Source: an uncultured Gemmatimonadaceae bacterium (lineage in GTDB: Bacteria > Gemmatimonadota > Gemmatimonadetes > Gemmatimonadales > GWC2-71-9). From it: a DNA stretch of 64,000 bases. Within the stretch, counting starts at the first letter, position 1. Every line of letters begins with the position of its first letter. The stretch is from positions 68,859-132,858 of the forward strand of contig CAZXRC010000005.1 of NCBI GenBank assembly GCA_964642475.1. Direction: 5' to 3'. The position numbers and the translations under genes were made by a program. The notes under the pieces were generated by a model. The model searched no databases. It worked only from the letters and a program-made list of their open reading frames with translations, and had not been told where the DNA came from. Of this stretch, positions 1 to 64,000 are shown piece by piece.

Positions 1-1754
1 ACCGCCGTCATCGCACCAGCTTCCTCGCCGCCGGCGGAACCCGGGCCATGGGCGCGGGCCTGGACCTGAGGGGAAGACGGCGGGACGGGACGCTCTTCCC
101 GGTGGACATCCAGCTGACCGTGGGCGATTCGCTGGACGGACGCGTCGCCATCGCCGCGGTCCGGGACCTGACCGAGCGCACCGCCGCGATGACGGCCTTG
201 CGTCAGAAGGAGGAGCGCTACCGCCAGGTGGTCGAGAACGCCTCCGAGGTTTTCTACCGGGTGGCACTGACCCCCCACCCCTCCGGCAGTCGGATCGAGT
301 TCGTCAGCCAGCAGTGCCAGAACCTGATCGGGCGCCGACCGGAGGAGTTTCTGGCCGACCCGGAGCTCTGGCTGGAATCGGTCCATCCCGACGACCGTCC
401 GGTCCTGGCGGAGGCCACCCGCACGATCCTGGCCCAGCGGGGACCCGGCACCCGGATCTACCGGCTCCGACACGCGGACAGCGGTCGATATCGCTGGATC
501 GAGGATCGCATCATTCCGGACATCGACTCCACGGGCGAGGTAATCGGCTTTCACGGGGTGGCCCGGGACATCACCGAGCGGGTCGAGGCGGAGGAGGGCC
601 ATCGGCGGCTGGAGTTGCAGCTCCGGCAGGCGCAGAAGATGGAGGCGGTGGGGCGGCTGGCCGGGGGCGTGGCCCACGACTTCAACAACATCCTGACGGT
701 CATCCTGGGCAACTGCGAGAACGCCCTCGCGCTGCTCGACCCCGGGAGCCCGGCGCTGGAAGACCTCACCGAGGTGGTCGAGGCCGCCCGCCGGGCCGCG
801 GGTTTGACCCAGCAACTGCTGGCGTTCGGACGGCGGCAGAGCATCGCCCCACGGGCGCTCGATCTTACCCGCCAGCTTCGGGGCGTGGAGCGGATGCTCC
901 GGCGAACCATCGGGGCCGATATCGACCTGGTGCTGGAAGTCGCGGATCAGCTCTGGCCGGTGTGGCTGGACCCCTCCCAACTGGACCAGCTCATCATCAA
1001 CCTGGCCGTGAACGCCCGGGACGCGATGCCGGACGGGGGCGCCCTGACGATCGCCACCGACATGTCCACCCTGGACCAGGACTACTGCTCCACCCACGCC
1101 GGGTTCCGCGCCGGCGACTACGTGACCCTGACCGTAAGCGACACCGGGTGCGGGATCGATGCCGCGACCCTGGAGCATGTGTTCGAGCCGTTCTTCACCA
1201 CCAAACCTGAAGGCAAGGGCACCGGCCTGGGTCTGGCCACGATCTACGGCATCGTCAAGCAGAACGATGGCTTCGTGAACATTTACAGCGAGCCGGGCCA
1301 CGGCACGACCGTAAGGGTCTACCTGCCGCGCTACGTCGGAGGGGACCCGATCGCCACCCCGGAACCCCCGCGGCCGCCCGCCGGGGGAAGCGAGACCGTG
1401 CTGCTGGTGGAGGACAACGACCAGGTGCGGCGGCTGACCCACCGGCTGCTGACCCGGCTCGGCTATACCGTGCTCGAGGCGGCCAGCCCCGACGTGGCGC
1501 TGGCGCTGTGCCAGGCCTATGGGAGGGAGATCCAGCTGCTCCTGACCGATCTGGTGATGCCGACGATGAACGGAGCGCGGCTCGCCGAGGCGGTGACCGG
1601 TCTGCGACCCGGCATCCGGGTGCTGTTCATGTCGGGCTACCCCGCCAGCATCACGGCCCGGCGAGACCTGGTGCCGGGCCGGACGCCCCAGATCCAGAAA
1701 CCCTTCGACCTGGACACGCTGGCCCGAAAGGTCCGCGACGCGCTCGAGGGCTAA
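1..1754 (+). CDS. PAS-domain hybrid sensor histidine kinase/response regulator (5'-truncated by window edge)
   Basis: ORF 48..1754 stays open upstream to the window start. PAS motifs, H-box [11 protein letters not shown]-boxes DTGCGI and KGTGLGL, C-terminal receiver LLLTDLVMP. Confidence 0.92.
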
Positions 1755-1761
1755 GCCGCCC

Positions 1762-2949
1762 TCAAGGGCGATCCAGCTCGGCCCGCAGACCCTCGGCCAG
1801 GCAGGACAGATCCTCCGCGGAGCTCAGCACCCCGCCGGCCACCCGATTGGTCTCCTTCACGCCCTGCGAGACGGTGCCGATGCCCTCACTGACCTCCTGG
1901 GTACGGAGGGCGGAGTCCTGGATGTTCTTGCTGATGTCCCGCGTGGCCAATCGCTGCTCGCCGACCGCGCTGGTGATGGACGCGGAGGTCGCGTCCAGCT
2001 GGTGGATGGTGCGGGTGATCCGGTCGATGGCGGTGACGGCTTCCTGCGTGGTCCGCTGGATCGAGGTCACCCGCTCGTTGATCTCTTCCGTCGCCGCCGC
2101 CGTCTGGGTCGCGAGTTCCTTGACCTCGGTGGCGACGACGGCGAACCCCTTCCCATGTTCGCCGGCACCGGCCGCCTCGATGGTCGCATTGAGCGCCAGC
2201 AGACGGGTCTGACTGGCGATCCGGCTGATGACCGTGACCACCCGACCGATCTGGCGGGAGGCCTCGACCAGCTCATTCACCGTGCGCCCGGTGTGCACCA
2301 CTTCGGCCACGGCCTCCTGGGCCGCGCGACTGGACTGGCTGACCTGACGCTCGATCTCGGTGACGGTGGCTGAGACCTGCTCGGTGGCCGAGGCCACCGA
2401 GGTCAGCCCCTCCGACGCCCGCCGCGCCGCGTCCGCCACCGCTTCCGACTGGTCCGCGCCCTGCTGGGTGGTGGCGGCCAGCCCCTTGGCGCTGCTCCGC
2501 AGCGCCGTCGCGGCGTCGGTAATGTCGGACGCCGCCGAGCGGATCATCTGCTCGGCGGCCTGGACCCGACTGGCCCCCGAGGCCATGTCCGCGATGGCGC
2601 CGTTGATGATCTCGGCGCCTCGCCGGAAGCACCCGAGGAGGCCGTGGGGCAGCACCTGCCGGTAGAACTGGCCGGCGCTGGCGTGCTGCAGAGAGGCCCC
2701 CGCCTCCCGGACGAAGGCATCGGTGAGGTCGAGCAGCTGGTTGATGGCATTGGCCATCTCGGCCATCTCCCCGAGCCCCTCCCAGCTCTCGATGTGCAGC
2801 ACCCGGGACTCGAGATTGCCCTGGGCTGCTTCCCGACACACGCTGGTGACCTGGCGCAGGCAGGCCTGGTAGCGTTCCAGGCGCTCCGCCGCCGAGTCCC
2901 CGGTCAGTACCGGATCGGCCGTCAGATCGCCAGCCATGACCACGGTCAT
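1762..2949 (-). CDS. Soluble methyl-accepting chemotaxis protein
   Basis: MCP signalling hairpin [37 protein letters not shown]. No obvious TM helix. HAMP-like N-terminus. Confidence 0.92.
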
Positions 2950-3500
2950 GCGGCCCTCCCCTCAGCCCGGCTGGTCGCCAGCGACCAGACGAACTCGTCG
3001 TAAGTCTTCCCCATGTCGGAAAGGGCCTGGGTCAGCTGCGCCGTCGACGCGGCCATGCCCTCGGTCTTTCGGTCATAGCCCCGCTCGGTCGCCTCCAGTG
3101 CTTCGTAGAGCGGGGCGATCACGTCGAGCGCCTGCCGGGACGCGGTCCGCCGATTCGAGTGAAAGCCGACGAGCCTCCCGGCCACGTCGTAGCTGGGCGT
3201 CACATGGGCCAGGACCCAGTAGTGGTCGCCATTGCGGGCGAGATTCAGCACGTAGGCGAAGATCTCGCGGCCATCCTGGATCGTGTCCCAGAGGAGCTTG
3301 AAGACCGCCCGGGGCATGCGGGGGTGGCGGATCAGGCTGTGGGGCTGGCCCAGGAGCTCTTCCTCCCGGTACCCCGAGACGCGCATGAAGACGCTGTTGG
3401 CGTAGAGGATCTTCCCGTTGAGATCGGTCTTCGAGACGATGATCTCGTCATCCTGGAATCGCCGCTCGCGCCCGGTCGGCTCGATGGTCCGTTTGCTCAC
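2946..3500 (-). CDS. Stand-alone Aer-type PAS domain protein
   Basis: [16 protein letters not shown]...[14 protein letters not shown]...[11 protein letters not shown] matches the Aer FAD-binding PAS pattern. GTG start with GGAG RBS. 4-nt overlap with the MCP. Confidence 0.88.
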
Positions 3501-3548
3501 CGCGGGCTCTCCATGAAACGCAGGTGTCCGATGAGGATCTCCAGCAAG

Positions 3549-3576
3549 TCATCGGACGGGGGCGGCGGTTTCTTGA
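3549..3576 (-). promoter_or_regulatory. Putative sigma28 promoter of the PAS-MCP operon
   Basis: Minus strand TCAAG-N15-TCCGATGA about 50 nt upstream of the GTG start. Confidence 0.6.
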
Positions 3577-3784
3577 GTCCCCCGGGCGCGGAGAATCTCG
3601 ATCGCTTCACCCGGTTATCGCGGCACCGGGGAGGGACCCGGCAGGCCCGGGTTCGACCCCCGAGCCCAGCCCGCCGAGGCGCGATTCCCCCACCGGCGGT
3701 GCCTGGGTATACTGTCGCAACCTCCCGATCCTGTTGGTTCGCGTCCGAGTCTGCCGGCGGCCCGGCCTTGCCCCGGAGCAGCGA

Positions 3785-6574
3785 ATGACCCCAGAACGCG
3801 ATGAGCTGCAACGGTTGCGGACCGAATGCGATCGGCTCCGCGCCCGGGTCGCCGAACTGGAGCGGGCGGATGACAATGCCCGCCGCGAGTCTGGCGAAGC
3901 CCCCTCCACCTCCGTCTCCCTGTTCGACTCCGCCCTGAACGCGACCAACGATGGGGTGCTCATCGTGGGACCGCGGGGCCGCATCACCTACTTCAATCAG
4001 GCGTTCCTGACCATGTGGCGGGTGCCGGCGACGCTGGCCGAAGCCGGCGATGACGACGCCATGCTGGCCTGGGTCCTGGATCAACTGGCCGATCCCGAGG
4101 GATTCCTGGCCAAAGTCCGCGAGCTGTATGCCCAGCCCGAGGCCGACAGCGCGGACCTGCTGGAATTCCGGGACAGCCGGTGCTTCGAGCGCCGCTCCCA
4201 GCCTCAACGCCTGAACGGGGCCGTGATCGGGCGGGTCTGGTGGTTCCGGGACATCACCGAGCGCCGACGGATGGAGCGGGAGCTGGCGCAGTCCGAGGAA
4301 CGGTTCGCCCACATCTTCCAGGCCAGTCCGTTCTCCATTCTCCTGGCGACCTATCCCGAAGGGCGGATCGTGGCGGTCAACGAAGCCTTCCTGCGGCTGT
4401 TTGGCTTCGAACGGGAAGATGTGATCGGCCGGACCACCGGTGAAATCGGTCTGTGGAGCAACCCGGAGGACCGCGAGATCATGCTCGGTCGGCTGGGCGC
4501 CGAGGGGGCCGTGAGCGGAATGGAGTTCACCTTCCGGTCCCGCCACGGTGACCCCAAGGTCCTGCTCCTGTCGGTGGAGCTGGTGCAGATGCAGGGCCAG
4601 TGGCACGCCCTGGCCATGTCGATCGACATCACCGAACGCCGCCGGGTCGAGGACGTGGTACGGCGCCAGGGCACCCTCCTGCAGGCCATCATGAACGGAA
4701 CCAGCGATGCGGTCTTCATCAAGGACCGCGAGGGCCGCTACGAGCTGATCAATCCGGCGGGCGCCCTGATGCTGGGTCATCCCGTCTCGGCGGTGCTGGG
4801 ACGGACCGACCGGGAGCTGGTCCCCCCCGAAGCCGCGGCCGAATTCCAGCTGAGCGACGAGCGGGTCATGTCCGCCGGCGAGCCTCGCCTCCGGGAAGAA
4901 GTCGCCGTCATCGGCGGCCGCGACTTCGTCTTCCTGTCGCAGAAGGCTCCCTGGCGTGATGGCGAGGGTCGGGTGATCGGCCTGGTCGGAATTTCCCGGG
5001 ATATCACCGAGCGCAAGCGGACCGAGGCGGCCCTCCGGGAATCCGAGTCACGGTACCGGACCCTGTTCGAGGCCATCGGCGAGACCATCTTCCTGCTTTC
5101 GCCCGAGGGCACCTTTCAGGCCCTCAACCGGGCCTTCGAGACCACCACCGGCTGGGAGCGCACCGACTGGCTGGGACGATCGTTCCTCGAGCTGCTTCAC
5201 CCGGGCGATCACGACCGGGCCCGTGACATGTTCCGCCGAGCCGCCCTAGGCGAAAAGGGCCTGGTCCAGGACTTCAAGGCGCGGCGCAAGGCGGGGGACT
5301 TCCTGGTCGCGGAGTGCAGCGCCATGCATCGCCTGATCCAGGGCGACCGGGTGATCGGCTTCCTTGGCACCGCGCGGGATGTGACCCAGCAACGCCGGCT
5401 GGAGGATGGACTCCGCCAGGCCCAGAAACTGGAAGCCCTCGGAACGCTGGCGGGAGGGATTGCCCACGACTTCAACAACATCCTCACGGCGATCATGGCC
5501 CACGCCGGATGGCTGCAGGAGGAGCTCGCCGGTGAGGCCCGGGTGGCGGAGGATCTGCAGGGCATCCAGGGCGCCACAGCCCGCGCCAAGTCCCTGGTAC
5601 GGCAGATCCTCACGTTCAGCCGCCAGCAACCGGAAGAGCGACGGGTCATCGCCCTCGAGCCGGTGGTGCGCGAGGCCGTTTCGCTGCTGCGCGCCACCCT
5701 CCCGGCCACGATCGAAATCCGCACCGACCTCGGCGAGGCCGACGCCCTCATCCTGGCCGACCCGACCCAGGTGCACCAGGTCATCGTCAATCTCGGCACC
5801 AATGCGGTGCACGCCATGCGGGCAGCCGGTGGCATCCTCCGCCTCAGCCAAACGATCGTCGACGGGACCAGTGGCGGGACCCTGCCCGCGACGCTGCCCC
5901 CGGGGCGATACGTCCGGTTGACGGTCAGCGATACCGGGCACGGCATGTCGGTCGAGACCCTGCGGCGCATCTTCGATCCGTTCTTCACCACCAAGGCCCC
6001 CGCGGAGGGCACCGGCCTGGGGATGGCCGTCGTACACGGCATCATGCGAAGCCACGAGGGAGACATCGGTATCCACAGCCGTCCCGGCGAGGGGACCGAG
6101 GTGGTCCTCCACTTCCCGCTGGTGGAGCGCCAGGAGGCGAGCCCGGATTCCGGAATCCCCCCGGTCCCGAGGGGAGCCGGCGAGCGGATCCTGCTGGTGG
6201 ACGACGAATCCGAGCTGGTTCGGCTGGGAACCCGGATGCTGACCCAGCTGGGGTATCGGGTCAGCGGGTATGCCTCCCCGCAGGAGGCGCTGGCCGCATT
6301 CCGAGGGCGGCCGGAGGACGTTGACCTGGTGGTGTCGGACCTGACCATGCCGGGGATCACGGGTGCGGACCTGGCGAGGGAAGTGCTGTCCCTCCGCCCC
6401 GAGCTGCCGGTGCTCCTGACCTCCGGGTACCTCGGGGCCCTGACGCCCGAGGCCATGGAGGAGATCGGGATCCGCGAACTGCTGGTCAAGCCCTTCGAAT
6501 CCCGGACCCTGGGGGAGGCGATCTGGCGCTGTCTCCGCGGAGACGGCCCGCGGGCCGCTCCGGCGGTATCATGA
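3785..6574 (+). CDS. Multi-PAS (4x) hybrid sensor histidine kinase
   Basis: Probable start MTPERDEL at 3785 (track ORF from 3524 looks over-extended). Four PAS/PAC units, H-box AGGIAHDFNN, HATPase GTGLG, receiver LVVSDLTMP. Confidence 0.9.
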   Translation: MTPERDELQRLRTECDRLRARVAELERADDNARRESGEAPSTSVSLFDSALNATNDGVLIVGPRGRITYFNQAFLTMWRVPATLAEAGDDDAMLAWVLDQLADPEGFLAKVRELYAQPEADSADLLEFRDSRCFERRSQPQRLNGAVIGRVWWFRDITERRRMERELAQSEERFAHIFQASPFSILLATYPEGRIVAVNEAFLRLFGFEREDVIGRTTGEIGLWSNPEDREIMLGRLGAEGAVSGMEFTFRSRHGDPKVLLLSVELVQMQGQWHALAMSIDITERRRVEDVVRRQGTLLQAIMNGTSDAVFIKDREGRYELINPAGALMLGHPVSAVLGRTDRELVPPEAAAEFQLSDERVMSAGEPRLREEVAVIGGRDFVFLSQKAPWRDGEGRVIGLVGISRDITERKRTEAALRESESRYRTLFEAIGETIFLLSPEGTFQALNRAFETTTGWERTDWLGRSFLELLHPGDHDRARDMFRRAALGEKGLVQDFKARRKAGDFLVAECSAMHRLIQGDRVIGFLGTARDVTQQRRLEDGLRQAQKLEALGTLAGGIAHDFNNILTAIMAHAGWLQEELAGEARVAEDLQGIQGATARAKSLVRQILTFSRQQPEERRVIALEPVVREAVSLLRATLPATIEIRTDLGEADALILADPTQVHQVIVNLGTNAVHAMRAAGGILRLSQTIVDGTSGGTLPATLPPGRYVRLTVSDTGHGMSVETLRRIFDPFFTTKAPAEGTGLGMAVVHGIMRSHEGDIGIHSRPGEGTEVVLHFPLVERQEASPDSGIPPVPRGAGERILLVDDESELVRLGTRMLTQLGYRVSGYASPQEALAAFRGRPEDVDLVVSDLTMPGITGADLAREVLSLRPELPVLLTSGYLGALTPEAMEEIGIRELLVKPFESRTLGEAIWRCLRGDGPRAAPAVS

Positions 6575-6593
6575 CCACCGCCGGGGACTCGGG

Positions 6594-7874
6594 CTAGGAC
6601 CCGTCGTCTTCGCCCGCGCGACAGCGAATCAGAAGCTGCCCGACGTCGCTGCAGACGACCGGCAAGACTACGTCCCAGCGCGCATGCTCCATCCGCCGCA
6701 CCGCCCCCTGGGTCGGGGTCCCGAGATCCAGGGAAATGCCCCGAAGGTGAATCAGGTGGCGCAGCCGGCCCGCCAGGGTGTTGGTAATCTCCAGGAGCGA
6801 CTCGCGCCCCGCCTCCGGGGATCGTTCGCCCGGGCCCAGGACCGCCTCCGCCAGGTTCGGCAGCAATTCCTGCTTGCCGGCAATCTCCAGCCAGAGCGCC
6901 GCCCCGGCGGCGGCCTCCCGGAGCTGGATCCCCACGACCAGCTCGGTCTGGAACTCCGCTTCGACGCCGTTCAGCGGCGTGACCTCGCGATTGGTCATCA
7001 CCCCCAGCACCTGCTGGGCGGCGGAGAGCAGCTCGCCGCGGAGGTGCACCGACAGGAGCGACCGCAGCCGCTCCGGGACGGTCGCGACTTCCTCGTCGAC
7101 GTCGATGATCTGCTGGAGGAAACTGTCGGGAACGAAGGTGCGGGTCATGACGCCGTCGAACAGCCGGGGATCGGCCTCGCGGGACGGCTCCGCCTGGTCC
7201 GCCAGGAGATACACCCGCGGCCGGCGCGCTGGCGGTACCGCCCGAACCGCCTTGGCAATCGCCTCCGGGGAGAAGAGTTCGAGCCCGTGCCCCACGCACA
7301 CCACGGTGGTGCGACTGCCGCGTTCCACCACCTCCTGGATCCCGGCGGCGCCGTCGTCGGTGTCGATCACCGTGAAGCGGCCCTCGAGGATGCTGCGCGC
7401 GAATGAACGGAAGTTGGGATCCCGATCGATCAGCAGGAAGACCTTGCCGTTCAGGGCCCGTTTGCCGCGCGGACCCTCCTCTTCCGGAGTGGCGGTCGAG
7501 GCGGACAGCGCGGCCGTAGTCCGTCGGATCAGCATGTCGAAGTCGAACGGCTTGAGCAGGAAGTCGCGCACCCCGAGCTCCGCCACCCGGGCCACCCGCG
7601 TCCGATCGGCCACGCCCGACATCGCGATGACCTGCAGGTCGGCGTGATTGTTCGAGGTGCGAATGGCCTGCAGCATGGCCACGCCGTCCATGACCGGCAT
7701 GCCGATGTCGAGAAGCACCAGGTTGGGGCGGGCCCGCGCGATCGCGAGGAGGCCCTCGAGGCCGTTACTGGCCTCGCGCGCCTCGCAGCCCAGCCGGTCC
7801 TGAACAATCCGGCGCAACACCGACCGGACGCTCAACTCGTCATCGACAATCAGCACCTGCATGCCTTCCCCCAC
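6594..7874 (-). CDS. Response regulator: REC + degenerate REC + CheX-like domain
   Basis: N-terminal REC (VDDE...LLDIGMP...KPF), start possibly 7862. Second REC-like unit lacks the Asp. C-terminal LLEITNTLAG resembles the CheC/CheX E-x2-N motif. Confidence 0.7.
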   Translation of the reverse strand: MGEGMQVLIVDDELSVRSVLRRIVQDRLGCEAREASNGLEGLLAIARARPNLVLLDIGMPVMDGVAMLQAIRTSNNHADLQVIAMSGVADRTRVARVAELGVRDFLLKPFDFDMLIRRTTAALSASTATPEEEGPRGKRALNGKVFLLIDRDPNFRSFARSILEGRFTVIDTDDGAAGIQEVVERGSRTTVVCVGHGLELFSPEAIAKAVRAVPPARRPRVYLLADQAEPSREADPRLFDGVMTRTFVPDSFLQQIIDVDEEVATVPERLRSLLSVHLRGELLSAAQQVLGVMTNREVTPLNGVEAEFQTELVVGIQLREAAAGAALWLEIAGKQELLPNLAEAVLGPGERSPEAGRESLLEITNTLAGRLRHLIHLRGISLDLGTPTQGAVRRMEHARWDVVLPVVCSDVGQLLIRCRAGEDDGS

Positions 7875-8057
7875 GGTGTCGCGTGCGCCGCTTGGCGAAG
7901 TCCGCGGCCCTGCCGGTCATCGGGCCAGCGAAGCCCGCCGCCGCTGCCTGCTCACTACCTGGACCATAGCCGGAGCCCGTGCGATTGCGCACTAGGGACG
8001 TCACTAGCTGCGACCACGCCTAACCACCTAACACAGCATGGACTTGGCCACTCCATG

Positions 8058-8084
8058 TTATCGGCCCTTCCCCCCGCGCCTTGA
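8058..8084 (-). promoter_or_regulatory. sigma28 promoter upstream of the REC-CheX gene
   Basis: Minus strand TCAAG-N14-GCCGATAA, with consensus -10 and spacing. Confidence 0.75.
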
Positions 8085-8178
8085 AGGTCCGAGCGCTCAT
8101 GAATCCTTCACGCTAGCGTCGGGCAGGACCTGCCTCGTTTCGTGCCTCCGGGTCTCGGCATGGGCCTACTTGGCGCAT

Positions 8179-8192
8179 TAGGGTTATCCCTA
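8179..8192. promoter_or_regulatory. 14-bp palindrome, candidate NarL/LuxR-family operator
   Basis: TAGGG-TTAT-CCCTA, about 120 nt upstream of the 8314 gene. Similar in length and shape to RcsB-type boxes. Confidence 0.4.
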
Positions 8193-8313
8193 GTAGCATC
8201 CGAAGCGGGGTGGGGCCAATACTTATCCCCCCCTGGGTTAACAAGTTGCCGGCCGGAGCCGCGCCGTACGCGACACCGGCCGGTCACGATTCTCAACCGA
8301 GAGGAACCTGACC

Positions 8314-8649
8314 ATGGGCACCGGACCACTGGGTGGGAAGGAACAGCTGATCAGCGTAGCGGAGGCGGCCGACATGGCTCGGCGACACCGGGAGAAGAAC
8401 CCCTCCGCCGTGCGCGGCTGGGGGTTCGGCCGGGAAGCGATCGACGCCCTGCTGGCCCAACCCGGGTGCGCTGGCATCCGGGTCTATCGCGGCCTGGCCA
8501 CCGACGGGGCCGAGCAGGTCCTGATCGTCGGCATCGACGCGAATGGGAATGACCTGGTTCCGGCCAAGGCCACCGACCCTGGGCTGGTGGCGGAGCGTGG
8601 CTGGCCATGCCCCCCGCTGTGCGCCGCCGACTCTCTGCTCAACGGTTAG
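8314..8649 (+). CDS. Small hypothetical protein with C-terminal PCPPxC motif
   Basis: 111 aa, RBS GAGG before ATG, coding-like codon usage, ends ERGWPCPPLCAADSLLNG. Confidence 0.8.
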   Translation: MGTGPLGGKEQLISVAEAADMARRHREKNPSAVRGWGFGREAIDALLAQPGCAGIRVYRGLATDGAEQVLIVGIDANGNDLVPAKATDPGLVAERGWPCPPLCAADSLLNG

Positions 8650-8668
8650 GCCGGAACCGGGACGGGCC

Positions 8669-9388
8669 GTGACGACGTTTCAGCTGGCCTACGCGGCCAC
8701 CGCCGCCGCCACCCTTTCATTGCTTTTCCCGATTTGCGCCGGGCTCTGGCGCTGGCGGGCGATTTCCCCGGCAGCGCAGGTGTTCGTCATCGCCCTAGTC
8801 ATTGAACTTGGTGCCGAGTTGACCGAGTTTGTGCTGGCAACGGCGCAGTCGAACAACCACTGGGTGGCCTACGCGCTGACGCCGATCGAATCCACCCTGA
8901 TCGTCGCGGCGCTGGCACTCTGGCAGGACGATGCGACCTCGCGCCGGTGGATGCTGCGGGCCGCGCCGGTCATGCTCCTGGCCTGGTTCCCCCCGCTGCT
9001 CGGCTGGGAAAACCGCGCGAGTTTCAGTCTCGGAACCGATACGCTGCAGGCAGCGGTGTGCCTGGCGCTCGCGGCCTACACCGTCATCCGGCGCTGGATC
9101 AGCGCCCCGGAAGGGGTCGGCCCCCAGGACTGGGCCTATATGGGAGCCGGCGTCATGTTGTATTCCGGCACCTACGCGCTGGTGAACCCGCTGAACCATT
9201 ATCTGCTCGGCGCGTCCATCAGCACCGCTCTGACCGTGCTGATCGTTCGCTCCGGGTTCCAGGTCCTGGCCAACACGCTCTATTACCTCGGAGTCCGATG
9301 CTCACGCAGCCAGCTCAGCTCTGGGCATTCTTCCTCGCCGTCACGCTGGTGGTCACCATTCTCGTGGTGGCCGTCGCCGCCTCGCTGA
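8669..9388 (+). CDS. Hypothetical integral membrane protein (about 7 TM)
   Basis: GTG start at 8669 in the 8543..9388 frame. Seven hydrophobic segments and an SNNHWV motif before TM3. Confidence 0.75.
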   Translation: MTTFQLAYAATAAATLSLLFPICAGLWRWRAISPAAQVFVIALVIELGAELTEFVLATAQSNNHWVAYALTPIESTLIVAALALWQDDATSRRWMLRAAPVMLLAWFPPLLGWENRASFSLGTDTLQAAVCLALAAYTVIRRWISAPEGVGPQDWAYMGAGVMLYSGTYALVNPLNHYLLGASISTALTVLIVRSGFQVLANTLYYLGVRCSRSQLSSGHSSSPSRWWSPFSWWPSPPR

Positions 9389-10074
9389 TCGTCACGCAAC
9401 GCAAGCTGGCCCGCGCCGCCAGGGCGTTCGCCCTCGGAGTGCTGAAAGCCTCCGAGGACGAGCGGCGGCGGGTGGCGCGGGAACTGCACGACGATGTCGG
9501 ACAACGGATCGGCGGCCTGTGCCAGCGACTCGAAACGCTGCAGGAACGGCTGCGCACCACCGAGGTCGACCCGCCCCTCATCACGGCCACCGTAGCGGTC
9601 GGCGATGGGCTCCGGGAGGTCGCGGCGACCGTCCGGCAGTTGGCCCACAACATGCACCCCTCGGTGCTCGAACACCTGGGGCTGGGTGCCGCACTTCAAT
9701 CCCTGGCCCGCGATGTCACGGCCGAATCCGGGCTCCACGTCACGGCACGCATCGAGGCCGGCACGGATGAGCTGTCGCCCGAGGCGAGCCTGGCGCTGTA
9801 TCGCGTTTGTCAGGAGGCGTTGCGCAACTGCATCAAGCACGCCCGGGCCACCAGCGCGACCGTCGAACTCTCCCGGGTTGGAACGATCATCCGGCTGTCG
9901 GTATCGGATAACGGGGTCGGGTTTGCTCCCGGGCAGGCCGCCGGCGACGCCGGCTTGGGCCTGGTGAGCCTGCGCGAGCGCATCGGTCTGCTGAAGGGGC
10001 GGTTCGAGGTCGTCTCGCAACCGGGACACGGTACAATGGTCCTCACCGAGGTATCTGAAGGAATGACGCAATGA
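9298..10074 (+). CDS. NarX/HisKA_3-type sensor histidine kinase with single N-terminal TM
   Basis: Start MLTQPAQLWAFF (GGAG upstream). ERRRVARELHDDVGQ H-box, EALRNCIKHA N-box, DNGVGF and GLGL G-boxes. Confidence 0.9.
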   Translation: MLTQPAQLWAFFLAVTLVVTILVVAVAASLIVTQRKLARAARAFALGVLKASEDERRRVARELHDDVGQRIGGLCQRLETLQERLRTTEVDPPLITATVAVGDGLREVAATVRQLAHNMHPSVLEHLGLGAALQSLARDVTAESGLHVTARIEAGTDELSPEASLALYRVCQEALRNCIKHARATSATVELSRVGTIIRLSVSDNGVGFAPGQAAGDAGLGLVSLRERIGLLKGRFEVVSQPGHGTMVLTEVSEGMTQ

Positions 10075-10811
10075 GTCACACGCCCACGGTCGTAATCGCC
10101 GACGACCATCCGTTCGTCTGTGACGGCCTCCGCGCCAATCTCGAGCCGGCGTGCTCGGTGGTCGGGGTGACCCATCATGGCGAGGATGTGCTCGGCCTGA
10201 TCGATAGCCTGCGCCCGGAACTCCTCCTGCTCGACCTCATGCTTCCCGGTCGCGGCGGCCCCTGGCTCATTCGGGAAATCAAGAGTCGGCCGTCCCCGCC
10301 TCGGATCCTGATCGTCACGATGCACGCCGATCCGGCCTACGCCGAGGTATGTCTCAGGGCGGGAGCGGATGGGTATCTCCTCAAGACGGCCCGCGCCTCC
10401 GAGCTCCGGGAAGCGGTCCGGGAAACGCTGGCCGGCCGCCCCTTCGTTTCGCCCGAGGTGCACGCGGGCCCGGGCCAGCCTCCCCACCAGTGGGAGTCCA
10501 TGGGCCACCTCCGGCACGACGAGTGGGTGCGGCTCAAGCAGCTCACGCCGAGGCAACTGCAGGTCCTGGCCCTGCTTGGCCGCGGAAGCAGCAGCACCGA
10601 GATCGGCGCCGCGCTGGGGGTGTCCGTGAAGGCGGTGGAGTATCACCGCTCGGCGATCCGCCGCACGCTGGGGATCGGCACCACCGCCGGCCTGTACCGC
10701 GTGGCAACGCTCTATCTCGAAACGACGGAGGCGGCAGCCGGAATGATCCCCGGCTCGGGCCCGCTGGCCGGGACCGCTCCCGATTCCCCAGACCAATCGG
10801 CCGACCGGTAG
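10071..10811 (+). CDS. NarL/LuxR-family response regulator
   Basis: REC (ADDH...LLDLMLP) plus LuxR HTH (LTPRQLQVLALLGRG...SVKAVEYHRSAIRRTLG). Confidence 0.92.
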   Translation: MSHTPTVVIADDHPFVCDGLRANLEPACSVVGVTHHGEDVLGLIDSLRPELLLLDLMLPGRGGPWLIREIKSRPSPPRILIVTMHADPAYAEVCLRAGADGYLLKTARASELREAVRETLAGRPFVSPEVHAGPGQPPHQWESMGHLRHDEWVRLKQLTPRQLQVLALLGRGSSSTEIGAALGVSVKAVEYHRSAIRRTLGIGTTAGLYRVATLYLETTEAAAGMIPGSGPLAGTAPDSPDQSADR

Positions 10812-11069
10812 CCCATGGCCGTAGCCCTAAAGGAGTGGAACCCCGGATCCGCCCTGATGTCGAGAGGACTCGGCGTGTCCTTTTCGTACCACTGTCCGAG
10901 CGGTGACGCTACAATGGCAACCCCTAGCATTCTCTCATAAGAGATTGTGAGACAATGAGATAGGCGCCTCGCTCAGGACTTCCAGAATTCCCATTCCGCA
11001 TGGCGCTGAACTTGCGGCCTCAGGATTTCGGTGGTGTCGGTCGATCCTCTGAGGCGGGAGGTTCCGCAT

Positions 11070-11156
11070 ATGATCAAAGCCTTGTTCACGATGATCCTGT
11101 TGAGCAACGATCACGCAGCTCGCCTGGTCGAGCGCCTTCACCGACTCAAAGCCTAG
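11070..11156 (+). CDS. Possible 28-aa small ORF
   Basis: GGGAGG RBS then ATG. Translates MIKALFTMILLSNDHAARLVERLHRLKA. Below the track length cutoff. Confidence 0.3.
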   Translation: MIKALFTMILLSNDHAARLVERLHRLKA

Positions 11157-11274
11157 CCGACGCTCGGTCAGGAACGGGAACGGGGCGGCCGATAGCCGCC
11201 CCGTTCTGCATTCCTGCCACCCCGCCGACGCCGGCGCGACCCCATCTCAGCGCCGCCGACGAGGTCGCCCGGCC

Positions 11275-12105
11275 CTACCGGGTGGACGAGAGCGGGTGCT
11301 CGAAGCTCAGGTAGGCGAAATAGTCGTGCGCCGTTTCGCCCTCGCTCCGGGTGAAAGGTACGGCGAACCCGGGCACCACCTGCAGGCGTCCGAAATTGAC
11401 CGCTGCCCGCACCCCCGGACTGAAAATCCACGAGGTGGTGTAGCCGACCTTGCCGGTCGGGTCGATCGCGCCGTCGTGGCTGACCAGGCTCTCCATCATG
11501 AGTTGCACCGGCACGGTGACCGGGCCGATCAGGCTCCCCCCGGCAAAGAGGCCGCCTACCGTGCGCCTGGGCCGAGCGCCACCCGTGGCCGGGCCTTGGG
11601 CCCAGGGCAGGACCGTGGCACCGGCATTCAGGTGGGTCACGACCTGACTCGAAAGGCGGTAGGAAAGCGGCAGGTTCATCTGGAGCCCGGGGCTGCCGTC
11701 CCCGAGGCCGCGTGCGACGCTGCCCGTCGGCAGGATCACGCTGAGACGCGGCGCCAGGGCCCATGACAGTTCGCCGGCCCCGAATTGCACCCGGTAGTTG
11801 AGCAGGAGGTCACCGAACCCCGCCGAGCGCCCGTCGAGACGAGTAACCGGCAGGGTGTAGCTCAGTTGATGGCGCTGACTCCGGAAGGGCCACTCCTGGG
11901 TGAAGGAGTAGAACAGATCCCGGTGACGGGCCCCGGCCAGGGCGACCGTATTGATGTGCTGCACCACACCCGGTTCCTGATTGTATCCCTCCTCGATGAA
12001 GAAGGAGTTGTCCTCGATGACCGGTTCCACCCCGTCCTGCGCCGGGAGCGCTGCGGTGAAGAGGGGAATCAGGAGGAGAGCCGCGAGAATCGTCCGGCCC
12101 GTCAT
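11275..12105 (-). CDS. Exported 'transporter' / MetA-pathway-phenol-degradation-like beta-barrel protein
   Basis: Signal peptide, IEDNSFFIEEGYNQEPGVVQH motif, alternating beta-strands, GFGDL and LPTGS motifs. Confidence 0.65.
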   Translation of the reverse strand: MTGRTILAALLLIPLFTAALPAQDGVEPVIEDNSFFIEEGYNQEPGVVQHINTVALAGARHRDLFYSFTQEWPFRSQRHQLSYTLPVTRLDGRSAGFGDLLLNYRVQFGAGELSWALAPRLSVILPTGSVARGLGDGSPGLQMNLPLSYRLSSQVVTHLNAGATVLPWAQGPATGGARPRRTVGGLFAGGSLIGPVTVPVQLMMESLVSHDGAIDPTGKVGYTTSWIFSPGVRAAVNFGRLQVVPGFAVPFTRSEGETAHDYFAYLSFEHPLSSTR

Positions 12106-12364
12106 CGTCTCGTCTCCAGGAAAGCGTTGGCGCCAGGCCGAGGTAGCCGGCGGGCCAGAATGTAGCTACGAGCGACTCAGCCCGTCTGGCGCGGCCACTC
12201 GGCCCTGTAGTGCAGGGTCCGCCGTCCTGCCGCCGCCCCGAGCAGCAGAAGGTAAGCCTTTGCAGCACAATGCGATACCCTGTCGGGCCTTACCGGACTG
12301 AGGTCGCTCCGTGGGTGGTCCTCAGGTCGCCCCCGCAGATCTGCTGACCTCTCGGGTCGTCGGT

Positions 12365-13273
12365 TCATGACAGGAAGGTCCTCGCGCTTTCGGCGGTCTT
12401 CTGGACCGTCCCCACCAACTCCTCCACCTCCGCATCGGTCGCGCCGAGTTCCGTCAGGACATCGGCCGAGCTGCAATCGGCGGGGCCCTCCTCGGGCAGA
12501 CCCGCCCCGCCTTCGATACAGAGGGTCTCGGCCGCCTGGACGATTCGGCAGACCCGCTGATGCTGGTCGTCGGCCTGGGCCGGGTGGTGATGGTTGGTGA
12601 CCGCTTCGGCGGTGCTCGCGGGGAGTGACCAACGACCCAGAAGCAGCCCTCCGACCGCGCCGTGGTCCATGCCCAGGTGATCCTCCTCCACCTGCCAGAG
12701 CCGCCGATTGGCCTCGGCCCGAATGGTGAGCACTTCGTCGAACTCCCTCGGAAAGTGCTGCTCGATCACCAGCACGCCGGCATCGTGGAGCAGTCCGGCC
12801 ACGTAGATGTCGTCGGCGCTGATGGCAGGGTCATCGCCGAAGCGGTCCCAGAGCTTCCGCGCCATCATCCCCACGGCCGCGGAGTGGATCCAGAACTCCT
12901 GATGGTCGAGGCCACCGGCCCGGCTCCCGAAGGCTTTGACCACCGCCAGCACGATACAGACAGCCCGGACCTGGTTGACACCGAGCATCGACACGGCCGA
13001 CGACACCGACCCGATCCGATCCCCCCCGGGGCGGGCGAAAGCGGCGGAGTTGGCGGCACGAAGGAGCCGGGCGGTCAGGGCCGGGTCCCGTTCGATGATC
13101 CCGGCGACTTCCTTGGGGCCGGCATGCTCGTTGTCGAGCACCCGGTGGAGCTGAAACACCACGGTGGGCAAGGTGGGAAGGTTCTCCCCCTTGGCCAGCA
13201 AGTCCCGCATTCCGTTGATGATATACGGCACTCCCTGCCCCTCCCTGAAGCGGGGCATTCCCGCCCCGGACAT
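12365..13273 (-). CDS. HDOD domain protein
   Basis: LPTLP...DPALTARLLRAANSA...FWIHS...GLLHDAG...DHGAVG...W.LP. True start is probably downstream (e.g. 13210). Confidence 0.9.
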   Translation of the reverse strand: MSGAGMPRFREGQGVPYIINGMRDLLAKGENLPTLPTVVFQLHRVLDNEHAGPKEVAGIIERDPALTARLLRAANSAAFARPGGDRIGSVSSAVSMLGVNQVRAVCIVLAVVKAFGSRAGGLDHQEFWIHSAAVGMMARKLWDRFGDDPAISADDIYVAGLLHDAGVLVIEQHFPREFDEVLTIRAEANRRLWQVEEDHLGMDHGAVGGLLLGRWSLPASTAEAVTNHHHPAQADDQHQRVCRIVQAAETLCIEGGAGLPEEGPADCSSADVLTELGATDAEVEELVGTVQKTAESARTFLS

Positions 13274-13274
13274 C

Positions 13275-13306
13275 TCAAGGTATCGGCAAGCGCCACCGAT
13301 ACTTCA
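13275..13306. promoter_or_regulatory. Overlapping divergent sigma28-type promoters (motAB and HDOD gene)
   Basis: Plus: TCAAG-N15-ACCGATAC (13275-13302). Minus: TGAAG-N14-GCCGATAC (13306-13280). Confidence 0.6.
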
Positions 13307-13329
13307 GCCATGTCTACGGCAGGCTCTCC

Positions 13330-14196
13330 ATGATTGCGATCATCGGTCTGCTGGTGGTCCTTGGCGCGGTGGCGGGCGGGTTCACCATGGCCGGGGGCCA
13401 CCTGCCCGCGCTGTTCCATCTGTCCGAGATCGTGGTGATCGGCGGCGTCGCGCTGGGCACGGTGCTGATCTCCACCCCCGGGCCGGTTCTCAAGTCGCTG
13501 GGCGGCAAGCTGGGGGGGGTCTTTAAGGGAGGACGCTTCAGCAGGGCCACCTACCTGGAGGCCCTGAAGATGTTGTACGAGCTGTTCCAGGTCGCCCGGA
13601 AAGACGGCCTGGTGGCCATCGAGTCCCATATCGAGGACCCCGAGAAGAGTTCGATCTTCAAGAAGTACCCCAAGGTCCTCCATGAGCATCACGCCATGGA
13701 GTTCCTCTGCGATTCGCTCCGGCTGGTGCTGGTGGGAAGCGTGCCCCCCCATGACCTCGATGCCCTGATGGACGGGGAGATGGACGTGCACCACGAGGAG
13801 GCGGCCAAGCCGGCGGCGGCCCTGCAGAAGGTGGGCGACGCGCTCCCCGGCATCGGCATCGTGGCGGCGGTCCTCGGGATCGTCATCACCATGGGCGCCA
13901 TCTCCGGTCCGGTGGAGCAGATCGGCGAACACGTCGCCGCGGCGCTCACCGGCACTTTCCTCGGCGTGCTGCTGGCCTATGGCTTCATGGGGCCGCTGTC
14001 GTCCGCCATCGAGAACAGCAACCAGGAAGAGAGCCGGTTCTTCGCCTTCCTCAAGTCCAGCGTGGTGGCCTTCGCGAAGGGGTTCGCCCCCATCGTGGCG
14101 GTGGAGTTCGCCCGCCGGGCGATCTATTCCAACCACCGGCCGACCTTCCAGGAGATGGAAGCTGCCTGCAAGCAGGCGGCGAAAGCGAAGGGCTAA
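13330..14196 (+). CDS. motA: Flagellar stator protein MotA
   Basis: MotA TM pattern, ARKDGLVAIE, LPGIGIVAAVLG, ALTGTFLGVLLAYG, VEFARR. Confidence 0.97.
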   Translation: MIAIIGLLVVLGAVAGGFTMAGGHLPALFHLSEIVVIGGVALGTVLISTPGPVLKSLGGKLGGVFKGGRFSRATYLEALKMLYELFQVARKDGLVAIESHIEDPEKSSIFKKYPKVLHEHHAMEFLCDSLRLVLVGSVPPHDLDALMDGEMDVHHEEAAKPAAALQKVGDALPGIGIVAAVLGIVITMGAISGPVEQIGEHVAAALTGTFLGVLLAYGFMGPLSSAIENSNQEESRFFAFLKSSVVAFAKGFAPIVAVEFARRAIYSNHRPTFQEMEAACKQAAKAKG

Positions 14197-15084
14197 ATGA
14201 ACAAGGCCCGCGAACAGCCGATCATCATCGTCAAGAAGAAGGTCCACGGGCACGGCCACCATGGCGGCGCCTGGAAGGTGGCCTTCGCCGACTTCATGAC
14301 CGCCATGTTCGCGATGTTCCTGGTGCTCTGGCTGGTGAACCAGTCGAGCGACGTCAAGGCCGCGATCGCGGGCTACTTCCAGGACCCGCTGGGTCGGGCG
14401 GGGGAGTTCGGCAGCTCCATCATGCCGGGCGAGGGGGCCCAGACCCAGAGTCCCCGGATCATGTCGCCCCGCCAGGTGATCGACCTCCGGCGCGACCGGA
14501 TGCGGGCGGTGGCCGAGCAGATCAAGCAGCAGATCCGGGAAGTGCCCGCCCTGGCGGAGCTGGCCGAACACGTGGAGATCGAGGTCACCCCCGAGGGTCT
14601 CCGTATCCAGCTGCTGGAAGACTCGACCGGAGTCTTCTTCGAAACCGGCAACGCGGTCCCCAAATCGGCCGGGGCCGAGCTGCTGCGCTTCCTGGGCAAG
14701 ACCCTCAGTGCGCTCCCCAATGCGGTCGTGGTCGAAGGGTTCACCGACGCCAGGCCGTATCACCGGCTGGACGGCTACTCCAACTGGGAGCTGAGCGTCG
14801 ACCGGGCCAACGCCTCGCGCCGGATCATGCAGGAGGGCGGGCTCAACCCGGCCCAGGTGCAGCAGGTGCGCGGCTGGGCCGACCGCAAGCTGCGCGATCC
14901 CGAGCACCCTTTCGCCGATGCCAATCGCCGGGTGACGGTGACCATGCTCCTGCCCGAGGTCGTCACCGACTCCCTGGCGACCCGCCTGGGCGCGGCGCAC
15001 GACTCTCTCGCGGCCCACCAGGCGATGCCCGAGGCGGCCCTGCTCCCGGCCGACAGCGGGCACCCGGTCGCCACCCCCCCATGA
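14197..15084 (+). CDS. motB: Flagellar stator protein MotB
   Basis: HHGGAWKVAFADFMTAM and OmpA-like domain with NWELSVDRA. Confidence 0.97.
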   Translation: MNKAREQPIIIVKKKVHGHGHHGGAWKVAFADFMTAMFAMFLVLWLVNQSSDVKAAIAGYFQDPLGRAGEFGSSIMPGEGAQTQSPRIMSPRQVIDLRRDRMRAVAEQIKQQIREVPALAELAEHVEIEVTPEGLRIQLLEDSTGVFFETGNAVPKSAGAELLRFLGKTLSALPNAVVVEGFTDARPYHRLDGYSNWELSVDRANASRRIMQEGGLNPAQVQQVRGWADRKLRDPEHPFADANRRVTVTMLLPEVVTDSLATRLGAAHDSLAAHQAMPEAALLPADSGHPVATPP

Positions 15085-16268
15085 GCGTCCCCGTCAGCAC
15101 GGTCCTCCTGGTCGAAGACGACCCGACCACGCTGGCGCACTTCCGCCGGGTGCTGGAACACGAGCCCGCGCTCCGGGTCACCACCGCGACCAACGGCCGT
15201 GAGGGAATGGCGCTGGCCCGCGAACTCACGCCGGACCTGATCATCTCCGATTACCAGATGCCGGAGATGAACGGCTTCGAGTTCTGCCGCGCCGTCAAGG
15301 CCGATCCCGCCCTCGCCGGCTGTCTCTTCGTGGTGCTGAGCGGCTTCACCGACACCTCGCTCAAGGTCCGGGGTCTCAACCTCGGGGTGGACGACTACCT
15401 CACCAAGCCGATCGATATTCCCGAGCTCCTGGCCCGGGTCCGGGCCAGCCTGCGCCTCAAGCGGCTGCAGGACGAGCTTCGGGGCGACCGGGACGAGATC
15501 CACCAGCTCCACGAGGAGCTGGAGCGGAGCTTCGACCAACTGCTGCACCTGCTGATTCAGCTGGAGGACCAGGGGCTGCCGGGCGCCGCCGAACGCGGGG
15601 TCCGGCTGGCGGATCTGGCGCTCAAGCTGGCGGAGCGGTTCGACATCCCGCAGGAGCTCCGGGCTGATATGGTCATCGCCGCGAAGCTCCACGAGATCGG
15701 GCACGTGGTGGATGCGGCCCACCACACGGCGGGCACCCCCGATCAGCCGGGCTGGCACCATGCGGTGGTCTCGGCGGCGCTGATGGAACAGGTCGAACGG
15801 CTCAAGGGGGCGGCGGAGCTGATCCGCTGGACCTCGGAGAACTGGGATGGCACCGGCCAGCCGGATCACCTGGTCTCGGGACAGATCCCCCTTCGCTCCC
15901 GGCTGCTTCGGGTGGCGGGCGACTTCCTCGAGCTGGTGAGCGCCCGGCCCGACCGGCCGGCCCTGACGCCGCAGCGCGCCATCGACCAGCTCACCCTTCG
16001 GTCCGCGACCTGGTACGACCCCCTGGCCCTGGTGCACCTGTCCTCGGTGGTGCTGGACCGGCCACGGGAAGAGTGGGAATCGACCCGGTTCGCGGTGGCG
16101 GTGGATCAGCTGCAGATCGGGATGGTGCTCGCCGCCGACGTGAGCACCAGTGGCGGGGTAAAGCTGCTGGCCCGGGGGGCGACCATCACCGAGAGCGTCC
16201 TGCAGGTCATCCAGCGGCGGCACGCGGCCGATCCCATCATCGACGCCGTCTGGATCAAGAAGAGCTAG
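15081..16268 (+). CDS. Response regulator with degenerate HD-GYP-like domain
   Basis: REC (IISDYQMP), coiled coil, then KLHEIG and ENWDGTGQPDHL in place of LHDIG / ERWDGSGYP. Confidence 0.8.
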   Translation: MSVPVSTVLLVEDDPTTLAHFRRVLEHEPALRVTTATNGREGMALARELTPDLIISDYQMPEMNGFEFCRAVKADPALAGCLFVVLSGFTDTSLKVRGLNLGVDDYLTKPIDIPELLARVRASLRLKRLQDELRGDRDEIHQLHEELERSFDQLLHLLIQLEDQGLPGAAERGVRLADLALKLAERFDIPQELRADMVIAAKLHEIGHVVDAAHHTAGTPDQPGWHHAVVSAALMEQVERLKGAAELIRWTSENWDGTGQPDHLVSGQIPLRSRLLRVAGDFLELVSARPDRPALTPQRAIDQLTLRSATWYDPLALVHLSSVVLDRPREEWESTRFAVAVDQLQIGMVLAADVSTSGGVKLLARGATITESVLQVIQRRHAADPIIDAVWIKKS

Positions 16269-16344
16269 CGCCGCTCAGGGCGGTTGCGCCGGGGAGGTCC
16301 CGGCGGCTAACCTAGTGGGTCCTCTCCGGGGAGCGATCCCAGCC

Positions 16345-17082
16345 GTGAGTGCGCCCGCCGTGCCTGCCGCGTTGTCCCTGCTTCAGCATGAAGAGCTGCT
16401 CATCCGCGCCGATCGGACCGCCGTCATGGCGACGCTGGCGCGGGGGATGGCCCACGACCTTCGCGGCCCGCTGCAGACCCTGACGCTCATGGTGGACCCC
16501 CACGCCGATCTCTTCGGCAGCCCGGAGGGGGGACGCCTGATGGGCGCGGTAAGTGCCGCGGTCCAGCATCTCACCGAGACCATCACCCGCTTCGGCCAGG
16601 TCTATTCCCCGATCGAGACCGACGCGGCGCCGCTGATCGCCGAGGAAGTGCTCACCTACGTCTCCGATCTTCAGCGCTATCAGCGGGGGCTCGCCCCCAC
16701 CGAGTTGTCGCTGCGGATCTCCGCCGGGCTGCCGCCGCTGCGGGGCATCGAGTACCACCTGCGGCACCTGCTGTTGAGCCTGATCGTCAACGCCAAGCAG
16801 GCCCTCCAGGGACGGGCTGACGGTCAGATCGTCCTCGGCGCGGACCTGCATGGGTGCGAGGTCCGGCTGAGCGTGCAGGATAACGGCCCGGGAATGCACG
16901 AGGACGTGCTGGTGCGGGCCTTCGAGCCGTTCTTCACCACCCGCGACGGCAGCATGGGGATCGGGCTCACGGTGGCCCGGTGGCTGGCCGAGCGGATGGG
17001 TGGGCGCCTGTGGCTTGAGCCGGGGCGATTCGGCGGGACGACTGCGGTGGTGTCGCTGCCGGAATGGAAACGGAGCGGGTAG
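16345..17082 (+). CDS. Sensor-less cytoplasmic histidine kinase
   Basis: MAHDLRGPL H-box, NAKQA, DNGPGM, GIGL. Probable GTG start at 16345 (track 16315). No input domain. Confidence 0.82.
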   Translation: MSAPAVPAALSLLQHEELLIRADRTAVMATLARGMAHDLRGPLQTLTLMVDPHADLFGSPEGGRLMGAVSAAVQHLTETITRFGQVYSPIETDAAPLIAEEVLTYVSDLQRYQRGLAPTELSLRISAGLPPLRGIEYHLRHLLLSLIVNAKQALQGRADGQIVLGADLHGCEVRLSVQDNGPGMHEDVLVRAFEPFFTTRDGSMGIGLTVARWLAERMGGRLWLEPGRFGGTTAVVSLPEWKRSG

Positions 17083-17084
17083 GC

Positions 17085-17137
17085 GGGCGGTCAGGCGGTC
17101 AGGCGGTCGGGCGGACAGGCGGACAGGCGGACAGGCG
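17085..17137. repeat. Tandem 8-mer array (RGGCGGWC)x6 plus partial unit
   Basis: gggcggtc aggcggtc aggcggtc gggcggac aggcggac aggcggac aggcg between convergent stops. Confidence 0.9.
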
Positions 17138-17145
17138 ACTCGACG

Positions 17146-18144
17146 TTAGGGATTCCCTGCTGCGCTCGGGGTGATCGCCGGGCTCTGTGACGCGCCAAGG
17201 CGCACGGCCCACCAGGCCACAACGCCGATACCCCCTCCCTGGATTGCCAGGCTCGCCCCCGACGACAGGCCAAGGTGCTCGGCGATCGCCGGACCCGCGA
17301 ACCAGTAGTAGACCCCGCCCGCGAGACCGGCCAGGACCGGCAACGCCACCCGCGACGACACTCGGAAGAGCGTCACCAGCCCCGCGCACAACACCAGGCT
17401 CGCAAACGACCAGCCCAGCACCACCTGGTAGACCACCGGTGCCCGGTTCATGCCGAGGTCACCCACCGCATTGTACCCGACGATGAACCCCGGCAGAGCC
17501 GCGAAGAAGGCGCCGTGGGGTGACGCCAGCCAGGCGTGGCTCCGCCGTACGGGGCCCAGCACCTGGCGCACGGTCTTCCCCCTGGCCAGGTCGAGGCATC
17601 CGCGCGGGGTACAGACGGTGCAGCTGACACAGCGGCCCCGCTCCACCGGCAGGAGCGGCGCCTGCCCGTAGAGGAGCTCGACCGGCAGCACCGGGCAGAG
17701 GGCGTTGCACCAGGCCGAGCGCACCGGGAAGAGCGCGCCCAGGAGGAGCGCCATGGCCGCGACCCCGACCACCACCCCCGCGAGCGCCGGGCCGTCCTGG
17801 TTGAACAGCAGGTGCCGGGCGGGTACCAGCAGGAGGAACAGCCCGAGCCCGCCCGCCCGCAGCGCGGCGATCGTGCGGGGGGTGAGTTCGCGTGGCCGAC
17901 CCAGACGATTGCCCCATTCGCTGAGAGTGGCGAGGGGACAGACGCCCCGCCACAGGGAGGGGGTCATGAAGAACGTCGCTGGAAGCAGGGGGATGATGAC
18001 GTACCAGAGCCCCGTCAGCGCTGGGCCGGGCCAGCGCACCAGCGCGCCGAGGAGGGCGGCGGTCGCGGCGAGCGCGCCCCAGCGGGCCACGGTCCACCGG
18101 CGGGCAACCCGCCGAGATTGGTCCAGCACCAGGAGTCTGGCCAT
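17146..18144 (-). CDS. Membrane protein with 4Fe-4S-binding (NapH/CcoG-like) Cys motifs
   Basis: Several TM helices, W.G.CP and WCNALCP motifs, CxxCxxCxxxxC cluster. Confidence 0.7.
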   Translation of the reverse strand: MARLLVLDQSRRVARRWTVARWGALAATAALLGALVRWPGPALTGLWYVIIPLLPATFFMTPSLWRGVCPLATLSEWGNRLGRPRELTPRTIAALRAGGLGLFLLLVPARHLLFNQDGPALAGVVVGVAAMALLLGALFPVRSAWCNALCPVLPVELLYGQAPLLPVERGRCVSCTVCTPRGCLDLARGKTVRQVLGPVRRSHAWLASPHGAFFAALPGFIVGYNAVGDLGMNRAPVVYQVVLGWSFASLVLCAGLVTLFRVSSRVALPVLAGLAGGVYYWFAGPAIAEHLGLSSGASLAIQGGGIGVVAWWAVRLGASQSPAITPSAAGNP

Positions 18145-18226
18145 GCGATCGGAGTGGAGGCGCCTGGAAACTACCGGGTTCGGCCCTGGGTGCCACCGCT
18201 GGCTCGGAGACCGCCTTCCTGACGAG

Positions 18227-18259
18227 ACGCCGGCCCCGCGGGTTGCGCGGGGCCGGCGT
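18227..18259 (-). terminator. GC-rich hairpin after csrA
   Basis: 14-bp perfect stem acgccggccccgcg / cgcggggccggcgt. No U-tract, so terminator function is uncertain. Confidence 0.45.
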
Positions 18260-18288
18260 GGTGGGTGACGACGGGCCTTCGGAGGCGG

Positions 18289-18525
18289 CTACTTGGCCGG
18301 GCCCCTGAGCGGGAGGGTCTCGAGCCACTCGGTGCCCGACTGCCGGGCGTTGGCCCGCCGGTTCTCCTCGGCGATGCGCGAGACCAGCTCTTCCCGCTGG
18401 ATGTTCACGCTGGGAGGCGCCTCGATGCCGATCCGGGCGCCCCGCCGATCGCTCGAGAGCACCACGATCCGGATCCCTCCGTCCAGGAGGATCGCCTCTC
18501 CCTGGCGACGATTCAGAATCAGCAC
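18289..18525 (-). CDS. csrA: Carbon storage regulator CsrA
   Basis: MLILNRRQGEAI...IGIEAPPSVNIQREE. Position after flgK. Confidence 0.93.
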   Translation of the reverse strand: MLILNRRQGEAILLDGGIRIVVLSSDRRGARIGIEAPPSVNIQREELVSRIAEENRRANARQSGTEWLETLPLRGPAK

Positions 18526-18557
18526 GTCCGCGCCTGCCTCTCCCCGGCCATGTGAGC

Positions 18558-19928
18558 CTACCGGATCATGCCGATGACGTCCCTGATCATGTCGTCAGCC
18601 ACGGTCACGAGCCGGGCGGCGGCGGCGTAAGCATTCTGCTGACCGATCAGGGCGGTCAACTCCTCGTCGACCGACACGCCGCTGACAGTCTGGCGTTGCG
18701 CGTCGGCATTGCTGGTGATGATGGACTGGGCTTCGGTGCGAGCCGTCACGTCCTGCAGCGCCACCGCCAGTTCCGACACTAACTGCTGGTAGCCCCCGCC
18801 CAGGGTCTGGCCCTGGAGGCTGGTCACCCCGGTGGTGCGGAGGCCGGCGATGGCCAGGGCATTGGTGTTGTCGCCCGGAGCGCCGCTCCGGCCGGCCGCG
18901 ATATTGTCGGTGGACAGCGCCACCGCCGCCGAGATATCGGCGCTGTCGAGGGTCAGCCCGGCGGGGTCGAAGAAGTCGATCCCGGTGCCGCCGGTCAGCG
19001 TCCTGCCGCCGCGATGCAGACTGTTCACCTCGGTCACGATGCTCCTGACCAGGCGGTTCAGCTGATCGCGGATGCCCGGCAGCGTCGTGCCCGAGAGTTG
19101 GGCCAATGCCGCGAGCCCGCCGCTCTTGAGGGTGATCGGCACGGCGCTCCCGGCCACGAAGACGTCCACCCGGCCCTGCCCCGCGTCCCGCGCCTCGAGC
19201 CTGGTCACCTGGCCGGCGTCCACCACCAGGGCGTCGCCGGCGGCGATGCCCACGGTGCCGTCGGGCCGGTCGATCACCCGCACGCCCGCCAGCGTGGAGA
19301 GCTGGTCCACCAGCTGGTCCCGCCGGTCCTTGAGGTCGGGGGACTCGCGCAGCCCGCCGCTGGCAGTCCGGATCTGGATGTTGAGTTCGGCGATCTGCTG
19401 GGCGACCTGATTGATCTGGTCGACGGCGTCGACCATCTTCTGGCGCAGGTCATTGGAGATCTCCCCCAACCGCTGATCGGCCTGGCGGAGCTGCTGCACC
19501 AGGTTCTGCGCCGCCTGCCGCACCAGGGTGCGCGGGGTCCGGCCCGACGGATCGTTGGCCAGGTCGCCGAAGGCGGCCAGGAACTCGTCGATCCCGGCGC
19601 CGAGACCGGTGGCGCTGGGCTCGCCGAAGATGTCCTCGATCTGGCCCAGCGTCTCCTTCATCGTCCCGAACCGTCCCAGTTCGCCGTTCTCCCGGCGGTA
19701 GTGCTGGTCGAGGAACCCGTCCCGCAGCCGTTCGATCCCGTCGGCGGTGACGCCGCGCCCCACCTGCCCGATCGCCGTGTTGAGCGGCACTTCAGCGGTG
19801 AGGGCGAGACGCTGGCGGGTATAGCCCGGCGTGCTGGCGTTGGCGATGTTGTGCCCGGTGGTGTCGACCGCCTTCTGATGGGTCAGAAGCGCGGTGCGGG
19901 CAATGCTGAGCAGACTGGTCAGGCTCAT
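18558..19928 (-). CDS. flgK: Hook-associated protein 1 FlgK
   Basis: GHNIANASTPGYTRQ, SGVSVDEE. Confidence 0.96.
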   Translation of the reverse strand: MSLTSLLSIARTALLTHQKAVDTTGHNIANASTPGYTRQRLALTAEVPLNTAIGQVGRGVTADGIERLRDGFLDQHYRRENGELGRFGTMKETLGQIEDIFGEPSATGLGAGIDEFLAAFGDLANDPSGRTPRTLVRQAAQNLVQQLRQADQRLGEISNDLRQKMVDAVDQINQVAQQIAELNIQIRTASGGLRESPDLKDRRDQLVDQLSTLAGVRVIDRPDGTVGIAAGDALVVDAGQVTRLEARDAGQGRVDVFVAGSAVPITLKSGGLAALAQLSGTTLPGIRDQLNRLVRSIVTEVNSLHRGGRTLTGGTGIDFFDPAGLTLDSADISAAVALSTDNIAAGRSGAPGDNTNALAIAGLRTTGVTSLQGQTLGGGYQQLVSELAVALQDVTARTEAQSIITSNADAQRQTVSGVSVDEELTALIGQQNAYAAAARLVTVADDMIRDVIGMIR

Positions 19929-20458
19929 CAGGCCGTCCGGTTGAGGATGCGGCCCGCCCGGGGAGACTCCGCCGGGGATTCGTGGCGCTGGTAGCTGGGG
20001 GCCGGGTCGCCGGCCATCGAGAAGAGTCGCTGCAGGAAGGCGTCACCCGCTTCGAGGGCGCGCCGGAGGATGTGCTGATTGATGGCGACGTCCTGGGCGG
20101 TGGCGAGGGCGGCCCGCTTCACCCTGGCGCGGGCGTTCTCCAGCTCGGGCGGCAGGATCCCGCCGAACATGCCCTCCAGCTTTTCGAGCGGCGTGGGGTC
20201 GCTGCCGGAGATGAGCGCGGTGAGTGCCCCCCGACGACGGCGGGCCTCCTCCAGCGTCAGGAGCGTCCGCCCCATCGCGTGGATGCTGGCCTCCACCTGC
20301 TCGACGTCGTCCGCCGCCACACCGGCCCGCTGCCGCAGCAGCGCCTGGCGCAGCTCTTCGATGACGTTGGCCTCGTAGAGGAGCGCCTGGGCCAGATCGC
20401 CCATCCGGACGGTGGTGGCGGGGGCGGTGGCGATGAACTCCTGGTGCCCGTGGGGCAT
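19928..20458 (-). CDS. flgN: FlgN-like export chaperone
   Basis: Helical protein between flgJ and flgK. L..Q...INQ.IL...L pattern. Confidence 0.7.
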   Translation of the reverse strand: MPHGHQEFIATAPATTVRMGDLAQALLYEANVIEELRQALLRQRAGVAADDVEQVEASIHAMGRTLLTLEEARRRRGALTALISGSDPTPLEKLEGMFGGILPPELENARARVKRAALATAQDVAINQHILRRALEAGDAFLQRLFSMAGDPAPSYQRHESPAESPRAGRILNRTA

Positions 20459-20473
20459 GGTCTCGGCTCCGGG

Positions 20474-20773
20474 TCAGCGGCCTTCGTCAGGCAGCCGACG
20501 GCTCAACTGGCGATACAACGCCTCACCCAATCCATGCTCGGAGCGCCCGGCGTAGAGATCGGCGATCCTCTCATCCATCATGCCCTGGAACAGCTCCTGC
20601 CCCGGCGCCTGGCCGATGATGCCGTCCGCCGACACCGTCTGCCGCATCGCCTTGAACAGCTCATTGACGAAAAGGCCCTCGAGCTGGTGGGCCGCCTGGC
20701 GGAGCCGGGCGTGCGCCGCATCGCTCGCCCCGGCCGCTCCCGGCCCTCCGATCGGGCCGATCCCGCCGGTCAT
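20474..20773 (-). CDS. flgJ: Short FlgJ (rod-binding domain only)
   Basis: LRQAAHQLEGLFVNELFKAMRQTV...GLGEALYRQL. No muramidase domain. Confidence 0.88.
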   Translation of the reverse strand: MTGGIGPIGGPGAAGASDAAHARLRQAAHQLEGLFVNELFKAMRQTVSADGIIGQAPGQELFQGMMDERIADLYAGRSEHGLGEALYRQLSRRLPDEGR

Positions 20774-21867
20774 CGGACCACCACTTCGGCCCCGATCGCG
20801 CCCACTTCCCTGAGCGCGGAGAACATCGCCGCGATTTCCTGCGGCCTGGCCCCGGCGGCGTGGAGCCCCGCGGCCACCTCCTGCACCGTGGCGCCTTCGC
20901 CCACCGCCAGCAGCCCCTCCGGTTCCTTGTTTGCCGTAGTGTCCGCCGACGGTACCCGGGCAGCCGGGCCGCCGATGCGGAGGGTCATCCCCCGATGGCT
21001 CACGGTGGCGGCGGCGACATGGATCGTTCCGCCACTCACCACGGTACCGCTTCGGGCGTCGATGACCACCCGGGCGTCGGGGACCATGCGCACCGGAAGG
21101 GTGTCTACCGACGCGAGAAACCCAATCAGGTTATCGGCCCCGCGCGCCCCCGGGTTGAGGGTGATCGATCCCGGATCGTCAACTTTCGCGACAGTACTGT
21201 CCCCCAGACCGGTGTTGATGGCCTGGGCCACTCGCTGGGCCGTGGCCAGGTTGGGGTGCTTGAGCAGCAGTCGTGGGGTCAGTGCGGCCAGCTGGGCCGG
21301 CTCTACCTCGAGGATGCCGCCTTCAGGAATCCGGGCGCTGTTGCCCCGGCGGGCGGCATACCGCACATCCTCTTCCGGCACCAGCACCGGTCCCTGGGCG
21401 GTGCCGATCGCCGGCTGATCCACGTCGGGCATGAGGGGGGTAGTCCAGAGCACGCCACCGCGCAGGCTCACGGCGTCACCGATCGAGCTGACCTGGACCT
21501 CGAACCGCCCGCCGGCACGCAGCCAGGGCGAGATCTCGGCCGTGACCACCACGGCGGCGACGTTCCGGGGGCGGAGCCGCTCGGGGGGCACTTCCAGCCC
21601 GAGACGCCGCAGAGCGTTGGCGATGGAGCGCACCGTCTGGGTACCGCCATTGGCCCCGCCGATGGAGCGGTCGCCGGTGCCGTCGAGACCGATGACGAGG
21701 CTGTAACCGATGACCCGGCGCGGGATGTTGCCGGTGGTGGTGACGAGGTCGCCGACGCGCTCGGTGGCTTGGGCGCCGCCGACACGCGGCGTCACCAGCG
21801 CCAGCATCACCATGCCCGCGACCAGGGCGTTCAGGCGGACAGGCGGGCAGGCGGGCAGTGACTTCAT
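20770..21867 (-). CDS. flgI: P-ring protein FlgI
   Basis: GYSLVIGLDGTGD, NVAAVVVTA, SSIGDAVSLRGGVL, VIDARSGTVV. Probable start MKSLP at 21867 (ORF open to 21972). Confidence 0.95.
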   Translation of the reverse strand: MKSLPACPPVRLNALVAGMVMLALVTPRVGGAQATERVGDLVTTTGNIPRRVIGYSLVIGLDGTGDRSIGGANGGTQTVRSIANALRRLGLEVPPERLRPRNVAAVVVTAEISPWLRAGGRFEVQVSSIGDAVSLRGGVLWTTPLMPDVDQPAIGTAQGPVLVPEEDVRYAARRGNSARIPEGGILEVEPAQLAALTPRLLLKHPNLATAQRVAQAINTGLGDSTVAKVDDPGSITLNPGARGADNLIGFLASVDTLPVRMVPDARVVIDARSGTVVSGGTIHVAAATVSHRGMTLRIGGPAARVPSADTTANKEPEGLLAVGEGATVQEVAAGLHAAGARPQEIAAMFSALREVGAIGAEVVVR

Positions 21868-21950
21868 CGGCATGGCCAGATGGCTGATAGTGGACATCAT
21901 CGCGGGTACCAGGCCTCCGACCGTCTGACCGCCTGACCGCCTGACCGCCC
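21833..21950. repeat. Inverted 8-mer tandem arrays flanking a 60-nt core at the flgH/flgI junction
   Basis: (aggcggRc)x3 at 21833-21858 and (gaccgYcY)x4 at 21919-21950. Confidence 0.8.
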
Positions 21951-21968
21951 TCTTCATTTCACCCATGA

Positions 21969-22616
21969 TCATGGCCAGAAAATCGAGAGAATGCCGCCGA
22001 GGATCCCCTTGCCCGGTCCGATCTTCTTGCCCTTGTAGCTGATGACCGACTCGGCGATCCGACTGGAGTACACACTGTTGTCGCTGTTCACATCTTCCGG
22101 CCGGACCACGCCTTCGACCTGGATCACCTGGTTGCGGCCGTCGACGCCGACGGTCTTCTCGCCTTTGAGCCGCGCGATGCCGCTCGGCTCGATGGCGACC
22201 ACCCGGACGCTGATCATGGCGGTGAGCCCGCCGGTGCGGTTGGCGACCCCGGTGGCCTTGGAGTCGTTGCTGACCCCGCTCTGGAAGCCCTTTTGCGGGC
22301 CGATCGCGAGGTCGGTGCCGACGTTGAGGTTGAGGCCCATCTGCTGGCCCCGCTGCTTGGAGGCGTTCTCGACCTGGCTCTCGCGGGAGTTCACCGCCTC
22401 GTCGACCACGATGGTGATGATGTCACCCACCCGGAGCGGCCGCTTGTCGCTGAACCAGCCGGCCCGCGCCACGACCGGGGTGGCCTGCACCGCGGGCGGG
22501 GTGGCCGCCGGCGGGGCGGCGGTGGTCGTAGGCGCGGCCGGCGCGGCCTGGGCCGAGAGCGCGGCCGCGGGAACGAGCAGCAGGAGCGCGAGCGCTGTCA
22601 TGCGGATCGGAGTCAT
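21969..22616 (-). CDS. flgH: L-ring protein FlgH
   Basis: FSDKR...VGDIITIVVDE, VRPEDV, SSRIAE. No obvious lipobox Cys. Confidence 0.93.
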   Translation of the reverse strand: MTPIRMTALALLLLVPAAALSAQAAPAAPTTTAAPPAATPPAVQATPVVARAGWFSDKRPLRVGDIITIVVDEAVNSRESQVENASKQRGQQMGLNLNVGTDLAIGPQKGFQSGVSNDSKATGVANRTGGLTAMISVRVVAIEPSGIARLKGEKTVGVDGRNQVIQVEGVVRPEDVNSDNSVYSSRIAESVISYKGKKIGPGKGILGGILSIFWP

Positions 22617-23320
22617 TCCATCCTCGCTTCACCGGGGGCGACCGCGGTGCCGGCGACCACGCCGATCCGTCCCGGGGTGCGCACCCTGACGGGCTGACCC
22701 ACCGCCGCATCGTTGAGCGCAACGCCGTCGAGCGCCACCGAGACGCTGCCGGCGTTGTAGTACATCCGGACCGGCTTGCCGGCGCTCACCACCGGGGGAG
22801 GCGCTACCCGGAACCCTTCGAGCGCATCGCCACTGGCGATGGGGCGCCGCACGATCCAGCCCGCCGCCGCCCGCGGCTCGGGGTCCCGCGGTAATGGACC
22901 CCAATGCACCCGGGGCTCGAGACGGAAGTCGTTTTCGCCGAGCACCGTGCCCGGCACCAGCGCCCGCGCCGCGATCAGCCCCTCGACCGCGACCCCGGCC
23001 CGGAGCCGGAAGAACGCGGTGGGACCGTGGGCGGGCTCCAACATGAGGGAGAACCACCCGGCCTCGCCGCCGATCAGCCGGAAGGCGGAGGTGTCCGGCA
23101 CCTGGCCGAGCGATCCGCTGCCCCACGACAGCACCACCCGGCCGACGTCCACCTCCCACTCCCGGCTGATCGCCTCCGCCACCCGGGCCGAGAGCCGCTC
23201 CGATACGGAGCCGGCGCCAACCAGAGCGAGCCGAGCCTGGGCGTGGGAGCGGCCCGGGGTGACCAGCGACGCGAGGGAGGCCAGAGCGGCGAACACGATG
23301 ATCCTAGCGAATGAGATCAT
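22613..23320 (-). CDS. flgA: P-ring formation chaperone FlgA
   Basis: Signal peptide, SAF-like region, C-terminal GVALNDAAVGQPVRV. Position between flgG and flgH. Confidence 0.85.
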   Translation of the reverse strand: MISFARIIVFAALASLASLVTPGRSHAQARLALVGAGSVSERLSARVAEAISREWEVDVGRVVLSWGSGSLGQVPDTSAFRLIGGEAGWFSLMLEPAHGPTAFFRLRAGVAVEGLIAARALVPGTVLGENDFRLEPRVHWGPLPRDPEPRAAAGWIVRRPIASGDALEGFRVAPPPVVSAGKPVRMYYNAGSVSVALDGVALNDAAVGQPVRVRTPGRIGVVAGTAVAPGEARME

Positions 23321-24098
23321 TGGTGACGGTCTGGATCATTTCCTCGGCAGTCTTTATCGCCTTGGAGTTCACTTCATAGGCCCGTTGCGCCGCGATCATG
23401 TCGACCATCTCCTGCACGATCTCGACATTGCTCGACTCCAGCGCCCCCTGCACGATCTGCCCGAAGCCATCCTCCATCGGGGTCCCGTTCATCGGGTCGC
23501 CCGAGGCGGGCGTCGCCTGGTAGTTGTTGCCCCCCAGGCTCAGGAGCCCGCTGGGGTTGACGAAGCGCACCAGCTCGAGCTGGCCCAGTTCGACCTGCTG
23601 CCCGTTGGTGTTGAGAATCGCGCTCACGATACCGGTAGGAGAGATGGTCACCTGGGTCGCTTCCGGCGGGACCGTGATTTCGGGCTGCAGGGTGTAGCCG
23701 GCGTGGGTCACCAGGGCGCCGGTGTCGGCCGCGCGGCCGAAGGTCCCGTCGCGGGTGTAGGCGGTGTTCCCGTTCGGCATCTGGATCTGAAAGAACCCGT
23801 CCCCCTCGATGGCGAGATCGAACGGGTTGTCGGTGGTCTCGAAGGTGCCCTGGGTCTGGATCCGCTGGACGTCGGCCAGCCGCACCCCACGCCCGATCTG
23901 AATCGGCGCCAGGGTCTCGGTGCCCTCGTAGCGGACCAGCTGCGAGCCCTGCAGGGTCTCGTAGAGCATGTCCTCGAAGTTGGCCCGACTCCGCTTGAAG
24001 GCGGTGGTGTTGACGTTCGCCAGATTATTGGCGATCGCGTCGATGCGGGTCTGCTGGGCCCGCATGCCGCTGGCCGATGCTCTGAGTCCGGGATTCAC
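23304..24098 (-). CDS. flgG: Distal rod protein FlgG
   Basis: IANNLANVNTTAFK, DLAIEGDGFFQI, LESSNVEIVQEMVDMIAAQRAYE. Confidence 0.97.
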   Translation of the reverse strand: MNPGLRASASGMRAQQTRIDAIANNLANVNTTAFKRSRANFEDMLYETLQGSQLVRYEGTETLAPIQIGRGVRLADVQRIQTQGTFETTDNPFDLAIEGDGFFQIQMPNGNTAYTRDGTFGRAADTGALVTHAGYTLQPEITVPPEATQVTISPTGIVSAILNTNGQQVELGQLELVRFVNPSGLLSLGGNNYQATPASGDPMNGTPMEDGFGQIVQGALESSNVEIVQEMVDMIAAQRAYEVNSKAIKTAEEMIQTVTNDLIR

Positions 24099-24116
24099 CT
24101 TGCGCTCCTTGAGACA

Positions 24117-24222
24117 ATTCCGAGTTCCGGAGTTCCACGTTCCACGCGCTCACCTGTTGCCACGGCCATCCGTTCCCACTTAGTCCGCCTGGATGACGCG
24201 GAACGGGGAACGCGGAACGGCG
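24117..24222. repeat. Inverted 7-mer tandem arrays in the flgF-flgG intergenic region
   Basis: (gttccNN)x4-like array at 24117-24148 and (gNggaac)x3 at 24198-24218. Confidence 0.75.
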
Positions 24223-24924
24223 TCAGCCCACCTTCCCGACTTCGTTCACCACCGTCCCCAGCACCGAGTCGAGCGCCTTGAGCGAGTCGACGTTGGCGGC
24301 GTAGGCCCGCTGGATGGTCACCAGGTCGACCGTCCCCTTCAGGGTGTCCTGGTTGCTGTCTTCGGTCGCCCCCTGCCGGATCACCGTCGTGGCGCTATCC
24401 ACCACCTGAGTCGGGGTCGAGGGGATGAACCGCCCGAACCCCTCCTTGAGCAGGGTGGTGGTATCGTCGACCGTCTCGAGTCGCAGCCGGTCGAGTCGGA
24501 CGCCGTCGACCACCACGTTCCCATCGGCATGGACTTCCATCGTGGCGTAGCGGAGCGGGACCTGGACCGGACCGTTCTGGCCCAGCAGCAGGTTGCCGTG
24601 CCGATCGGAGAGGCGATTGGCGCCGTCCAGCGCCAGCGCGCCACCCCGGGTCAGCCGTTCCCCCTGGTCGGTCTGGAGCACGAGGAAGCCGGGACCTTCG
24701 AGCGCGAGATCGAGCGGCCGCCCGGTCGTGGTCATGGTGCCCTGCGACAGGTCGGTCCGGGTGACCGGCACCGGAAAGGTCGCGTCCCCGATGAGCCGGG
24801 CCGACATCACGTCGGCCTTGAAGCCTTCGGTGTCGCTGTTGGCGAGGTTGTTCGCGGTGAGCGCCTGCAGCCGGGTGTAGAAGCTCAGCGTCCGGGCAGT
24901 GCTCTTCAGTGCGTTGAGCCCCAT
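24223..24924 (-). CDS. flgF: Proximal rod protein FlgF
   Basis: ANNLANSDTEGFK, TGRPLDLALEGPGF, TRGG. Immediately upstream of flgG. Confidence 0.9.
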   Translation of the reverse strand: MGLNALKSTARTLSFYTRLQALTANNLANSDTEGFKADVMSARLIGDATFPVPVTRTDLSQGTMTTTGRPLDLALEGPGFLVLQTDQGERLTRGGALALDGANRLSDRHGNLLLGQNGPVQVPLRYATMEVHADGNVVVDGVRLDRLRLETVDDTTTLLKEGFGRFIPSTPTQVVDSATTVIRQGATEDSNQDTLKGTVDLVTIQRAYAANVDSLKALDSVLGTVVNEVGKVG

Positions 24925-24984
24925 CGTTCCTCACAGGTGGTGCCGGTCGGTCGTGGCCGGCAGGGATCGCCCGGGACTGACAAA

Positions 24985-25000
24985 GGCAATCGCCGTGCCC
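24985..25000 (-). promoter_or_regulatory. sigma54 promoter of the flgF operon
   Basis: Minus strand GGGCACG-GCGA-TTGCC with correct -24/-12 spacing. Confidence 0.75.
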
Positions 25001-25014
25001 TCCGGCCGGCCCGG

Positions 25015-25593
25015 CTAAGCCAGTGCCCCGTAAGCCTTTCGGGGCTGGGGCGAGAGCGAGGCGGGTGACTTTGCCGGTAGCCGCTGCTGGCGACCCCGGA
25101 AAGAACTGCCCGGTGGTGCGACGGGCGCCGGCAGCGAGTCACCAAGGGCGGCGCGGACTGCGTCGATCGAGATCCCGTGCCGGCGGGCGAGAGCGGGAAG
25201 CCGCTCCCCCTTCTTTGCCGCCGAGCGGATCTTCCCTTCGAGGGCCGACGCCGGCGCCGCCGGGGCACGCCGCGCCGCGGAGGGCGCGACCATCGACTCC
25301 CGCCGCGCGGCCGGTGCCAGGGTGGTGCCGGCGTCGTAGCGGGACAGCGCTTCAGCGAACGCGGCGCCCTGCCGGCGGCGGCGGCTCCGGCGGACACTCG
25401 TGCCCAGCGCCAGCGTCAGCAGCGCGGCGGTGAGGCCGAGCAGCGCGTCGCTCCATCGACCGATGGTATCGGCGACCGCCACGACATCCACACCCGCCAG
25501 CGCCCTTCCCAGCTCGGGTGCCGCCGGCGCCAGCGAGAGCAGCACGAAGCCGGCGAGAAACGCGACCACCACCCGGCGGAGGCGGGGGTTCAT
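25015..25593 (-). CDS. Hypothetical membrane protein with C-terminal HTH-like motif
   Basis: Two hydrophobic segments, LPALARRHGISIDAVRAAL, 4-nt overlap with fliA stop. Confidence 0.65.
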   Translation of the reverse strand: MNPRLRRVVVAFLAGFVLLSLAPAAPELGRALAGVDVVAVADTIGRWSDALLGLTAALLTLALGTSVRRSRRRRQGAAFAEALSRYDAGTTLAPAARRESMVAPSAARRAPAAPASALEGKIRSAAKKGERLPALARRHGISIDAVRAALGDSLPAPVAPPGSSFRGRQQRLPAKSPASLSPQPRKAYGALA

Positions 25594-26399
25594 GCCATGT
25601 CTCCCGCCGGCGACATCCGCTGCCGCAACCGCTTGAGCGCCTGGGTCCGGATCTGGGAGACCCGCGACTCGGTCACGTGGAGCACTTCCGCGATCTGGCG
25701 GAGATTCAGTTCTTCGTAGTAGTACAGCGCCAGCACCGTCCGCTCCTTGGGTGGCAGCATGCCGATGGCATGGCGGAGGTTGGCCACCGTCTCGGCCTGG
25801 CTCAGGGCGTCACCCGGGCGCTCGGCCGAGGCATCGCTCAGCGTCTCGGCCAGGGTGGCCGACTCGGCGTGCTCACTCGAGACCGAGCCGTCGAGCGACA
25901 GCAGCACCGCGCCATCCACCTCTTCCCGCCAGCGCCAATAGGTCTCGAGATCGATCGACAGCGCCTTGGCCACCTCGGCGGGCTCGGGGGCCCGACCCAG
26001 ATGGTTCTCCAGCTGGGCTACGGCGGTGGCGAGTTGGCGGCCCTTGGAGCGGACCGAGCGGGGCACCCAGTCGCGGCTGCGGAGCTCGTCGAGAATGGAG
26101 CCCCGGATCCGTCGCATCGCGTAGGTGCTGAAGGCCAGCCCGCGGGAGAGGTCGAAGGCTTCCAGCGCCTGCACCAGGCCCAGCGTGCCGGCGCTCACCA
26201 GATCGTCGACTTCCACCACATCGGATACCCGGGCCGCCACCTGGCGGGCGACGTGATGCACCAGACCGAGATACCGGTCCAGAAGCTGGGACCGGGCCTC
26301 GGGGTCGCCGGTTGCCCGGTAGCGCTGCCAGAGCGCGTCGGTCATCGTGGTGGGCGTCGCGGTCGTGACCATCGGGATGCCTTCTTCCTGGGGTCTCAT
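25590..26399 (-). CDS. fliA: RNA polymerase sigma factor FliA (sigma28)
   Basis: RIRGSILDELRSRDWVPRS, LALYYYEELNLRQIAEVLHVTESRVSQI. Start may be 26372. Confidence 0.97.
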   Translation of the reverse strand: MRPQEEGIPMVTTATPTTMTDALWQRYRATGDPEARSQLLDRYLGLVHHVARQVAARVSDVVEVDDLVSAGTLGLVQALEAFDLSRGLAFSTYAMRRIRGSILDELRSRDWVPRSVRSKGRQLATAVAQLENHLGRAPEPAEVAKALSIDLETYWRWREEVDGAVLLSLDGSVSSEHAESATLAETLSDASAERPGDALSQAETVANLRHAIGMLPPKERTVLALYYYEELNLRQIAEVLHVTESRVSQIRTQALKRLRQRMSPAGDMA

Positions 26400-27223
26400 T
26401 CGGCTGTCCTCGCCGGAACCGGGACCTCGAGACGCTCGAGGACCGTGGTCAGGAGTTCGGAATTCGGGCCGGGGCCGAGACCATTGGCGACCCTGCCCGG
26501 TGCGCGCACCGCGCGTCTGATGTCGTCGTCTTCCCAGATTGCGCCGAGATACCTGAGGGGCCTGTGCAGGAAGCGTTCCGCGGCGGTCGCGAGTCGTTCA
26601 AAGGCTTGCGGGCCTTCCCGCGGGTCTTCCACCCGGTTGATCAGGACATCGACCGGCAAATCCTTCAGCTGGGCATGCACAATTTTCAGGGTGGCATAGG
26701 CATCGGTGAGCGCGGCGGGCTCCGGCAGGGCGACGAGAATCAGCCGGGTCGCGCCCATGGTGCACACCCGGAGGACGCTGTCGATCCCGGCGCCGCTGTC
26801 GACGATCACCACGTCGAAATCATCGTAGAGGATGCCGAGCCGGTGATGCAGCCGGGCCCGGTCCAGGGCGCCGAGTCCCTGGAGCGTTTCCGCGCCACTG
26901 TCGGCGGGGAGCAGCCAGAGCCGCTCGGTGACGCTCACGAGGAGGTCGCGCGGGCTGACCAGGTCGGTGAGCAGGTGTTCCGGCGTCGCGCCCCGATGAA
27001 CCCCGAAGAGCACATGCTGGTTGCCGAGGTTCTGGCTGCCGTCGACCAGGAGGACCCGCCGGCCATCGCTCGCCAGCCGCTGGGCCAGCAGGGCGCTCAC
27101 CACCGACTTGCCCACGCCGCCCTTGCCGCTGCCGATCACGATCGTCGGCGGCCCCGCCGGTGCGACGGGTTCGCGGCGGAGCCCCGCCATCATGGCGCGG
27201 AGCTGTGCGGCCTGGTCGTTCAC
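26396..27223 (-). CDS. flhG: Flagellar number regulator FlhG/FleN (MinD-like ATPase)
   Basis: SGKGGVGKS P-loop, DQAAQLR N-terminus, PEPAALTDAYA. Position after flhF. Confidence 0.9.
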   Translation of the reverse strand: MNDQAAQLRAMMAGLRREPVAPAGPPTIVIGSGKGGVGKSVVSALLAQRLASDGRRVLLVDGSQNLGNQHVLFGVHRGATPEHLLTDLVSPRDLLVSVTERLWLLPADSGAETLQGLGALDRARLHHRLGILYDDFDVVIVDSGAGIDSVLRVCTMGATRLILVALPEPAALTDAYATLKIVHAQLKDLPVDVLINRVEDPREGPQAFERLATAAERFLHRPLRYLGAIWEDDDIRRAVRAPGRVANGLGPGPNSELLTTVLERLEVPVPARTAE

Positions 27224-28095
27224 GCCACCACCTCGGTCCGTTCGGCGGTGGTCACCCGAAGCGCGGCCACCGCGGCGAGGAAGCGGGGCGCGGCGGCCTT
27301 GAGATCGCGGGGGACATCCTGACCGTCGGATAGCCAGCGCATCGGCATGCGGGCTTCGGCCGCGGCGTCAAAGAGCGACCAGTCGTCCGGCGCCTCGTCC
27401 AGCTTGGTGGCGAGGAGATGGGTGGCCCCCTGGGCCCGATAGGCGGCGATGGCGCGGCGCACCTGCTCGGCCTGAAGTCCGGCGGGGAGCACCAGATGGG
27501 TCTCATGGGGGGCCAGCTGCATCAGCCACTGCCGCACCTGCTGGGTATCCCCCTGCAGTCGCGGGCTTCGTCCCGGGGTGTCCACCAGGATCAGGTCGCG
27601 GTCGGAGAGCCGGCGCAGGGCGGTGGGCAGGTCGGCCGACTCGTAGATCACTTCGACCGGGATGCCGGCGATCTCGCCGTAGGTCTTGATCTGCTCCACC
27701 GCGCCGACCCGATAGGTGTCGAGGCAGAGGAACCCGATCCGGCCCGGCCGGAGGAAATCGGGATGGGTGCCGAGTTTGGCGATGGTGGTGGTCTTCCCGA
27801 CCCCGGTCGGCCCGACCAGGGCGATTACGCGAGGGCCACCCTCCTGCCGCCGCTGGACGAAATGCTCGGGGCCCGGCGCGCTGGTGAGCAGCGGGTGCCC
27901 GCCGGCGTCGGGTGTCATGCGGCGGCGCTCTTCGGCGGCGCACTCGGCGTCGGCGGCGAGCACCTGGAACTGGAGGAGACCGGCGCCCGACCGAAGGGTC
28001 CGGACCGCGATGATTTCGGCTTCGGCGCCCAGGCGTCGGCGGGCCTCTGCAAGCAGGGCGTCCACCGCGGGGCCGATGAAGGACTCAAGCGGCAC
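27220..28095 (-). CDS. flhF: SRP-family GTPase FlhF (short)
   Basis: GPTGVGKTTT, DTYRVGA, DTPGR, TKLDE. Confidence 0.93.
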   Translation of the reverse strand: MPLESFIGPAVDALLAEARRRLGAEAEIIAVRTLRSGAGLLQFQVLAADAECAAEERRRMTPDAGGHPLLTSAPGPEHFVQRRQEGGPRVIALVGPTGVGKTTTIAKLGTHPDFLRPGRIGFLCLDTYRVGAVEQIKTYGEIAGIPVEVIYESADLPTALRRLSDRDLILVDTPGRSPRLQGDTQQVRQWLMQLAPHETHLVLPAGLQAEQVRRAIAAYRAQGATHLLATKLDEAPDDWSLFDAAAEARMPMRWLSDGQDVPRDLKAAAPRFLAAVAALRVTTAERTEVVA

Positions 28096-30262
28096 GGGAA
28101 AGCTCCCAGGTGGCGAGACTGTGAATGGGGGTCTGGGCCGGCAGCTCGCCCAGCGACAGCACCGGGACGTGCGGCAGGACCGGCTCCACCAGGCGGCGGA
28201 CCCCGATCCGCAGCGCCGGCGGGGTGATCAGCGGGCGGAACTGGCCGTCCCGCTTGTAGCGATTCATGAGATCGTTGAGTCCGCGGAGCGCGGAGGTGAG
28301 GTCCTCCGGCTCGATGGCGCGGCCCCCCTCGCGCGCCGGCCGGGGGCTAAAGAGCCCCATGAGCGCGGTCTCGAGCTGGGGGCCCATGGTGATGCCGCTG
28401 ATGCTCCCGTCGCCGTCGTCGAACAGCTGCACCAGCACGGTGCTGAGGGTGCGACGCACCTGCTCGGTGAGCGCCTCCGGGTCCTTGGTGATCTCGGCGC
28501 CGTCGGAGAGCGTTTCCAGGATGAGCGCCAGGTCCCGGATCGGGATCCCCTCGCGCAGCAGCCGCTGCAGCACCCGGTGCACGCTCCCCAGGGAGAGCTT
28601 GGACGGAATGGTGTCGTCCACCAGCGCCGGGTGAGTCTCCTTCAGCGCGTCGAGCAGTTCGCGCACATTCTGGCGCGAGAGCAGCTCGGCCGCGTGGCGC
28701 TTGATGGTCTCCATCAGGTGGGTGGAGAGCACCGTCTGGGGCTCCACCACGCTGTAACCGTTGGACTCGGCCTCGATCCGCCGGTCGGGGGTGATCCACA
28801 CCGCGGCCAGCCCGAAGCTCGGGTCGGTGGTACGGATGCCGTCGATCGGAGAGGCGACGCCGGTGGTGTCGAGCGCCAGCAGGTAGCGGGGCAGCACCTC
28901 GCCCGAGGCCACCCGCACGCCCCGGAGCTTGATGGCGTATTCGGTAGCGGGGAGCTGGATGTTGTCCCGGATCCGGGCCGGCGGCACGATGATGCCCAGC
29001 TCGACCGCCAGCTGCTTGCGCATCAGACCGATCCGCTGGAGCAGATCGCCCTTCTGGGCCTCGTCCACCAGCGGCACCAGGGCGTAGCCCACCTCCACTT
29101 CCAGCGGCTCCACCTGGAGCAGGTCCTTGATCGGCGCCGGCTCGGCCGGACCGGTGGGCTTGGCCTGCACCAGTGCCTGGGGCTCGCCCGTCCGCTTGGC
29201 CCGCTCCCGTCCGCGCACCATCCAGGCCGCCGAGGCCAGCATGCCGCCGAGGAGCCAGAAGGGGAGAATCGGGAAGCCGGGCACCACCCCGAGGAGCCCC
29301 ACGATGGCGCCGGCCATCCAGAGCGCGTTCTGATGGCGGGTGAGCTGGGCGGCGATAGCGGGACCGACGCTCGGGCTCTTGGCGCCGTAGGTCACGATGA
29401 TGCCGGCCGCGGTGCTGACGATCAGCGCCGGGATCTGGGTGACGAGCCCGTCGCCCACGGTGAGGCTGGTGAAGGTGCCGAGGGCCTCGGTGGCGGACAT
29501 GCCCTGCTGGGTGATCCCGATGATGAAGCCGCCGACGAGATTGATGCCGGTGATGAGCAGGCCGGCGATGGCGTCGCCCCGGACGAACTTGGCGGCGCCG
29601 TCCATGGCGCCATAGAAATCGGCGTAGCGCTGGATCTCTTCCCGGCGGCGGCGCGCTTCGGTCTCGTCGATCAGGCCGGCGCCGAGATCGGCGTCGATGC
29701 TCATCTGGCGTCCGGGCATGGCGTCCAGGGTGAACCGGGCCGCCACTTCGGCGATTCGGCCGGCGCCCTTCGTGATCACCATGAAGTTGATCACGATCAG
29801 GATCAGGAAGATGACCAGGCCGACGACGTAGTTGCCGCCGATCACCGCGTTGCCGAAGGCGGCGATGACCTGGCCGGCGTGCCCCTGGCTCAGGATGAGC
29901 CGGGTGCTGTTCACGTTGAGCCCCAGCCGCAGGAGCGTGACCAACAAGAGCAGGCTCGGGAAGATGCTGAACTCGAGGGGGTCGCTGATCGACAGCGTCA
30001 CCAGCAGCACCAGGATCGCCACCGCCAGGCTCATCGCGAGCAGCGCATCCAGCACCATCGGGGGCAGCGGCACAATCAGGAGAGCCACGATGACCACGAC
30101 GGCCAGGGCCAGCCAGATCTCGGCCGAACCGCTCAGCCGGCGGAGCATGGTCCCGCCGGCGGAGCCGCCGGCCCGGGGCGCGGTCCTCCCGCGGGGCGGG
30201 TGCGACACGCTTCCGGCACCGGCGGAGCCCACCCCACCGACCGCGGCACTGGGCGCCGTCAT
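28085..30262 (-). CDS. flhA: Export gate protein FlhA
   Basis: RIAEVAARFTLDAMPGRQM, FYGAMDGAAKFVRGDAIAG. Start may be 30148. Confidence 0.98.
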   Translation of the reverse strand: MTAPSAAVGGVGSAGAGSVSHPPRGRTAPRAGGSAGGTMLRRLSGSAEIWLALAVVVIVALLIVPLPPMVLDALLAMSLAVAILVLLVTLSISDPLEFSIFPSLLLLVTLLRLGLNVNSTRLILSQGHAGQVIAAFGNAVIGGNYVVGLVIFLILIVINFMVITKGAGRIAEVAARFTLDAMPGRQMSIDADLGAGLIDETEARRRREEIQRYADFYGAMDGAAKFVRGDAIAGLLITGINLVGGFIIGITQQGMSATEALGTFTSLTVGDGLVTQIPALIVSTAAGIIVTYGAKSPSVGPAIAAQLTRHQNALWMAGAIVGLLGVVPGFPILPFWLLGGMLASAAWMVRGRERAKRTGEPQALVQAKPTGPAEPAPIKDLLQVEPLEVEVGYALVPLVDEAQKGDLLQRIGLMRKQLAVELGIIVPPARIRDNIQLPATEYAIKLRGVRVASGEVLPRYLLALDTTGVASPIDGIRTTDPSFGLAAVWITPDRRIEAESNGYSVVEPQTVLSTHLMETIKRHAAELLSRQNVRELLDALKETHPALVDDTIPSKLSLGSVHRVLQRLLREGIPIRDLALILETLSDGAEITKDPEALTEQVRRTLSTVLVQLFDDGDGSISGITMGPQLETALMGLFSPRPAREGGRAIEPEDLTSALRGLNDLMNRYKRDGQFRPLITPPALRIGVRRLVEPVLPHVPVLSLGELPAQTPIHSLATWELSRAA

Positions 30263-31347
30263 CTATCCCGCCCCACCGGCAGGGGCCGGCCCCGGCGTCC
30301 GAAGACGAACGCGATGACCTCGGCGACCGCGACATAGAGCGCCGGCGGCACCGGACTGCCCACCTTGGCCCCGGCCAGGAGCGCCCGGGCCAGCGGCTTG
30401 TTCTCGATGACCGGCACACCGGCCCGGTGGGCGAGCTCCTTGATTTTCTGGGCCACCAGCCGCTCGCCCATGGCGAGCACGATCGGGGCCGGCGCCACCA
30501 GCGGGTCATACTTGAGCGCCACGGCGATGTGAGTCGGGTTGGTCACCACCACGTCGGCGGTGGCCACCTTGCCCATCATCCGCTTGCGCGCCATCTGCCG
30601 CTGCAGCTGGCGGATCCTCCCCTTGAGCGCGGGATCGCCCTCCGACTCGCGGAATTCCCGGGTGACGTCCTGCTTGGACATCTTGAGGCTCTTCTCGTAC
30701 TGCCAGAGCTGGAAGCCGTAGTCGACGGCGGCCACCACCAGGAAGGCGAGTCCCACCAGCAGCGCCAGCCGGATCGCGAGCGACCGGGTTACGCCCAGGA
30801 TGGTGGCCACGTCGGCGCCGCTGGTGGAAAGAATCCGGGGCCAGGCGCCGGCAAAGACCAGCCACGCCACCCAGCCGATCAGCGCCAGCTTGAGCACCGC
30901 CTTGAGCACGCCGAAGACCGACTGAATGCTGAAGAGCCGCTTGAGGCCGCTCAGGGGATCGATGTGCGAGAGCTTGGGCATCAGCGGCTCGAGGGTGATG
31001 ACCCCCCGGGCCTGGACCGCGTTCACCAGCAGCGTCACCCCGCCGACCCCCGCCAGGAACGGCAGCAGGGCCAGGAGGGCGCTCTGGCCCAGCTCGCGGA
31101 GCATCCGGATCACGTCACCATCGGAGAGCGGCAGCGCCGTCAGGTGCCGGGTGCCGGTGCCGAGGAGCTGGACCGCCTGGGTCGCGAGCGCGGCGCCGCC
31201 CACCGCGGCGAGGGTCCCGGTGCCGGCCAGGAGCAGGGCCGCGCCCGAGAGTTCCTGGCTCCGCGGCACTCGGCCTTCCCGCCGGGCCTCGTCCCGCCGC
31301 TTCTGCGTCGGGGCTTCGGTACGTTCCTGGCCGTCGTCGTTCGCCAT
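30259..31347 (-). CDS. flhB: Export switch protein FlhB
   Basis: TEAPTQKR, VTNPTHIAVAL autocleavage motif. Confidence 0.98.
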   Translation of the reverse strand: MANDDGQERTEAPTQKRRDEARREGRVPRSQELSGAALLLAGTGTLAAVGGAALATQAVQLLGTGTRHLTALPLSDGDVIRMLRELGQSALLALLPFLAGVGGVTLLVNAVQARGVITLEPLMPKLSHIDPLSGLKRLFSIQSVFGVLKAVLKLALIGWVAWLVFAGAWPRILSTSGADVATILGVTRSLAIRLALLVGLAFLVVAAVDYGFQLWQYEKSLKMSKQDVTREFRESEGDPALKGRIRQLQRQMARKRMMGKVATADVVVTNPTHIAVALKYDPLVAPAPIVLAMGERLVAQKIKELAHRAGVPVIENKPLARALLAGAKVGSPVPPALYVAVAEVIAFVFGRRGRPLPVGRDR

Positions 31348-31350
31348 GCG

Positions 31351-32148
31351 TTACGGCCCCGCGGGCTGGAACGAGGAGATGGTGCGGCCGAGCAGCGCGG
31401 GCAGCATATCGACCTGCCCGGCGAGGTAGGCCGCGAGAAACGGCAGCGAGGCTCCCAGGGCGATCATCCCGACCGCGATGGTGATCGGGAAGGAGAGCAT
31501 CATGACGTTGAGCTGGGGGACCGCCTTGCCCAGGATCGCGAGCGCGAGGTTGGCGAGCAGGAGCGCCACCATGACCGGCGCGGTGGCGCGGATGCCGGCG
31601 CTGAACACCGTCCCGGCCAGCTCGGCCACCATGCGACCCCCCGCGACACCCAGCACCGCCCGGCCCGGCGGCACGGCGGCGAAACTCGCGGCCAGCGCCT
31701 GGTAGAGGGTGAGGTGGCCGCCCAGCGACAGATAGATGAGCGAGGCGAAGTACCCATTGAGCTGTCCCACGCCCACGCTGGCGCCCTCGGGCATGGAGCC
31801 GATCGCCTGGCCCAGCGAGAGCCCCATCTGGAGCGAGGCCACTTCGCCGGCCACCAGCACCCCGTGCATCAGCAGGGCGCCGGTGAGGCCGATGGCGAGA
31901 CCCAGCAGGGTCTCGCCCGCGAGCATCACGGCGGCCGCGAGCACGTCGTCGGGGATCGGGGCCACCGGGAGCACCGCCGGGACCAGCGCGACGCTGAAGA
32001 GCACCGCCGCGGCGCTCCGGACGCTCCGGGGAAGACCGGTGGTGGACCACAGCGGCGCCGTGAGGAAGAGACCGGCGACCCGGGCGCTCACCAGGACGAA
32101 GGCGGGCCAGTCGCCCACCCCGATCAGCCGCAGCAGCTCGGGCGTCAT
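31351..32148 (-). CDS. fliR: Export protein FliR
   Basis: Start MTPELL. Multi-TM, AGEVASLQMGL, KAVPQLNV. Confidence 0.93.
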   Translation of the reverse strand: MTPELLRLIGVGDWPAFVLVSARVAGLFLTAPLWSTTGLPRSVRSAAAVLFSVALVPAVLPVAPIPDDVLAAAVMLAGETLLGLAIGLTGALLMHGVLVAGEVASLQMGLSLGQAIGSMPEGASVGVGQLNGYFASLIYLSLGGHLTLYQALAASFAAVPPGRAVLGVAGGRMVAELAGTVFSAGIRATAPVMVALLLANLALAILGKAVPQLNVMMLSFPITIAVGMIALGASLPFLAAYLAGQVDMLPALLGRTISSFQPAGP

Positions 32149-32414
32149 CCGACCATCCCGGGAAGCAGATCGAAGCTGGTGACCAGGTACTGCACCAGCT
32201 GGCGGACCATCCACGGCAGGGTGAGGAGCAGCACCACCGCCACCGCCACCAGCTTGGGAATGAACGTCAGGGTCTGCTCCTGGATCTGGGTCAGCGCCTG
32301 CACCAGGCTCACCAGCACCCCGACGATCAGGGCGGTCAGGAGAAGCGGAGCGGCCACCATCAGCGCCACCATGAGGGCGCGGGTCACCAGCTGGACCGCG
32401 AGACCGGGGGACAT
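32145..32414 (-). CDS. fliQ: Export protein FliQ
   Basis: QALTQIQEQTLTFIPK. Confidence 0.97.
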   Translation of the reverse strand: MSPGLAVQLVTRALMVALMVAAPLLLTALIVGVLVSLVQALTQIQEQTLTFIPKLVAVAVVLLLTLPWMVRQLVQYLVTSFDLLPGMVG

Positions 32415-32415
32415 G

Positions 32416-33567
32416 TCAGACCTGGAAGCCGGTGACGAGTCGCTGGACCACCAGGCTCCAGCCGTCGGCCAGCACGAACAGCATCAACTTGAAGGGGAGC
32501 GAGATCATGACCGGCGGGAGCATGAACATGCCCATACTCATGAGGACCGAGGCCACGATCAGGTCCACCACCACGAAGGGGAGGAAGATCACGAACCCCA
32601 TCTGGAAGGCGGTACGGAGCTCGCTGGTCACGAAGGCGGCGGTGATCGTCAGGGTGGGCAACGCTTCCACGCTGTCGGCCTGCTCCTGACCGGTCAGCTC
32701 GGCGAAGACGCCGAGGTCCTTCTCGCGGGTGTTGTCGAGCATGAACCGACGCAGCGGCGTCACCGCCTTCTCGTAGGCCTGGGCCTGGGAGATCTGACCG
32801 TTGAGGTACGGCTGGAGGGCGTCGGTGTTGGCCCGGTTGACCACCGGCTGCATCACCACCCCGGTGAGCAGGACCGCCAGCGCCACCAGCAGCTGGCCCG
32901 GGGGCGCGGTCTGGGTCCCGATCGCGGTGCGCACGAAGTGCAGCACGATCAGGATCCGGGTGAAGCTGGTCATCAGGAGGAAGATCGCCGGCAGCAGCGT
33001 CATCGCTCCCATGAAGACCACGATGCCCACGGCGCCGGAGAGCTGCAGCTGCTCGCTGCCCTGGCCGATGGTCACGGTGACCTTGGGGGCCACCGGCGGA
33101 GTGACCGCGGCCTGCAGCGCCAGCGCGGGCGCCAGCGGGAGGGCCAGTCCCGGCGTCGGTGCCGGACCGGCCCACACCCGCTCCGGCAGCACTGCCAGCA
33201 GCACCAGCAGGAATGGAATCGCCTTCAGGACGCCGGCCATCCGGACAGCGGCCCCGCCGGGAAGCGACGGAGAGCGGACCTCAACCGGGGCGGGCCCGGC
33301 CCCATCCAGCGCCCGGTCGCGGTCGGGGCCCTCGAGTTCGGTCAGCAGCTCCGAGCCATGGTCGCTGACCGAGACCACCAGAACCCGCTGGCCCACCCGG
33401 AGCAGCGCCACGCCCTGCTTGGGACCGGTGGACACCCGACGCAGCACTTCCAGCGGAAGGCCGTTCCCCCGGGCGCCCCGGGCCCCGGGCACCCAGCGGC
33501 GCACCAGTGCGAGCGCCAGGCCGAGCACCCCGAAGGTCAGCAGCAGCGACCCCAGTGCGCCGACCAT
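32416..33567 (-). CDS. fliP: FliO-FliP fusion protein
   Basis: N-terminal about 80 aa are FliO-like (TM + LEVLRRVSTGPKQGVALLRVG). C-terminal FliP (TSFTRILIV, GFVIFLPF, MLPPVMISLPFK). One uninterrupted ORF. Confidence 0.92.
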   Translation of the reverse strand: MVGALGSLLLTFGVLGLALALVRRWVPGARGARGNGLPLEVLRRVSTGPKQGVALLRVGQRVLVVSVSDHGSELLTELEGPDRDRALDGAGPAPVEVRSPSLPGGAAVRMAGVLKAIPFLLVLLAVLPERVWAGPAPTPGLALPLAPALALQAAVTPPVAPKVTVTIGQGSEQLQLSGAVGIVVFMGAMTLLPAIFLLMTSFTRILIVLHFVRTAIGTQTAPPGQLLVALAVLLTGVVMQPVVNRANTDALQPYLNGQISQAQAYEKAVTPLRRFMLDNTREKDLGVFAELTGQEQADSVEALPTLTITAAFVTSELRTAFQMGFVIFLPFVVVDLIVASVLMSMGMFMLPPVMISLPFKLMLFVLADGWSLVVQRLVTGFQV

Positions 33568-33965
33568 CAGGCCGACTCGCGGGAGGCGGTGGCCGGCTCG
33601 GAGCCGGCGACGATGCGGGTGATCCGGACCCCGAAGTGCTCGCCGATGACCACCACTTCGCCCTCGGCCAGCTTGCGGTCGGAGATGTAGATGTCGATCG
33701 GCTCGCCCACCATGCGGTCGAGCTGGATCACCGAGCCGCTCCCCAGCTCCAGCACCTCCTGCACCGTCATGTGAGTCCGGCCGAACTCGATCGCCACCGG
33801 GAGCGAGACGTCGAGCAGGGTGTCGAGCGATCCCCCCGTCATCCCCGTCGCGGCGCTCCGACCGCCGCCCGAAGGCAGCTCGGAGAGGTCGTGGGCCTTG
33901 GGAGCCGGCGCCGGCGGCGCGCCGCCGCCTTTGCCCATGAGACGGTCGATTTCATTCTGATCCAT
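33567..33965 (-). CDS. fliN: C-ring protein FliN
   Basis: LLDVSLPVAIEFGRT...GEVVVIGEHFGVRIT. Confidence 0.96.
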   Translation of the reverse strand: MDQNEIDRLMGKGGGAPPAPAPKAHDLSELPSGGGRSAATGMTGGSLDTLLDVSLPVAIEFGRTHMTVQEVLELGSGSVIQLDRMVGEPIDIYISDRKLAEGEVVVIGEHFGVRITRIVAGSEPATASRESA

Positions 33966-33968
33966 CGC

Positions 33969-34976
33969 TCAGACCAACCTTCCGCGGGAAGACCGGGGGG
34001 TGCCATCCGGCCGCTGGTGATGTACCTGCTGAGTGATGCGTAGGCCCACGTACTTGCGGCTCTGGCCCAGGGTCCCGACGAAGCGGCGCTGGCCCCGCAC
34101 GTGCAGCTCGACCGGGACGTCGTAGGGATGACCGGTGTGAATGACCTGCCCCACTTCGAGCTGGCCCACGTCCCGGGCCTTGAGCTGGAACTGGGGGAAG
34201 CGGACCTTGAGCTCGAGCTGGGAGATCCGGAGCGACTGCTCGATCATCCGCCGGGTCTGTTCCCGTTCCGCCGGCGACGACTTCACGTTGTGGAAGTGCC
34301 GGGTGGGTTTTTCCTGGAGGAAGGTCTCGAGCGACAGGAGCGGCACACACATCGTGATGAGTCCGGTAAACCCCCCGGCCTTCACCTCGATGTTGGCCAC
34401 CAGCACATTGTCTTCCCGATTGGCGATCTGGAGCGCGTCGGCCGAGGACTCGAAGCCCACGTAGGACGGGGCGAACACCAGGTGATCGGCCCAGGCCTCG
34501 GCGGCCAGACCCCAGATCTTGTCGGCCACCCCGCGCACCACCGTGCGCTCCAGCTGGGTCAGCGGTCGCTTGAGGTCCTGGAGCTCCCCCGGCCCGCCGA
34601 AGAGGCGATCGATCACGTAGTAGGAGAGATCGTTCCCCATGTCGATCACCCCCTGGCCGCCGACCTTGTCGCCCAGCTCGTGGACGTAGGCGGCGCAGGG
34701 ACTGGCGAGCGAGAAGATGAACTCGGCGAAGGTGGCCTGCTCCACGCTGCTCAGGACCACGTCCACCGAGCTCCGCAGCCGGGAGGAGAACAGCGCCTGG
34801 AGCGACACCGCCAGCCGCTGGTAGATCCCGTTGAGCAGCGCCTGGCGGTCCTTGGCGATGCGGGGCGGGCGGAGGAAGTTGTAGGGGACCACCTCGACCA
34901 TCTGATCCGCCACCGTCGACGGGGCCGCCCCCTTCAGCAGCGAGTCGATGTCCTTCTGCGAGAACGTGTCGGCCAT
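33969..34976 (-). CDS. fliM: C-ring protein FliM
   Basis: FSQKDIDSLL CheY-binding N-terminus, PYNFLRP, KRPLTQLE. Confidence 0.95.
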   Translation of the reverse strand: MADTFSQKDIDSLLKGAAPSTVADQMVEVVPYNFLRPPRIAKDRQALLNGIYQRLAVSLQALFSSRLRSSVDVVLSSVEQATFAEFIFSLASPCAAYVHELGDKVGGQGVIDMGNDLSYYVIDRLFGGPGELQDLKRPLTQLERTVVRGVADKIWGLAAEAWADHLVFAPSYVGFESSADALQIANREDNVLVANIEVKAGGFTGLITMCVPLLSLETFLQEKPTRHFHNVKSSPAEREQTRRMIEQSLRISQLELKVRFPQFQLKARDVGQLEVGQVIHTGHPYDVPVELHVRGQRRFVGTLGQSRKYVGLRITQQVHHQRPDGTPRSSRGRLV

Positions 34977-34988
34977 GGTCGGCTCAGC

Positions 34989-35519
34989 TCACTGAATCAC
35001 GAACTGGGGCAGGAAGACCTTCACCTCCGCCTTGGGGCCGATCATGTCGGCCACCACCGCGGTGATGCGGAGCTTGAGCGTGTCGCGAGCCCCCGGGGCG
35101 GTCAGCTGGGCCAGGGTCATCGATTCGAGCACCCCAGTCACCTTGTCGCGCAGCTCGACCTTGCCTTCCTCCAGCGTCTTCTGGTGTTGTTCGTCCGCCA
35201 CCGCGAACGCCACGCTGGTCATGAGGAAGCGGTTGCCCTGGGAGCCGGCGGGATTCACGATGATGTTCTCCAGCTCGACCATCTTGGCCGGCTCCCCTTC
35301 CCCCTCCTTGCCATGCCCGCCCTTGGCGCCTTCCCCCTCCGCGACGCTGTCCGCCACCGCCGGGGTCTGCCGGGCGATGATCCGGGGCGCCACCACAAAC
35401 GCGGCGAGGAGACCGCCCAGGACGGCGCCCCCCAGGGTCATGCCGATCAGCAGGCCCGTCTTCTTGCCCGACGCCGGGGTCGCTTCCGCCGCCGGCGCCG
35501 CCGCTGCCGCTTCCGCCAT
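34989..35519 (-). CDS. fliL: FliL
   Basis: KKTGLLIG + TM, IIVNPAGS...FL, LKLRI, VFLPQFVIQ. Confidence 0.92.
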   Translation of the reverse strand: MAEAAAAAPAAEATPASGKKTGLLIGMTLGGAVLGGLLAAFVVAPRIIARQTPAVADSVAEGEGAKGGHGKEGEGEPAKMVELENIIVNPAGSQGNRFLMTSVAFAVADEQHQKTLEEGKVELRDKVTGVLESMTLAQLTAPGARDTLKLRITAVVADMIGPKAEVKVFLPQFVIQ

Positions 35520-35575
35520 CGCGCTCTCCTCGTGGGAACCTTTGACCGGTCTCTGGTCCTTCGGCGAGGGGGAAA

Positions 35576-35591
35576 GGCAACCGGCGTACCA
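35576..35591 (-). promoter_or_regulatory. sigma54 promoter of the fliL operon
   Basis: Minus strand TGGTACG-CCGG-TTGCC, correct spacing. Confidence 0.78.
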
Positions 35592-35745
35592 CCGGTGACG
35601 CCGGACCTAAGTGGTTGGTACGGCGTGTCGTGGAGCGGTGGCCCGGGACCGGAGTGGAGTAGTCAGGAAGAATCTGCCGCGCCTCCAGGGTGAGACTTGC
35701 CGGGCCCGTCGGCCGGGCACCGGCATGCGCCGCCCCGGCGACAAC

Positions 35746-35781
35746 GCCAAACGACCTCCGCCGGTTACCCGACGGAGGTCG
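35746..35781 (-). terminator. Intrinsic terminator after flgE
   Basis: Minus strand cgacctccgtcgg-GTAA-ccggcggaggtcg followed by tttggcgtt. Confidence 0.65.
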
Positions 35782-35826
35782 CCCCATGCCCACGCACCCT
35801 CGGCCCCATGACGGCGGGCCCCGGGC

Positions 35827-37917
35827 CTAGCGCTTCAGATTCACCAGCTCCGTCAGCATTTCGTCCGCCGTCGTGATCACGCGGGCGTTGGCCTGGAAGC
35901 CGCGCTGCGCGATGATCATGTTGGTGAATTCCTCCGAGAGGTCGACGTTCGAGCTTTCCAGCGCCCCCGGCGTGATGGTCGACTGGTTGCTGGTCCCGCT
36001 GAACCCGATGATCGCGTTCCCCGAGTTGGCCGACTCGCCGTACATGTTGTTCCCCTGCCGGAGCAGGCCGCTCGGATTGTTGAACGAGGCCAGCGCGATC
36101 TGGGCCAGCGTCTGGTTGATGCCGTTGGTGAAGTACCCGGTGATGACGCCCCGGCTGTCGACGCTGAAATCCTGCAGGTTGCCCATCGGATAGCCGTCCT
36201 GGGCGCTGGCCACCGCGTTCGACGGGCTGGCGAACTGGGACAGACCGTTGATATCGCCCAGCACCCCGGAATCGAGCTTGATGTCGACCGGCGCGGTGGC
36301 GCCGCTCCCCGGGTCGAACTGCAGGCTGCTGGCCCCCCCGCTGTAGGCGAAGGTCTCCAGCCGGCCATCGGTATCGAACGTCACGAACCCGCTGCCCCCG
36401 CCGGTGATCGCCGCCGGCGCCGGGACCGAGGCCTGCCACAGCCAGCGGTTGGGCGAAGTCGGGTCCTTGGTGAACGTCATGCTGAGGCTGATCGGCGTGC
36501 CGATCGAGTCGTAGACCGTGATGGCCGCCTGGTGCACCACGTCGGTCGCCGCCTGCCGCTCCACGTAGTTGCCGGCCCGGCTGTCGAACACGGCGTTGAA
36601 GGCCGCGGCCCCGGCCGCGCCGCTGCGGATATTGATCCCGCTCAGCGCGTTCACCGTCCCACCGTCGCCGGTGATGGTCATCTCGCCGGTGGCGGGATCG
36701 ATCGCCGCCCCGGAGATGTTGGTGATGCCCAGGGTAGTATTGATGGCGGCCAGCAGCTGACCGTAGGTGGTGCCGGCGGCGACCGCGAGGCTGCCCGAAG
36801 GCACCGCCGTCCCGCCCTTGTTGCCGTCGATCGCGATGGTGTTGCCGGCCACCAGGCCGAGGCTGGCGCCGCTGCCGTCGCGGAGCGAGGTGATCAGGTC
36901 GGTGGCGACGGCCACGTGGCTGAACTGGTCGGTGGTCGAGGTCCCGCCCGCGGCCAGGTTGCCGTTGGCCGAGCCCAGCGCCTTGAGCAGCGCCGGGTTG
37001 GACGAGGTCACGGTGAGCCCGACCGCGCCGATGGCGGTGAAGGTGATCGCCCCGGTGGCGTTGTTCTGCGCCGCCGAGACGGTATTGAGTCCGCCGGCCC
37101 CGAAGGTGTTGTCGATTTCGGCGACCAGGTCCTTGAGGCTGTGGAAGTCGAACGTACCCACGCCGGTGTCCTGCCTGACGTAGGTGTAGGTCTGAGTATT
37201 GGTCCCGTCGCTCACGGTCACGGTGGTGCTGTCCGGGACCATGCCGAAGATCGAGCTGTTGGCCGCGCCGCTGGCGTACAGCCCGCTGACATCCGACCCG
37301 GCGCCGGAGTTGCTGGTGCTGGTCTCGACCCCGAACACCTTCCCCTGCGTCGCCAGGATGGTGCCCAGCGGCTGCTGGCGCGCGTCCAGGTTGCCGGTCA
37401 GGGTGGCCGACGTCGTGGCCTTCGCCGGCGACTTCTGGCCGAACGGGAGCTCGATATCGGTGATGGCCGAGCCGGTGGAGATGTTGCCGCTCGAGTCGGC
37501 GTTGATGCCCTGCACCTTGAAGCCGTTGGCCGGCGACACCAGCTTGCCGTTGGCGTCGAGCTGGAAGTTGCCGGCACGGGTGTAGTACGACCGGCTGCCG
37601 TCGCTGAGGACGAACAGGCCGTCACCCTGGATGGCCAGGTCGGTGTTGAGACCGGTGCTCTCGAGGTTCCCCTGGGAGAAGTTCTGGTCGATGCTCCCGA
37701 TCTTGCTGCCCAGGCCGATCTGGATCGGGTTGATGCCGCCCTGGTCGCCCGGCGGACGCGAGGCGCCCTGCAGCAGCTGGGCGAACGCCTCCGCGAAGGT
37801 CACCCGGCTGGCCTTGTAGGCCACCGTGTTCACGTTGGCGATGTTGTTGCCGATCACGTCCATCCGGGTCTGGTGATTCCTGAGCCCGGAGACGCCGGCG
37901 AATAGCGACCGCATCAT
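35827..37917 (-). CDS. flgE: Hook protein FlgE (large, 696 aa)
   Basis: [55 protein letters not shown]. Confidence 0.97.
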
Positions 37918-38657
37918 GGCAGTACCGACTCCGTGATAGAGGGAAGGACGCGGGCGCCGGTGACGGCAGCCAGGATCGACGCGCCCGCGGGTGCCCGCTC
38001 GACTTCCACCACGTTGTCGAGCAGGAAACTGAGGTCACCGGCCTTGAGGATGACGTTGCCGTTCTGGAACGAGACGCCGTCCACGATACCGGTGGTATAG
38101 GTCTGGACCGGAATGTCGGAGCCACCGGCCCCGGTCACCGTGACCTTGTAGGTGTAGGTGCCGGGCTTGAGATCGCCGGCGCCGAGGGTGCGGCGGCCGG
38201 CCTCCTGCCACCCGAGATTCCGGGTGGCCACTTCCTTGCCGCTCGCGTCGTAGATCGTGAGCACGGTCTTGCCGCCCCCCGTTCCCACGTCGACCAGCAC
38301 CGTCGGGTCGGCCCCCTCGGCGACGCTCAGCTTGTTTCCGGCCGCCACCACCCGCCGGCCGATGAACGAGGCGCCCAGGTCGGCCTTCATGGCCAGGGTG
38401 TTGAGACTGCCGGCGTCCACCTGGCTCTGCAGGACCTTCTCGATGTTCTGCATCGATTCGAGGCTGCTGAACTGCGCCAGCTGGGCCGAAAACTCCTCCG
38501 GCTTCTGGGGACTCATGGGGTCCTGATAACGCAATTGCGTCACCAGCAGCTTCAGGAAGTCGTCCTTGCCGAGCGCACTCTTGCCTTTCCCCGTCGGGGT
38601 GTCGGTCGGTGGCGTCGGCTGCGCGGGACCGATCGGCCCCTGTACCACGGTACCCAT
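37914..38657 (-). CDS. flgD: Hook cap protein FlgD
   Basis: Start MGTVV at 38657 with [36 protein letters not shown]. Confidence 0.96.
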
Positions 38658-38661
38658 GCTG

Positions 38662-40773
38662 TTACCTCCGGCGTTGCTCTGCGCCCTGGTCGCGGGAGCG
38701 GCCGTGGGACTGGCGTTGCTGCCCGCCACCCGGCGACTGCTGATCCCGTGGGTTCCTTCCCTGGGGCTGATCGCCCGCCGGCTGCTCCCTGCCGGGGGTG
38801 GGGCGTGTGTCACTGGTTGCGGTCGCGAGACCTGCGCCCGCCATTCCCTCACTCCCGTGCTCGACGGCTGCCTGGACCGACACCTTCAGCGCGGCAAAGC
38901 CCTGCCGCGCGAGCGCCGACTGCAACTCGTCCATCCGCCGCTCCAGCTGTCGGGCACTCTCGCCGTCCGGCGGGGTAATCACCGCGCGAACCTGGTCTCC
39001 TACTACGCTCACGCGAATCCGCGTCGGCCGGCCATCCCCGTCACGCACCTGCAGCGTGATCCGGTCGGCACTCCCTGCCGGGCGCTCCGTGTCACTCTCC
39101 GGTTGAGGCAGGTTGCGTGCCTCACGAGTTCCGCCGGTCCCGCTCCCCTCGCTTCCCGACCCGCTCCCCTCGACCGGCCCCGTATTCGAGCCGGAAGCCG
39201 ATGCGGCCGGGGCACTTGGCACCTCGGGCCGCTCCCGGGGTCGGGCCGGCTCCGGCGCCGCCTCGTGCCGCCGCCCAAGCCCCACCGGAGGAAGCTCCTG
39301 CCGGGCGACCGGCAACGTTGGTGCGACCGGCCGTTCCTGGGCCCGACGCGGAAGGGCAATCGGGAGCTCAACCGGAAGTTCTACGCTCCCGGTTCCCGGT
39401 TCCGAGGCAACCACCCTCGGCGCCGGCCGCGGTGGTGTGCTAACCAGCGGCCCGGTCGGCGTCGCGCCTGGCTGGGGGGCCGGTGCGCGAGCCTCGGCCC
39501 GCTCCGGGGACGCTGCCGCGGGCCTCGGGAACAGCGCCGGGCTCATCGGAGCCGCCGTCAGCCGAGCCTCCGGCGGCGGGGCCGGGCGCGGAGACTCGGC
39601 CACCGCCGGGGCGGGATCCGGCGAGTGGCTCGCCGGCGTGACGCTCGGCGGCGCCGCGACCTTCCGCCCCAGCGTGACCTTGAAGTCGGTGACGTTCAGT
39701 CCATCCATGATCTCGGCCAGCTGGCTGGCCAGCCGGGCGTTCCCCGCCTGGCTCCAATGGTCGAGCGGCTCGCCCGGTAGGGGAGCCGCCGGCGCCGGGT
39801 CCGCCGGCCGCATCGGGGCCGGGGGCGATGTCCCTTCCGGTGCCGCGGGCAGCGGCAGCGGCTCGACCCGGGGCATCATCGGAATCACCACCTGCGGCAA
39901 CTGCATCGGCGGCGCGGCGGCGACATCGAGCTGACGGGGTGGCGCGTCGGCGGCCACTCCCTGGGTCCGGTTTTCGCGCTCCGCCAGGCGTCGGGCCCTG
40001 GGGCGTGCGACCTCGTTAGGCGCGAGCGGGATCTCCGCAGGGGGCGCCGCCACCGGCGCCGGAGCCACCCGGCCGGCTGCCGAGGGCGCTTCGGCACTTG
40101 TCGCCTCGGAGGCAGGCCGTTCCACCGGCATCGCCGGCGGCTCAAGCCGCTCCACCCGTGACGCCACCGTCTTCACCGACGGCGGTTCGCTCCGCGGGGG
40201 CGACGGCACCGCCTCGGCGCGCGCCGGCGAGGCCTGTCGCTCGGGCACGCTCGGAAGGGTCGGCTCGGTCTCGCCGACGAACCCGGGAATGACGGTCGGG
40301 GTGACCTCGTTCGTCACCGGTGCGGCGGGGCGCTCGCGCAGCTGGTGAGGAGTGGCCGGCACGGAGGATGAGACGTCCAGCCTGGGCGGCCTCGGGTCAC
40401 CCTGATCGATGTGGGGCGGCGCCTTCCCTCGAGTCGCGGGGGCGAGGACCACCGGACGCGCGGTCACCTGATCCACCTCGATCGCCTCACCCAGCTCGAT
40501 CGCCTCGCCACTCACCGGCCGGACGGTTTCGGCCGCCGGCCCGGGTGGCTCTTCAGGCCCGGGCTCGGTCCCCTCACCCGCCTCGTCCTCTCCCCCCTCC
40601 GGCGGCGGCGCCACGACCGGCGCAGGTTCTGGCCCCGGGGGCGGCTGCAGGATCTGAAGCGCGGCCACCAGGGCGGCGAGAAAGGCGGCCGGGTCGTTGA
40701 CTGTCGGCGCTGCGCCCTGGGCCGGCTCGGCCGGGGCCAGCAGACCGAGCGACGAAATCGGGCTGGTCATCAT
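38662..40773 (-). CDS. fliK: Hook-length control protein FliK (Pro/Ala-rich)
   Basis: Start MMTSPIS at 40773. Long low-complexity region. C-terminal ITLQV...[15 protein letters not shown]...LQSALARQG domain. Directly upstream of flgD. Confidence 0.75.
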
Positions 40774-41309
40774 CCCCCCTCCCTGGGCGCCATGAGACGG
40801 CGGCTCAGACTGGCCGCGCGCTCCTTGGGGAGGTTGGTCATGAAGTCCGCCGCCTGCCGCGGACCCACCGCCCGGAGGATCTGTTCCACCTCCGTGTCGG
40901 AGAGATAGGCCAGCACCTTGGCGGCTTCCGCCGCCTTCATGGCCGAGAGCACCCGGGCCACCTGCTTCACCGCGGCGGTCTTCGCCGCCGGGTCGACGGT
41001 CGCGGCCGTCGGTCGCGGAGCGGGTCTGGCACCTTCCGCGCGGTCCGGTTGGCTGGCCGCGCTCCGGGCCGTGTCGCGCCTGGCGCCCTCGGCGGCCGAA
41101 GGCGCCGTCGCCCCGCTGTCGCCCTTCGCAGCGCCCTTCCCGGCGGGAAGCGAGTCGGCGCGGGCCGCGCCCGAGTCCGACGCGACGCTGTCGGGCGCGG
41201 CGGTGGCGGCGAGCTGGGCCGCCGCGACGCCCCGCTTGACCATGACGGCTGTCGTCCCGCCCAGGGAGACGAGGAACGCCACCGCCGCGAAGATGATCGC
41301 CCGCTTCAT
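40770..41309 (-). CDS. MotE/YlxF-like (MgtE N-terminal-like) flagellar protein
   Basis: N-terminal TM, VARVLSAMKAAEAAKVL...IL...AADFMTNLPKERAA. Position after fliJ. Confidence 0.7.
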   Translation of the reverse strand: MKRAIIFAAVAFLVSLGGTTAVMVKRGVAAAQLAATAAPDSVASDSGAARADSLPAGKGAAKGDSGATAPSAAEGARRDTARSAASQPDRAEGARPAPRPTAATVDPAAKTAAVKQVARVLSAMKAAEAAKVLAYLSDTEVEQILRAVGPRQAADFMTNLPKERAASLSRRLMAPREGG

Positions 41310-41755
41310 TCCTGCTCCTTCGCGCCGTGGCTCCGCTGGCCGGCCTCATCGTTGAGCCCCTGCTCCACCCGATTGGCCTCCACCCCCCAGGCTTCGCGCC
41401 GATGCTCCCGCAGCCGCTCGATCACCCGGCGGGCGACCCGCGCCTGTTCGAACAGCGACCGCTCCTGGTCCACCTTCTCGAGGCTCCGGGCGTGGGTGTC
41501 CTCCAGCGATCGGGCCTGCCCCGCCAACATCTCGACCGAAAGCTCCAGGTTGCGGAGCGTTCCCGCCTGGTTGAGCTCGGTCGGGGTGGAGGTGAGCTGG
41601 CCGCGGGCCTCTTCCAGCCGTCGCTGACTCCGCCGGAGCGCCTCGCGCCGGGCCTCCTCCTCGCGGAGCGCCTCCCCCAGCTGGCGGGCCCGCTCCTTCT
41701 CGGCCGCTTCCCGCAGCTGCAGCAGCCGCTCGAGGCGGAAGGAGAACTGTTTCAT
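41306..41755 (-). CDS. fliJ: Export protein FliJ
   Basis: FSFRLERLLQLRE, coiled coil, ARVARRVIERLRE, EQGLNDE. Confidence 0.9.
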   Translation of the reverse strand: MKQFSFRLERLLQLREAAEKERARQLGEALREEEARREALRRSQRRLEEARGQLTSTPTELNQAGTLRNLELSVEMLAGQARSLEDTHARSLEKVDQERSLFEQARVARRVIERLREHRREAWGVEANRVEQGLNDEAGQRSHGAKEQE

Positions 41756-43080
41756 CTGACCTTCTGCGCCAGCGCCGCCAGGCGGAGGCGGGCCTCATCG
41801 AAGGTGGTGGGCTCCTCCGGCCGCTGGCGGAGGTAGCTCTGGAGTTCCTCGCGGAGCTGAATCGCCGCGTCGGCCAGCTTGTCGGTACCCGGCTTGTACG
41901 CCCCCACCGCGATCAGGTCCTCGTTGGCCCGATAGGCCGCTTCGAGCCGGAGGAAGGTGTTGGCCGCCTGGAGATGGTCGGGGGTGATCACCGCATCCCG
42001 GACCCGGCTCACGCTGTCGAGCACGTCGATGGCCGGAAAGTGCTTCTGGCCGGCGAGCTTCCGGGTGAGGACGATGTGCCCGTCGAGGATCGAGCGCGCC
42101 GCGTCCGCCACCGGCTCGTTGAAGTCGTCGCCTTCGACCAGCACGGTGTAGAGCCCCGTGATGCTGCCGACCTTCCCGGTGCCGGCCCGCTCGAGGAGCC
42201 GAGGCAGGTGGGCGAAGACCGACGGAGGATACCCCTTGGTGGCCGGCGGCTCGCCGACCGAGAGTCCCATCTCGCGCCAGGCCATGCAGACCCGGGTCAC
42301 CGAGTCCATCATCAGCATCACGTCTTTCCCGGCATCACGGAAATACTCCGCGATGGCGGTGGCGACGAAGGCGCCGGTGGCCCGGATCACCGCCGGCTGG
42401 TCCGAGGTCGCCACCACCACCACCGACCGTCGGAGCCCATCGGGCCCCAGGTCCCGCTCGATGAATTCCCGCACCTCGCGGCCGCGTTCGCCGAGGAGGG
42501 CGATGACGTTGATGTCGGCGGTGGTCCGTCGGGCGATCATGCCCAACAGGACACTCTTGCCCACCCCCGAGCCGGCCATGATGCCGATGCGCTGTCCCCG
42601 GCCCAGGGTGACCAGCCCATCGATGGCGCGAACCCCGGTGCCGAGGGGCCGTTCGATCCGGCTCCGCTCCAGCGGGTGGGGTGGCTCGGCCGAGAGGGCG
42701 TAGCGGGTCGTGATCCCGACGGGGCCGAGCCCGTCGATGGGCCGGCCCAGGCCGTCGATGACCCGACCCACCAGCCCGTCGCCCACCCGCACATCGAGCT
42801 GACGGCGGAGGGGGCGCACCGTGGCGCCGGGATGAATGCCCTCGAGGTCGCCCAGCGGCATGAGCAGGATGCCCCGCTCGTGGAAGCCCACCACCTGGGT
42901 GGTCACCCGGGGACGGCCGTGACTCTCCACCCGGCAGAGTTCGCCCAGCGCCACCTCCAGCGAGGACGCCTCGACCACCTGGCCGATCACCCGGGTCACC
43001 CGGCCATGCACGGCAAAACGGGGCGAGTCCTTCACCCGGCCGAGCGCGGCGGCCACCCGCTGGTGCAGGGGCTCAGTCAT
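41752..43080 (-). CDS. fliI: Export ATPase FliI
   Basis: AGSGVGKS P-loop, GERGREVREF, GEPPATKGYPPS, SILDGHIVL. Confidence 0.98.
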   Translation of the reverse strand: MTEPLHQRVAAALGRVKDSPRFAVHGRVTRVIGQVVEASSLEVALGELCRVESHGRPRVTTQVVGFHERGILLMPLGDLEGIHPGATVRPLRRQLDVRVGDGLVGRVIDGLGRPIDGLGPVGITTRYALSAEPPHPLERSRIERPLGTGVRAIDGLVTLGRGQRIGIMAGSGVGKSVLLGMIARRTTADINVIALLGERGREVREFIERDLGPDGLRRSVVVVATSDQPAVIRATGAFVATAIAEYFRDAGKDVMLMMDSVTRVCMAWREMGLSVGEPPATKGYPPSVFAHLPRLLERAGTGKVGSITGLYTVLVEGDDFNEPVADAARSILDGHIVLTRKLAGQKHFPAIDVLDSVSRVRDAVITPDHLQAANTFLRLEAAYRANEDLIAVGAYKPGTDKLADAAIQLREELQSYLRQRPEEPTTFDEARLRLAALAQKVR

Positions 43081-43687
43081 CGCGCATCCGGTGGTAGAGG
43101 TCGAGGAGCGCCAGGTCCACCCGGCCGTCCACCACCCGGTGCGGCGTCTCCAGGCTGCAGCCCCCCCGCTCCACCGACGGATCGGGCGTCCACTGGATCT
43201 CGGCGGCGCGCCCGTCGCTTCCCGGCAGCTCGAACTGGCTCCGGAGCGCGGCGAGGTCTTCGGGGTGCAGGTGGATCTCGACTCGCGATCCCACCGGGAA
43301 CGACTCGAGCCCCCGCTTCACCAGGTCGCGGACGATCGAAGGGTCGATGCTGACTTCACGGAGGATCAGATGATGGGCGACGGCGAGGGCCAGCAGGTAG
43401 ACCGAGTCCTCCAGCTCCCGCACCACGCCCAGCCGGGCCGCATCCAGCGCCTCGGCGGTGGAGACCAGCAGGCCGGCGGCCCGTTTGACGGTGCGCTGGG
43501 CCTCCTCCATCCCGGCGGCCTTCCCCGCTTCGTACCCCCGGGTGAAGGCGGCCTGCTCGGTATCGGGCGTAGCGGGTGCCGCGCCCGCCTCGGCCCCGAC
43601 GACCGGCGCCGAGGCCAGGTCGGGGAGCGGCCAGAGGGAGAAGCGGGCGATGCCGGCCCCCGCCGGGGCCTCAGACGATGAGTTCAT
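43073..43687 (-). CDS. fliH: FliH
   Basis: GxxxG repeats, IHLHPEDL, DPSVERGGCSLET...VDG. Confidence 0.92.
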   Translation of the reverse strand: MNSSSEAPAGAGIARFSLWPLPDLASAPVVGAEAGAAPATPDTEQAAFTRGYEAGKAAGMEEAQRTVKRAAGLLVSTAEALDAARLGVVRELEDSVYLLALAVAHHLILREVSIDPSIVRDLVKRGLESFPVGSRVEIHLHPEDLAALRSQFELPGSDGRAAEIQWTPDPSVERGGCSLETPHRVVDGRVDLALLDLYHRMRDD

Positions 43688-44693
43688 CGTCGCCGCCGCG
43701 GCCGCCCAGCACGATCTCGCCGGTCTCTTCCAGCGTGCGGACCGCGGCGATGATGCGGGTCTGCGCCGCCTCGACGTCCTTGACCCGGACGGGACCGAGG
43801 TACTCCATCTCTTCCTGGAGGGCGCCGGCGGCGCGCTCCGACATGTTCTTCATGATGTGCTGCTTGAGCTCGTCGCTCGCGGCCTTCAGGGCCAGCGCCA
43901 GCTCCTTGCTCTCGACGTCGCGCAGGATCCGCTGCATCGACTTGCCGTCGAGCGTGGTCAGGTCTTCGAAGGCGAACATCAGGTTCGAGATCTGCTGGGC
44001 CAGCTCGTGGTTGCGCTGGGTGATCGACTCGATCACCGCCTTCTCCACCGAGCCGCTGGCCAGGGTCAGCACCTTGGCCACCGCCGCCGGCCCGCCGGAC
44101 AGGGTCATCTCCTGCGACAGGGTCAGGTCGGTCTTGCTGGCCAGCCCCTGCTCCACCACCTGCACCATGTCGGGGGCCACCTTCTCCATCTTGGCGACCC
44201 GGTAGAGCACGTCGCCGGCGAGGTCGTTCCCCATCGCCTCGATGACCGTCGCGGCCTGCTTGATGTCGAGGTGCGCCAGGATCAGGGCCAGCGTCTGGGG
44301 GTGTTCGCCCCGAAGCACCGACAGGAGCACCTCCGGCGCGGCCTTCTTGAGCCGCTTGAGCCCGTTGTCGCTGAGCTGTTGCTTGATCTTCTCGAGGATC
44401 ATCCGGGCCCGCTGCGGCCCGAACGAGGACTCCAGGATCTCGTTGGCGCGGTTGATACCGCCCTCCGAGAGCGACTGCACCGCGCGGGCCACCTCGCGGT
44501 ACTCCACCAGCACCCCTTCGACCGTGCGGGTATCGGCCAGCGGCATGGCCGCGATCTCGCGGCTGACCGCTTCGACCTGCTCCGGGCTGAGCATCTGCAT
44601 CACCTTGGACGCGACCTCGGTGCCGATACTCATGCAGAGTACCGCCGCCTTCTGCGCCCCGCTCAGCGTCTCCCGCTCGGTTGCGGTGGCCAT
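43671..44693 (-). CDS. fliG: Rotor protein FliG
   Basis: QKAA, EHPQTLALIL, MFAFEDL, NMSERAA, GPVRVKDVEAAQ. Confidence 0.98.
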   Translation of the reverse strand: MATATERETLSGAQKAAVLCMSIGTEVASKVMQMLSPEQVEAVSREIAAMPLADTRTVEGVLVEYREVARAVQSLSEGGINRANEILESSFGPQRARMILEKIKQQLSDNGLKRLKKAAPEVLLSVLRGEHPQTLALILAHLDIKQAATVIEAMGNDLAGDVLYRVAKMEKVAPDMVQVVEQGLASKTDLTLSQEMTLSGGPAAVAKVLTLASGSVEKAVIESITQRNHELAQQISNLMFAFEDLTTLDGKSMQRILRDVESKELALALKAASDELKQHIMKNMSERAAGALQEEMEYLGPVRVKDVEAAQTRIIAAVRTLEETGEIVLGGRGGDDELIV

Positions 44694-46216
44694 CAGTCTT
44701 CAGCCAGCCAGGTCTTCACCACCTGGGCCGCCATCTCGGGGCGGGCGGTCGACTCGGCGGTCACTTCGTTCTTGAGCCGGGTGGTGGTGGCGCTCAGCTG
44801 GCTCACCTGCACCGGCGGGAGCGGCGGGTCCTCGGCCGCGGGGAGGTTGGCCGGGCCGCCGGCGGACGGCGGGAAACTCGACCCGCCCCCCTCCCCGCCC
44901 GACGGCGACCGCTCGTCCTGCCGCAGCACCTTGAGCGTCAGGATCACGGCCGCGATGATGCCCACCAGGCCGATGGCGGGCCGACTGAACCGGTCCACCA
45001 GGCCCAGGATCCGGTCGCCTCCACTGCCGCCGCCGGGCTGGTTGAGGGAGTCGACGCTGAGGATCGTGGGCTCGAAGGGCATCGCGGTCACCGTGAGCCG
45101 GTCGCCCCGGGTGGTATCGATCCCGATGGCGTCCCGCACCACCTGCTCGTAGCGACCCAGGTCGGTGGCGGTGCCGCCCGCCTTGTCGATCGCCTTCTGG
45201 TCCACCAGCACCGCCACGGTGAGCCGCTGGATCCCCCCCACCGAGCCGGCCACCTTCTCCACTACCCGCGAGTTGAGGTAGGTGTTGTTCACCACCGTAC
45301 TGCTGCCCCCCTCGAGACTGTCGGCCCCGGTCACCTCACTCCGCTGCTCGTTCTGGAGCACCGCCCCATCGGGGTTGTAGGTCTCCACCGTCTTGTCCAC
45401 CTGCTCGAAGTTGAGCTTGGCCGCCACCTGGACCCGCGCGGCCCCGCTCCCCAGCGCCGTGGCCAGGATCCGTTCGGCGTTGTGCTGCAGGTAGTCCTCC
45501 ACCGAGCGCTGCATCTCGAGCTGCCGGGTGGTGAGCCCCCGGACCGACCCGTCGTTCGGGATGGAGAGCAGGCGGCCCTCGCTGTCGAGCACCGCCACCT
45601 GGTCGCTCGGCAGCTGCGGCACCGCGTTGGAGATGATGTAGGTGATCCCCTGGACCGCCTCGGGCGAAAGCGCCCGGCCGCCCTGGAGGGTCAGAACCAC
45701 CGACGCCTTGGCGGGCCGCTCCAGCCGCCGGAGCGGACTCTCGGGCGGCAGGGCCAGGTGGACCGTCGCGTGGTCGACCCCCTCCAGCTCCCCGATGGTC
45801 CGGGCCAGCTCGCCCTCGAGCGCCAGGCGCTCGCGGGTCCGCAGCTCATCCGACGTCAGTCCGATGCTGGGCCGGTCGAAGATCTCGTTGCCGATCTGCC
45901 CGCCCCGGCTGGGAAGCCCGACTTTGGCCAGCGCCACCCGGGCCCGGGCGGCCGAGGCCTCCGCGACCATGATGGTGGTTCCGCCGCCACTGAGCTCGTA
46001 CGGGATGCCCGCCTTCTGGAGGGCGTCGGTCATGCCGGACACCTCCCGGAGGTCGACGCCGGAGTAGAGCGGCACCATCGACGGCGCCGCACCGTACCGG
46101 GTCACCACCCAGATGAGTGCCAGCGCCGCGAGCAGTCCGCCAAAGGTGAGAAAGCGCCTGGTACCGCTCATCCGTCTGACTCCATCGAGCATGGCCGGGG
46201 GAACGGCGTTCGTCAT
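44693..46216 (-). CDS. fliF: MS-ring protein FliF
   Basis: Two TMs, LEGELARTI, VHLALP, ASVVL, RLTVAVLVD. Confidence 0.96.
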   Translation of the reverse strand: MTNAVPPAMLDGVRRMSGTRRFLTFGGLLAALALIWVVTRYGAAPSMVPLYSGVDLREVSGMTDALQKAGIPYELSGGGTTIMVAEASAARARVALAKVGLPSRGGQIGNEIFDRPSIGLTSDELRTRERLALEGELARTIGELEGVDHATVHLALPPESPLRRLERPAKASVVLTLQGGRALSPEAVQGITYIISNAVPQLPSDQVAVLDSEGRLLSIPNDGSVRGLTTRQLEMQRSVEDYLQHNAERILATALGSGAARVQVAAKLNFEQVDKTVETYNPDGAVLQNEQRSEVTGADSLEGGSSTVVNNTYLNSRVVEKVAGSVGGIQRLTVAVLVDQKAIDKAGGTATDLGRYEQVVRDAIGIDTTRGDRLTVTAMPFEPTILSVDSLNQPGGGSGGDRILGLVDRFSRPAIGLVGIIAAVILTLKVLRQDERSPSGGEGGGSSFPPSAGGPANLPAAEDPPLPPVQVSQLSATTTRLKNEVTAESTARPEMAAQVVKTWLAED

Positions 46217-46322
46217 GATCTCGTGTCATCCCGGGGGCTACCGGCCCGAGGCATCCCGGCTGAGGGGTGGCGGCGGCGTCCTTCGCCCGCGCCGTGCGGA
46301 CCCCGGACCGGACCCGCCGGGC

Positions 46323-46625
46323 TCATATCTGCATGTTCATCACCGTGCGGTACGCATCGGTGAGCTTGTTCCGCATTTCGACCAGGAATTCCAGCGCGAT
46401 GCCCGCCTCTTCGCTCGCGGCCATCACCTGGTGCAGCTCCACCGGCTCGCCCCGCACGAACGCCCCGATGATCCGGGTGGCGTCCTCCTGCATCTGCTGA
46501 GTGTCGTTCACCACCCGCGTCAGCGTATCGGCGAACGACGGTCCGCTGGTCGGCGGCTCGAAGCGGTCGAGGACCCGGTCGAGCGGCGTGAACCGCGGGC
46601 CATCGGGACGGATCGGCGAGCTCAT
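46323..46625 (-). CDS. fliE: FliE
   Basis: SFADTL, VELHQVMAA, EMRNKLTDAYRTVMNMQI. Confidence 0.96.
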   Translation of the reverse strand: MSSPIRPDGPRFTPLDRVLDRFEPPTSGPSFADTLTRVVNDTQQMQEDATRIIGAFVRGEPVELHQVMAASEEAGIALEFLVEMRNKLTDAYRTVMNMQI

Positions 46626-46628
46626 GAC

Positions 46629-46919
46629 TCAGCCCCGCACGTCGAGGCGGAGGCCGCGCGGCGCGTCCGGCACCATCCCCGCCCTGCGGCTCGGACCGTA
46701 GGTGATCGGCCCCATCGCCTCGATCTGATCGAAGTAGGCCCGCTCCTCCGCGTTGAGGACCGCCGAAAGCGGAATCCCGCCCGGCGTGGCGGCGCGGACA
46801 CCGCCATCGGCCGGCTCGGCGACCGGCGCGGCCGGCGGACTCACCCGACGGGGCGTGACGCCGTAGGCACTGGCGATACGATGGGCGCCGCCCGCTGGCG
46901 GCAGACCGGAGAGGCTCAT
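46629..46919 (-). CDS. Small hypothetical protein in the basal-body operon
   Basis: 96 aa, tightly packed between flgC and fliE. Ends PRGLRLDVRG. Confidence 0.65.
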   Translation of the reverse strand: MSLSGLPPAGGAHRIASAYGVTPRRVSPPAAPVAEPADGGVRAATPGGIPLSAVLNAEERAYFDQIEAMGPITYGPSRRAGMVPDAPRGLRLDVRG

Positions 46920-46929
46920 GTGGCTGGGC

Positions 46930-47358
46930 TCAGATGTCGATCGCGCGCTTGAGCATCGCCTTGGCCGACTGGAACACCGTGGCGTTGGCTTCGTGCACCC
47001 GTCGCGCGATCATCAGGTCCACGATCTCGGTATTGATGTCGACGTTGGAACGCTTGACGAACCCGTTCGCGTCCGCATCGGGGTGCCCCGGGTCGTAGTC
47101 CTCGCTCCCCGGACGGGTGTCCTGCACCACCTCGGCCGCCTTCACACCGCCGGTTCCGTCCGGCTGGAAGACCACCACCTTGCGCCGGTACGCCCCCCCC
47201 TCGGGGGTGCGGGTGGTCTCGGCGTTGGAGATGTTCTGCGAGATCACGTCGAGCGCTTTGCTCATCGCGCCCATGCCGCCGCCGCTGATCCCCAACGGCC
47301 GCAGCAGGGACCGAACCGGTCGGGGCGGCCAGTTCGACGCGCCGAAGATTCTAGCCAT
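46930..47358 (-). CDS. flgC: Proximal rod protein FlgC
   Basis: Start MARIF at 47358. LDVISQNISNAETTRTPEGGAYRRK, YDPGHPDAD, SNVD. Confidence 0.95.
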   Translation of the reverse strand: MARIFGASNWPPRPVRSLLRPLGISGGGMGAMSKALDVISQNISNAETTRTPEGGAYRRKVVVFQPDGTGGVKAAEVVQDTRPGSEDYDPGHPDADANGFVKRSNVDINTEIVDLMIARRVHEANATVFQSAKAMLKRAIDI

Positions 47359-47644
47359 TGTTCTTGATCGCCGACCGGAGGCCCTGGTAGGCCTGCTGCA
47401 GCAGCTTGGCGCTGGCATCGTAGCGAAGCTGGGTGCTGGCGAGGTCCACCATCTCCTTTTCCAGGTCCACCTTGGGCGCCGCCTGGCCGCGATCGGCCAG
47501 CGCCTGGTCGAAGTCGGTATTGCCGCTCGACTCGAGCGCACCGGCCACCCGCGCCGCGATGCCTTTGTGCGCGGTACTGGAGTCATCCAGACTCCAGCGC
47601 AGGTTGCCGATCCGGGTCTGGGCCCCGAAGAGCGCAGAAAACAT
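47351..47644 (-). CDS. flgB: Proximal rod protein FlgB (divergent, short)
   Basis: First gene before flgC. C-terminal VDLEKEMVDLASTQLRYDA. N-terminal NIAN motif absent. Confidence 0.75.
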   Translation of the reverse strand: MFSALFGAQTRIGNLRWSLDDSSTAHKGIAARVAGALESSGNTDFDQALADRGQAAPKVDLEKEMVDLASTQLRYDASAKLLQQAYQGLRSAIKNNG

Positions 47645-47677
47645 GTCCGCCTCGATGGAAGTGTCCGCTGGGGGGAA

Positions 47678-47693
47678 AGCAATCGGAGGGCCA
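47678..47693 (-). promoter_or_regulatory. sigma54 promoter of the flgB operon
   Basis: Minus strand TGGCCCT-CCGA-TTGCT, correct spacing, about 35 nt upstream of flgB. Confidence 0.72.
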
Positions 47694-47940
47694 AACCGGG
47701 CGAGGGGTCAGGCGTGGGGGGCCAAGATGTTGTGGATCAACGGATTGTCCGCTTGCGGCGGGCGCGGAGGAAGCGTGAGACCGAGTACCGGGGCGGCAGA
47801 GGTGGGAGGTGGAGCTGGCAGTTCTTTCCGGTTGAGCGGTGAACTCACCGATGCCGGCACCTCACAACATCTGCAGGTGAGGCCCGGCCGTCTTCAGACA
47901 CTCCAACGAGGATGCAGGGGACCCGAGGGTGAGGGGGGCC

Positions 47941-49353
47941 TCACCCTTCCGCCGCCACCTCTTCTCGCGGCCCGTTGAGCTTGTTGCGCAGGGTGCGCTC
48001 GCTGATGCCGAGGAGCTTGGCGGCCCGGGTCCGGTTGCCGCCGGTTGCGGCCAGCGCCCGAACGATGGCCTGACGCTCGAGCTCGTCGAGGTTGAACGGC
48101 TCCGGCGGCCCCTCTCCGCCGGCTGGCGCCGGGGCGCCGGGCAGGGACGGGCCGGCCGGGATCGGCGCGGCGGGACGGTGCACCACCGCCTCGAGAATTC
48201 CCTGGAAAGCCTCCGGCCGCAGGACGCCGCCGCGCGAGAGAATCACCGCCCGCTCCACCGCATTGGCCAGCTCGCGCACGTTGCCGGGCCAGGAGTGCCG
48301 CAGCAGCAGGTCGATCGTGTCGGGCGCCACCCCGGTCACCGTCACCCCGATCTCCTCGGCGGCCCGCCGGGCGAAGTGCTGGACCAGCACCGGCACATCG
48401 TCCTTCCGGTCCCGGAGCGGTGGCGTCTTGATCGGCACCACGTTGAGCCGGTAGAAGAGGTCGCTCCGGAACCGCCCCGCATCGGCTTCGGCCTTGAGGT
48501 CCCGGTTGGTCGTGGCGATCAGGCGCACGTCCACCCGGATGGCCTGGTGCCCGCCCACGCGCTCGAACTCGTGCTCCTGGATGACGCGGAGGAGCTTCGA
48601 CTGGAGGTCGAGCCGCATCTCGGAGACCTCGTCCAGCAGCAGGGTCCCCCCGTGGGCCCGTTCGAAGGCGCCGGCTGTCCGCATGGTGGCACCGGTGAAG
48701 GCGCCCTTCTCGTGGCCGAACAGCGCGCTCTCGACCAGTCCCTCGGGCATGGCGGCGCAGTTGATACTGATGAAAGGCGAATCGTGCCGCGGGCTCTGGT
48801 CATGGATCGCCCGGGCAAAGAGCTCCTTCCCCGTGCCCGACTCCCCCTCCAGCAGGACTGTCGCCTTGGTGGGCGCCACCGTGGCGATGGTCTCCATCAC
48901 CCGGCGGAACGGCTGACTCTCCCCGATGAGCGAGCGGGTCGACCGGAACTTGTTGATCTCGCGGCGGAACTGCTCGTTTTCCCGGCGCAGGCGCATCACC
49001 TCGAGAGCCTGGGTCACCGCGATCTCGAGGGTCTCCGGCCGGATCGGCTTGGTGAGGTAGTCGATCGCCCCCGACTTAATCGAAATGACCGCGTGCTCGA
49101 TACTGGAGTAGCCCGTCATGATGATCACCGGGACCTGGTAGCCCTCCTTCTCGAGCACCCCGAGAAGGTCGAGGCCGGTCGCCTTGGGCATCCGGTAGTC
49201 GGCAATGATCAGATCGACGGGGGTCCGGGCAATGGTCTTCAGCGCTTCTTCGACGCTGGCCGCCAGCAAGGGGCGATGCCCGATCTTGGTGAGGTGGTGC
49301 TCCAGGACAACGCCCGTGGCGGGTTCGTCGTCAACGCACAGAATAGTGGCCAT
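47941..49353 (-). CDS. sigma54-dependent response regulator (NtrC family; FlgR/FleR-like)
   Basis: REC with Asp (IIADYRMP), GESGTGKE, GAFTGA, RFRSDLFYRLN, Fis-type HTH. Confidence 0.95.
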   Translation of the reverse strand: MATILCVDDEPATGVVLEHHLTKIGHRPLLAASVEEALKTIARTPVDLIIADYRMPKATGLDLLGVLEKEGYQVPVIIMTGYSSIEHAVISIKSGAIDYLTKPIRPETLEIAVTQALEVMRLRRENEQFRREINKFRSTRSLIGESQPFRRVMETIATVAPTKATVLLEGESGTGKELFARAIHDQSPRHDSPFISINCAAMPEGLVESALFGHEKGAFTGATMRTAGAFERAHGGTLLLDEVSEMRLDLQSKLLRVIQEHEFERVGGHQAIRVDVRLIATTNRDLKAEADAGRFRSDLFYRLNVVPIKTPPLRDRKDDVPVLVQHFARRAAEEIGVTVTGVAPDTIDLLLRHSWPGNVRELANAVERAVILSRGGVLRPEAFQGILEAVVHRPAAPIPAGPSLPGAPAPAGGEGPPEPFNLDELERQAIVRALAATGGNRTRAAKLLGISERTLRNKLNGPREEVAAEG

Positions 49354-49480
49354 ACTCCCCCCGCCCTCCTCATAGGAACCGTACAGACGACTGCCGTGCG
49401 TTACGCGCCGCAGGAGCTATCTAGCAAGGAAGGGGGGTCCTCGCTCGAAAAAGCCGGCCTCGCAGCCGCACCGCAAACCC

Positions 49481-49507
49481 TCAAGTTTCCAGCAATTTAG
49501 CCGATAC
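49481..49507 (+). promoter_or_regulatory. sigma28 promoter of flgL-fliW
   Basis: TCAAGTTT-N11-GCCGATAC. Confidence 0.82.
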
Positions 49508-49573
49508 GGAAAATATTGCCACCCTCCCCGGGGATCTTCGGCATGCGGTCCTGACCGGCAAGGAAGGCCTGGT

Positions 49574-50446
49574 ATGCGAATTTCGAACAGTCTGCTGCAA
49601 CAGCGGGTGCTGGACAACCTGCAGCGCAACCTCTCCGGCTACGCGAAGGCTCAGAACCAGGTCGCGACCGGCCGACGGTTTGAGCGCCTGAGTGAAGATC
49701 CCCTCGCCGGCTCTCAGGTAATGACCGCCGAGCGCGGACTGCGCGGCATCGCCCAGTATCGCCGCAATTCCACCGCCGCGCGTACCCGCATGGACGCCGA
49801 AGAGGCCACCCTCAACCAGCTGACCGACCTCCTCTCCCGCGCCAAGGAACTGGCGATCCAGGAAGGCTCCTCCAGCGGCACCCCCGTGACCCGGGCTGCC
49901 GCCAAGGCCGAAGTCGACGCGATCGTGGAGCAGGTGATCCAGCTGGGGAACACCAAGGTCGGAAACGAGTACCTCTTCGCCGGCGACATGGTCACCACCC
50001 AACCCTTCGACGCCGCCGGCGCCTACTTCGGGGACGACGGCGTCCGCGGTGCCGAGGTGGGTCAAGGGTACCTCCTCACCAGCAATCACAACGGCCGGGA
50101 ACTGCTGGTGACCAGCAACGTCCTCAGCAGCCTGCAGGCGCTGAGCACCCAGCTGGGGACCGGGACCCCGCTCACCGTCGCGGCAACCGCCACCGGCATC
50201 GATACCGCCTTCACCAACGTTCAGACGCTGCTGAGCGCCACCGGCGCCCGGGTGCGCCAGATCGAGTCCGCCATGCAGAACACCGACGCCCTGGAGACCA
50301 ACCTCACCCTCCGCAAGAGCGACCTCCAGGACATCAGCCTGGAAGAGGCGACCACTCGGTTCGCCGGGCTCCAGAGCACGCTGCAGGCGGCGCTGCTCTC
50401 CGCGTCGCGGGTGCTCAATACCTCGCTCACGGACTACCTGCGATGA
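49574..50446 (+). CDS. flgL: Hook-associated protein 3 FlgL
   Basis: MRIS, QVATGRRFERLSEDP, GNEYLFAG, SLTDYLR. Confidence 0.94.
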   Translation: MRISNSLLQQRVLDNLQRNLSGYAKAQNQVATGRRFERLSEDPLAGSQVMTAERGLRGIAQYRRNSTAARTRMDAEEATLNQLTDLLSRAKELAIQEGSSSGTPVTRAAAKAEVDAIVEQVIQLGNTKVGNEYLFAGDMVTTQPFDAAGAYFGDDGVRGAEVGQGYLLTSNHNGRELLVTSNVLSSLQALSTQLGTGTPLTVAATATGIDTAFTNVQTLLSATGARVRQIESAMQNTDALETNLTLRKSDLQDISLEEATTRFAGLQSTLQAALLSASRVLNTSLTDYLR

Positions 50447-50901
50447 GCGCCCCGGTTGAACCGACAGCGGGAAACGCCATTTTCGTGGCCAGCAGGCTGT
50501 TTGGCCCCCTGCACCTCTCGCCCGATCAATTGCTCGTGATGCCCGAGGGAATGCTGGGGTTTGCCGGCGAGCGACGCTTCGTGCTGCTGCCGGCCGCCCC
50601 CGAGGGAGTCTACTGGCTGCAGAACGTGGACGATGGGGCCCTGATCTTCCTCCTGGTGGACCCGTTCAAGTACTTCCCCGACTACAGCGTGGACGCGCCC
50701 GATGTGCCGGAGGCCCGGACCCCCGACGTCGCGGCGCTCGCCATCGTGACCCTGCCCCGCGCCCGGGGCGAGCAGTGCACCGCCAATCTGCAGGGACCGC
50801 TGGTGATCGACTTCGCCAGCCGCCAGGCGCGGCAGGTGATCCAGGCCGATCCCCGCTATCACACCCGGCATCCGCTCGAACTGCAACACCACGCCGCCTG
50901 A
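50443..50901 (+). CDS. fliW: Flagellar assembly factor FliW
   Basis: PEGMLGF, WLQNVDD, DPFKYFPDY, TANLQGPLVI...ARQVI. Confidence 0.93.
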   Translation: MSAPVEPTAGNAIFVASRLFGPLHLSPDQLLVMPEGMLGFAGERRFVLLPAAPEGVYWLQNVDDGALIFLLVDPFKYFPDYSVDAPDVPEARTPDVAALAIVTLPRARGEQCTANLQGPLVIDFASRQARQVIQADPRYHTRHPLELQHHAA

Positions 50902-50932
50902 GCCCGGCGGCGGTTCCGCGAAAGTGGCCCTG

Positions 50933-52933
50933 TCAGGCGGTCACCGAGGACAGTGACGCCACCAGGGCCCGCCGGACCTCCTCGATCACCGGGGCCCAGT
51001 CGCCCGGCCGCGACTGGCGGAAGATCCTCGCGGAGGGGTACCAGGGGGAGTCGATGCCGCCGGAGAGCCAGCTCCAGTCGGGGGCCGCGACCAGCATCAC
51101 CCACACCGGCAACCCCAGCCCCCCCGCGAGGTGCGCGACCGACGTATCGACCGAGACGATCAGGTCGAGCTGCCCCGCCAACGCCGCGGTATCGGCAAAG
51201 TCGCGAATCATGGGGCCCAGATTGATCGGGCGACGGGTCTCCCCCAGATCCATGAGCGCCGCGGCATGCTCCCCCATCTGCAGACTGTACCAGGTCACCC
51301 CCGGGACGTCGAAGAGCGGGGTGAGCGACCCGAGCGGGATCGAACGCCTGCGGGTGGGCCGGGGGGATCCGCCCCAGACCAACCCGACCCTGAGGCCGGT
51401 CCCGGCTGGGAGCACCGGCACCCGATTGGACCAGGTCTGAGTGGGGAGATAAGGCACCTCGTCCGGGATCGAGCCCAGCCGGGTGCCGAACACCGCCGCG
51501 AGGCTCTGCAGCGGCACATGACAATCGAAGGCCGGGAGCGGTTCGCCCTGGGCCACCACCTGCCCCACGCTGGGCATCGCCTCGAGCAGGCGGGTGAGGG
51601 CGGGCTGGCATTCGAGAACGACCCGTCCGCCCCGGGCGGCCACCAGTGGCAGGTAGCGCGCGAACATCAGGGTGTCACCCAGGCCCCGCTCCGCGTGCAC
51701 CAGGATGGTCCGCCCCTCGAGCGGCCGTCCGTCCCACCGAGGTCCGGGGAGACTCCGGTCGCCGAGCCGATCGTCGGTTACCCGCGCGCGCCATTCGTAT
51801 CCTTCCCAGCCGCGGGGATAGTCGCCGGCACTGAGCGAGGCGAGGCCCCGACTCCAATGCGCCACGGCCAGGTCGGGATCGATCGCCAGGGCCCGGTCGA
51901 AGGCGGCCACCGCCTCCCGGGGCCGCGACTCCTCGGCCAGGGCATTGCCCAGGTTGTACCAGGCGCCCGCGAATTCGGGCCGCAGCTCGAGGGCCCGGCG
52001 GTAGGCGGTGATCGCCTCGGCCGGCCGGTCCAGCCGCATCAGGGTGGCCCCGAGATTGGAGTGGGCATCGGCGTACTCCGGGGCGAAGCCCAGCGCCGCC
52101 TTGTAGGAAGCCAGGGCTTCGTTGGGCTGATCCAGGTCGCCTAACAATACACCCAGGTTGAAGTGGGCCGCGGCGAAGTCGGGCTTGAGCGCCAGCGCCT
52201 GACGGTAGGCCGAGAGCGCCTGGCCGAGGTAGCCCATCGACTTGCAGACGTTGCCCATGTGGTTGTGGGCCTCGGGGCGGCCCGGGTCGAGCGCGAGGGC
52301 CGCCTGGAGGGCGTCGGCCGCCTCTTCGAAGCGTTCGGCCTGCCACAGCGCCGCCCCCAGGTTGCAGTAGCCGGTGGTGAATTCGGGATCCAGGGCGACC
52401 GCCCGACGGTAGGCCTCGATCGCCTCCGACAGCCGGCCGGCGTCACGCAGGGCATTGCCCAGGCTGTCATGGGCAGCGGCGAAATCGGGCCGCAGGCGGG
52501 TGGCGGCTTCGAAGGCACTCAGGGCTTCGGCGTGCCGCCCCTGCTCCCGCAGCGCGATGCCCAGATTGAGCTGCGCCTCGGCGAAGGCCGGCCGACGGGC
52601 AATCGCCTCCCGATAGGCCCGCACCGCCTCCTCCACCCGGCCGAGGTCCCGCAGGGCATTGCCCATGTTGCACCAGGCCAGCGGATGGGTCGGGGCCAGG
52701 ACCAGGGCCTCGCGGTAGGCGCCGATCGCCTCGTCGGGCCGGCCCAGCACCCGCAGCACATTGCCCCGGTTGTTGTGGGCATCGGCGACGTGGGGGGCGC
52801 TCGCGAGCGCCTTGTCGATCAGCTCCAGGGCTTCGATGTGCTGGCCGGCCTGGCTGAACTGAACGGCGGTCCGGAGCAGCGCGGCGACATCCTGGTCGGC
52901 CGCTCCTGCGGTCTTGAGCATTCGGCATTCCAT
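50933..52933 (-). CDS. TPR-repeat glycosyltransferase-like protein
   Basis: About 10 TPR repeats, then W.GYEWR, AERGLGDTLMFARY, LDLIVSVDTSVAHLAGGLG, RIFRQ...GDW. Start may be 52921. Confidence 0.88.
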   Translation of the reverse strand: MECRMLKTAGAADQDVAALLRTAVQFSQAGQHIEALELIDKALASAPHVADAHNNRGNVLRVLGRPDEAIGAYREALVLAPTHPLAWCNMGNALRDLGRVEEAVRAYREAIARRPAFAEAQLNLGIALREQGRHAEALSAFEAATRLRPDFAAAHDSLGNALRDAGRLSEAIEAYRRAVALDPEFTTGYCNLGAALWQAERFEEAADALQAALALDPGRPEAHNHMGNVCKSMGYLGQALSAYRQALALKPDFAAAHFNLGVLLGDLDQPNEALASYKAALGFAPEYADAHSNLGATLMRLDRPAEAITAYRRALELRPEFAGAWYNLGNALAEESRPREAVAAFDRALAIDPDLAVAHWSRGLASLSAGDYPRGWEGYEWRARVTDDRLGDRSLPGPRWDGRPLEGRTILVHAERGLGDTLMFARYLPLVAARGGRVVLECQPALTRLLEAMPSVGQVVAQGEPLPAFDCHVPLQSLAAVFGTRLGSIPDEVPYLPTQTWSNRVPVLPAGTGLRVGLVWGGSPRPTRRRSIPLGSLTPLFDVPGVTWYSLQMGEHAAALMDLGETRRPINLGPMIRDFADTAALAGQLDLIVSVDTSVAHLAGGLGLPVWVMLVAAPDWSWLSGGIDSPWYPSARIFRQSRPGDWAPVIEEVRRALVASLSSVTA

Positions 52934-52944
52934 CCGTGGAGCCG

Positions 52945-52971
52945 GGATCGGCGAAAGTCGCCGCTACTTGG
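52945..52971 (-). promoter_or_regulatory. Putative sigma28 promoter of the TPR-glycosyltransferase
   Basis: Minus strand CCAAG-N14-GCCGATCC. Confidence 0.55.
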
Positions 52972-53175
52972 GCAAGGCCGGGGCCAATGCGGAGGGAGGG
53001 GGCTGCGGGGCCCCGGGTTGTGCGGTAACCATGCTCGCCACTGCAACTTAGACATCGGCTCCGGGGTGACGATCGGGCCGCCACGCGGCCTCTCGCCGGT
53101 TCCCGCCGGCCCACCGGTCGGCAAGAATGGCCAGCCCTTCATGCCGGGTCCCGGCATCTCCATCCTGCCGGCGGC

Positions 53176-53202
53176 TCAAGTTCCGACCAACCCAGCCGAT
53201 AT
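53176..53202 (+). promoter_or_regulatory. sigma28 promoter of fliC
   Basis: TCAAG-N14-GCCGATAT. Confidence 0.85.
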
Positions 53203-53240
53203 CCCACCTAACGGCCACCACGGGCCGTCTTACCGCAGGG

Positions 53241-53278
53241 CGGAGCAGGGACGCTCCGGGGTTTTGCAGGACCAGGAG
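53241..53278 (+). promoter_or_regulatory. Candidate CsrA-binding sites in the fliC leader
   Basis: Hairpin cggagc-AGGGAC-gctccg with GGA in the loop, then CAGGAC and SD CAGGAG. Confidence 0.6.
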
Positions 53279-53285
53279 ATTCATC

Positions 53286-54122
53286 ATGTCTCGCATCAAC
53301 ACCAACACCGCAGCGTACGGCGCCTACCGGAACCTCACGGTCACCGGGATGAACATGGAGAAGTCGATTCAGAAGCTGTCGTCCGGCTTCCGGATCAACC
53401 GTGCCGCCGACGATGCTGCGGGCGCGGCGATCGCCAACGATCTCCGTGCGACCGGGCGGTCCCTGCAGGCGGCACAGCGTAACGCCTCGCAGGCCAACTC
53501 GGTGCTGCAGATCGCGGACGGCGCGGTGAACACCATCGCGACCATCCTCGACCGCATGAAGGAACTGGCCACTTCGGCCGCGTCGGACAGCTCGGGCACC
53601 ACCGGGCGGGCCAACCTGAACGCCGAGTACCAGCAGCTGGTGCTGGAAATCGACCGCATCACGTCGACCACCAAGTACCAGGGCAGCGCGCTGCTCGACG
53701 GCACCTACGCCGGCACCTTCCTGGTGAGCTCCAGCGGTGCCTATGCCGGCAACGACACGGTGGCGATCAGCGGCGCGTCGCTGAAGACCGACTCCGCCAC
53801 GCTCCTCGGCGCCGCGGCCGGCGTCCTCACCTCCCTGGCCGGCGCCCAGGGCGAGCTGACCAAGATCGACGTCGCGATCGGCAAGGTCGGCACCGCCATC
53901 GGTGTCATCGGTTCGGCCCAGAGCCGGATCGAGTACGCCTCGACCAACGTCGCCTCGACCTTCCAGAACGTGCAGGCGGCGGAGTCGGTCATTCGCGACA
54001 CCGACATGGCGTTCGAAATGACCCAGTTCACCAAGTTCCAGATCCTGCAGCAGGCCGGCACCGCGATGCTGGCGCAGGCCAATCAGGCCCCGCAGTCGGT
54101 CCTCCGGCTCCTCCAGGGCTGA
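53286..54122 (+). CDS. fliC: Flagellin (minimal, 278 aa)
   Basis: Start MSRINTN at 53286. LSSGFRINRAADDAAG, SVIRDTDMAFEM, ILQQAGTAMLAQANQ. Confidence 0.98.
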   Translation: MSRINTNTAAYGAYRNLTVTGMNMEKSIQKLSSGFRINRAADDAAGAAIANDLRATGRSLQAAQRNASQANSVLQIADGAVNTIATILDRMKELATSAASDSSGTTGRANLNAEYQQLVLEIDRITSTTKYQGSALLDGTYAGTFLVSSSGAYAGNDTVAISGASLKTDSATLLGAAAGVLTSLAGAQGELTKIDVAIGKVGTAIGVIGSAQSRIEYASTNVASTFQNVQAAESVIRDTDMAFEMTQFTKFQILQQAGTAMLAQANQAPQSVLRLLQG

Positions 54123-54142
54123 TCGCGAGTCTTCAGGTGGGT

Positions 54143-54168
54143 CCGGGCGTCGCGTGAGCGGCGCCCGG
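54143..54168 (+). terminator. Hairpin between fliC and fliD
   Basis: ccgggcgtcgc-GTGA-gcggcgcccgg, 11-bp stem with GNRA loop, weak pyrimidine tail. Confidence 0.5.
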
Positions 54169-54196
54169 GCTCCTCCCCTCTCCGTCCGGAGTCCCC

Positions 54197-56158
54197 ATGG
54201 CGACCACACCGACCAGCTCAGTCCAGGGCGTCGTCAGCGGCATCAACTACCGGGACATCGTCGACCAGATCATCGCCGTCGACAAGCAGCCGGCCGACCG
54301 GCTGCGGGCCCAGGCGACCAGGCTGCAGGCCCGGCAGAGCGCCATCGCCAGCTACAAGGGGTTGCTGCAGGCGCTGCAGCAGAAGGCCACCGCGCTGCGC
54401 GAGGGTACCGCGTTCGGGAAAATGAGCGCGACCGCCACGATCGCCGCCGGCAGCCGTGCCCTGGTGTCGGCCAGCGCCTCGTCGCTGGCGGTGCCGGCCA
54501 GCTACCAGGTGGGCGTCACGGCGCTGGCGCAGCAGCAGAAGCTGGGCAGCACCGTCCAGCCGGGGAGTTCGGGCCCGGCCGGCGTGGCGGGCAGCTTCAC
54601 CCTCAACGGAGTGAGCGTGTCGGTGTTGGCGACCGATTCGCTCGCCGACATCCGCGACAAGATCAACGCCGGCAACAGCGGCAGCACCCCCAGCGGAGTG
54701 GCCGCCAGCGTGATCACGACCGGCGCGGGACAGAACCGACTCGTGCTCACCAGCGTCAAGGCCGGCACCCAGGGCATGACCCTGGCCGATACCAGCGGCA
54801 ACGCGCTCCAGACCCTCGGGTTCCTGAGCGCGCCGACCACCCTCAACAACACCGCCATCCTGACGGCCGGCCAGGACGCGGCCTTCACCGTGGATGGGGT
54901 GGCCTTCACCGCGACCAGCAACGTGATCACCACCGCGATCGAGGGCGTCACCCTCAGCCTCACCTCCGCCGAGGTCGGCGGGGTGACCTCGGTGACCGTG
55001 GCCCGCTCGGGGAGCGACGCGCAGGCGGCCATGCAGGGCTTCGTCGACGCCTACAATGCGGTGGTGGGGTTCATTCAGCAGCAGCAGACCGCGCCGCGCG
55101 ACGGCACCATCTCGCTGCCGCCGCTCTACGGCGACAGCCTGCTGCGCCTGCCGAAGACCGCGCTGCCCCAGACTCTGCTCTCGACCATCAGCGGCGCCGC
55201 CGCCGATCTCTCCACCGCCGGCATGGCAGGGCTCTCCCTGGGCCGCGACGGAAAGCTGTCGCTCGACACCACCAAGTTCAGCGCCGCCTTTACCGACCGG
55301 CAGGCCGACCTCCAGAAGCTGTTCCAGCAGAGCGGCAGCAGCACCGGCCCATCCACGTACTACCTGAGCTCCGGCTCCCGGACGCCGGCGGGCACCTACC
55401 CGGTCAACATCACCCAGGCCGCGACCCAGACCACCGTCGCGGGCTCCGGCCTCGGAGGCGGCTACACCGATGATGCCACCGGCGACACGATGACCGTGAC
55501 GGATACCGCGACTAGGCGCTCCGCCACCATCACGCTGACCAACGGCATGACCTCGGCCGCCATCGCGGCGGCGCTCAATACCGCCTTCGGGACCCAGGGG
55601 CTCGGCCTGGTAGCCACCGAGGCCGGCGGCGAACTCACCCTGACGCAGGGCCAATGGGGCAGCAGCGCCGGCATCACCGTCGCGTACGGCGCCGGGGGCG
55701 CGCTCGGCAACGTGCCGGTGGCCGCCGGCACCTACACCAACGGCCTCGACGTCGCCGGCACCATCAACGGCCAGGCGGCGACCGGGTCGGGACAGTCCCT
55801 GGTGGCGGCGTCCGGCAACCCCGCCGCCGGTCTCGCGGTGCGGTATACCGGGGCGACCACGGGTGACGGTGGCAACGTCACGGTCTCGCTGGGAACCGCC
55901 TCCCTGCTCGAGCGCCAGGTGCAGCAGTACACCGACTTCAGCACCGGCACCCTGGATACCAGGAGCACCGCCCTCAGCGACCAGGTCAAGAGTCTGAACG
56001 AGCGGGCCGATCGCATCGAGGGCCAGCTGGCCGTGCGCAGGGAGAGCCTGCTCCGCCAGTACGCCAGCATGGAAGAGGCGTTGGGGCGGCTGCAGTCCCA
56101 GTCGCAGTCCGTCATCGCGGTGCTGAACTCGTTGACCTCTACTTCAGGGAAGAACTAG
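54197..56158 (+). CDS. fliD: Filament cap FliD
   Basis: GVVSGINYRDIVDQI, GQDAAFTVDG, SNVITTAIEGVTL, FVDAYN, LLRQYASMEEAL. Confidence 0.95.
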   Translation: MATTPTSSVQGVVSGINYRDIVDQIIAVDKQPADRLRAQATRLQARQSAIASYKGLLQALQQKATALREGTAFGKMSATATIAAGSRALVSASASSLAVPASYQVGVTALAQQQKLGSTVQPGSSGPAGVAGSFTLNGVSVSVLATDSLADIRDKINAGNSGSTPSGVAASVITTGAGQNRLVLTSVKAGTQGMTLADTSGNALQTLGFLSAPTTLNNTAILTAGQDAAFTVDGVAFTATSNVITTAIEGVTLSLTSAEVGGVTSVTVARSGSDAQAAMQGFVDAYNAVVGFIQQQQTAPRDGTISLPPLYGDSLLRLPKTALPQTLLSTISGAAADLSTAGMAGLSLGRDGKLSLDTTKFSAAFTDRQADLQKLFQQSGSSTGPSTYYLSSGSRTPAGTYPVNITQAATQTTVAGSGLGGGYTDDATGDTMTVTDTATRRSATITLTNGMTSAAIAAALNTAFGTQGLGLVATEAGGELTLTQGQWGSSAGITVAYGAGGALGNVPVAAGTYTNGLDVAGTINGQAATGSGQSLVAASGNPAAGLAVRYTGATTGDGGNVTVSLGTASLLERQVQQYTDFSTGTLDTRSTALSDQVKSLNERADRIEGQLAVRRESLLRQYASMEEALGRLQSQSQSVIAVLNSLTSTSGKN

Positions 56159-56560
56159 ATGAGCCACGCAGCGACGAAGTATCAGGCCATGGACGTGCAG
56201 AGCATGTCCGGCCCCCGGCTGGTGGTGTTCCTGTATTCCCACCTGGTGAGCGCGCTCCGCCAGGGGGAGCGGGCCATCGAGGCAAGGGACATCGAGGGCC
56301 GCAGTAAGGCCCTGTGCCGCGCCCGCGATATCGTGTACGAACTGGCCTTCTCGCTCGACCGCGCCAACGGCGGCGAGATCGCCGAGAACCTCGCGCAGCT
56401 CTACGAGTACTTCATCCACGAGATTACCCAGGCCGACCTGCACCCGGACAAGGCGCGCCTGGTCCGCCTGCTGGAGATGGTCACCTCGCTGCACCAGGCG
56501 TGGGAACAGGCGGCGGTACTGGTGGCGGAGACGCCCGTCGCCGCGGCCGTGAACGCGTGA
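56159..56560 (+). CDS. fliS: Flagellin chaperone FliS
   Basis: YQ...MSGPRLVVFLY, GEIAENLAQLYEY, LHQAW. Confidence 0.95.
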   Translation: MSHAATKYQAMDVQSMSGPRLVVFLYSHLVSALRQGERAIEARDIEGRSKALCRARDIVYELAFSLDRANGGEIAENLAQLYEYFIHEITQADLHPDKARLVRLLEMVTSLHQAWEQAAVLVAETPVAAAVNA

Positions 56561-57006
56561 GCGATCTCCCCGTCCCGCTCTCCGAGCGCGCCTGCGCCCT
56601 GCTGACCGCTCAGCGCACCGCGGTGGCACGCTACGCCGCGCTGCTCGAGGGGCAGCGCGCCGCGCTGCGGGCCGAAGACCCCGAGTTGCTCGCCGACCTC
56701 GCCAGCCAGGCGGAGGCGGTGGTCCATGGCCTCGAAACGGCCTGCCGTCATCTCACGGTCCTGCGCACGCCCCTCCAGGACGCCGCCGGACCCCGTCGCG
56801 ACCAGGCGGATGATCTCCTCACCGCGCTGTCCGCGGAGCTGGAACGAGCATTCGAGGTCGTCCGGGTGATCGCGGAGCAGGCCCATGATCGACGGCAGGC
56901 GATCGTTCGTTCCATCGTGGAACTTGAGCGATACCCCGCTGCCGCGGCGCCGGCCGGCTACACCCCCACCTCCGCCGAACCGGCATTTCTCGACCGCTGC
57001 GGCTAG
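56557..57006 (+). CDS. Helical FlgN/FliT-like protein
   Basis: GTG start overlapping the fliS stop. Y..LLE.Q..AL..ED pattern. Ends FLDRCG. Confidence 0.65.
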   Translation: MSDLPVPLSERACALLTAQRTAVARYAALLEGQRAALRAEDPELLADLASQAEAVVHGLETACRHLTVLRTPLQDAAGPRRDQADDLLTALSAELERAFEVVRVIAEQAHDRRQAIVRSIVELERYPAAAAPAGYTPTSAEPAFLDRCG

Positions 57007-57014
57007 GGCTACCC

Positions 57015-57042
57015 TCAAGTTCTGCCGGGTCCTGGACGATAC
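57015..57042 (+). promoter_or_regulatory. Putative sigma28 promoter of the 80-aa gene
   Basis: TCAAG-N15-GACGATAC. Confidence 0.6.
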
Positions 57043-57085
57043 TTCCTAGCAACGGCCACATCGGTTCGAGAAGCCGGAGGAGCGT

Positions 57086-57328
57086 ATGTCGGTTCACGCA
57101 TTGGAAGGTGTCACGCCGGCGGCGCCGGCCAGTCGGGTCCGGGAAACGGTCAGGCCCGCGGAGAGTCCCGCGGCGCCGGCCCAGGACCGTGCGGTCCTGT
57201 CGGAAGAGGCCAGGATCCTGGCCGCCAGGTTGGAAGCGGCGGAGAAGGCCAACAAGCTGCATTTGTCGCCCAAGGAGTTGGCGGCGTTGGTCCAGGGCAC
57301 GGAATCCCCGCGTCACGGTGGGCAGTGA
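57086..57328 (+). CDS. Small hypothetical protein with FlgM-like D-x-x-x-L-S motif
   Basis: Strong GGAGG RBS, QDRAVLSEEARIL. Confidence 0.7.
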   Translation: MSVHALEGVTPAAPASRVRETVRPAESPAAPAQDRAVLSEEARILAARLEAAEKANKLHLSPKELAALVQGTESPRHGGQ

Positions 57329-57343
57329 GCGGGGCGATCCGGC

Positions 57344-57371
57344 TCAAGTCCCGGGGCATACGGGCCGACAG
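57344..57371 (+). promoter_or_regulatory. Putative sigma28 promoter of flgM
   Basis: TCAAG-N15-GCCGACAG. Confidence 0.65.
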
Positions 57372-57388
57372 TCCTAGCAATTGAGGAA

Positions 57389-57739
57389 TTGACCATGTCC
57401 ATCGATCCCATGAAGTCGGCAGGCGCCGGCGGCGCAGGCGGGTCCCGCATCGACCAGGCACCCGGCAACCAGTCCGCCCGGCAGTCGAGCCAGGTCCAGC
57501 GGGCGGCGGGCGAGCCGAAGAGCGCGGATGCCGGCGCCGGCGACGACAAGGTGCAACTCTCGGCCCGGGCCCGTGAATCGGGGGCGACCGACCGGACCAG
57601 CGCCTCGGGCCTTGGCGCCGAGCGGCTGCAGGAGATTCTCAAGCGCGTTACCACCGGGTACTACGACAGTCCCCAGGTGCTGGATCGGGTGGCCGAGCGA
57701 GTCAAGGATGACCTGACCGGGTCCGACCCGGTCGTGTAA
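57389..57739 (+). CDS. flgM: Anti-sigma28 factor FlgM
   Basis: DKVQLSARAR, RLQEILKRVTTGYY (R...IK..I..G.Y motif). Confidence 0.82.
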   Translation: MTMSIDPMKSAGAGGAGGSRIDQAPGNQSARQSSQVQRAAGEPKSADAGAGDDKVQLSARARESGATDRTSASGLGAERLQEILKRVTTGYYDSPQVLDRVAERVKDDLTGSDPVV

Positions 57740-57764
57740 GCACCCTGAGCGTACGGAGCAGACA

Positions 57765-58136
57765 ATGAAGTGCCTGGTCGTCGACGATTCCGCCACCATG
57801 CGCCGGATCGTGGTGAATGCTCTCAAGAGCATCGGATACGACAACGTGGTGGAAGCGGGCGACGGCAGCGATGCCCTGACGAAGTGTGACGGGTCCATCG
57901 AGCTGGTGATCACCGACTGGAACATGCCGGTGATGGGCGGACTCGAGTTCGTGAAGGGACTGCGGAGCAATCCCCAGCATGCCAAGACGCCGATTCTGAT
58001 GGTCACCACCCGCAGCGTGAAGGAAGACATCATGCAGGCGGTGGAGGCCGGCGTTTCGAGCTATATCCTCAAGCCGTTCACGCCCCAGGTGCTCAAGGAG
58101 AAGATCGACCAGATCCTCTCTGTTGGGTCGGCCTGA
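57765..58136 (+). CDS. cheY: Chemotaxis response regulator CheY
   Basis: LVVDDSATMRRIV, ITDWNMPVMGG, YILKPFTPQVLKEKI. Confidence 0.93.
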   Translation: MKCLVVDDSATMRRIVVNALKSIGYDNVVEAGDGSDALTKCDGSIELVITDWNMPVMGGLEFVKGLRSNPQHAKTPILMVTTRSVKEDIMQAVEAGVSSYILKPFTPQVLKEKIDQILSVGSA

Positions 58137-58153
58137 TTCTCTCGGAGGGTGTC

Positions 58154-58891
58154 ATGGATGTCGCCCTGGTCCGAGCGCTGGCGGCCGAGCTCGAGAGTAC
58201 GCTCGGGCTGACCACCGAGCTGCTCGAAGAACTCAAGAATCTGCGGGACCAATGGCCCCGGCTGGGGAAGCTGCCCCGGATCGCGGCCAAGCTCGCCGCC
58301 CAGCCCAATCTGGGCCAGCTCCCCGGCATTCTGCTCCGTGCGCACGCCGACATCACCGAGATCCTGGGCGGGATCCGCCTGACCCGCGAGGCCATCGAGG
58401 CCCATGCGGTGGAGCGGATCCGCGACACCCAGAACCGTCTCAGCAACGTCACCAGCACCACCGAGAGCGCCACCATCGAGCTGATGAACGGGCTCGACCG
58501 TTCGATCGAGCTGGTGAATTCGCTTGAGCAGCAGGCCAACCACAAGGCCAGCGCCGAAGGATTCCAGCAGCTCCGCGACGAGGTGAGCGCCCTCTACAAT
58601 CACCTGCAGTTCCAGGATATCACCTCGCAGCAGCTCCAGGGCGTCACCCATTCGCTGCTGGAACTCGAGGCCCGGGTGGCCACGGTAGCGGCCCTGTTCG
58701 ATCGGAACGCCGAAGCGGGAGGGCAGGAGCAGCTGCTCCCCATGTTCAGCTCCGGCTCCTCGGCCCACCTGGCCTTCAACCCGGACGCGACCATGTCGCG
58801 CTCCCGGGCGGACCAGACCATGGTCGACGCGGCCTTCGAGGGAGCCCGGAATGGTCAGGCCGATCCTGCCGGCCGCATCGCCGGGGGCTGA
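58154..58891 (+). CDS. cheZ: CheZ-like phosphatase
   Basis: TESATIELMN and LQFQDITSQQL (D-x3-Q catalytic motif). Directly after cheY. Confidence 0.75.
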   Translation: MDVALVRALAAELESTLGLTTELLEELKNLRDQWPRLGKLPRIAAKLAAQPNLGQLPGILLRAHADITEILGGIRLTREAIEAHAVERIRDTQNRLSNVTSTTESATIELMNGLDRSIELVNSLEQQANHKASAEGFQQLRDEVSALYNHLQFQDITSQQLQGVTHSLLELEARVATVAALFDRNAEAGGQEQLLPMFSSGSSAHLAFNPDATMSRSRADQTMVDAAFEGARNGQADPAGRIAGG

Positions 58892-60194
58892 GGCGGCGGA
58901 GCCGCCCGGCCACCCCGCCCTGTCCGACAGCATCCAGCGCGACAAGCTGGCGCTGATCGGGCAGATGGCCTCCTCCGTCGCCCACGAGCTGAGCAATCCG
59001 CTGGCGACCATCGTCGCCAGCGCTCAGAGCATCCTGGCCTTCTGGCCCCGCGGGGGCGGCCTGACCGGCGGCTCCTCGCCCGCCCCGGCCGAGTATCTGA
59101 ACCAGGGCATCCCCCTTCGCCAGCTCCGGGAGGACCTGGAGCTGATCCTGGTCGAGGCCCGCCGGGCGGGCGAGATCGTCCACGGACTCCTGGCCTCGGC
59201 CCGGCAGCATCCCCCTGAGTGGTGTATCTGCTCCGTGGCCGACGTGGTGCGCCGGACGGTGGCGCTCTCGCGCCATCACCTCAAGCTGCACAACATCGCG
59301 CTCCAGTCGCCCCGGTTCGATCCGCTCGAAGGGTATCCCCTCTGGAGCCGGATCCGGGGCGACGCCAATCAGCTGCAGCAGGTGCTCCTCAATCTGATCA
59401 TCAACGCCCAGCAGGCGATTGTGGCCGGCCGGGGCTACGGGGCGGTCCGTATCACCCTCGCGCCCGATGGGGCCGAGCGGATCGTCCTCGCGGTGGAGGA
59501 TGACGGCCCCGGGGTGCCGGACGAGCTGCGCGATACGATTTTCCAGGCGTTCTATACCACCAAGCCGGCCGGCAAGGGCACCGGCTTGGGCCTCTCGATC
59601 GTGGCCGGCATCGTCCAGGCCCACGGCGGCACCATCGCGGTGACCAACCGGGAGGGGGGCGGGGCCCGGTTTGCGGTGACCCTGCCTTCGCTGGGGGCCA
59701 CCGAGCGGCCCTCGGCCGACGGCGGTCCCGTCGACGCCTCGCCCGCCCGGATCGCTCACGAGCTCCCCGCTCCGCCTCAGGCGGGCGAGAGCGGCCTGCT
59801 CCGGGTCCTGCTCGTCGACGACGAGGCCGGCGTGCGGCGCAGCATCAGCCGCCTGCTCCGTCGCTCGGGCTTCTCCGTGACCGAAGCGGCCGGCGGCGAG
59901 GCGGCGCTCGAGCTCCTCCGTCAGAGCCGGTTCGACGTGGTGCTCTCGGATCTCCGGATGCCGGGGATCTCGGGCGAGGAGTTCTTCGAACGGATCCGGC
60001 GCGAGTTCCCCGCGATGACCGGCCGGGTGGTGTTCACCAGCGGCGACACCCTCCGGGAGGAGACCCAGAGCTTCCTCAAGAAGTGCGGCTGTCCCGCGCT
60101 GCAGAAGCCCTACGAGCTTTCCGAGCTGGTCCGGGTGCTGCGCTCGCTGCAGCCGGAGGCCCCCGTCACCCCCGCACGCCGGGCGCTGGCCTGA
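58851..60194 (+). CDS. Sensor-less hybrid histidine kinase
   Basis: SVAHELSNPL, NAQQA, DDGPG, GTGLGL, receiver VLSDLRMP. No input domain. Confidence 0.9.
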   Translation: MVRPILPAASPGAEAAEPPGHPALSDSIQRDKLALIGQMASSVAHELSNPLATIVASAQSILAFWPRGGGLTGGSSPAPAEYLNQGIPLRQLREDLELILVEARRAGEIVHGLLASARQHPPEWCICSVADVVRRTVALSRHHLKLHNIALQSPRFDPLEGYPLWSRIRGDANQLQQVLLNLIINAQQAIVAGRGYGAVRITLAPDGAERIVLAVEDDGPGVPDELRDTIFQAFYTTKPAGKGTGLGLSIVAGIVQAHGGTIAVTNREGGGARFAVTLPSLGATERPSADGGPVDASPARIAHELPAPPQAGESGLLRVLLVDDEAGVRRSISRLLRRSGFSVTEAAGGEAALELLRQSRFDVVLSDLRMPGISGEEFFERIRREFPAMTGRVVFTSGDTLREETQSFLKKCGCPALQKPYELSELVRVLRSLQPEAPVTPARRALA

Positions 60195-60198
60195 TCCG

Positions 60199-61788
60199 GT
60201 GCGCCCCCCGTTCCGCGCCGACCTGCGGCTGGATCCCTACCCGATGCCCGCCATGGATTCGTCGACGACCTCCCCGGCGGACCGGATGGTGCTGGCCGCG
60301 CTCCCCGATGCCGTGCTGGTGCTCGACCCGTTAGGGCTGGTACGGGATGCCAACCCCGCCGCCGAGCGTCTCTTTGGCCGGCCCCTGGAAGCTCTTCGAA
60401 GCGCGGCGATCGATCGGCTGCTGACGCTGCCGGATCATGCCGCCCTCGGGGGGCTGCTCCGGTCCGGCCGCTCGAACGGGTCCGACCGCTGGCCCGGCTC
60501 GCGAGGACGCACCCTCGATGGCCAGGAATTCGACTGCGACATCGCCGCCGCACCGCTCTCGGGCCCGGGGGCCCCGGGCCGATGGGTGGTGACCGTGACG
60601 CCTACCGGGGGCCGCGATTTCGCGCTGGTGCAGCGCCAGGAGTCGGCCAAGATGTCGGCGGTGGCCACGCTGGCCGCCGGCATCGCCAACGACTTCAACA
60701 ACGCGCTCGCCGCGATCAGCGGGAGCATCGAGGCGGCCCGCCTCCGCATCATCTCCCAGGACCGGGTCCCGCCCCGCGAGCTGATCGAAGTCAAGGAGGC
60801 CACCCGCGGCGCCGCCCGGCTGGTCCGCCGGCTGCTCAACTTCGCCCGGCCCGCGCCCGGATTGCGCCAGCCGATCGATCCCGCTCGGATCGTGGAGGAG
60901 GCCTGTCAGGTCCTCCGACGGGACCTCGATCCCCGGATCTCCCTGGTGACGCGACTCGACCACGGCGACTGGCGGATCCGGGCCGACCTGGAGCAGCTCA
61001 CCGACCTGCTGGTGAGCCTGGGGCACAACGCCCTCGAAGCGATGCCCCATGGCGGCGTCCTCACTCTCGCCACCGCCCGGGCCGCGGCCGGGGCCTGGGG
61101 CGCCCCGGCGGCCATCGCCAGCCGCGAGTTCGTGCGCATCGAGGTGCGGGACACCGGCGAAGGGATTCCTCCCGAGGTTCTGCCCCGGATCTTCGAGCCG
61201 TTCTTTACCACCAAGGCCCCGGGACGGGGATCGGGGCTGGGACTGGCGACCGCCTATGCGACCCTGCGCCAGCACGAGGGCGGGATCACCGTGGAGAGCG
61301 CCCCCGGCGCCGGCAGCCTGTTCCAGATTTATCTCCCGCGTACGCATGAGCCCGCCGGCGAGGCCCAACCGCCCCGGGGCATCGAGCCGGGCACCGGCAG
61401 CGGCACCATTCTGCTGGTGGACGATGAGGCCTCGGTGCGCCGACCGCTGCGGCAGGGCCTGGGCCTGTGCGGGTACACGGTAGTCGAGGCCCGCGACGGC
61501 CTGGAGGCGCTCCGGCTGCACGGCGACGGGAGTGCCCGATTCGACCTGGTGATCCTCGATGTCAGGATGCCGGGCATGTCGGGGTGGGATGTCCTGAGCG
61601 AGCTCAAGCGGAGGACCCCGTCGCTCCCGGTGATCCTGACCAGTGGTTATTCGCAGGAAGACAGTACCCCGCCGCCCAATGGCTCGGCCCCGGATGCTTA
61701 CCTCCCCAAGCCGTACGACCTGGCCGAACTCACCGCGCAGGTGCGACGGCTGTTGCCACCGCCCCGGGAGCCGGGTCATTCATCGTGA
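60199..61788 (+). CDS. PAS hybrid kinase-like protein lacking the phospho-His
   Basis: PAS, H-box reads [10 protein letters not shown], intact HATPase and receiver (ILDVRMP). Start may be 60244. Confidence 0.85.
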
Positions 61789-62321
61789 TGGTCCTCCTGG
61801 TCGACGATGAGCCGGTGTGTCGCCGGATCCTCCGGCGCCTGCTGTCCCGCTTTCCCGAAGTCGAAACCAGGGAGGCGGAAGATGGACAGGCGGCCTGGAC
61901 CATGCTCGGTGAGCTCCGGCCCGCCCTGATCCTCTGCGACCTGCAGATGCCGGTGATGGACGGCGTGACCCTGATCGGCAGGATCCGGGAGCACCCGGTC
62001 CTGCGCTCGGTACCGATCGTGGTCACCTCGGCCAGCAAAGACCGGGAGACGCTGCTGCAACTCAAGGACCTCGTACTGCTCGACTATCTGCTGAAACCCT
62101 TCGACCTGGTCCAGACCTTCGCCCGCCTGGAAAGGCACCTCGAGCCGCTGCTGCGGACCTACCGGGCGGCGCAGGCCGCCGCTCAGGCCGAAGCCCCGGC
62201 GGCTGCGGCGAGGGTCCAGGTCTTCACCCCGCCGGCCGCACCGGCGGCGCCGGCAGATGCAGGAGCGGCGGCGCCGGTGGCACAATCGCCGGGGGACGGC
62301 GAGGCCACACCAGCGGCGTAG
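61785..62321 (+). CDS. Single-domain response regulator with Ala/Pro tail
   Basis: Start overlaps the upstream stop. [20 protein letters not shown]. Confidence 0.88.
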
Positions 62322-62367
62322 GTCGGCCGCCGTTGCTCCCCTCGGCCGCGTGGCTTACCCTCCAGCC

Positions 62368-62757
62368 ATGCGGCGTACTGTTTCCAGTGGGGCCAGGTGG
62401 GAACCGGTGGTGGGCTACTGTCGGGCGGTGCGCGTGGGAAACACGGTCCATGTGGCCGGGACCACCGCGATCGGGCCCGATGGCGCGGTGGTTGGTCCGG
62501 GGGATCCCTACGCCCAGGCGGTGCGGATCTTCCGGATCATCGAGGAGGCGCTGAAGGAGGTCGGCGCCGAACTGCGGCACGTGGTGCGCACCCGGATGTT
62601 CGTGACCGACATCAGCCAATGGGAAGCGGTCGGCCGGGCCCACGGCGAATTCTTCCGCGACATCCGCCCCGCCGCTACGATGGTGGAAGTGCGCCGCCTC
62701 ATCGACCCCGCCCTCCTGGTCGAAATCGAGGTGGATGCGGTCATCGACTCCGACTGA
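62368..62757 (+). CDS. RidA/YjgF/YER057c family protein
   Basis: Start [49 protein letters not shown]. Confidence 0.92.
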
Positions 62758-63117
62758 CTGCCATTCGATCACCGCGGCCCCGCGGGCGTGAGGGCAGTGA
62801 CGCTGCGTCGAGGTGCCCCCGGGACGTGAAGCAACTGTTATCCAGATCCGCCGGAACTGGTTAGCTCCTTTCGGGCCGAATTCACCCCCCTTTCAGCCGT
62901 CCCCCCCTACTGTATCCGTCCAGTGTGGACCCGACTGCGGGTTCACGCGGGCCCTTGGCAAGGCGGTGACGCATCGACTGGTCCCGTGTTTGCGGGGGTC
63001 GTCAGAGACCTGCGAGACGTACCGATGTACACCCGCCCGTGCCGGACCCTTCGCTTCTCAGCCGTTTCGAGTCGTACCTCATCCGTTGCCGGAAGCAGGG
63101 ATTCCGGCGGGAGAATC

Positions 63118-64000
63118 ATGCCCATGTCGCCAGGCACCCTCCGCGGGCGCCGGCTCGTCGCCGCCGTGCTGACCGGGTTCGTCCTGACCGGCATCGCCTG
63201 CGGTGATGACAACGGCACCGCCCCAGTCCGATCCACGTTCGAGGACGTCATCGCCAGCGGCGGCGACCTCCCCGAGGTCGCCGAGCACAGCCTCGTGACC
63301 GACTCGCTCAAGAGCACCGAGCTGCGGGGCAACGAGAACTGGTCGTGCGTTACGCGGACCTATGATGTCACCCGGGCCCCCGAAGACTTTCCCCTGTTCG
63401 ACCCCAACTCCGAGATCATCTATCCGGGCAACCTGCTCCAGGGCAAGAGCCTGACCCAGGCCACGCCGGAGCCGATTCCGGTGCGCCGGGGCGGCGGGAC
63501 CATCGTGGTGACGCTCAACAACGGGGCCACCGGCGGTGTCAGCCGGACGGTGCCGGTCGTGTCGCTGGGCTCGATCTATGACGCGGCCAACGACATCATC
63601 GGCACCAATCCGGGGAACCTCCCGGCCCGGTTCAACTTCGCCACCGAGCGGGTGGAATCCGACAAGCAGCTCTCGGTGGCCACCAACGCCAGCTGGGAGG
63701 CGTACAGCCTCTGGAAGATGAAGGGCGGCCTCTCGGTGTCGGTGAACACCCGGCGCAACCACAACAAGTTCCTGGTCAAGCTCAACCAGGCGTTCTACAC
63801 GGTGGCCTTCGAGCTGCCCACCTCGCCGGAGCAGATGTTCGCCGACGACGTGACCCCGGACGACCTCAAGCCGTTCGTCGGCTCGGGCAACCCCGCCACC
63901 TTCATCTCGTCAGTCACCTTCGGCCGGATCTTCTACCTGCTGATCGAATCGACCCAGAGCGCCGACAGCATCGCCGCCTCGATCAACCTCTCGTTCAGCG
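63118..64000 (+). CDS. Thiol-activated cytolysin family (CDC-like) probable lipoprotein, 3'-truncated
   Basis: My translation: signal peptide ending TGIA-C, IIYPGNLLQG, QAFYTV, NPATFISSVTFGR. Open to the window end, so absent from the ORF track. Confidence 0.85.
   Translation, partial: MPMSPGTLRGRRLVAAVLTGFVLTGIACGDDNGTAPVRSTFEDVIASGGDLPEVAEHSLVTDSLKSTELRGNENWSCVTRTYDVTRAPEDFPLFDPNSEIIYPGNLLQGKSLTQATPEPIPVRRGGGTIVVTLNNGATGGVSRTVPVVSLGSIYDAANDIIGTNPGNLPARFNFATERVESDKQLSVATNASWEAYSLWKMKGGLSVSVNTRRNHNKFLVKLNQAFYTVAFELPTSPEQMFADDVTPDDLKPFVGSGNPATFISSVTFGRIFYLLIESTQSADSIAASINLSFS

What the first reader, a model, noticed from the sequence alone, without database searches (positions are those of the whole stretch)
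8179..10811. Candidate uncharacterised signalling module: PCPPxC small protein + 7-TM protein + NarX-type kinase + NarL-type regulator
Seen: four co-oriented, tightly coupled genes. They encode a 111-aa protein ending GWPCPPLC, a 7-TM protein, a kinase whose only input region is one N-terminal TM helix, and a NarL regulator. A 14-bp palindrome (TAGGGTTATCCCTA) lies upstream, and AT-richer DNA flanks both sides. Known: kinases without their own sensor domain often rely on an accessory membrane subunit, and NarL/LuxR regulators bind palindromes of this size. Inference: the small protein yields or presents a Cys-constrained signal, the 7-TM protein is the split receptor, and the regulator autoactivates, giving a quorum-sensing-like or redox-sensing loop. 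I recall similar unannotated gene sets in Bacteroidota but cannot verify that here.
Basis: partly seen in the sequence, partly recalled or inferred. Interest (0 to 1): 0.82.

Follow-up and report, generated by a model that had tools for sequence, protein, structure and literature searches.

The report
Uncharacterised four-gene membrane signalling operon
A small cysteine-motif protein and a seven-helix membrane protein, neither belonging to any described family, sit next to a sensor-less kinase and its regulator here and in at least five other bacterial phyla, which points to an undescribed type of bacterial sensor whose signal is unknown.

Summary
Four co-oriented, coupled genes encode a 111-aa CPPxC protein, a 7-TM protein, a one-TM HisKA_3 kinase and a REC-GerE regulator. 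An imperfect palindrome lies upstream.

The gene set is not a chance neighbourhood. In 75 of 78 related loci with enough downstream sequence, a 7-TM gene of one family directly follows the small gene. These loci come from Gemmatimonadota, Chitinophagaceae, Holophagae, Ignavibacteriota and Zixibacteria.

The third gene varies: HisKA_3 kinase (52 loci), classic HisKA kinase (14) or a PAS-LuxR one-component regulator (3). In nearly all loci where its 5' end could be read, it starts with a short tail and one TM helix.

Neither the small protein nor the 7-TM protein matches Pfam, NCBIfam or PDB sequences. The small protein models confidently (pLDDT 90) as a compact domain that includes CPPxC, with no fold neighbour in PDB or BFVD.

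Clade-specific 16-bp palindromes, here (C/T)TAGGG-N4-CCCTAG, recur upstream of the small gene.

- **Supported:** a split receptor and autoregulation.
- **Not supported:** a secreted Cys-constrained peptide signal.
- **Open:** the stimulus and the small protein's role. I propose a thiol or metal co-sensor.

Verdict: a new variant of accessory-protein-dependent two-component signalling.

The parts
7993..8006 (.). Second operator-like site, TAGGGACGTCACTA (16-mer CTAGGGACGTCACTAG, 1 mismatch to CTAGGG-N4-CCCTAG). It lies 119 nt upstream of the start of the divergent REC gene.
   Evidence: Like the first site it is preceded by GCGCA(C/T).
8179..8192 (.). Operator-like palindrome TAGGGTTATCCCTA (16-mer TTAGGGTTATCCCTAG, 8178-8193), starting 135 nt upstream of the small gene's ATG.
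   Evidence: The same TAGGG-N4-CCCTA element lies 57-119 nt upstream of the small-protein domain start in L001, L006, L071, L078 and L086. It forms an island of identity with L006, TTGGCGCAT..TAGGGTTAyCCCTAGT, in an otherwise unalignable spacer.
8314..8649 (+). Small soluble protein, 111 aa, from a domain family not in Pfam or NCBIfam. WPCPPLC is at residues 97-103. It has no signal peptide.
   Evidence: AlphaFold2 model pLDDT 90. No fold neighbour in PDB or BFVD.
8669..9388 (+). 7-TM membrane protein, 239 aa, predicted N-terminus outside and C-terminus inside. The family has no invariant residue. The best-conserved positions are P21, N62-N63-x-W65 (outer loop 2), an F-W pair at the start of TM6, and Y165.
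9298..10074 (+). Sensor-less histidine kinase, 258 aa: a 7-residue outer tail, one TM helix, a basic juxtamembrane stretch, a HisKA_3 DHp domain (H-box LHDDVGQ) and HATPase_c.
10071..10811 (+). NarL/LuxR-type response regulator, 246 aa (REC + GerE helix-turn-helix).

Best explanation
This is an autoregulated signalling operon whose input is built from separate subunits.

1. The HisKA_3 kinase has no sensor of its own. It has only a 7-residue outer tail and one TM helix.
2. Inferred: this helix docks in the membrane against the 7-TM protein, which perceives or relays the stimulus.
3. Inferred: the small globular CPPxC protein, cytoplasmic in this operon, is a third obligatory subunit acting on the cytoplasmic face of the 7-TM protein.
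4. Most speculative: the small protein works as a thiol-based switch (redox or metal) or another ligand-binding co-sensor.
5. The kinase phosphorylates the NarL-type regulator.
6. Inferred from conservation: the regulator binds the two (C/T)TAGGG-N4-C(A/C)CTAG sites in the upstream spacer and controls its own operon.

Shown here: the gene order, the domain content, the conservation, the interchangeable outputs, the operator conservation, and the absence of any known family or fold. Not shown: the physical contacts, the sign of regulation and the stimulus.
For: 1. Small gene followed by 7-TM gene is near-universal. It holds in 75 of 78 non-redundant loci with at least 700 nt downstream. These come from Gemmatimonadota, Bacteroidota, Acidobacteriota (Holophagae), Ignavibacteriota and Zixibacteria.
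2. The third gene changes type: HisKA_3 kinase in 52 loci (45 with an adjacent REC-GerE regulator), classic HisKA kinase in 14 Geothrix/Holophagae loci with no adjacent regulator, and a 1-TM-PAS-LuxR one-component regulator in 3. In nearly all loci where its 5' end could be read, the product begins with a short tail, one TM helix and a basic stretch. The TM anchor is therefore the only element common to all partners.
3. The 7-TM family shows alternating K+R density, 0.66/3.29/1.35/2.78/1.10/2.19/1.18/2.25 per segment. This gives N-out, C-in. A head-to-tail fusion with the N-out kinase helix would need an extra TM, which explains why the genes stay separate.
4. The 91-nt overlap recurs in L006 and other high-GC loci. 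It is therefore not a frameshift.
5. The 7-TM family has no invariant residue, which argues against an enzyme.
6. The small protein is a confidently modelled compact domain that includes CPPxC. C99 and C103 are invariant in 74 members.
7. Many relatives are tandem two-domain proteins (87 of the top 150). This suggests the functional unit is a dimer that brings two Cys pairs together.
8. Clade-specific 16-bp palindromes lie upstream of the small gene: CTAGGG-N4-CCCTAG, CTACTA-N4-TAGTAG, CTATAA-N4-TTATAG and A(A/C)CGTA-N4-TACG(T/G)T. Most are unique within their 6-16 kb locus. None is found in the 13 Holophagae loci scanned, which lack an adjacent regulator.
Against: - No interaction has been tested, and complex modelling was not available.
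- The small and 7-TM proteins could be cargo of the operon rather than its input.
- Seven to nine Puia-like loci keep the module without any cysteine. A thiol switch therefore cannot be the universal mechanism.
- About 30% of the closest family representatives carry signal peptides or lipoboxes. The domain is therefore not intrinsically cytoplasmic.
- The best-conserved 7-TM motif (NN.W) faces the periplasm, not the side where the small protein is predicted to sit.
- The reciprocal test, whether the 7-TM family always accompanies the small protein, could not be run.
Confidence: 0.55

Rival explanations
1. Effector reading. The kinase senses a membrane perturbation by itself through its single TM helix, as intramembrane-sensing kinases do. 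The small and 7-TM proteins are the regulated output of the operon, a stress-response pair comparable to LiaI/LiaH under LiaRS, and not part of the sensor.
For: They are the first two genes of an operon preceded by the regulator's likely operator. No contact has been shown. The 7-TM family has no ligand-binding loops.
Against: The pair stays glued to the transducer gene even where no DNA-binding regulator is adjacent (14 Holophagae loci with an orphan HisKA kinase). It also stays when the transducer is a one-component PAS-LuxR protein. An effector pair would be expected to follow the operator and regulator, not the TM-anchored protein. The genes are translationally coupled to the kinase.
Confidence: 0.2
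2. First reader's reading. The small protein is the precursor or carrier of a Cys-constrained extracellular signal, the 7-TM protein receives or processes it, and the loop is quorum-sensing-like.
For: The operon looks autoregulated. The region before and after CPPxC varies in length, and Bacteroidota tails end in Trp-rich peptides. Some paralogues are secreted. The gene order loosely recalls agr and comQXPA.
Against: There is no signal peptide and no room for one. No protease, modification enzyme or exporter is nearby. The 7-TM family lacks invariant catalytic residues. CPPxC is part of a confidently folded domain. The small protein is the best-conserved component across phyla (29-63% identity to the window protein, against 20-51% for the 7-TM protein), the opposite of pheromone-type diversification. 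Secreted paralogues sit away from any 7-TM or kinase gene.
Confidence: 0.08
3. Pseudogene reading. The 7-TM and kinase genes are the two halves of one frameshifted multi-TM kinase of the MctS/UhpB type.
For: The two reading frames overlap by 91 nt. The kinase's best NCBIfam hits (MctS, UhpB) align only to the C-terminal halves of kinases that carry N-terminal multi-TM domains.
Against: The split is conserved in every locus examined, with overlaps or gaps of different lengths and independent start codons. The predicted topology forbids a direct fusion.
Confidence: 0.02

Closest known systems
LiaFSR-LiaX cell-envelope stress system of Firmicutes (PMC10269926)
   Same: A HisKA_3-family kinase without an extracellular sensor and a NarL-type regulator. 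Kinase activity is set by a separate membrane protein (LiaF) together with a further non-membrane protein (LiaX). The operon is autoregulated. It is effectively a four-component system.
   Different: LiaF carries the PF09922 domain and LiaX the PF13349 domain; neither is found here. LiaS, from my own knowledge, has a two-TM hairpin, whereas this kinase has one TM. LiaX is a surface protein, whereas the small protein here has no export signal. The phyla differ.
BceRS-BceAB and DcuS-DctA type sensing through a transporter (bioRxiv 10.1101/2020.02.28.969956; PMC5703999)
   Same: The kinase cannot sense on its own and takes its input from a polytopic membrane partner.
   Different: In those systems the partner is a working transporter (ABC or DctA). 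No ABC or transporter family matches here, and the 7-TM family has no invariant residues.
DesK-DesR thermosensor (own knowledge)
   Same: A HisKA_3 kinase with a NarL-type regulator, where the signal is read entirely within the membrane by TM helices.
   Different: DesK's five TM helices are part of the kinase polypeptide, and no accessory soluble protein is involved.
Agr and ComQXPA peptide quorum sensing (own knowledge)
   Same: A small gene, a membrane-protein gene, a kinase and a regulator in one autoregulated operon. ComP/ComA also belong to the HisKA_3/NarL class.
   Different: There is no match to AgrB, AgrD, ComQ or ComX. Here the small protein is a folded 100-aa domain, and the kinase, not the accessory protein, lacks the multi-TM sensor.
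WCPPC active site of tryparedoxin-type thioredoxin-fold proteins (own knowledge)
   Same: A W-(P)-C-P-P-(x)-C motif. A few family members even have CPPC spacing.
   Different: The predicted fold is not thioredoxin-like and has no PDB neighbour. The usual spacing is C-x3-C.

Membership tests
HisKA_3 / NarL-class two-component system | Kinase with a HisKA_3 dimerisation/phosphoacceptor domain (H-box) and HATPase_c. | tested here: met
   PF07730 at 42.7 bits (cut-off 24) and PF02518 at 47 bits (cut-off 26.4). The H-box LHDDVGQ is read directly.
HisKA_3 / NarL-class two-component system | Regulator with a REC domain and a GerE/LuxR helix-turn-helix. | tested here: met
   PF00072 at 83.2 bits and PF00196 at 41.4 bits.
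NarX/NarQ nitrate sensor kinases | Periplasmic sensor domain between two TM helices, plus HAMP. | tested here: not met
   There is one TM helix and a 7-residue outer tail. The NarX model scores 67 bits against a cut-off of 578 and aligns only to profile positions 389-581 of 598.
MctS / UhpB-type kinases | N-terminal multi-TM sensor fused to the HisKA_3 core. | tested here: not met
   The hits cover only profile positions 204-443 of 457 (MctS, 152 bits, cut-off 700) and 283-490 of 499 (UhpB). The 7-TM protein is a separate gene in all loci.
LiaFSR(-X) | LiaF with the PF09922 domain and LiaX with the PF13349 domain. | tested here: not met
   No Pfam hit for the window proteins, for 26 members of the 7-TM family or for 74 members of the small-protein family. 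Domain names are taken from PMC10269926.
Agr quorum sensing | AgrB peptidase, AgrD propeptide, a multi-TM kinase and a LytTR regulator. | tested here: not met
   No Pfam match to any Agr family. The regulator is GerE-type and the kinase has one TM.
ComQXPA quorum sensing | ComQ isoprenyl transferase and the ComX propeptide. | tested here: not met
   No polyprenyl-synthase or ComX match in the operon. Only the HisKA_3/NarL output class is shared.
Bce-type transporter-coupled sensing | An adjacent ABC transporter that partners the kinase. | tested here: not met
   No ABC genes were seen in the window flanks or in the homologous loci whose flanks were inspected.
YhhN family (UniRef's name for the Niabella 7-TM homologue) | A match to the Pfam YhhN model. 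| tested here: not met
   No YhhN hit up to E = 10 for P0174, P0185, P0022 or P0019, nor for 26 members at E <= 0.1.
Thioredoxin-fold CxxC oxidoreductases | A thioredoxin fold carrying the Cys pair. | tested here: not met
   Foldseek against PDB gives no hit with E <= 0.001 and a best TM-score of 0.26. PDB sequence search is empty.
Proposed new module (small CPPxC domain + 7-TM + 1-TM transducer) | The small gene is directly followed by a 7-TM gene of the same family, then by a gene whose product starts with a single TM helix. | tested here: met
   This holds in the window and in 75 of 78 informative loci.
Proposed new module (small CPPxC domain + 7-TM + 1-TM transducer) | Physical complex between the three proteins. 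| not testable with these tools
   No multimer modelling or experiment was available.

The most novel reading that the evidence does not exclude
The leaderless small protein reaches the cell surface or the medium by an unconventional route that depends on the 7-TM protein. It then acts as a self-produced protein signal read back through the 7-TM/kinase pair. This would be a protein-based autocrine or quorum loop in Gemmatimonadota, Chitinophagaceae and Holophagae, phyla in which I know of no such peptide or protein signalling. The evidence does not exclude it: paralogues of the same domain are genuinely secreted, the operon looks autoregulated, and the best-conserved 7-TM motif faces outward.
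Probability: 0.07. Interest if true: 0.85.

Novelty: new variant of a known kind. Interest (0 to 1): 0.62.

Why it matters
Kinases that lack a sensor are common, and for most of them nobody knows what they read.

The two accessory families found here are portable. The same small-protein and 7-TM pair is attached to three unrelated kinds of TM-anchored transducer in five phyla. The small-protein domain alone has about 2,750 clusters at 50% identity, of which 1,239 score E <= 1e-10. It has no Pfam or NCBIfam entry and no structural neighbour.

If the model is right, it defines:
- a new input cassette for bacterial signal transduction;
- two new protein families that need naming;
- a compact system, four genes plus a defined operator, that can be rebuilt in E. 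coli to find the stimulus.

It would also give a first functional handle on regulation in poorly studied soil phyla. Cultured carriers include Geothrix fermentans DSM 14018, Niabella drilacis DSM 25811 and Flavihumibacter petaseus NBRC 106054.

Tried and rejected
- **Frameshifted single kinase gene.** Rejected because the split and the overlap are conserved and the topology forbids a fusion.
- **7-TM protein as AgrB-like, CAAX-type or other intramembrane peptidase, or as a prenyltransferase.** Rejected because 67 aligned members have no invariant polar residue and there is no Pfam or NCBIfam match.
- **YhhN relationship suggested by a UniRef name.** Not reproduced.
- **Search for 7-TM homologues fused to kinases or in other contexts.** The word-indexed search with the window protein and with alignment A2 returned only 3 proteins each. 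The reciprocal co-occurrence test therefore remains open.
- **Fold assignment of the small protein.** The 74-sequence model is good but has no neighbour in PDB or BFVD. PDB sequence searches were empty.
- **Literature.** Four keyword searches, including 'CPPXC', found no description of the module.
- **Rfam.** Nothing in the window.
- **Promoter and terminator scan.** No sigma-70-like promoter was found, and the terminator count was at shuffle level.
- **Regulon members.** Extra operator-like sites occur after the regulator gene in L084 and L008, and a weak half-site at window 10912-10927. No interpretable target gene was found next to them.
- **Horizontal transfer inferred from AT-richer flanks.** Rejected, because the low-GC stretches are just the intergenic spacers.
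Full report
**1. What is in the window**

The window is about 68% GC, and the closest relatives of its proteins come from Gemmatimonadota metagenome bins.

Four genes lie on the + strand:
- A 111-aa protein (8314-8649) with a good ribosome-binding site. No in-frame start lies further upstream, so it cannot carry a signal peptide.
- A 239-aa membrane protein (GTG 8669-9388).
- A 258-aa kinase (9298-10074): a 7-residue tail, one TM helix, a QRK-rich stretch, HisKA_3 and HATPase_c.
- A 246-aa REC-GerE regulator (10071-10811).

The spacings are +19 nt, -91 nt (out of frame) and -4 nt (ATGA).

WPCPPLC is at residues 97-103 of the small protein, and eight residues follow it.

TAGGGTTATCCCTA (8179-8192) pairs at 6 of 7 positions.

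The lower-GC flanks are the two intergenic spacers.

**2. The gene set is conserved far beyond this lineage**

The small protein has 17 close homologues in which C-P-P-x-C is invariant. Their contigs show the same order: small gene, membrane gene, HisKA_3 kinase, REC-GerE regulator.

A scan of one genome per species returned 80 further loci:
- Gemmatimonadota.
- Bacteroidota, mostly Chitinophagaceae, including Niabella drilacis, Flavihumibacter petaseus, Puia and Ohtaekwangia.
- Acidobacteriota of the Geothrix/Holophaga group.
- Ignavibacteriota.
- Zixibacteria.
- Myxococcota.

I called ORFs locally and iterated an HMM from the window's 7-TM protein. A member of that family directly follows the small gene in 75 of 78 non-redundant loci that hold at least 700 nt downstream.

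An exhaustive profile search shows the small-protein domain is large. It has 2,751 clusters at 50% identity with E <= 0.001 and 1,239 with E <= 1e-10.

**3. The output is interchangeable; the anchor is not**

The third gene takes three forms:
- A HisKA_3 kinase in 52 loci, 45 of them with an adjacent REC-GerE regulator.
- A classic HisKA kinase (H-E-L-R-T-P box) in 14 Geothrix/Holophagae loci, with no response regulator within the 6-kb flanks.
- A protein made of one TM helix, PAS domain(s) and a LuxR-type helix-turn-helix in 3 Zixibacteria/Ignavibacteria loci.

In nearly all loci where the 5' end of the third gene could be read, these products share a short N-terminal tail, one TM helix and a basic stretch.

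This is the strongest argument that the small-protein and 7-TM pair forms the input. It also suggests the signal passes through the TM anchor rather than through any particular cytoplasmic domain.

**4. The 7-TM protein**

- Family-averaged hydropathy gives seven cores.
- K+R density alternates: 0.66, 3.29, 1.35, 2.78, 1.10, 2.19, 1.18 and 2.25 per sequence, from the N-terminus to the C-terminus. This places the N-terminus outside and the C-terminus inside.
- The kinase helix also runs from outside to inside. A direct fusion is therefore topologically impossible without an extra helix, which fits the fact that the genes are always separate.
- The 91-nt overlap recurs in L006 and other high-GC loci, and the Ser/Pro-rich tail it encodes is not conserved.
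- The family is very divergent: 9-30% identity to the window protein in alignment A2, with no invariant column.
- The best-conserved positions are a Pro in TM1, N-N-x-W in outer loop 2, an F-W pair at the cytoplasmic start of TM6, and a Tyr in TM6.
- No Pfam, NCBIfam or PDB sequence match exists for the window protein or for 26 members.
- This profile suits a sensor or scaffold, not an enzyme.

**5. The small protein**

- With a 74-sequence alignment, AlphaFold2 gives pLDDT 90 and pTM 0.77. The order of elements is helix 15-28, strand 35-37, helix 40-47, strands 54-61 and 67-74, a long loop, and strand 97-99.
- The CPPxC stretch scores 83-86, so it is part of the domain rather than a floppy tail.
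- Foldseek finds nothing at E <= 0.001 in PDB (best TM-score 0.26) or in BFVD. Sequence searches of Pfam, NCBIfam and PDB are empty.
- Source databases call the homologues hypothetical.
- Conserved polar residues are R56, Y58, D75, D80, C99 and C103.
- The protein is at least as conserved across phyla as the kinase and regulator: 29-63% identity to the window protein, against 20-51% for the 7-TM protein.
- Of the 150 best representatives, 87 carry two tandem copies of the domain and 46 have signal-peptide-like or lipoprotein N-termini.
- Secreted forms, such as the myxobacterial loci L031 and L077 and protein P0029, are not next to a 7-TM or kinase gene.
- Nine Puia-like Chitinophagaceae loci keep the whole operon but have no Cys pair. 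Their tails end in Trp-rich peptides, and other Chitinophagaceae have both ICPPSCG and a terminal (D/N)-W-(F/Y).
- The seven Cys-less loci present in the 7-TM alignment all also lack the loop-2 Asn of the 7-TM protein. This is one clade, so it is only a hint.

**6. The operator**

- TAGGG-N4-CCCTA lies upstream of the small gene in L001-L003, L006, L071, L078 and L086.
- Allowing one mismatch, there are 10 hits in 23.8 kb of upstream windows against 3 in 875 kb elsewhere.
- Other clades carry their own perfect 16-bp palindromes at the same place: CTACTA-N4-TAGTAG, CTATAA-N4-TTATAG and A(A/C)CGTA-N4-TACG(T/G)T. Most are unique within their 6-16 kb locus.
- The 13 Holophagae loci scanned, which have no adjacent regulator, show none.
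- The window has two sites, at 7993-8006 and 8179-8192. Both are preceded by GCGCA(C/T), and both lie in the 439-bp spacer shared with a divergent REC gene. They are the only two in 64 kb.
- Window and L006 share TTGGCGCAT..TAGGGTTAyCCCTAGT within a spacer that otherwise does not align.
- A 16-bp palindrome is what a dimeric LuxR/NarL-type helix-turn-helix would bind (established knowledge), so autoregulation is the natural reading. Binding and the sign of regulation are not shown.

**7. Mechanism and rivals**

Best model, confidence about 0.55:
- The 7-TM protein is the membrane-embedded input subunit.
- The kinase's single helix docks against it.
- The small protein is a cytoplasmic co-sensor or modulator, possibly a dimeric thiol or metal switch.
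- The regulator feeds back on the operon.

The first, second and fourth points rest on comparative evidence. The role of the cysteines is a guess, and the Cys-less clade weakens it.

Rivals:
- The small and 7-TM proteins are regulated effectors (0.2).
- A frameshifted kinase (0.02, effectively refuted).

**8. Comparison with known systems**

It works most like LiaFSR-LiaX: a HisKA_3 kinase, a NarL regulator, a membrane accessory protein and a further modulator (PMC10269926). It also resembles transporter-coupled kinases such as BceS-BceAB and DcuS-DctA.

It is not a member of any of these, because the defining domains are absent. 'NarX-type' applies only to the catalytic core.

I therefore file it as a new variant of accessory-protein-dependent two-component signalling, built from two undescribed protein families. 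One of them has no detectable fold relative.

No paper describing it was found. This does not prove that none exists.

Noticed in passing
L058, L059, L062, L074, L076, L080, L081, L082, L085 (small gene at about 5900-6340 in most of these loci): A Puia-like Chitinophagaceae clade keeps the full operon, but its small protein has no cysteine pair. The tails end in Trp-rich peptides (..LLTWIFGW, ..PLTWF, ..IWQWF). In the seven of these loci that are in the 7-TM alignment, the partner 7-TM protein also lacks the outer-loop Asn.
   Followed up: partly
L031 5806-6609; L077 5542-6306; proteins P0029, P0041, P0089, P0092: Secreted or lipoprotein versions of the same domain, often as two tandem copies each with its own CP(P)xC. 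They stand alone, without a 7-TM or kinase neighbour. The domain is therefore used on both sides of the membrane.
   Followed up: partly
window 9298-9388: The 7-TM and kinase genes overlap by 91 nt out of frame. The 7-TM protein's Ser/Pro/Trp-rich tail is the kinase's TM-coding DNA read in another frame. The same overlap is seen in L006 and other high-GC loci, whereas low-GC loci overlap by only a few bases.
   Followed up: partly
window 10812-11274: A 463-bp spacer after the regulator gene has the lowest GC of the region (0.56). It holds a 28-codon ORF (ATG 11070 to stop at 11156, MIKALFTMILLSNDHAARLVERLHRLKA) behind a strong GGGAGG ribosome-binding site. It also holds a weak operator-like half-site, CAATGGCAACCCCTAG, at 10912-10927.
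   Followed up: no
window 6594-7874 (-): A divergently transcribed 426-aa protein has an N-terminal REC domain and about 300 further residues with no Pfam match. The second operator-like site lies 119 nt from its start, so it may be co-regulated.
   Followed up: no
window 1762-6574 and 12365-16268; L006 4277-6144: The module sits among motility and signalling genes: an MCP, a PAS-rich hybrid kinase, an HDOD protein, MotA/MotB and a REC-HD(HD_5) regulator. Its closest relative, L006, is next to CheB and CheR. Other lineages show no such context.
   Followed up: partly
L004/L012 6059-7353; L027 2689-4025; L017, L036, L045, L060, L075: Components are duplicated locally: two 7-TM genes in tandem in L004 and L027, and two or three small genes in L017, L036, L045, L060 and L075. 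In L036 the second small gene has an N-terminal hydrophobic anchor. L019 and L035 are two separate modules on the same 3.2-Mb contig.
   Followed up: no
L038, L046, L056: These genome records are titled Rhizobium sp., Bosea thiooxidans and Asaia bogorensis. They carry loci whose small proteins share the MAKELIVVKGRVIEQNRSF... N-terminus and overall pattern of the Chitinophagaceae loci. The bins are probably mislabelled or contaminated.
   Followed up: no
window 11275-12105 (-): A 276-aa protein with a signal-peptide-like N-terminus has no Pfam match and converges on the operon.
   Followed up: no
Kinase N-termini in Gemmatimonadota loci (window 9298-9330; L006, L008, L010, L017, L023, L071): The few outer residues before the kinase TM helix carry a conserved L-W-(W/A/S)-x-F motif. 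It would lie at the same membrane face as the 7-TM protein's N-N-x-W loop and is a candidate contact point.
   Followed up: no

Follow-up and report, generated by a model that had tools for sequence, protein, structure and literature searches.

The window, the whole 64,000-nucleotide stretch of DNA analysed here, closes on a reading frame that is still open at its last base. The original prediction took this frame for a cholesterol-dependent-cytolysin-like (CDC-like, CDCL) probable lipoprotein that the open reading frame (ORF) track had missed. Does the frame belong to a real gene, does its product carry the pore-forming module of the cytolysins, and would that product act alone or with a partner?

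The open frame and the extent of the gene

Positions 63118–64000 of the + strand hold 294 codons without a stop in the window translation, within a stop-to-stop frame that starts at 62830; the frame is absent from the ORF list because ORFs that leave the window end go unlisted. Two start codons are possible, ATG 63118 and ATG 63124, with GGAGA located 5' of both (63110–63114), the second being the one adopted in the public gene call. The length of the open frame is not significant in itself, because the local G+C content is ~68–70% and a spurious antisense ORF of 227 aa (63079–63762) overlaps it. The gene is judged real from homology, as the frame matches the Pfam family PF01289 (Thiol_cytolysin) with 78.9 bits, matches cytolysins of solved structure and is identical to a protein on record. 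That protein, referred to here as P0020, came from a database query with the sequence of a close ortholog. It is the full-length product of 619 aa, its gene lies on a 162,718-bp NCBI contig, and its sequence agrees with that of the window product at 292/292 residues (100%), counted from the second Met. The gene comprises 621 codons, or 619 from the second ATG; the window contains the 5' 47%, and the remaining 327 codons (~980 nt) lie beyond 64000. Since P0020 is identical and 619 aa long, the gene is complete in its genome and the fold is finished past the window. The early stop just past the edge, which the original prediction had named as a result that would count against it, did not occur, and the 619-aa product shows a complete fold of domains 1–3 (D1–D3) in the structural model described below.

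The alternative, in which the frame would be part of a truncated or decayed gene or an ORF arising by chance in a high-G+C genome, draws on the facts that the window end cuts the frame, that spurious long ORFs are common here and that one ortholog (locus L001/L008) seems frameshifted. It is refuted by the full-length product of identical sequence on record, by intact orthologs of 604–650 aa in dozens of genomes, and by contigs from sand-filter and bioreactor metagenomes that run past 64000, by 2.2 kb and 10.5 kb. The frameshift was seen in one assembly only and is likely a sequencing error. A breakpoint shared between assemblies was also considered, as the contig of locus L002 ends 12 bp past the equivalent of the window end, and was rejected as a coincidence; the window's own contig extends over 162,718 bp, and the cut is therefore arbitrary. 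The window ends within a genuine chromosomal gene of an uncultured Gemmatimonadales bacterium.

Lipoprotein signal, cytolysin core and C-terminal domain

The gene product begins with a type II (SpII, lipoprotein) signal peptide (63118–63201, + strand), so the lipoprotein signal that had been thought probable was borne out by the sequence and by the family alignment. The N-terminus, MPMSPGTLRGRRLVAAVLTGFVLTGIAC/GDDN, consists of a positively charged n-region (RGRR), a hydrophobic core and the lipobox Cys. The signal peptide itself is MPMSPGTLRGRRLVAAVLTGFVLTGIA, followed by this Cys (TGC, 63199–63201); the lipobox reads G-I-A-C and is followed by G-D-D-N. In an alignment of 109 full-length family members (alignment A3), the lipobox Cys is invariant (109/109), and in 89% of the members one or more of the positions +2 to +6 after it is Asp or Glu. 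The SpII lipoprotein signal that is a criterion of the Bacteroidota two-component CDCLs is thus found in the window protein.

The motifs cited in the original prediction are all present. The segment IYPGNLLQG (63418–63444, + strand) is a conserved part of domain 1 in which G, Q and G are invariant in alignment A3. The first half of the cytolysin motif, F-Y (63793–63798, + strand; F224 and Y225 of P0020), is preceded by the invariant Gln222, and the second half, F-G-R (63919–63927, + strand; F266, G267 and R268), has Phe in place of Tyr. The motif was defined as F/Y-F/Y-Xn-YGR, with F or Y already allowed at the other aromatic positions (PMC7527733); it is found here as F224-Y225...F266-G267-R268, in which the Tyr of a literal reading is Phe. 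Gly267 and Arg268 are invariant in 109/109 members, with the preceding aromatic residue being Tyr in 93 and Phe in 16. The 16 Phe sequences include the 12 closest Gemmatimonadales, and FGR is therefore a real, conservative and clade-specific variant. The Gly-Gly pair at the start of the alpha-beta loop (G321 and G322), located past the window end, is likewise invariant (109/109), as are Q222, Cys75 and Cys381. These two Cys residues lie on adjacent long strands of domain 2 in the AlphaFold2 model and could form a disulfide.

The assignment to the cytolysin family is supported by both sequence and predicted fold. The fragment in the window matched PF01289 with an E-value of 4e-22 over profile positions 42–259 of 353, its score lying well above the cutoff of 25, and full-length P0020 matched with 110.2 bits over positions 44–333 of 353; a search of NCBIfam with the fragment gave no match. 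The lack of a Thiol_cytolysin match, the other result that the original prediction had named as counting against it, thus did not occur either, and the reading of the frame as a CDC-like protein is supported. Among sequences of solved structures, the fragment matched intermedilysin and perfringolysin O at E 4e-17 and a close ortholog matched cytolysins at E 2e-25, whereas the CDC-like structures of Elizabethkingia were matched only marginally (E 1e-3 to 1e-5). The AlphaFold2 model of P0020 (mean pLDDT 85.4, pTM 0.65) also matched cytolysins first. The top 29 Foldseek matches were all cytolysins, led by intermedilysin, perfringolysin O, pneumolysin, streptolysin O and listeriolysin O (E 7e-23 to 1e-18), and the CDCL structures 8g33, 9ccq, 6xd4 and 8g32 came next (E 6e-14 to 1e-11).

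Two helical bundles, each a predicted transmembrane hairpin, were located in the model. Bundle 1 (63649–63753, + strand; P0020 residues ~176–210) contains model helices 180–186 and 191–199, and the start of bundle 2 (63961–64000, + strand; residues 280–293) coincides with model helix 280–295 and is cut by the window end. When amphipathicity was computed on the family-averaged hydropathy profile, peaks with a period of two residues appeared at residues 180–190, 201–206 and 283–301, of which 283–291 lie in the part of bundle 2 within the window, and 31 of the 40 strongest period-2 positions fell in the two bundle regions or in the strand just before the first. Such a pattern is as expected for segments that may refold into membrane-spanning β-hairpins. 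Model confidence is low in the bundle regions (pLDDT 53–61). On the predicted model, the bent core β-sheet and the two putatively convertible helical bundles that serve as the criterion for D1–D3 are both found. The protein is thus shown to have a complete cytolysin D1–D3 module, in which both bundles are present together with the FY...FGR motif and the pair of glycines.

The C-terminal part of the protein is of another kind. No Pfam match to cytolysin domain 4 (PF17440) was obtained for P0020 or its orthologs, the undecapeptide ECTGLAWEWWR and the Thr-Leu cholesterol-recognition pair are absent from P0020, and the alignments to solved cytolysins in the ortholog search end at the D3/D2 boundary. 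As domain 4 is missing, the protein is not a cholesterol-dependent cytolysin proper. Its C-terminal ~235 residues (~385–619) are all-β in the model (pLDDT ~95–98) and form a domain conserved throughout the family. Fold matches to this domain include the HC domains of the botulinum and tetanus neurotoxins and the lectin domain of trans-sialidase (E ~1e-7). By sequence, Laminin_G_3 (PF13385) was matched by 8 of the 21 C-termini aligned from the family, at best with E 9e-10, and is a precomputed assignment for several homologs; the close ortholog L005 gave E 0.0022, which is below the cutoff, and the P0020 C-terminus gave no PF13385 match at E ≤ 1 in the Pfam search. A profile of the C-terminal domain found nothing significant among sequences of solved structures. 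The identity of the C-terminal domain, which the original prediction had left to be established, is thus read as that of a LamG/concanavalin-like jelly roll replacing the cholesterol-binding domain, an assignment that is solid at the level of the predicted fold and sub-threshold by the sequence of P0020.

Family spread, gene neighbours and genomic setting

The closest relatives are encoded in Gemmatimonadales genome bins, with 83–90% identity. A genome scan returned 160 related stretches, and 80 loci were kept. These loci are from Gemmatimonadota, Zixibacteria, Krumholzibacteriota, Calditrichota, Ignavibacteriales and many Bacteroidota, including Aquimarina, Flagellimonas, Winogradskyella, Saprospiraceae and Balneolaceae, and nearly all of their products are 600–690 aa long. 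Members of Aquimarina, Flagellimonas, Winogradskyella and Saonia are carriers that have been cultured. A profile search of the whole library yielded 5439 cluster representatives at E ≤ 1e-3, of which 1335 reached E ≤ 1e-30. Among the best 150 representatives, ~51 match through the C-terminal domain, and the others match D1–D3 only and have different C-termini; the pore module is thus joined to exchangeable binding domains. Relatives are already named 'thiol-activated cytolysin family protein' in public annotation. Our literature search found nothing tying the CDCL family to Gemmatimonadota and nothing on the LamG-bearing clade or on the gene pair described below, and the CDCL papers and their supplements mention none of Gemmatimonadota, Aquimarina or LamG.

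Following the paired toxins of Bacteroidota, the original prediction had suggested that a partner subunit or an immunity gene might lie just beyond 64000. That position is occupied by the remaining codons of the CDCL gene itself, and the paired model is not supported by the Gemmatimonadota relatives, which carry one CDCL gene per locus. The proposed search for a second CDCL gene found none within ±10 kb in relatives from Gemmatimonadota (L003–L008), Zixibacteria, Krumholzibacteriota or Calditrichota, and the 64-kb window contains only the one CDCL gene. Some Bacteroidota loci do have a neighbouring second CDCL gene (L021, L024, L035, L037, L038, L039, L051 and L065). Loci L004 and L005 were considered as paralogs in one genome and rejected as such; their contigs are collinear with 97.7% identity over 20.9 kb, indicating assembly redundancy. 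The next gene in relatives encodes a conserved lipoprotein of another kind (PKD, β-helix, glycine-rich) and not a CDCL.

This neighbour directly adjoins the CDCL gene on the same strand in relatives and encodes ~580–750 aa, with an optional Big_5 domain, a PKD domain, the start of a DUF1565-type β-helix and a long glycine-rich region; its lipobox Cys and dozens of its glycines are invariant. It is located downstream of the CDCL gene in Gemmatimonadota (L001/L008, L003, L004/L005, L006 and L007) and upstream of it in L010–L014, L016–L020, L022 and L028, and of the non-Bacteroidota loci that are informative, which come from five phyla, nearly all show the pairing. The neighbour is missing from L015 and from every Bacteroidota locus of the CDCL family. 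It was not seen in the 64-kb window, and judging from synteny it would be located 3' of the window's CDCL gene. In a reverse test, two of 80 metagenome loci encoding the neighbour family, the two closest, adjoin a CDCL gene. The neighbour family thus extends far beyond the pairing, and confidence in an obligate two-gene system is lowered accordingly. No link could be made between the neighbour and BcdI, the immunity lipoprotein of Bacteroides fragilis. The synteny is nonetheless suggestive of a link between the CDCL and its neighbour, in which the latter may serve as an immunity or accessory protein.

Upstream of the CDCL gene, the window encodes FliD, FliS, a CheY-like regulator, a weakly CheZ-like protein, two hybrid sensor kinases, a response regulator and a RidA-family protein. 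In relatives, the ortholog is likewise flanked by these kinase and regulator genes, so the CDCL locus is a conserved chromosomal position and not a mobile element. A PhzF-like gene that lies between the RidA and CDCL genes in relatives is absent from the window, where no remnant of it was found. The intergenic stretch 5' of the CDCL gene spans 360 nt (62758–63117). Two contigs of a wastewater metatranscriptome align with ~99% identity to 62939–63224 (286 nt) and 63763–63976, and the upstream RidA gene had a depth of 0 in the same data set. The first contig marks a probable 5' leader of the transcript (62939–63117, + strand). Together, these observations weakly indicate that the CDCL gene has a transcript with a leader of its own, at least 180 nt long, with DNA carry-over into the RNA library being possible. 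No sigma-70-like promoter or terminator was found in the leader, and Rfam gave no credible match in the 360-nt stretch, so a regulatory RNA or promoter was dropped as a candidate there. The DNA itself was found in metagenomes of sand filters, bioreactors, activated sludge and biofilters, in agreement with the environmental origin that had been proposed.

Proposed mode of action and relation to known toxins

The cholesterol-dependent cytolysins (perfringolysin O, intermedilysin, pneumolysin and streptolysin O; PF01289 plus PF17440) have the D1–D3 module in common with the window protein and provide its best sequence and fold matches. Both also have the FY...(Y/F)GR motif, the Gly-Gly pair and the two helical bundles, and each appears to be organised as a single gene. 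In contrast, the window protein has a predicted LamG-like jelly roll instead of domain 4 with its undecapeptide and Thr-Leu motif, and an SpII lipoprotein signal where the cytolysins have a Sec signal. Its producer is a diderm environmental Gemmatimonadales bacterium, whereas theirs are Gram-positive pathogens.

CDCLs have been defined by a D1–D3-like fold, the aromatic motif plus the Gly-Gly pair, a C-terminus unlike cytolysin domain 4, an SpII signal and non-pathogenic producers mostly of the FCB group (Evans et al. 2020, PMC7527733). The window protein fits this definition, which covers the Elizabethkingia anophelis CDCL (PDB 6xd4, 8g33), although its sequence similarity to the solved CDCLs is marginal and its fold match to them is weaker than that to true cytolysins. 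Domain 4 of the Elizabethkingia CDCL had no known structural relatives (PMC7527733), whereas the C-terminal domain of the window protein is LamG/ConA-like in the model. The characterised Bacteroidota CDCLs require two components and proteolytic activation (PMC11169675), and in Bacteroides fragilis, CDCL-long and CDCL-short are antibacterial toxins accompanied by the BcdI immunity lipoprotein (PMC11169675; PMC11952106). The B. fragilis system is a precedent for an antibacterial role and resembles the present locus in its superfamily, in its lipoprotein signal and in an adjacent lipoprotein gene, found here in relatives. It differs in that no CDCL-short was found here, either in relatives outside Bacteroidota (±10 kb) or in the window, and in that the present locus is at a conserved chromosomal position and not on a mobile element. 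The neighbour in relatives also differs from BcdI, being a PKD/β-helix/glycine-rich lipoprotein of the size given above.

We consider it probable that the 619–621-residue lipoprotein is a single-gene pore-forming toxin of the CDC/CDCL type with a non-sterol receptor, and we infer its secretion, receptor, pore and target. The lipidated protein would be displayed on the cell surface or released, and its jelly-roll domain would bind a non-sterol receptor on the target membrane, with a glycan or glycolipid being the most plausible. Monomers would oligomerise via the D1–D3 core, and the two helical bundles would refold into amphipathic β-hairpins that form a large β-barrel pore. As relatives have no second CDCL gene nearby, the protein probably acts as a single pore-forming species and not as part of a long/short pair. 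Candidate targets are competing bacteria, by analogy to the Bacteroides CDCLs, or possibly eukaryotic grazers. Pore formation by a single-gene CDCL would be without known precedent.

It appears improbable that the protein is instead the long subunit, which binds the membrane, of a complement-like CDCL with two components of the Bacteroides/Elizabethkingia type, with a short partner encoded elsewhere and activation by a protease. The only functionally characterised CDCLs do work in this way (PMC11169675), and some Bacteroidota loci of the same family have the adjacent second CDCL gene noted above; however, no such gene was found within ±10 kb in the relatives from the four other phyla or in the 64 kb upstream. 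In sequence, its D1–D3 region also resembles the single-component cytolysins (E 1e-17 to 1e-25) much more than the Elizabethkingia CDCL-long and CDCL-short (1e-3 to 1e-5), and 821 of the 1578 CDCL-bearing Bacteroidota genomes in a published survey carry a single gene. Even less credence is given to a non-lytic surface lectin or adhesin that uses the cytolysin-like scaffold and has lost pore formation. The replacement of the motif Tyr by Phe would be in keeping with such a loss, and the LamG-like domain suggests carbohydrate or protein binding that might be a function in itself. Yet the exchange of Tyr for Phe is conservative, the published motif allows F or Y at its other aromatic positions, and Q222, GR, the GG pair and the two period-2 amphipathic bundles are conserved across 109 sequences from several phyla.

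A further proposal, compatible with a single-gene pore-former, is that the CDCL forms an obligate pair with the neighbour lipoprotein, which would be either a self-protecting immunity factor, like BcdI or CD59, or an accessory that opens access to the membrane of the target by docking on its surface polysaccharide or degrading it. The adjacency of the neighbour on the same strand in five phyla, though in swapped order, argues for this pairing, as do its invariant lipobox Cys and many invariant glycines, its PKD, Big_5 and DUF1565-type β-helix regions, and the fact that the Bacteroides CDCL immunity protein is likewise an adjacent surface lipoprotein. Against it stand the absence of the neighbour from L015 and from the Bacteroidota loci of the family, the 2/80 result of the reverse test, by which the neighbour family is far wider than the pairing, and the reliance on synteny for its presence downstream of the window. 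We regard an obligate pair as a doubtful but possible arrangement. Equally tentative is the broader proposal that, in the non-Bacteroidota FCB phyla (Gemmatimonadota, Zixibacteria, Krumholzibacteriota, Calditrichota and Ignavibacteriales), the LamG-bearing CDCL and its neighbour constitute an undescribed two-gene cassette, a pore-former with a non-CDCL partner. The role of that partner would be CD59/BcdI-like self-protection or that of an accessory that binds or degrades surface glycans. If this is true, the cassette would be a third organisational type beside the single-component cytolysins and the long/short CDCL pairs.

Returning to the single-gene pore-former as the preferred reading, the product is an uncharacterised, ordinary member of the known CDC-like toxin family, and it is also ordinary with respect to annotation, as standard tools already name its relatives as a cytolysin family. 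It belongs to a large conserved clade that is set apart by a core unusually close to that of the classical cytolysins and by the exchange of the membrane-binding domain for a predicted lectin-like jelly roll. The clade lends itself to testing how a single pore-forming engine is retargeted by different receptor domains, and whether a single-gene CDCL suffices as a toxin on its own. Given that sand filters, bioreactors and activated sludge are the habitats of the producers, the protein could influence how bacteria compete, or how they withstand grazing, in engineered water systems.

Genes and metatranscriptome contigs around the CDCL gene

The region upstream of the CDC-like (CDCL) lipoprotein gene, from FliD to RidA/L-PSP (window 54197–62757, all on the + strand), encodes FliD, FliS, a CheY-like receiver, and a weakly CheZ-like protein whose CheZ match of 27.5 bits lies under the cutoff, as well as two hybrid histidine kinase/receiver proteins, one single-domain response regulator and a member of the RidA/L-PSP family. 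A PhzF-family gene lies between the RidA and CDCL genes in relatives (3556–4353 at locus L002; 8879–9721 at locus L005). The corresponding interval in the window consists only of a 360-nt intergenic stretch (62758–63117), in which tblastn found no PhzF remnant.

Small metatranscriptome contigs from a wastewater oligo-dT library match window positions 62939–63224, comprising the leader and the start of the CDCL gene, and 63763–63976, a mid-gene stretch, with ~99% identity. The upstream gene had zero coverage in the same metatranscriptome. A 227-aa ORF runs antisense to the CDCL gene (63079–63762, − strand); ORFs of this kind are typical of high-G+C genomes, and it is taken to be spurious.

Conserved cysteines

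Residues Cys75 and Cys381 of P0020, the full-length product of the CDCL gene, are invariant in all 109 aligned family members. The Cys75 codon occupies window positions 63346–63348, and that of Cys381 lies beyond the window end. In the model, the two residues are located on long strands of domain 2 that neighbour each other. Together with their invariance, this placement suggests a conserved Cys75–Cys381 disulfide close to the boundary with the C-terminal domain.

Contig breaks, frameshifts and redundant contigs

In a relative with 90% identity (L002; GCA_035455405.1), contig DATIFF010000371.1 ends at position 5539, inside the CDCL gene and 12 bp past the equivalent of the window end, and a near-identical, full-length protein (P0018) is encoded on a different contig; we treated this contig end as a coincidence or an assembly break. 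The ortholog in Gemmatimonadales MFD09964.bin.1.247 (contig_40596, L001/L008 9283–11134) is split by one or more frameshifts near residue 205, and about 50 residues of its C-terminal domain look garbled, features that we think reflect sequencing or assembly errors and not gene decay. A 20.9-kb region occurs at 97.7% identity on two contigs of a single genome bin, MAG STL-GEM5 (L004, 38,671 bp; L005, 524,978 bp). Gene duplication was rejected here, the two being redundant strain or haplotype contigs.

Genes adjoining the CDCL gene in relatives

In five non-Bacteroidota phyla, a glycine-rich lipoprotein gene immediately adjoins the CDCL gene, although the order of the two genes is swapped between loci. 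The encoded protein has a PKD domain, in some members also a Big_5 domain, and the start of a beta-helix resembling DUF1565; dozens of invariant glycines lie in its long glycine-rich region. Such genes are located at L003 (from about 2310), L005 (11901–13652), L006 (11844–13658), L007 (12109–14220), L010 (7685–9925) and L017 (7852–9897), and none was present at any Bacteroidota CDCL locus examined.

At some Bacteroidota loci, the LamG-type CDCL gene is adjoined by a second CDC-like gene, which is either a divergent open frame of about 590–845 codons or a similar-sized paralog (L021 1797–4220, L024 2871–5405, L035 7610–9388, L037 7159–9639, L038 12059–14584, L039 14104–16104, L051 4406–6262 and L065 7843–9582). 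These two-CDCL loci of Bacteroidota may be examples of the published CDCL 'pairs'.
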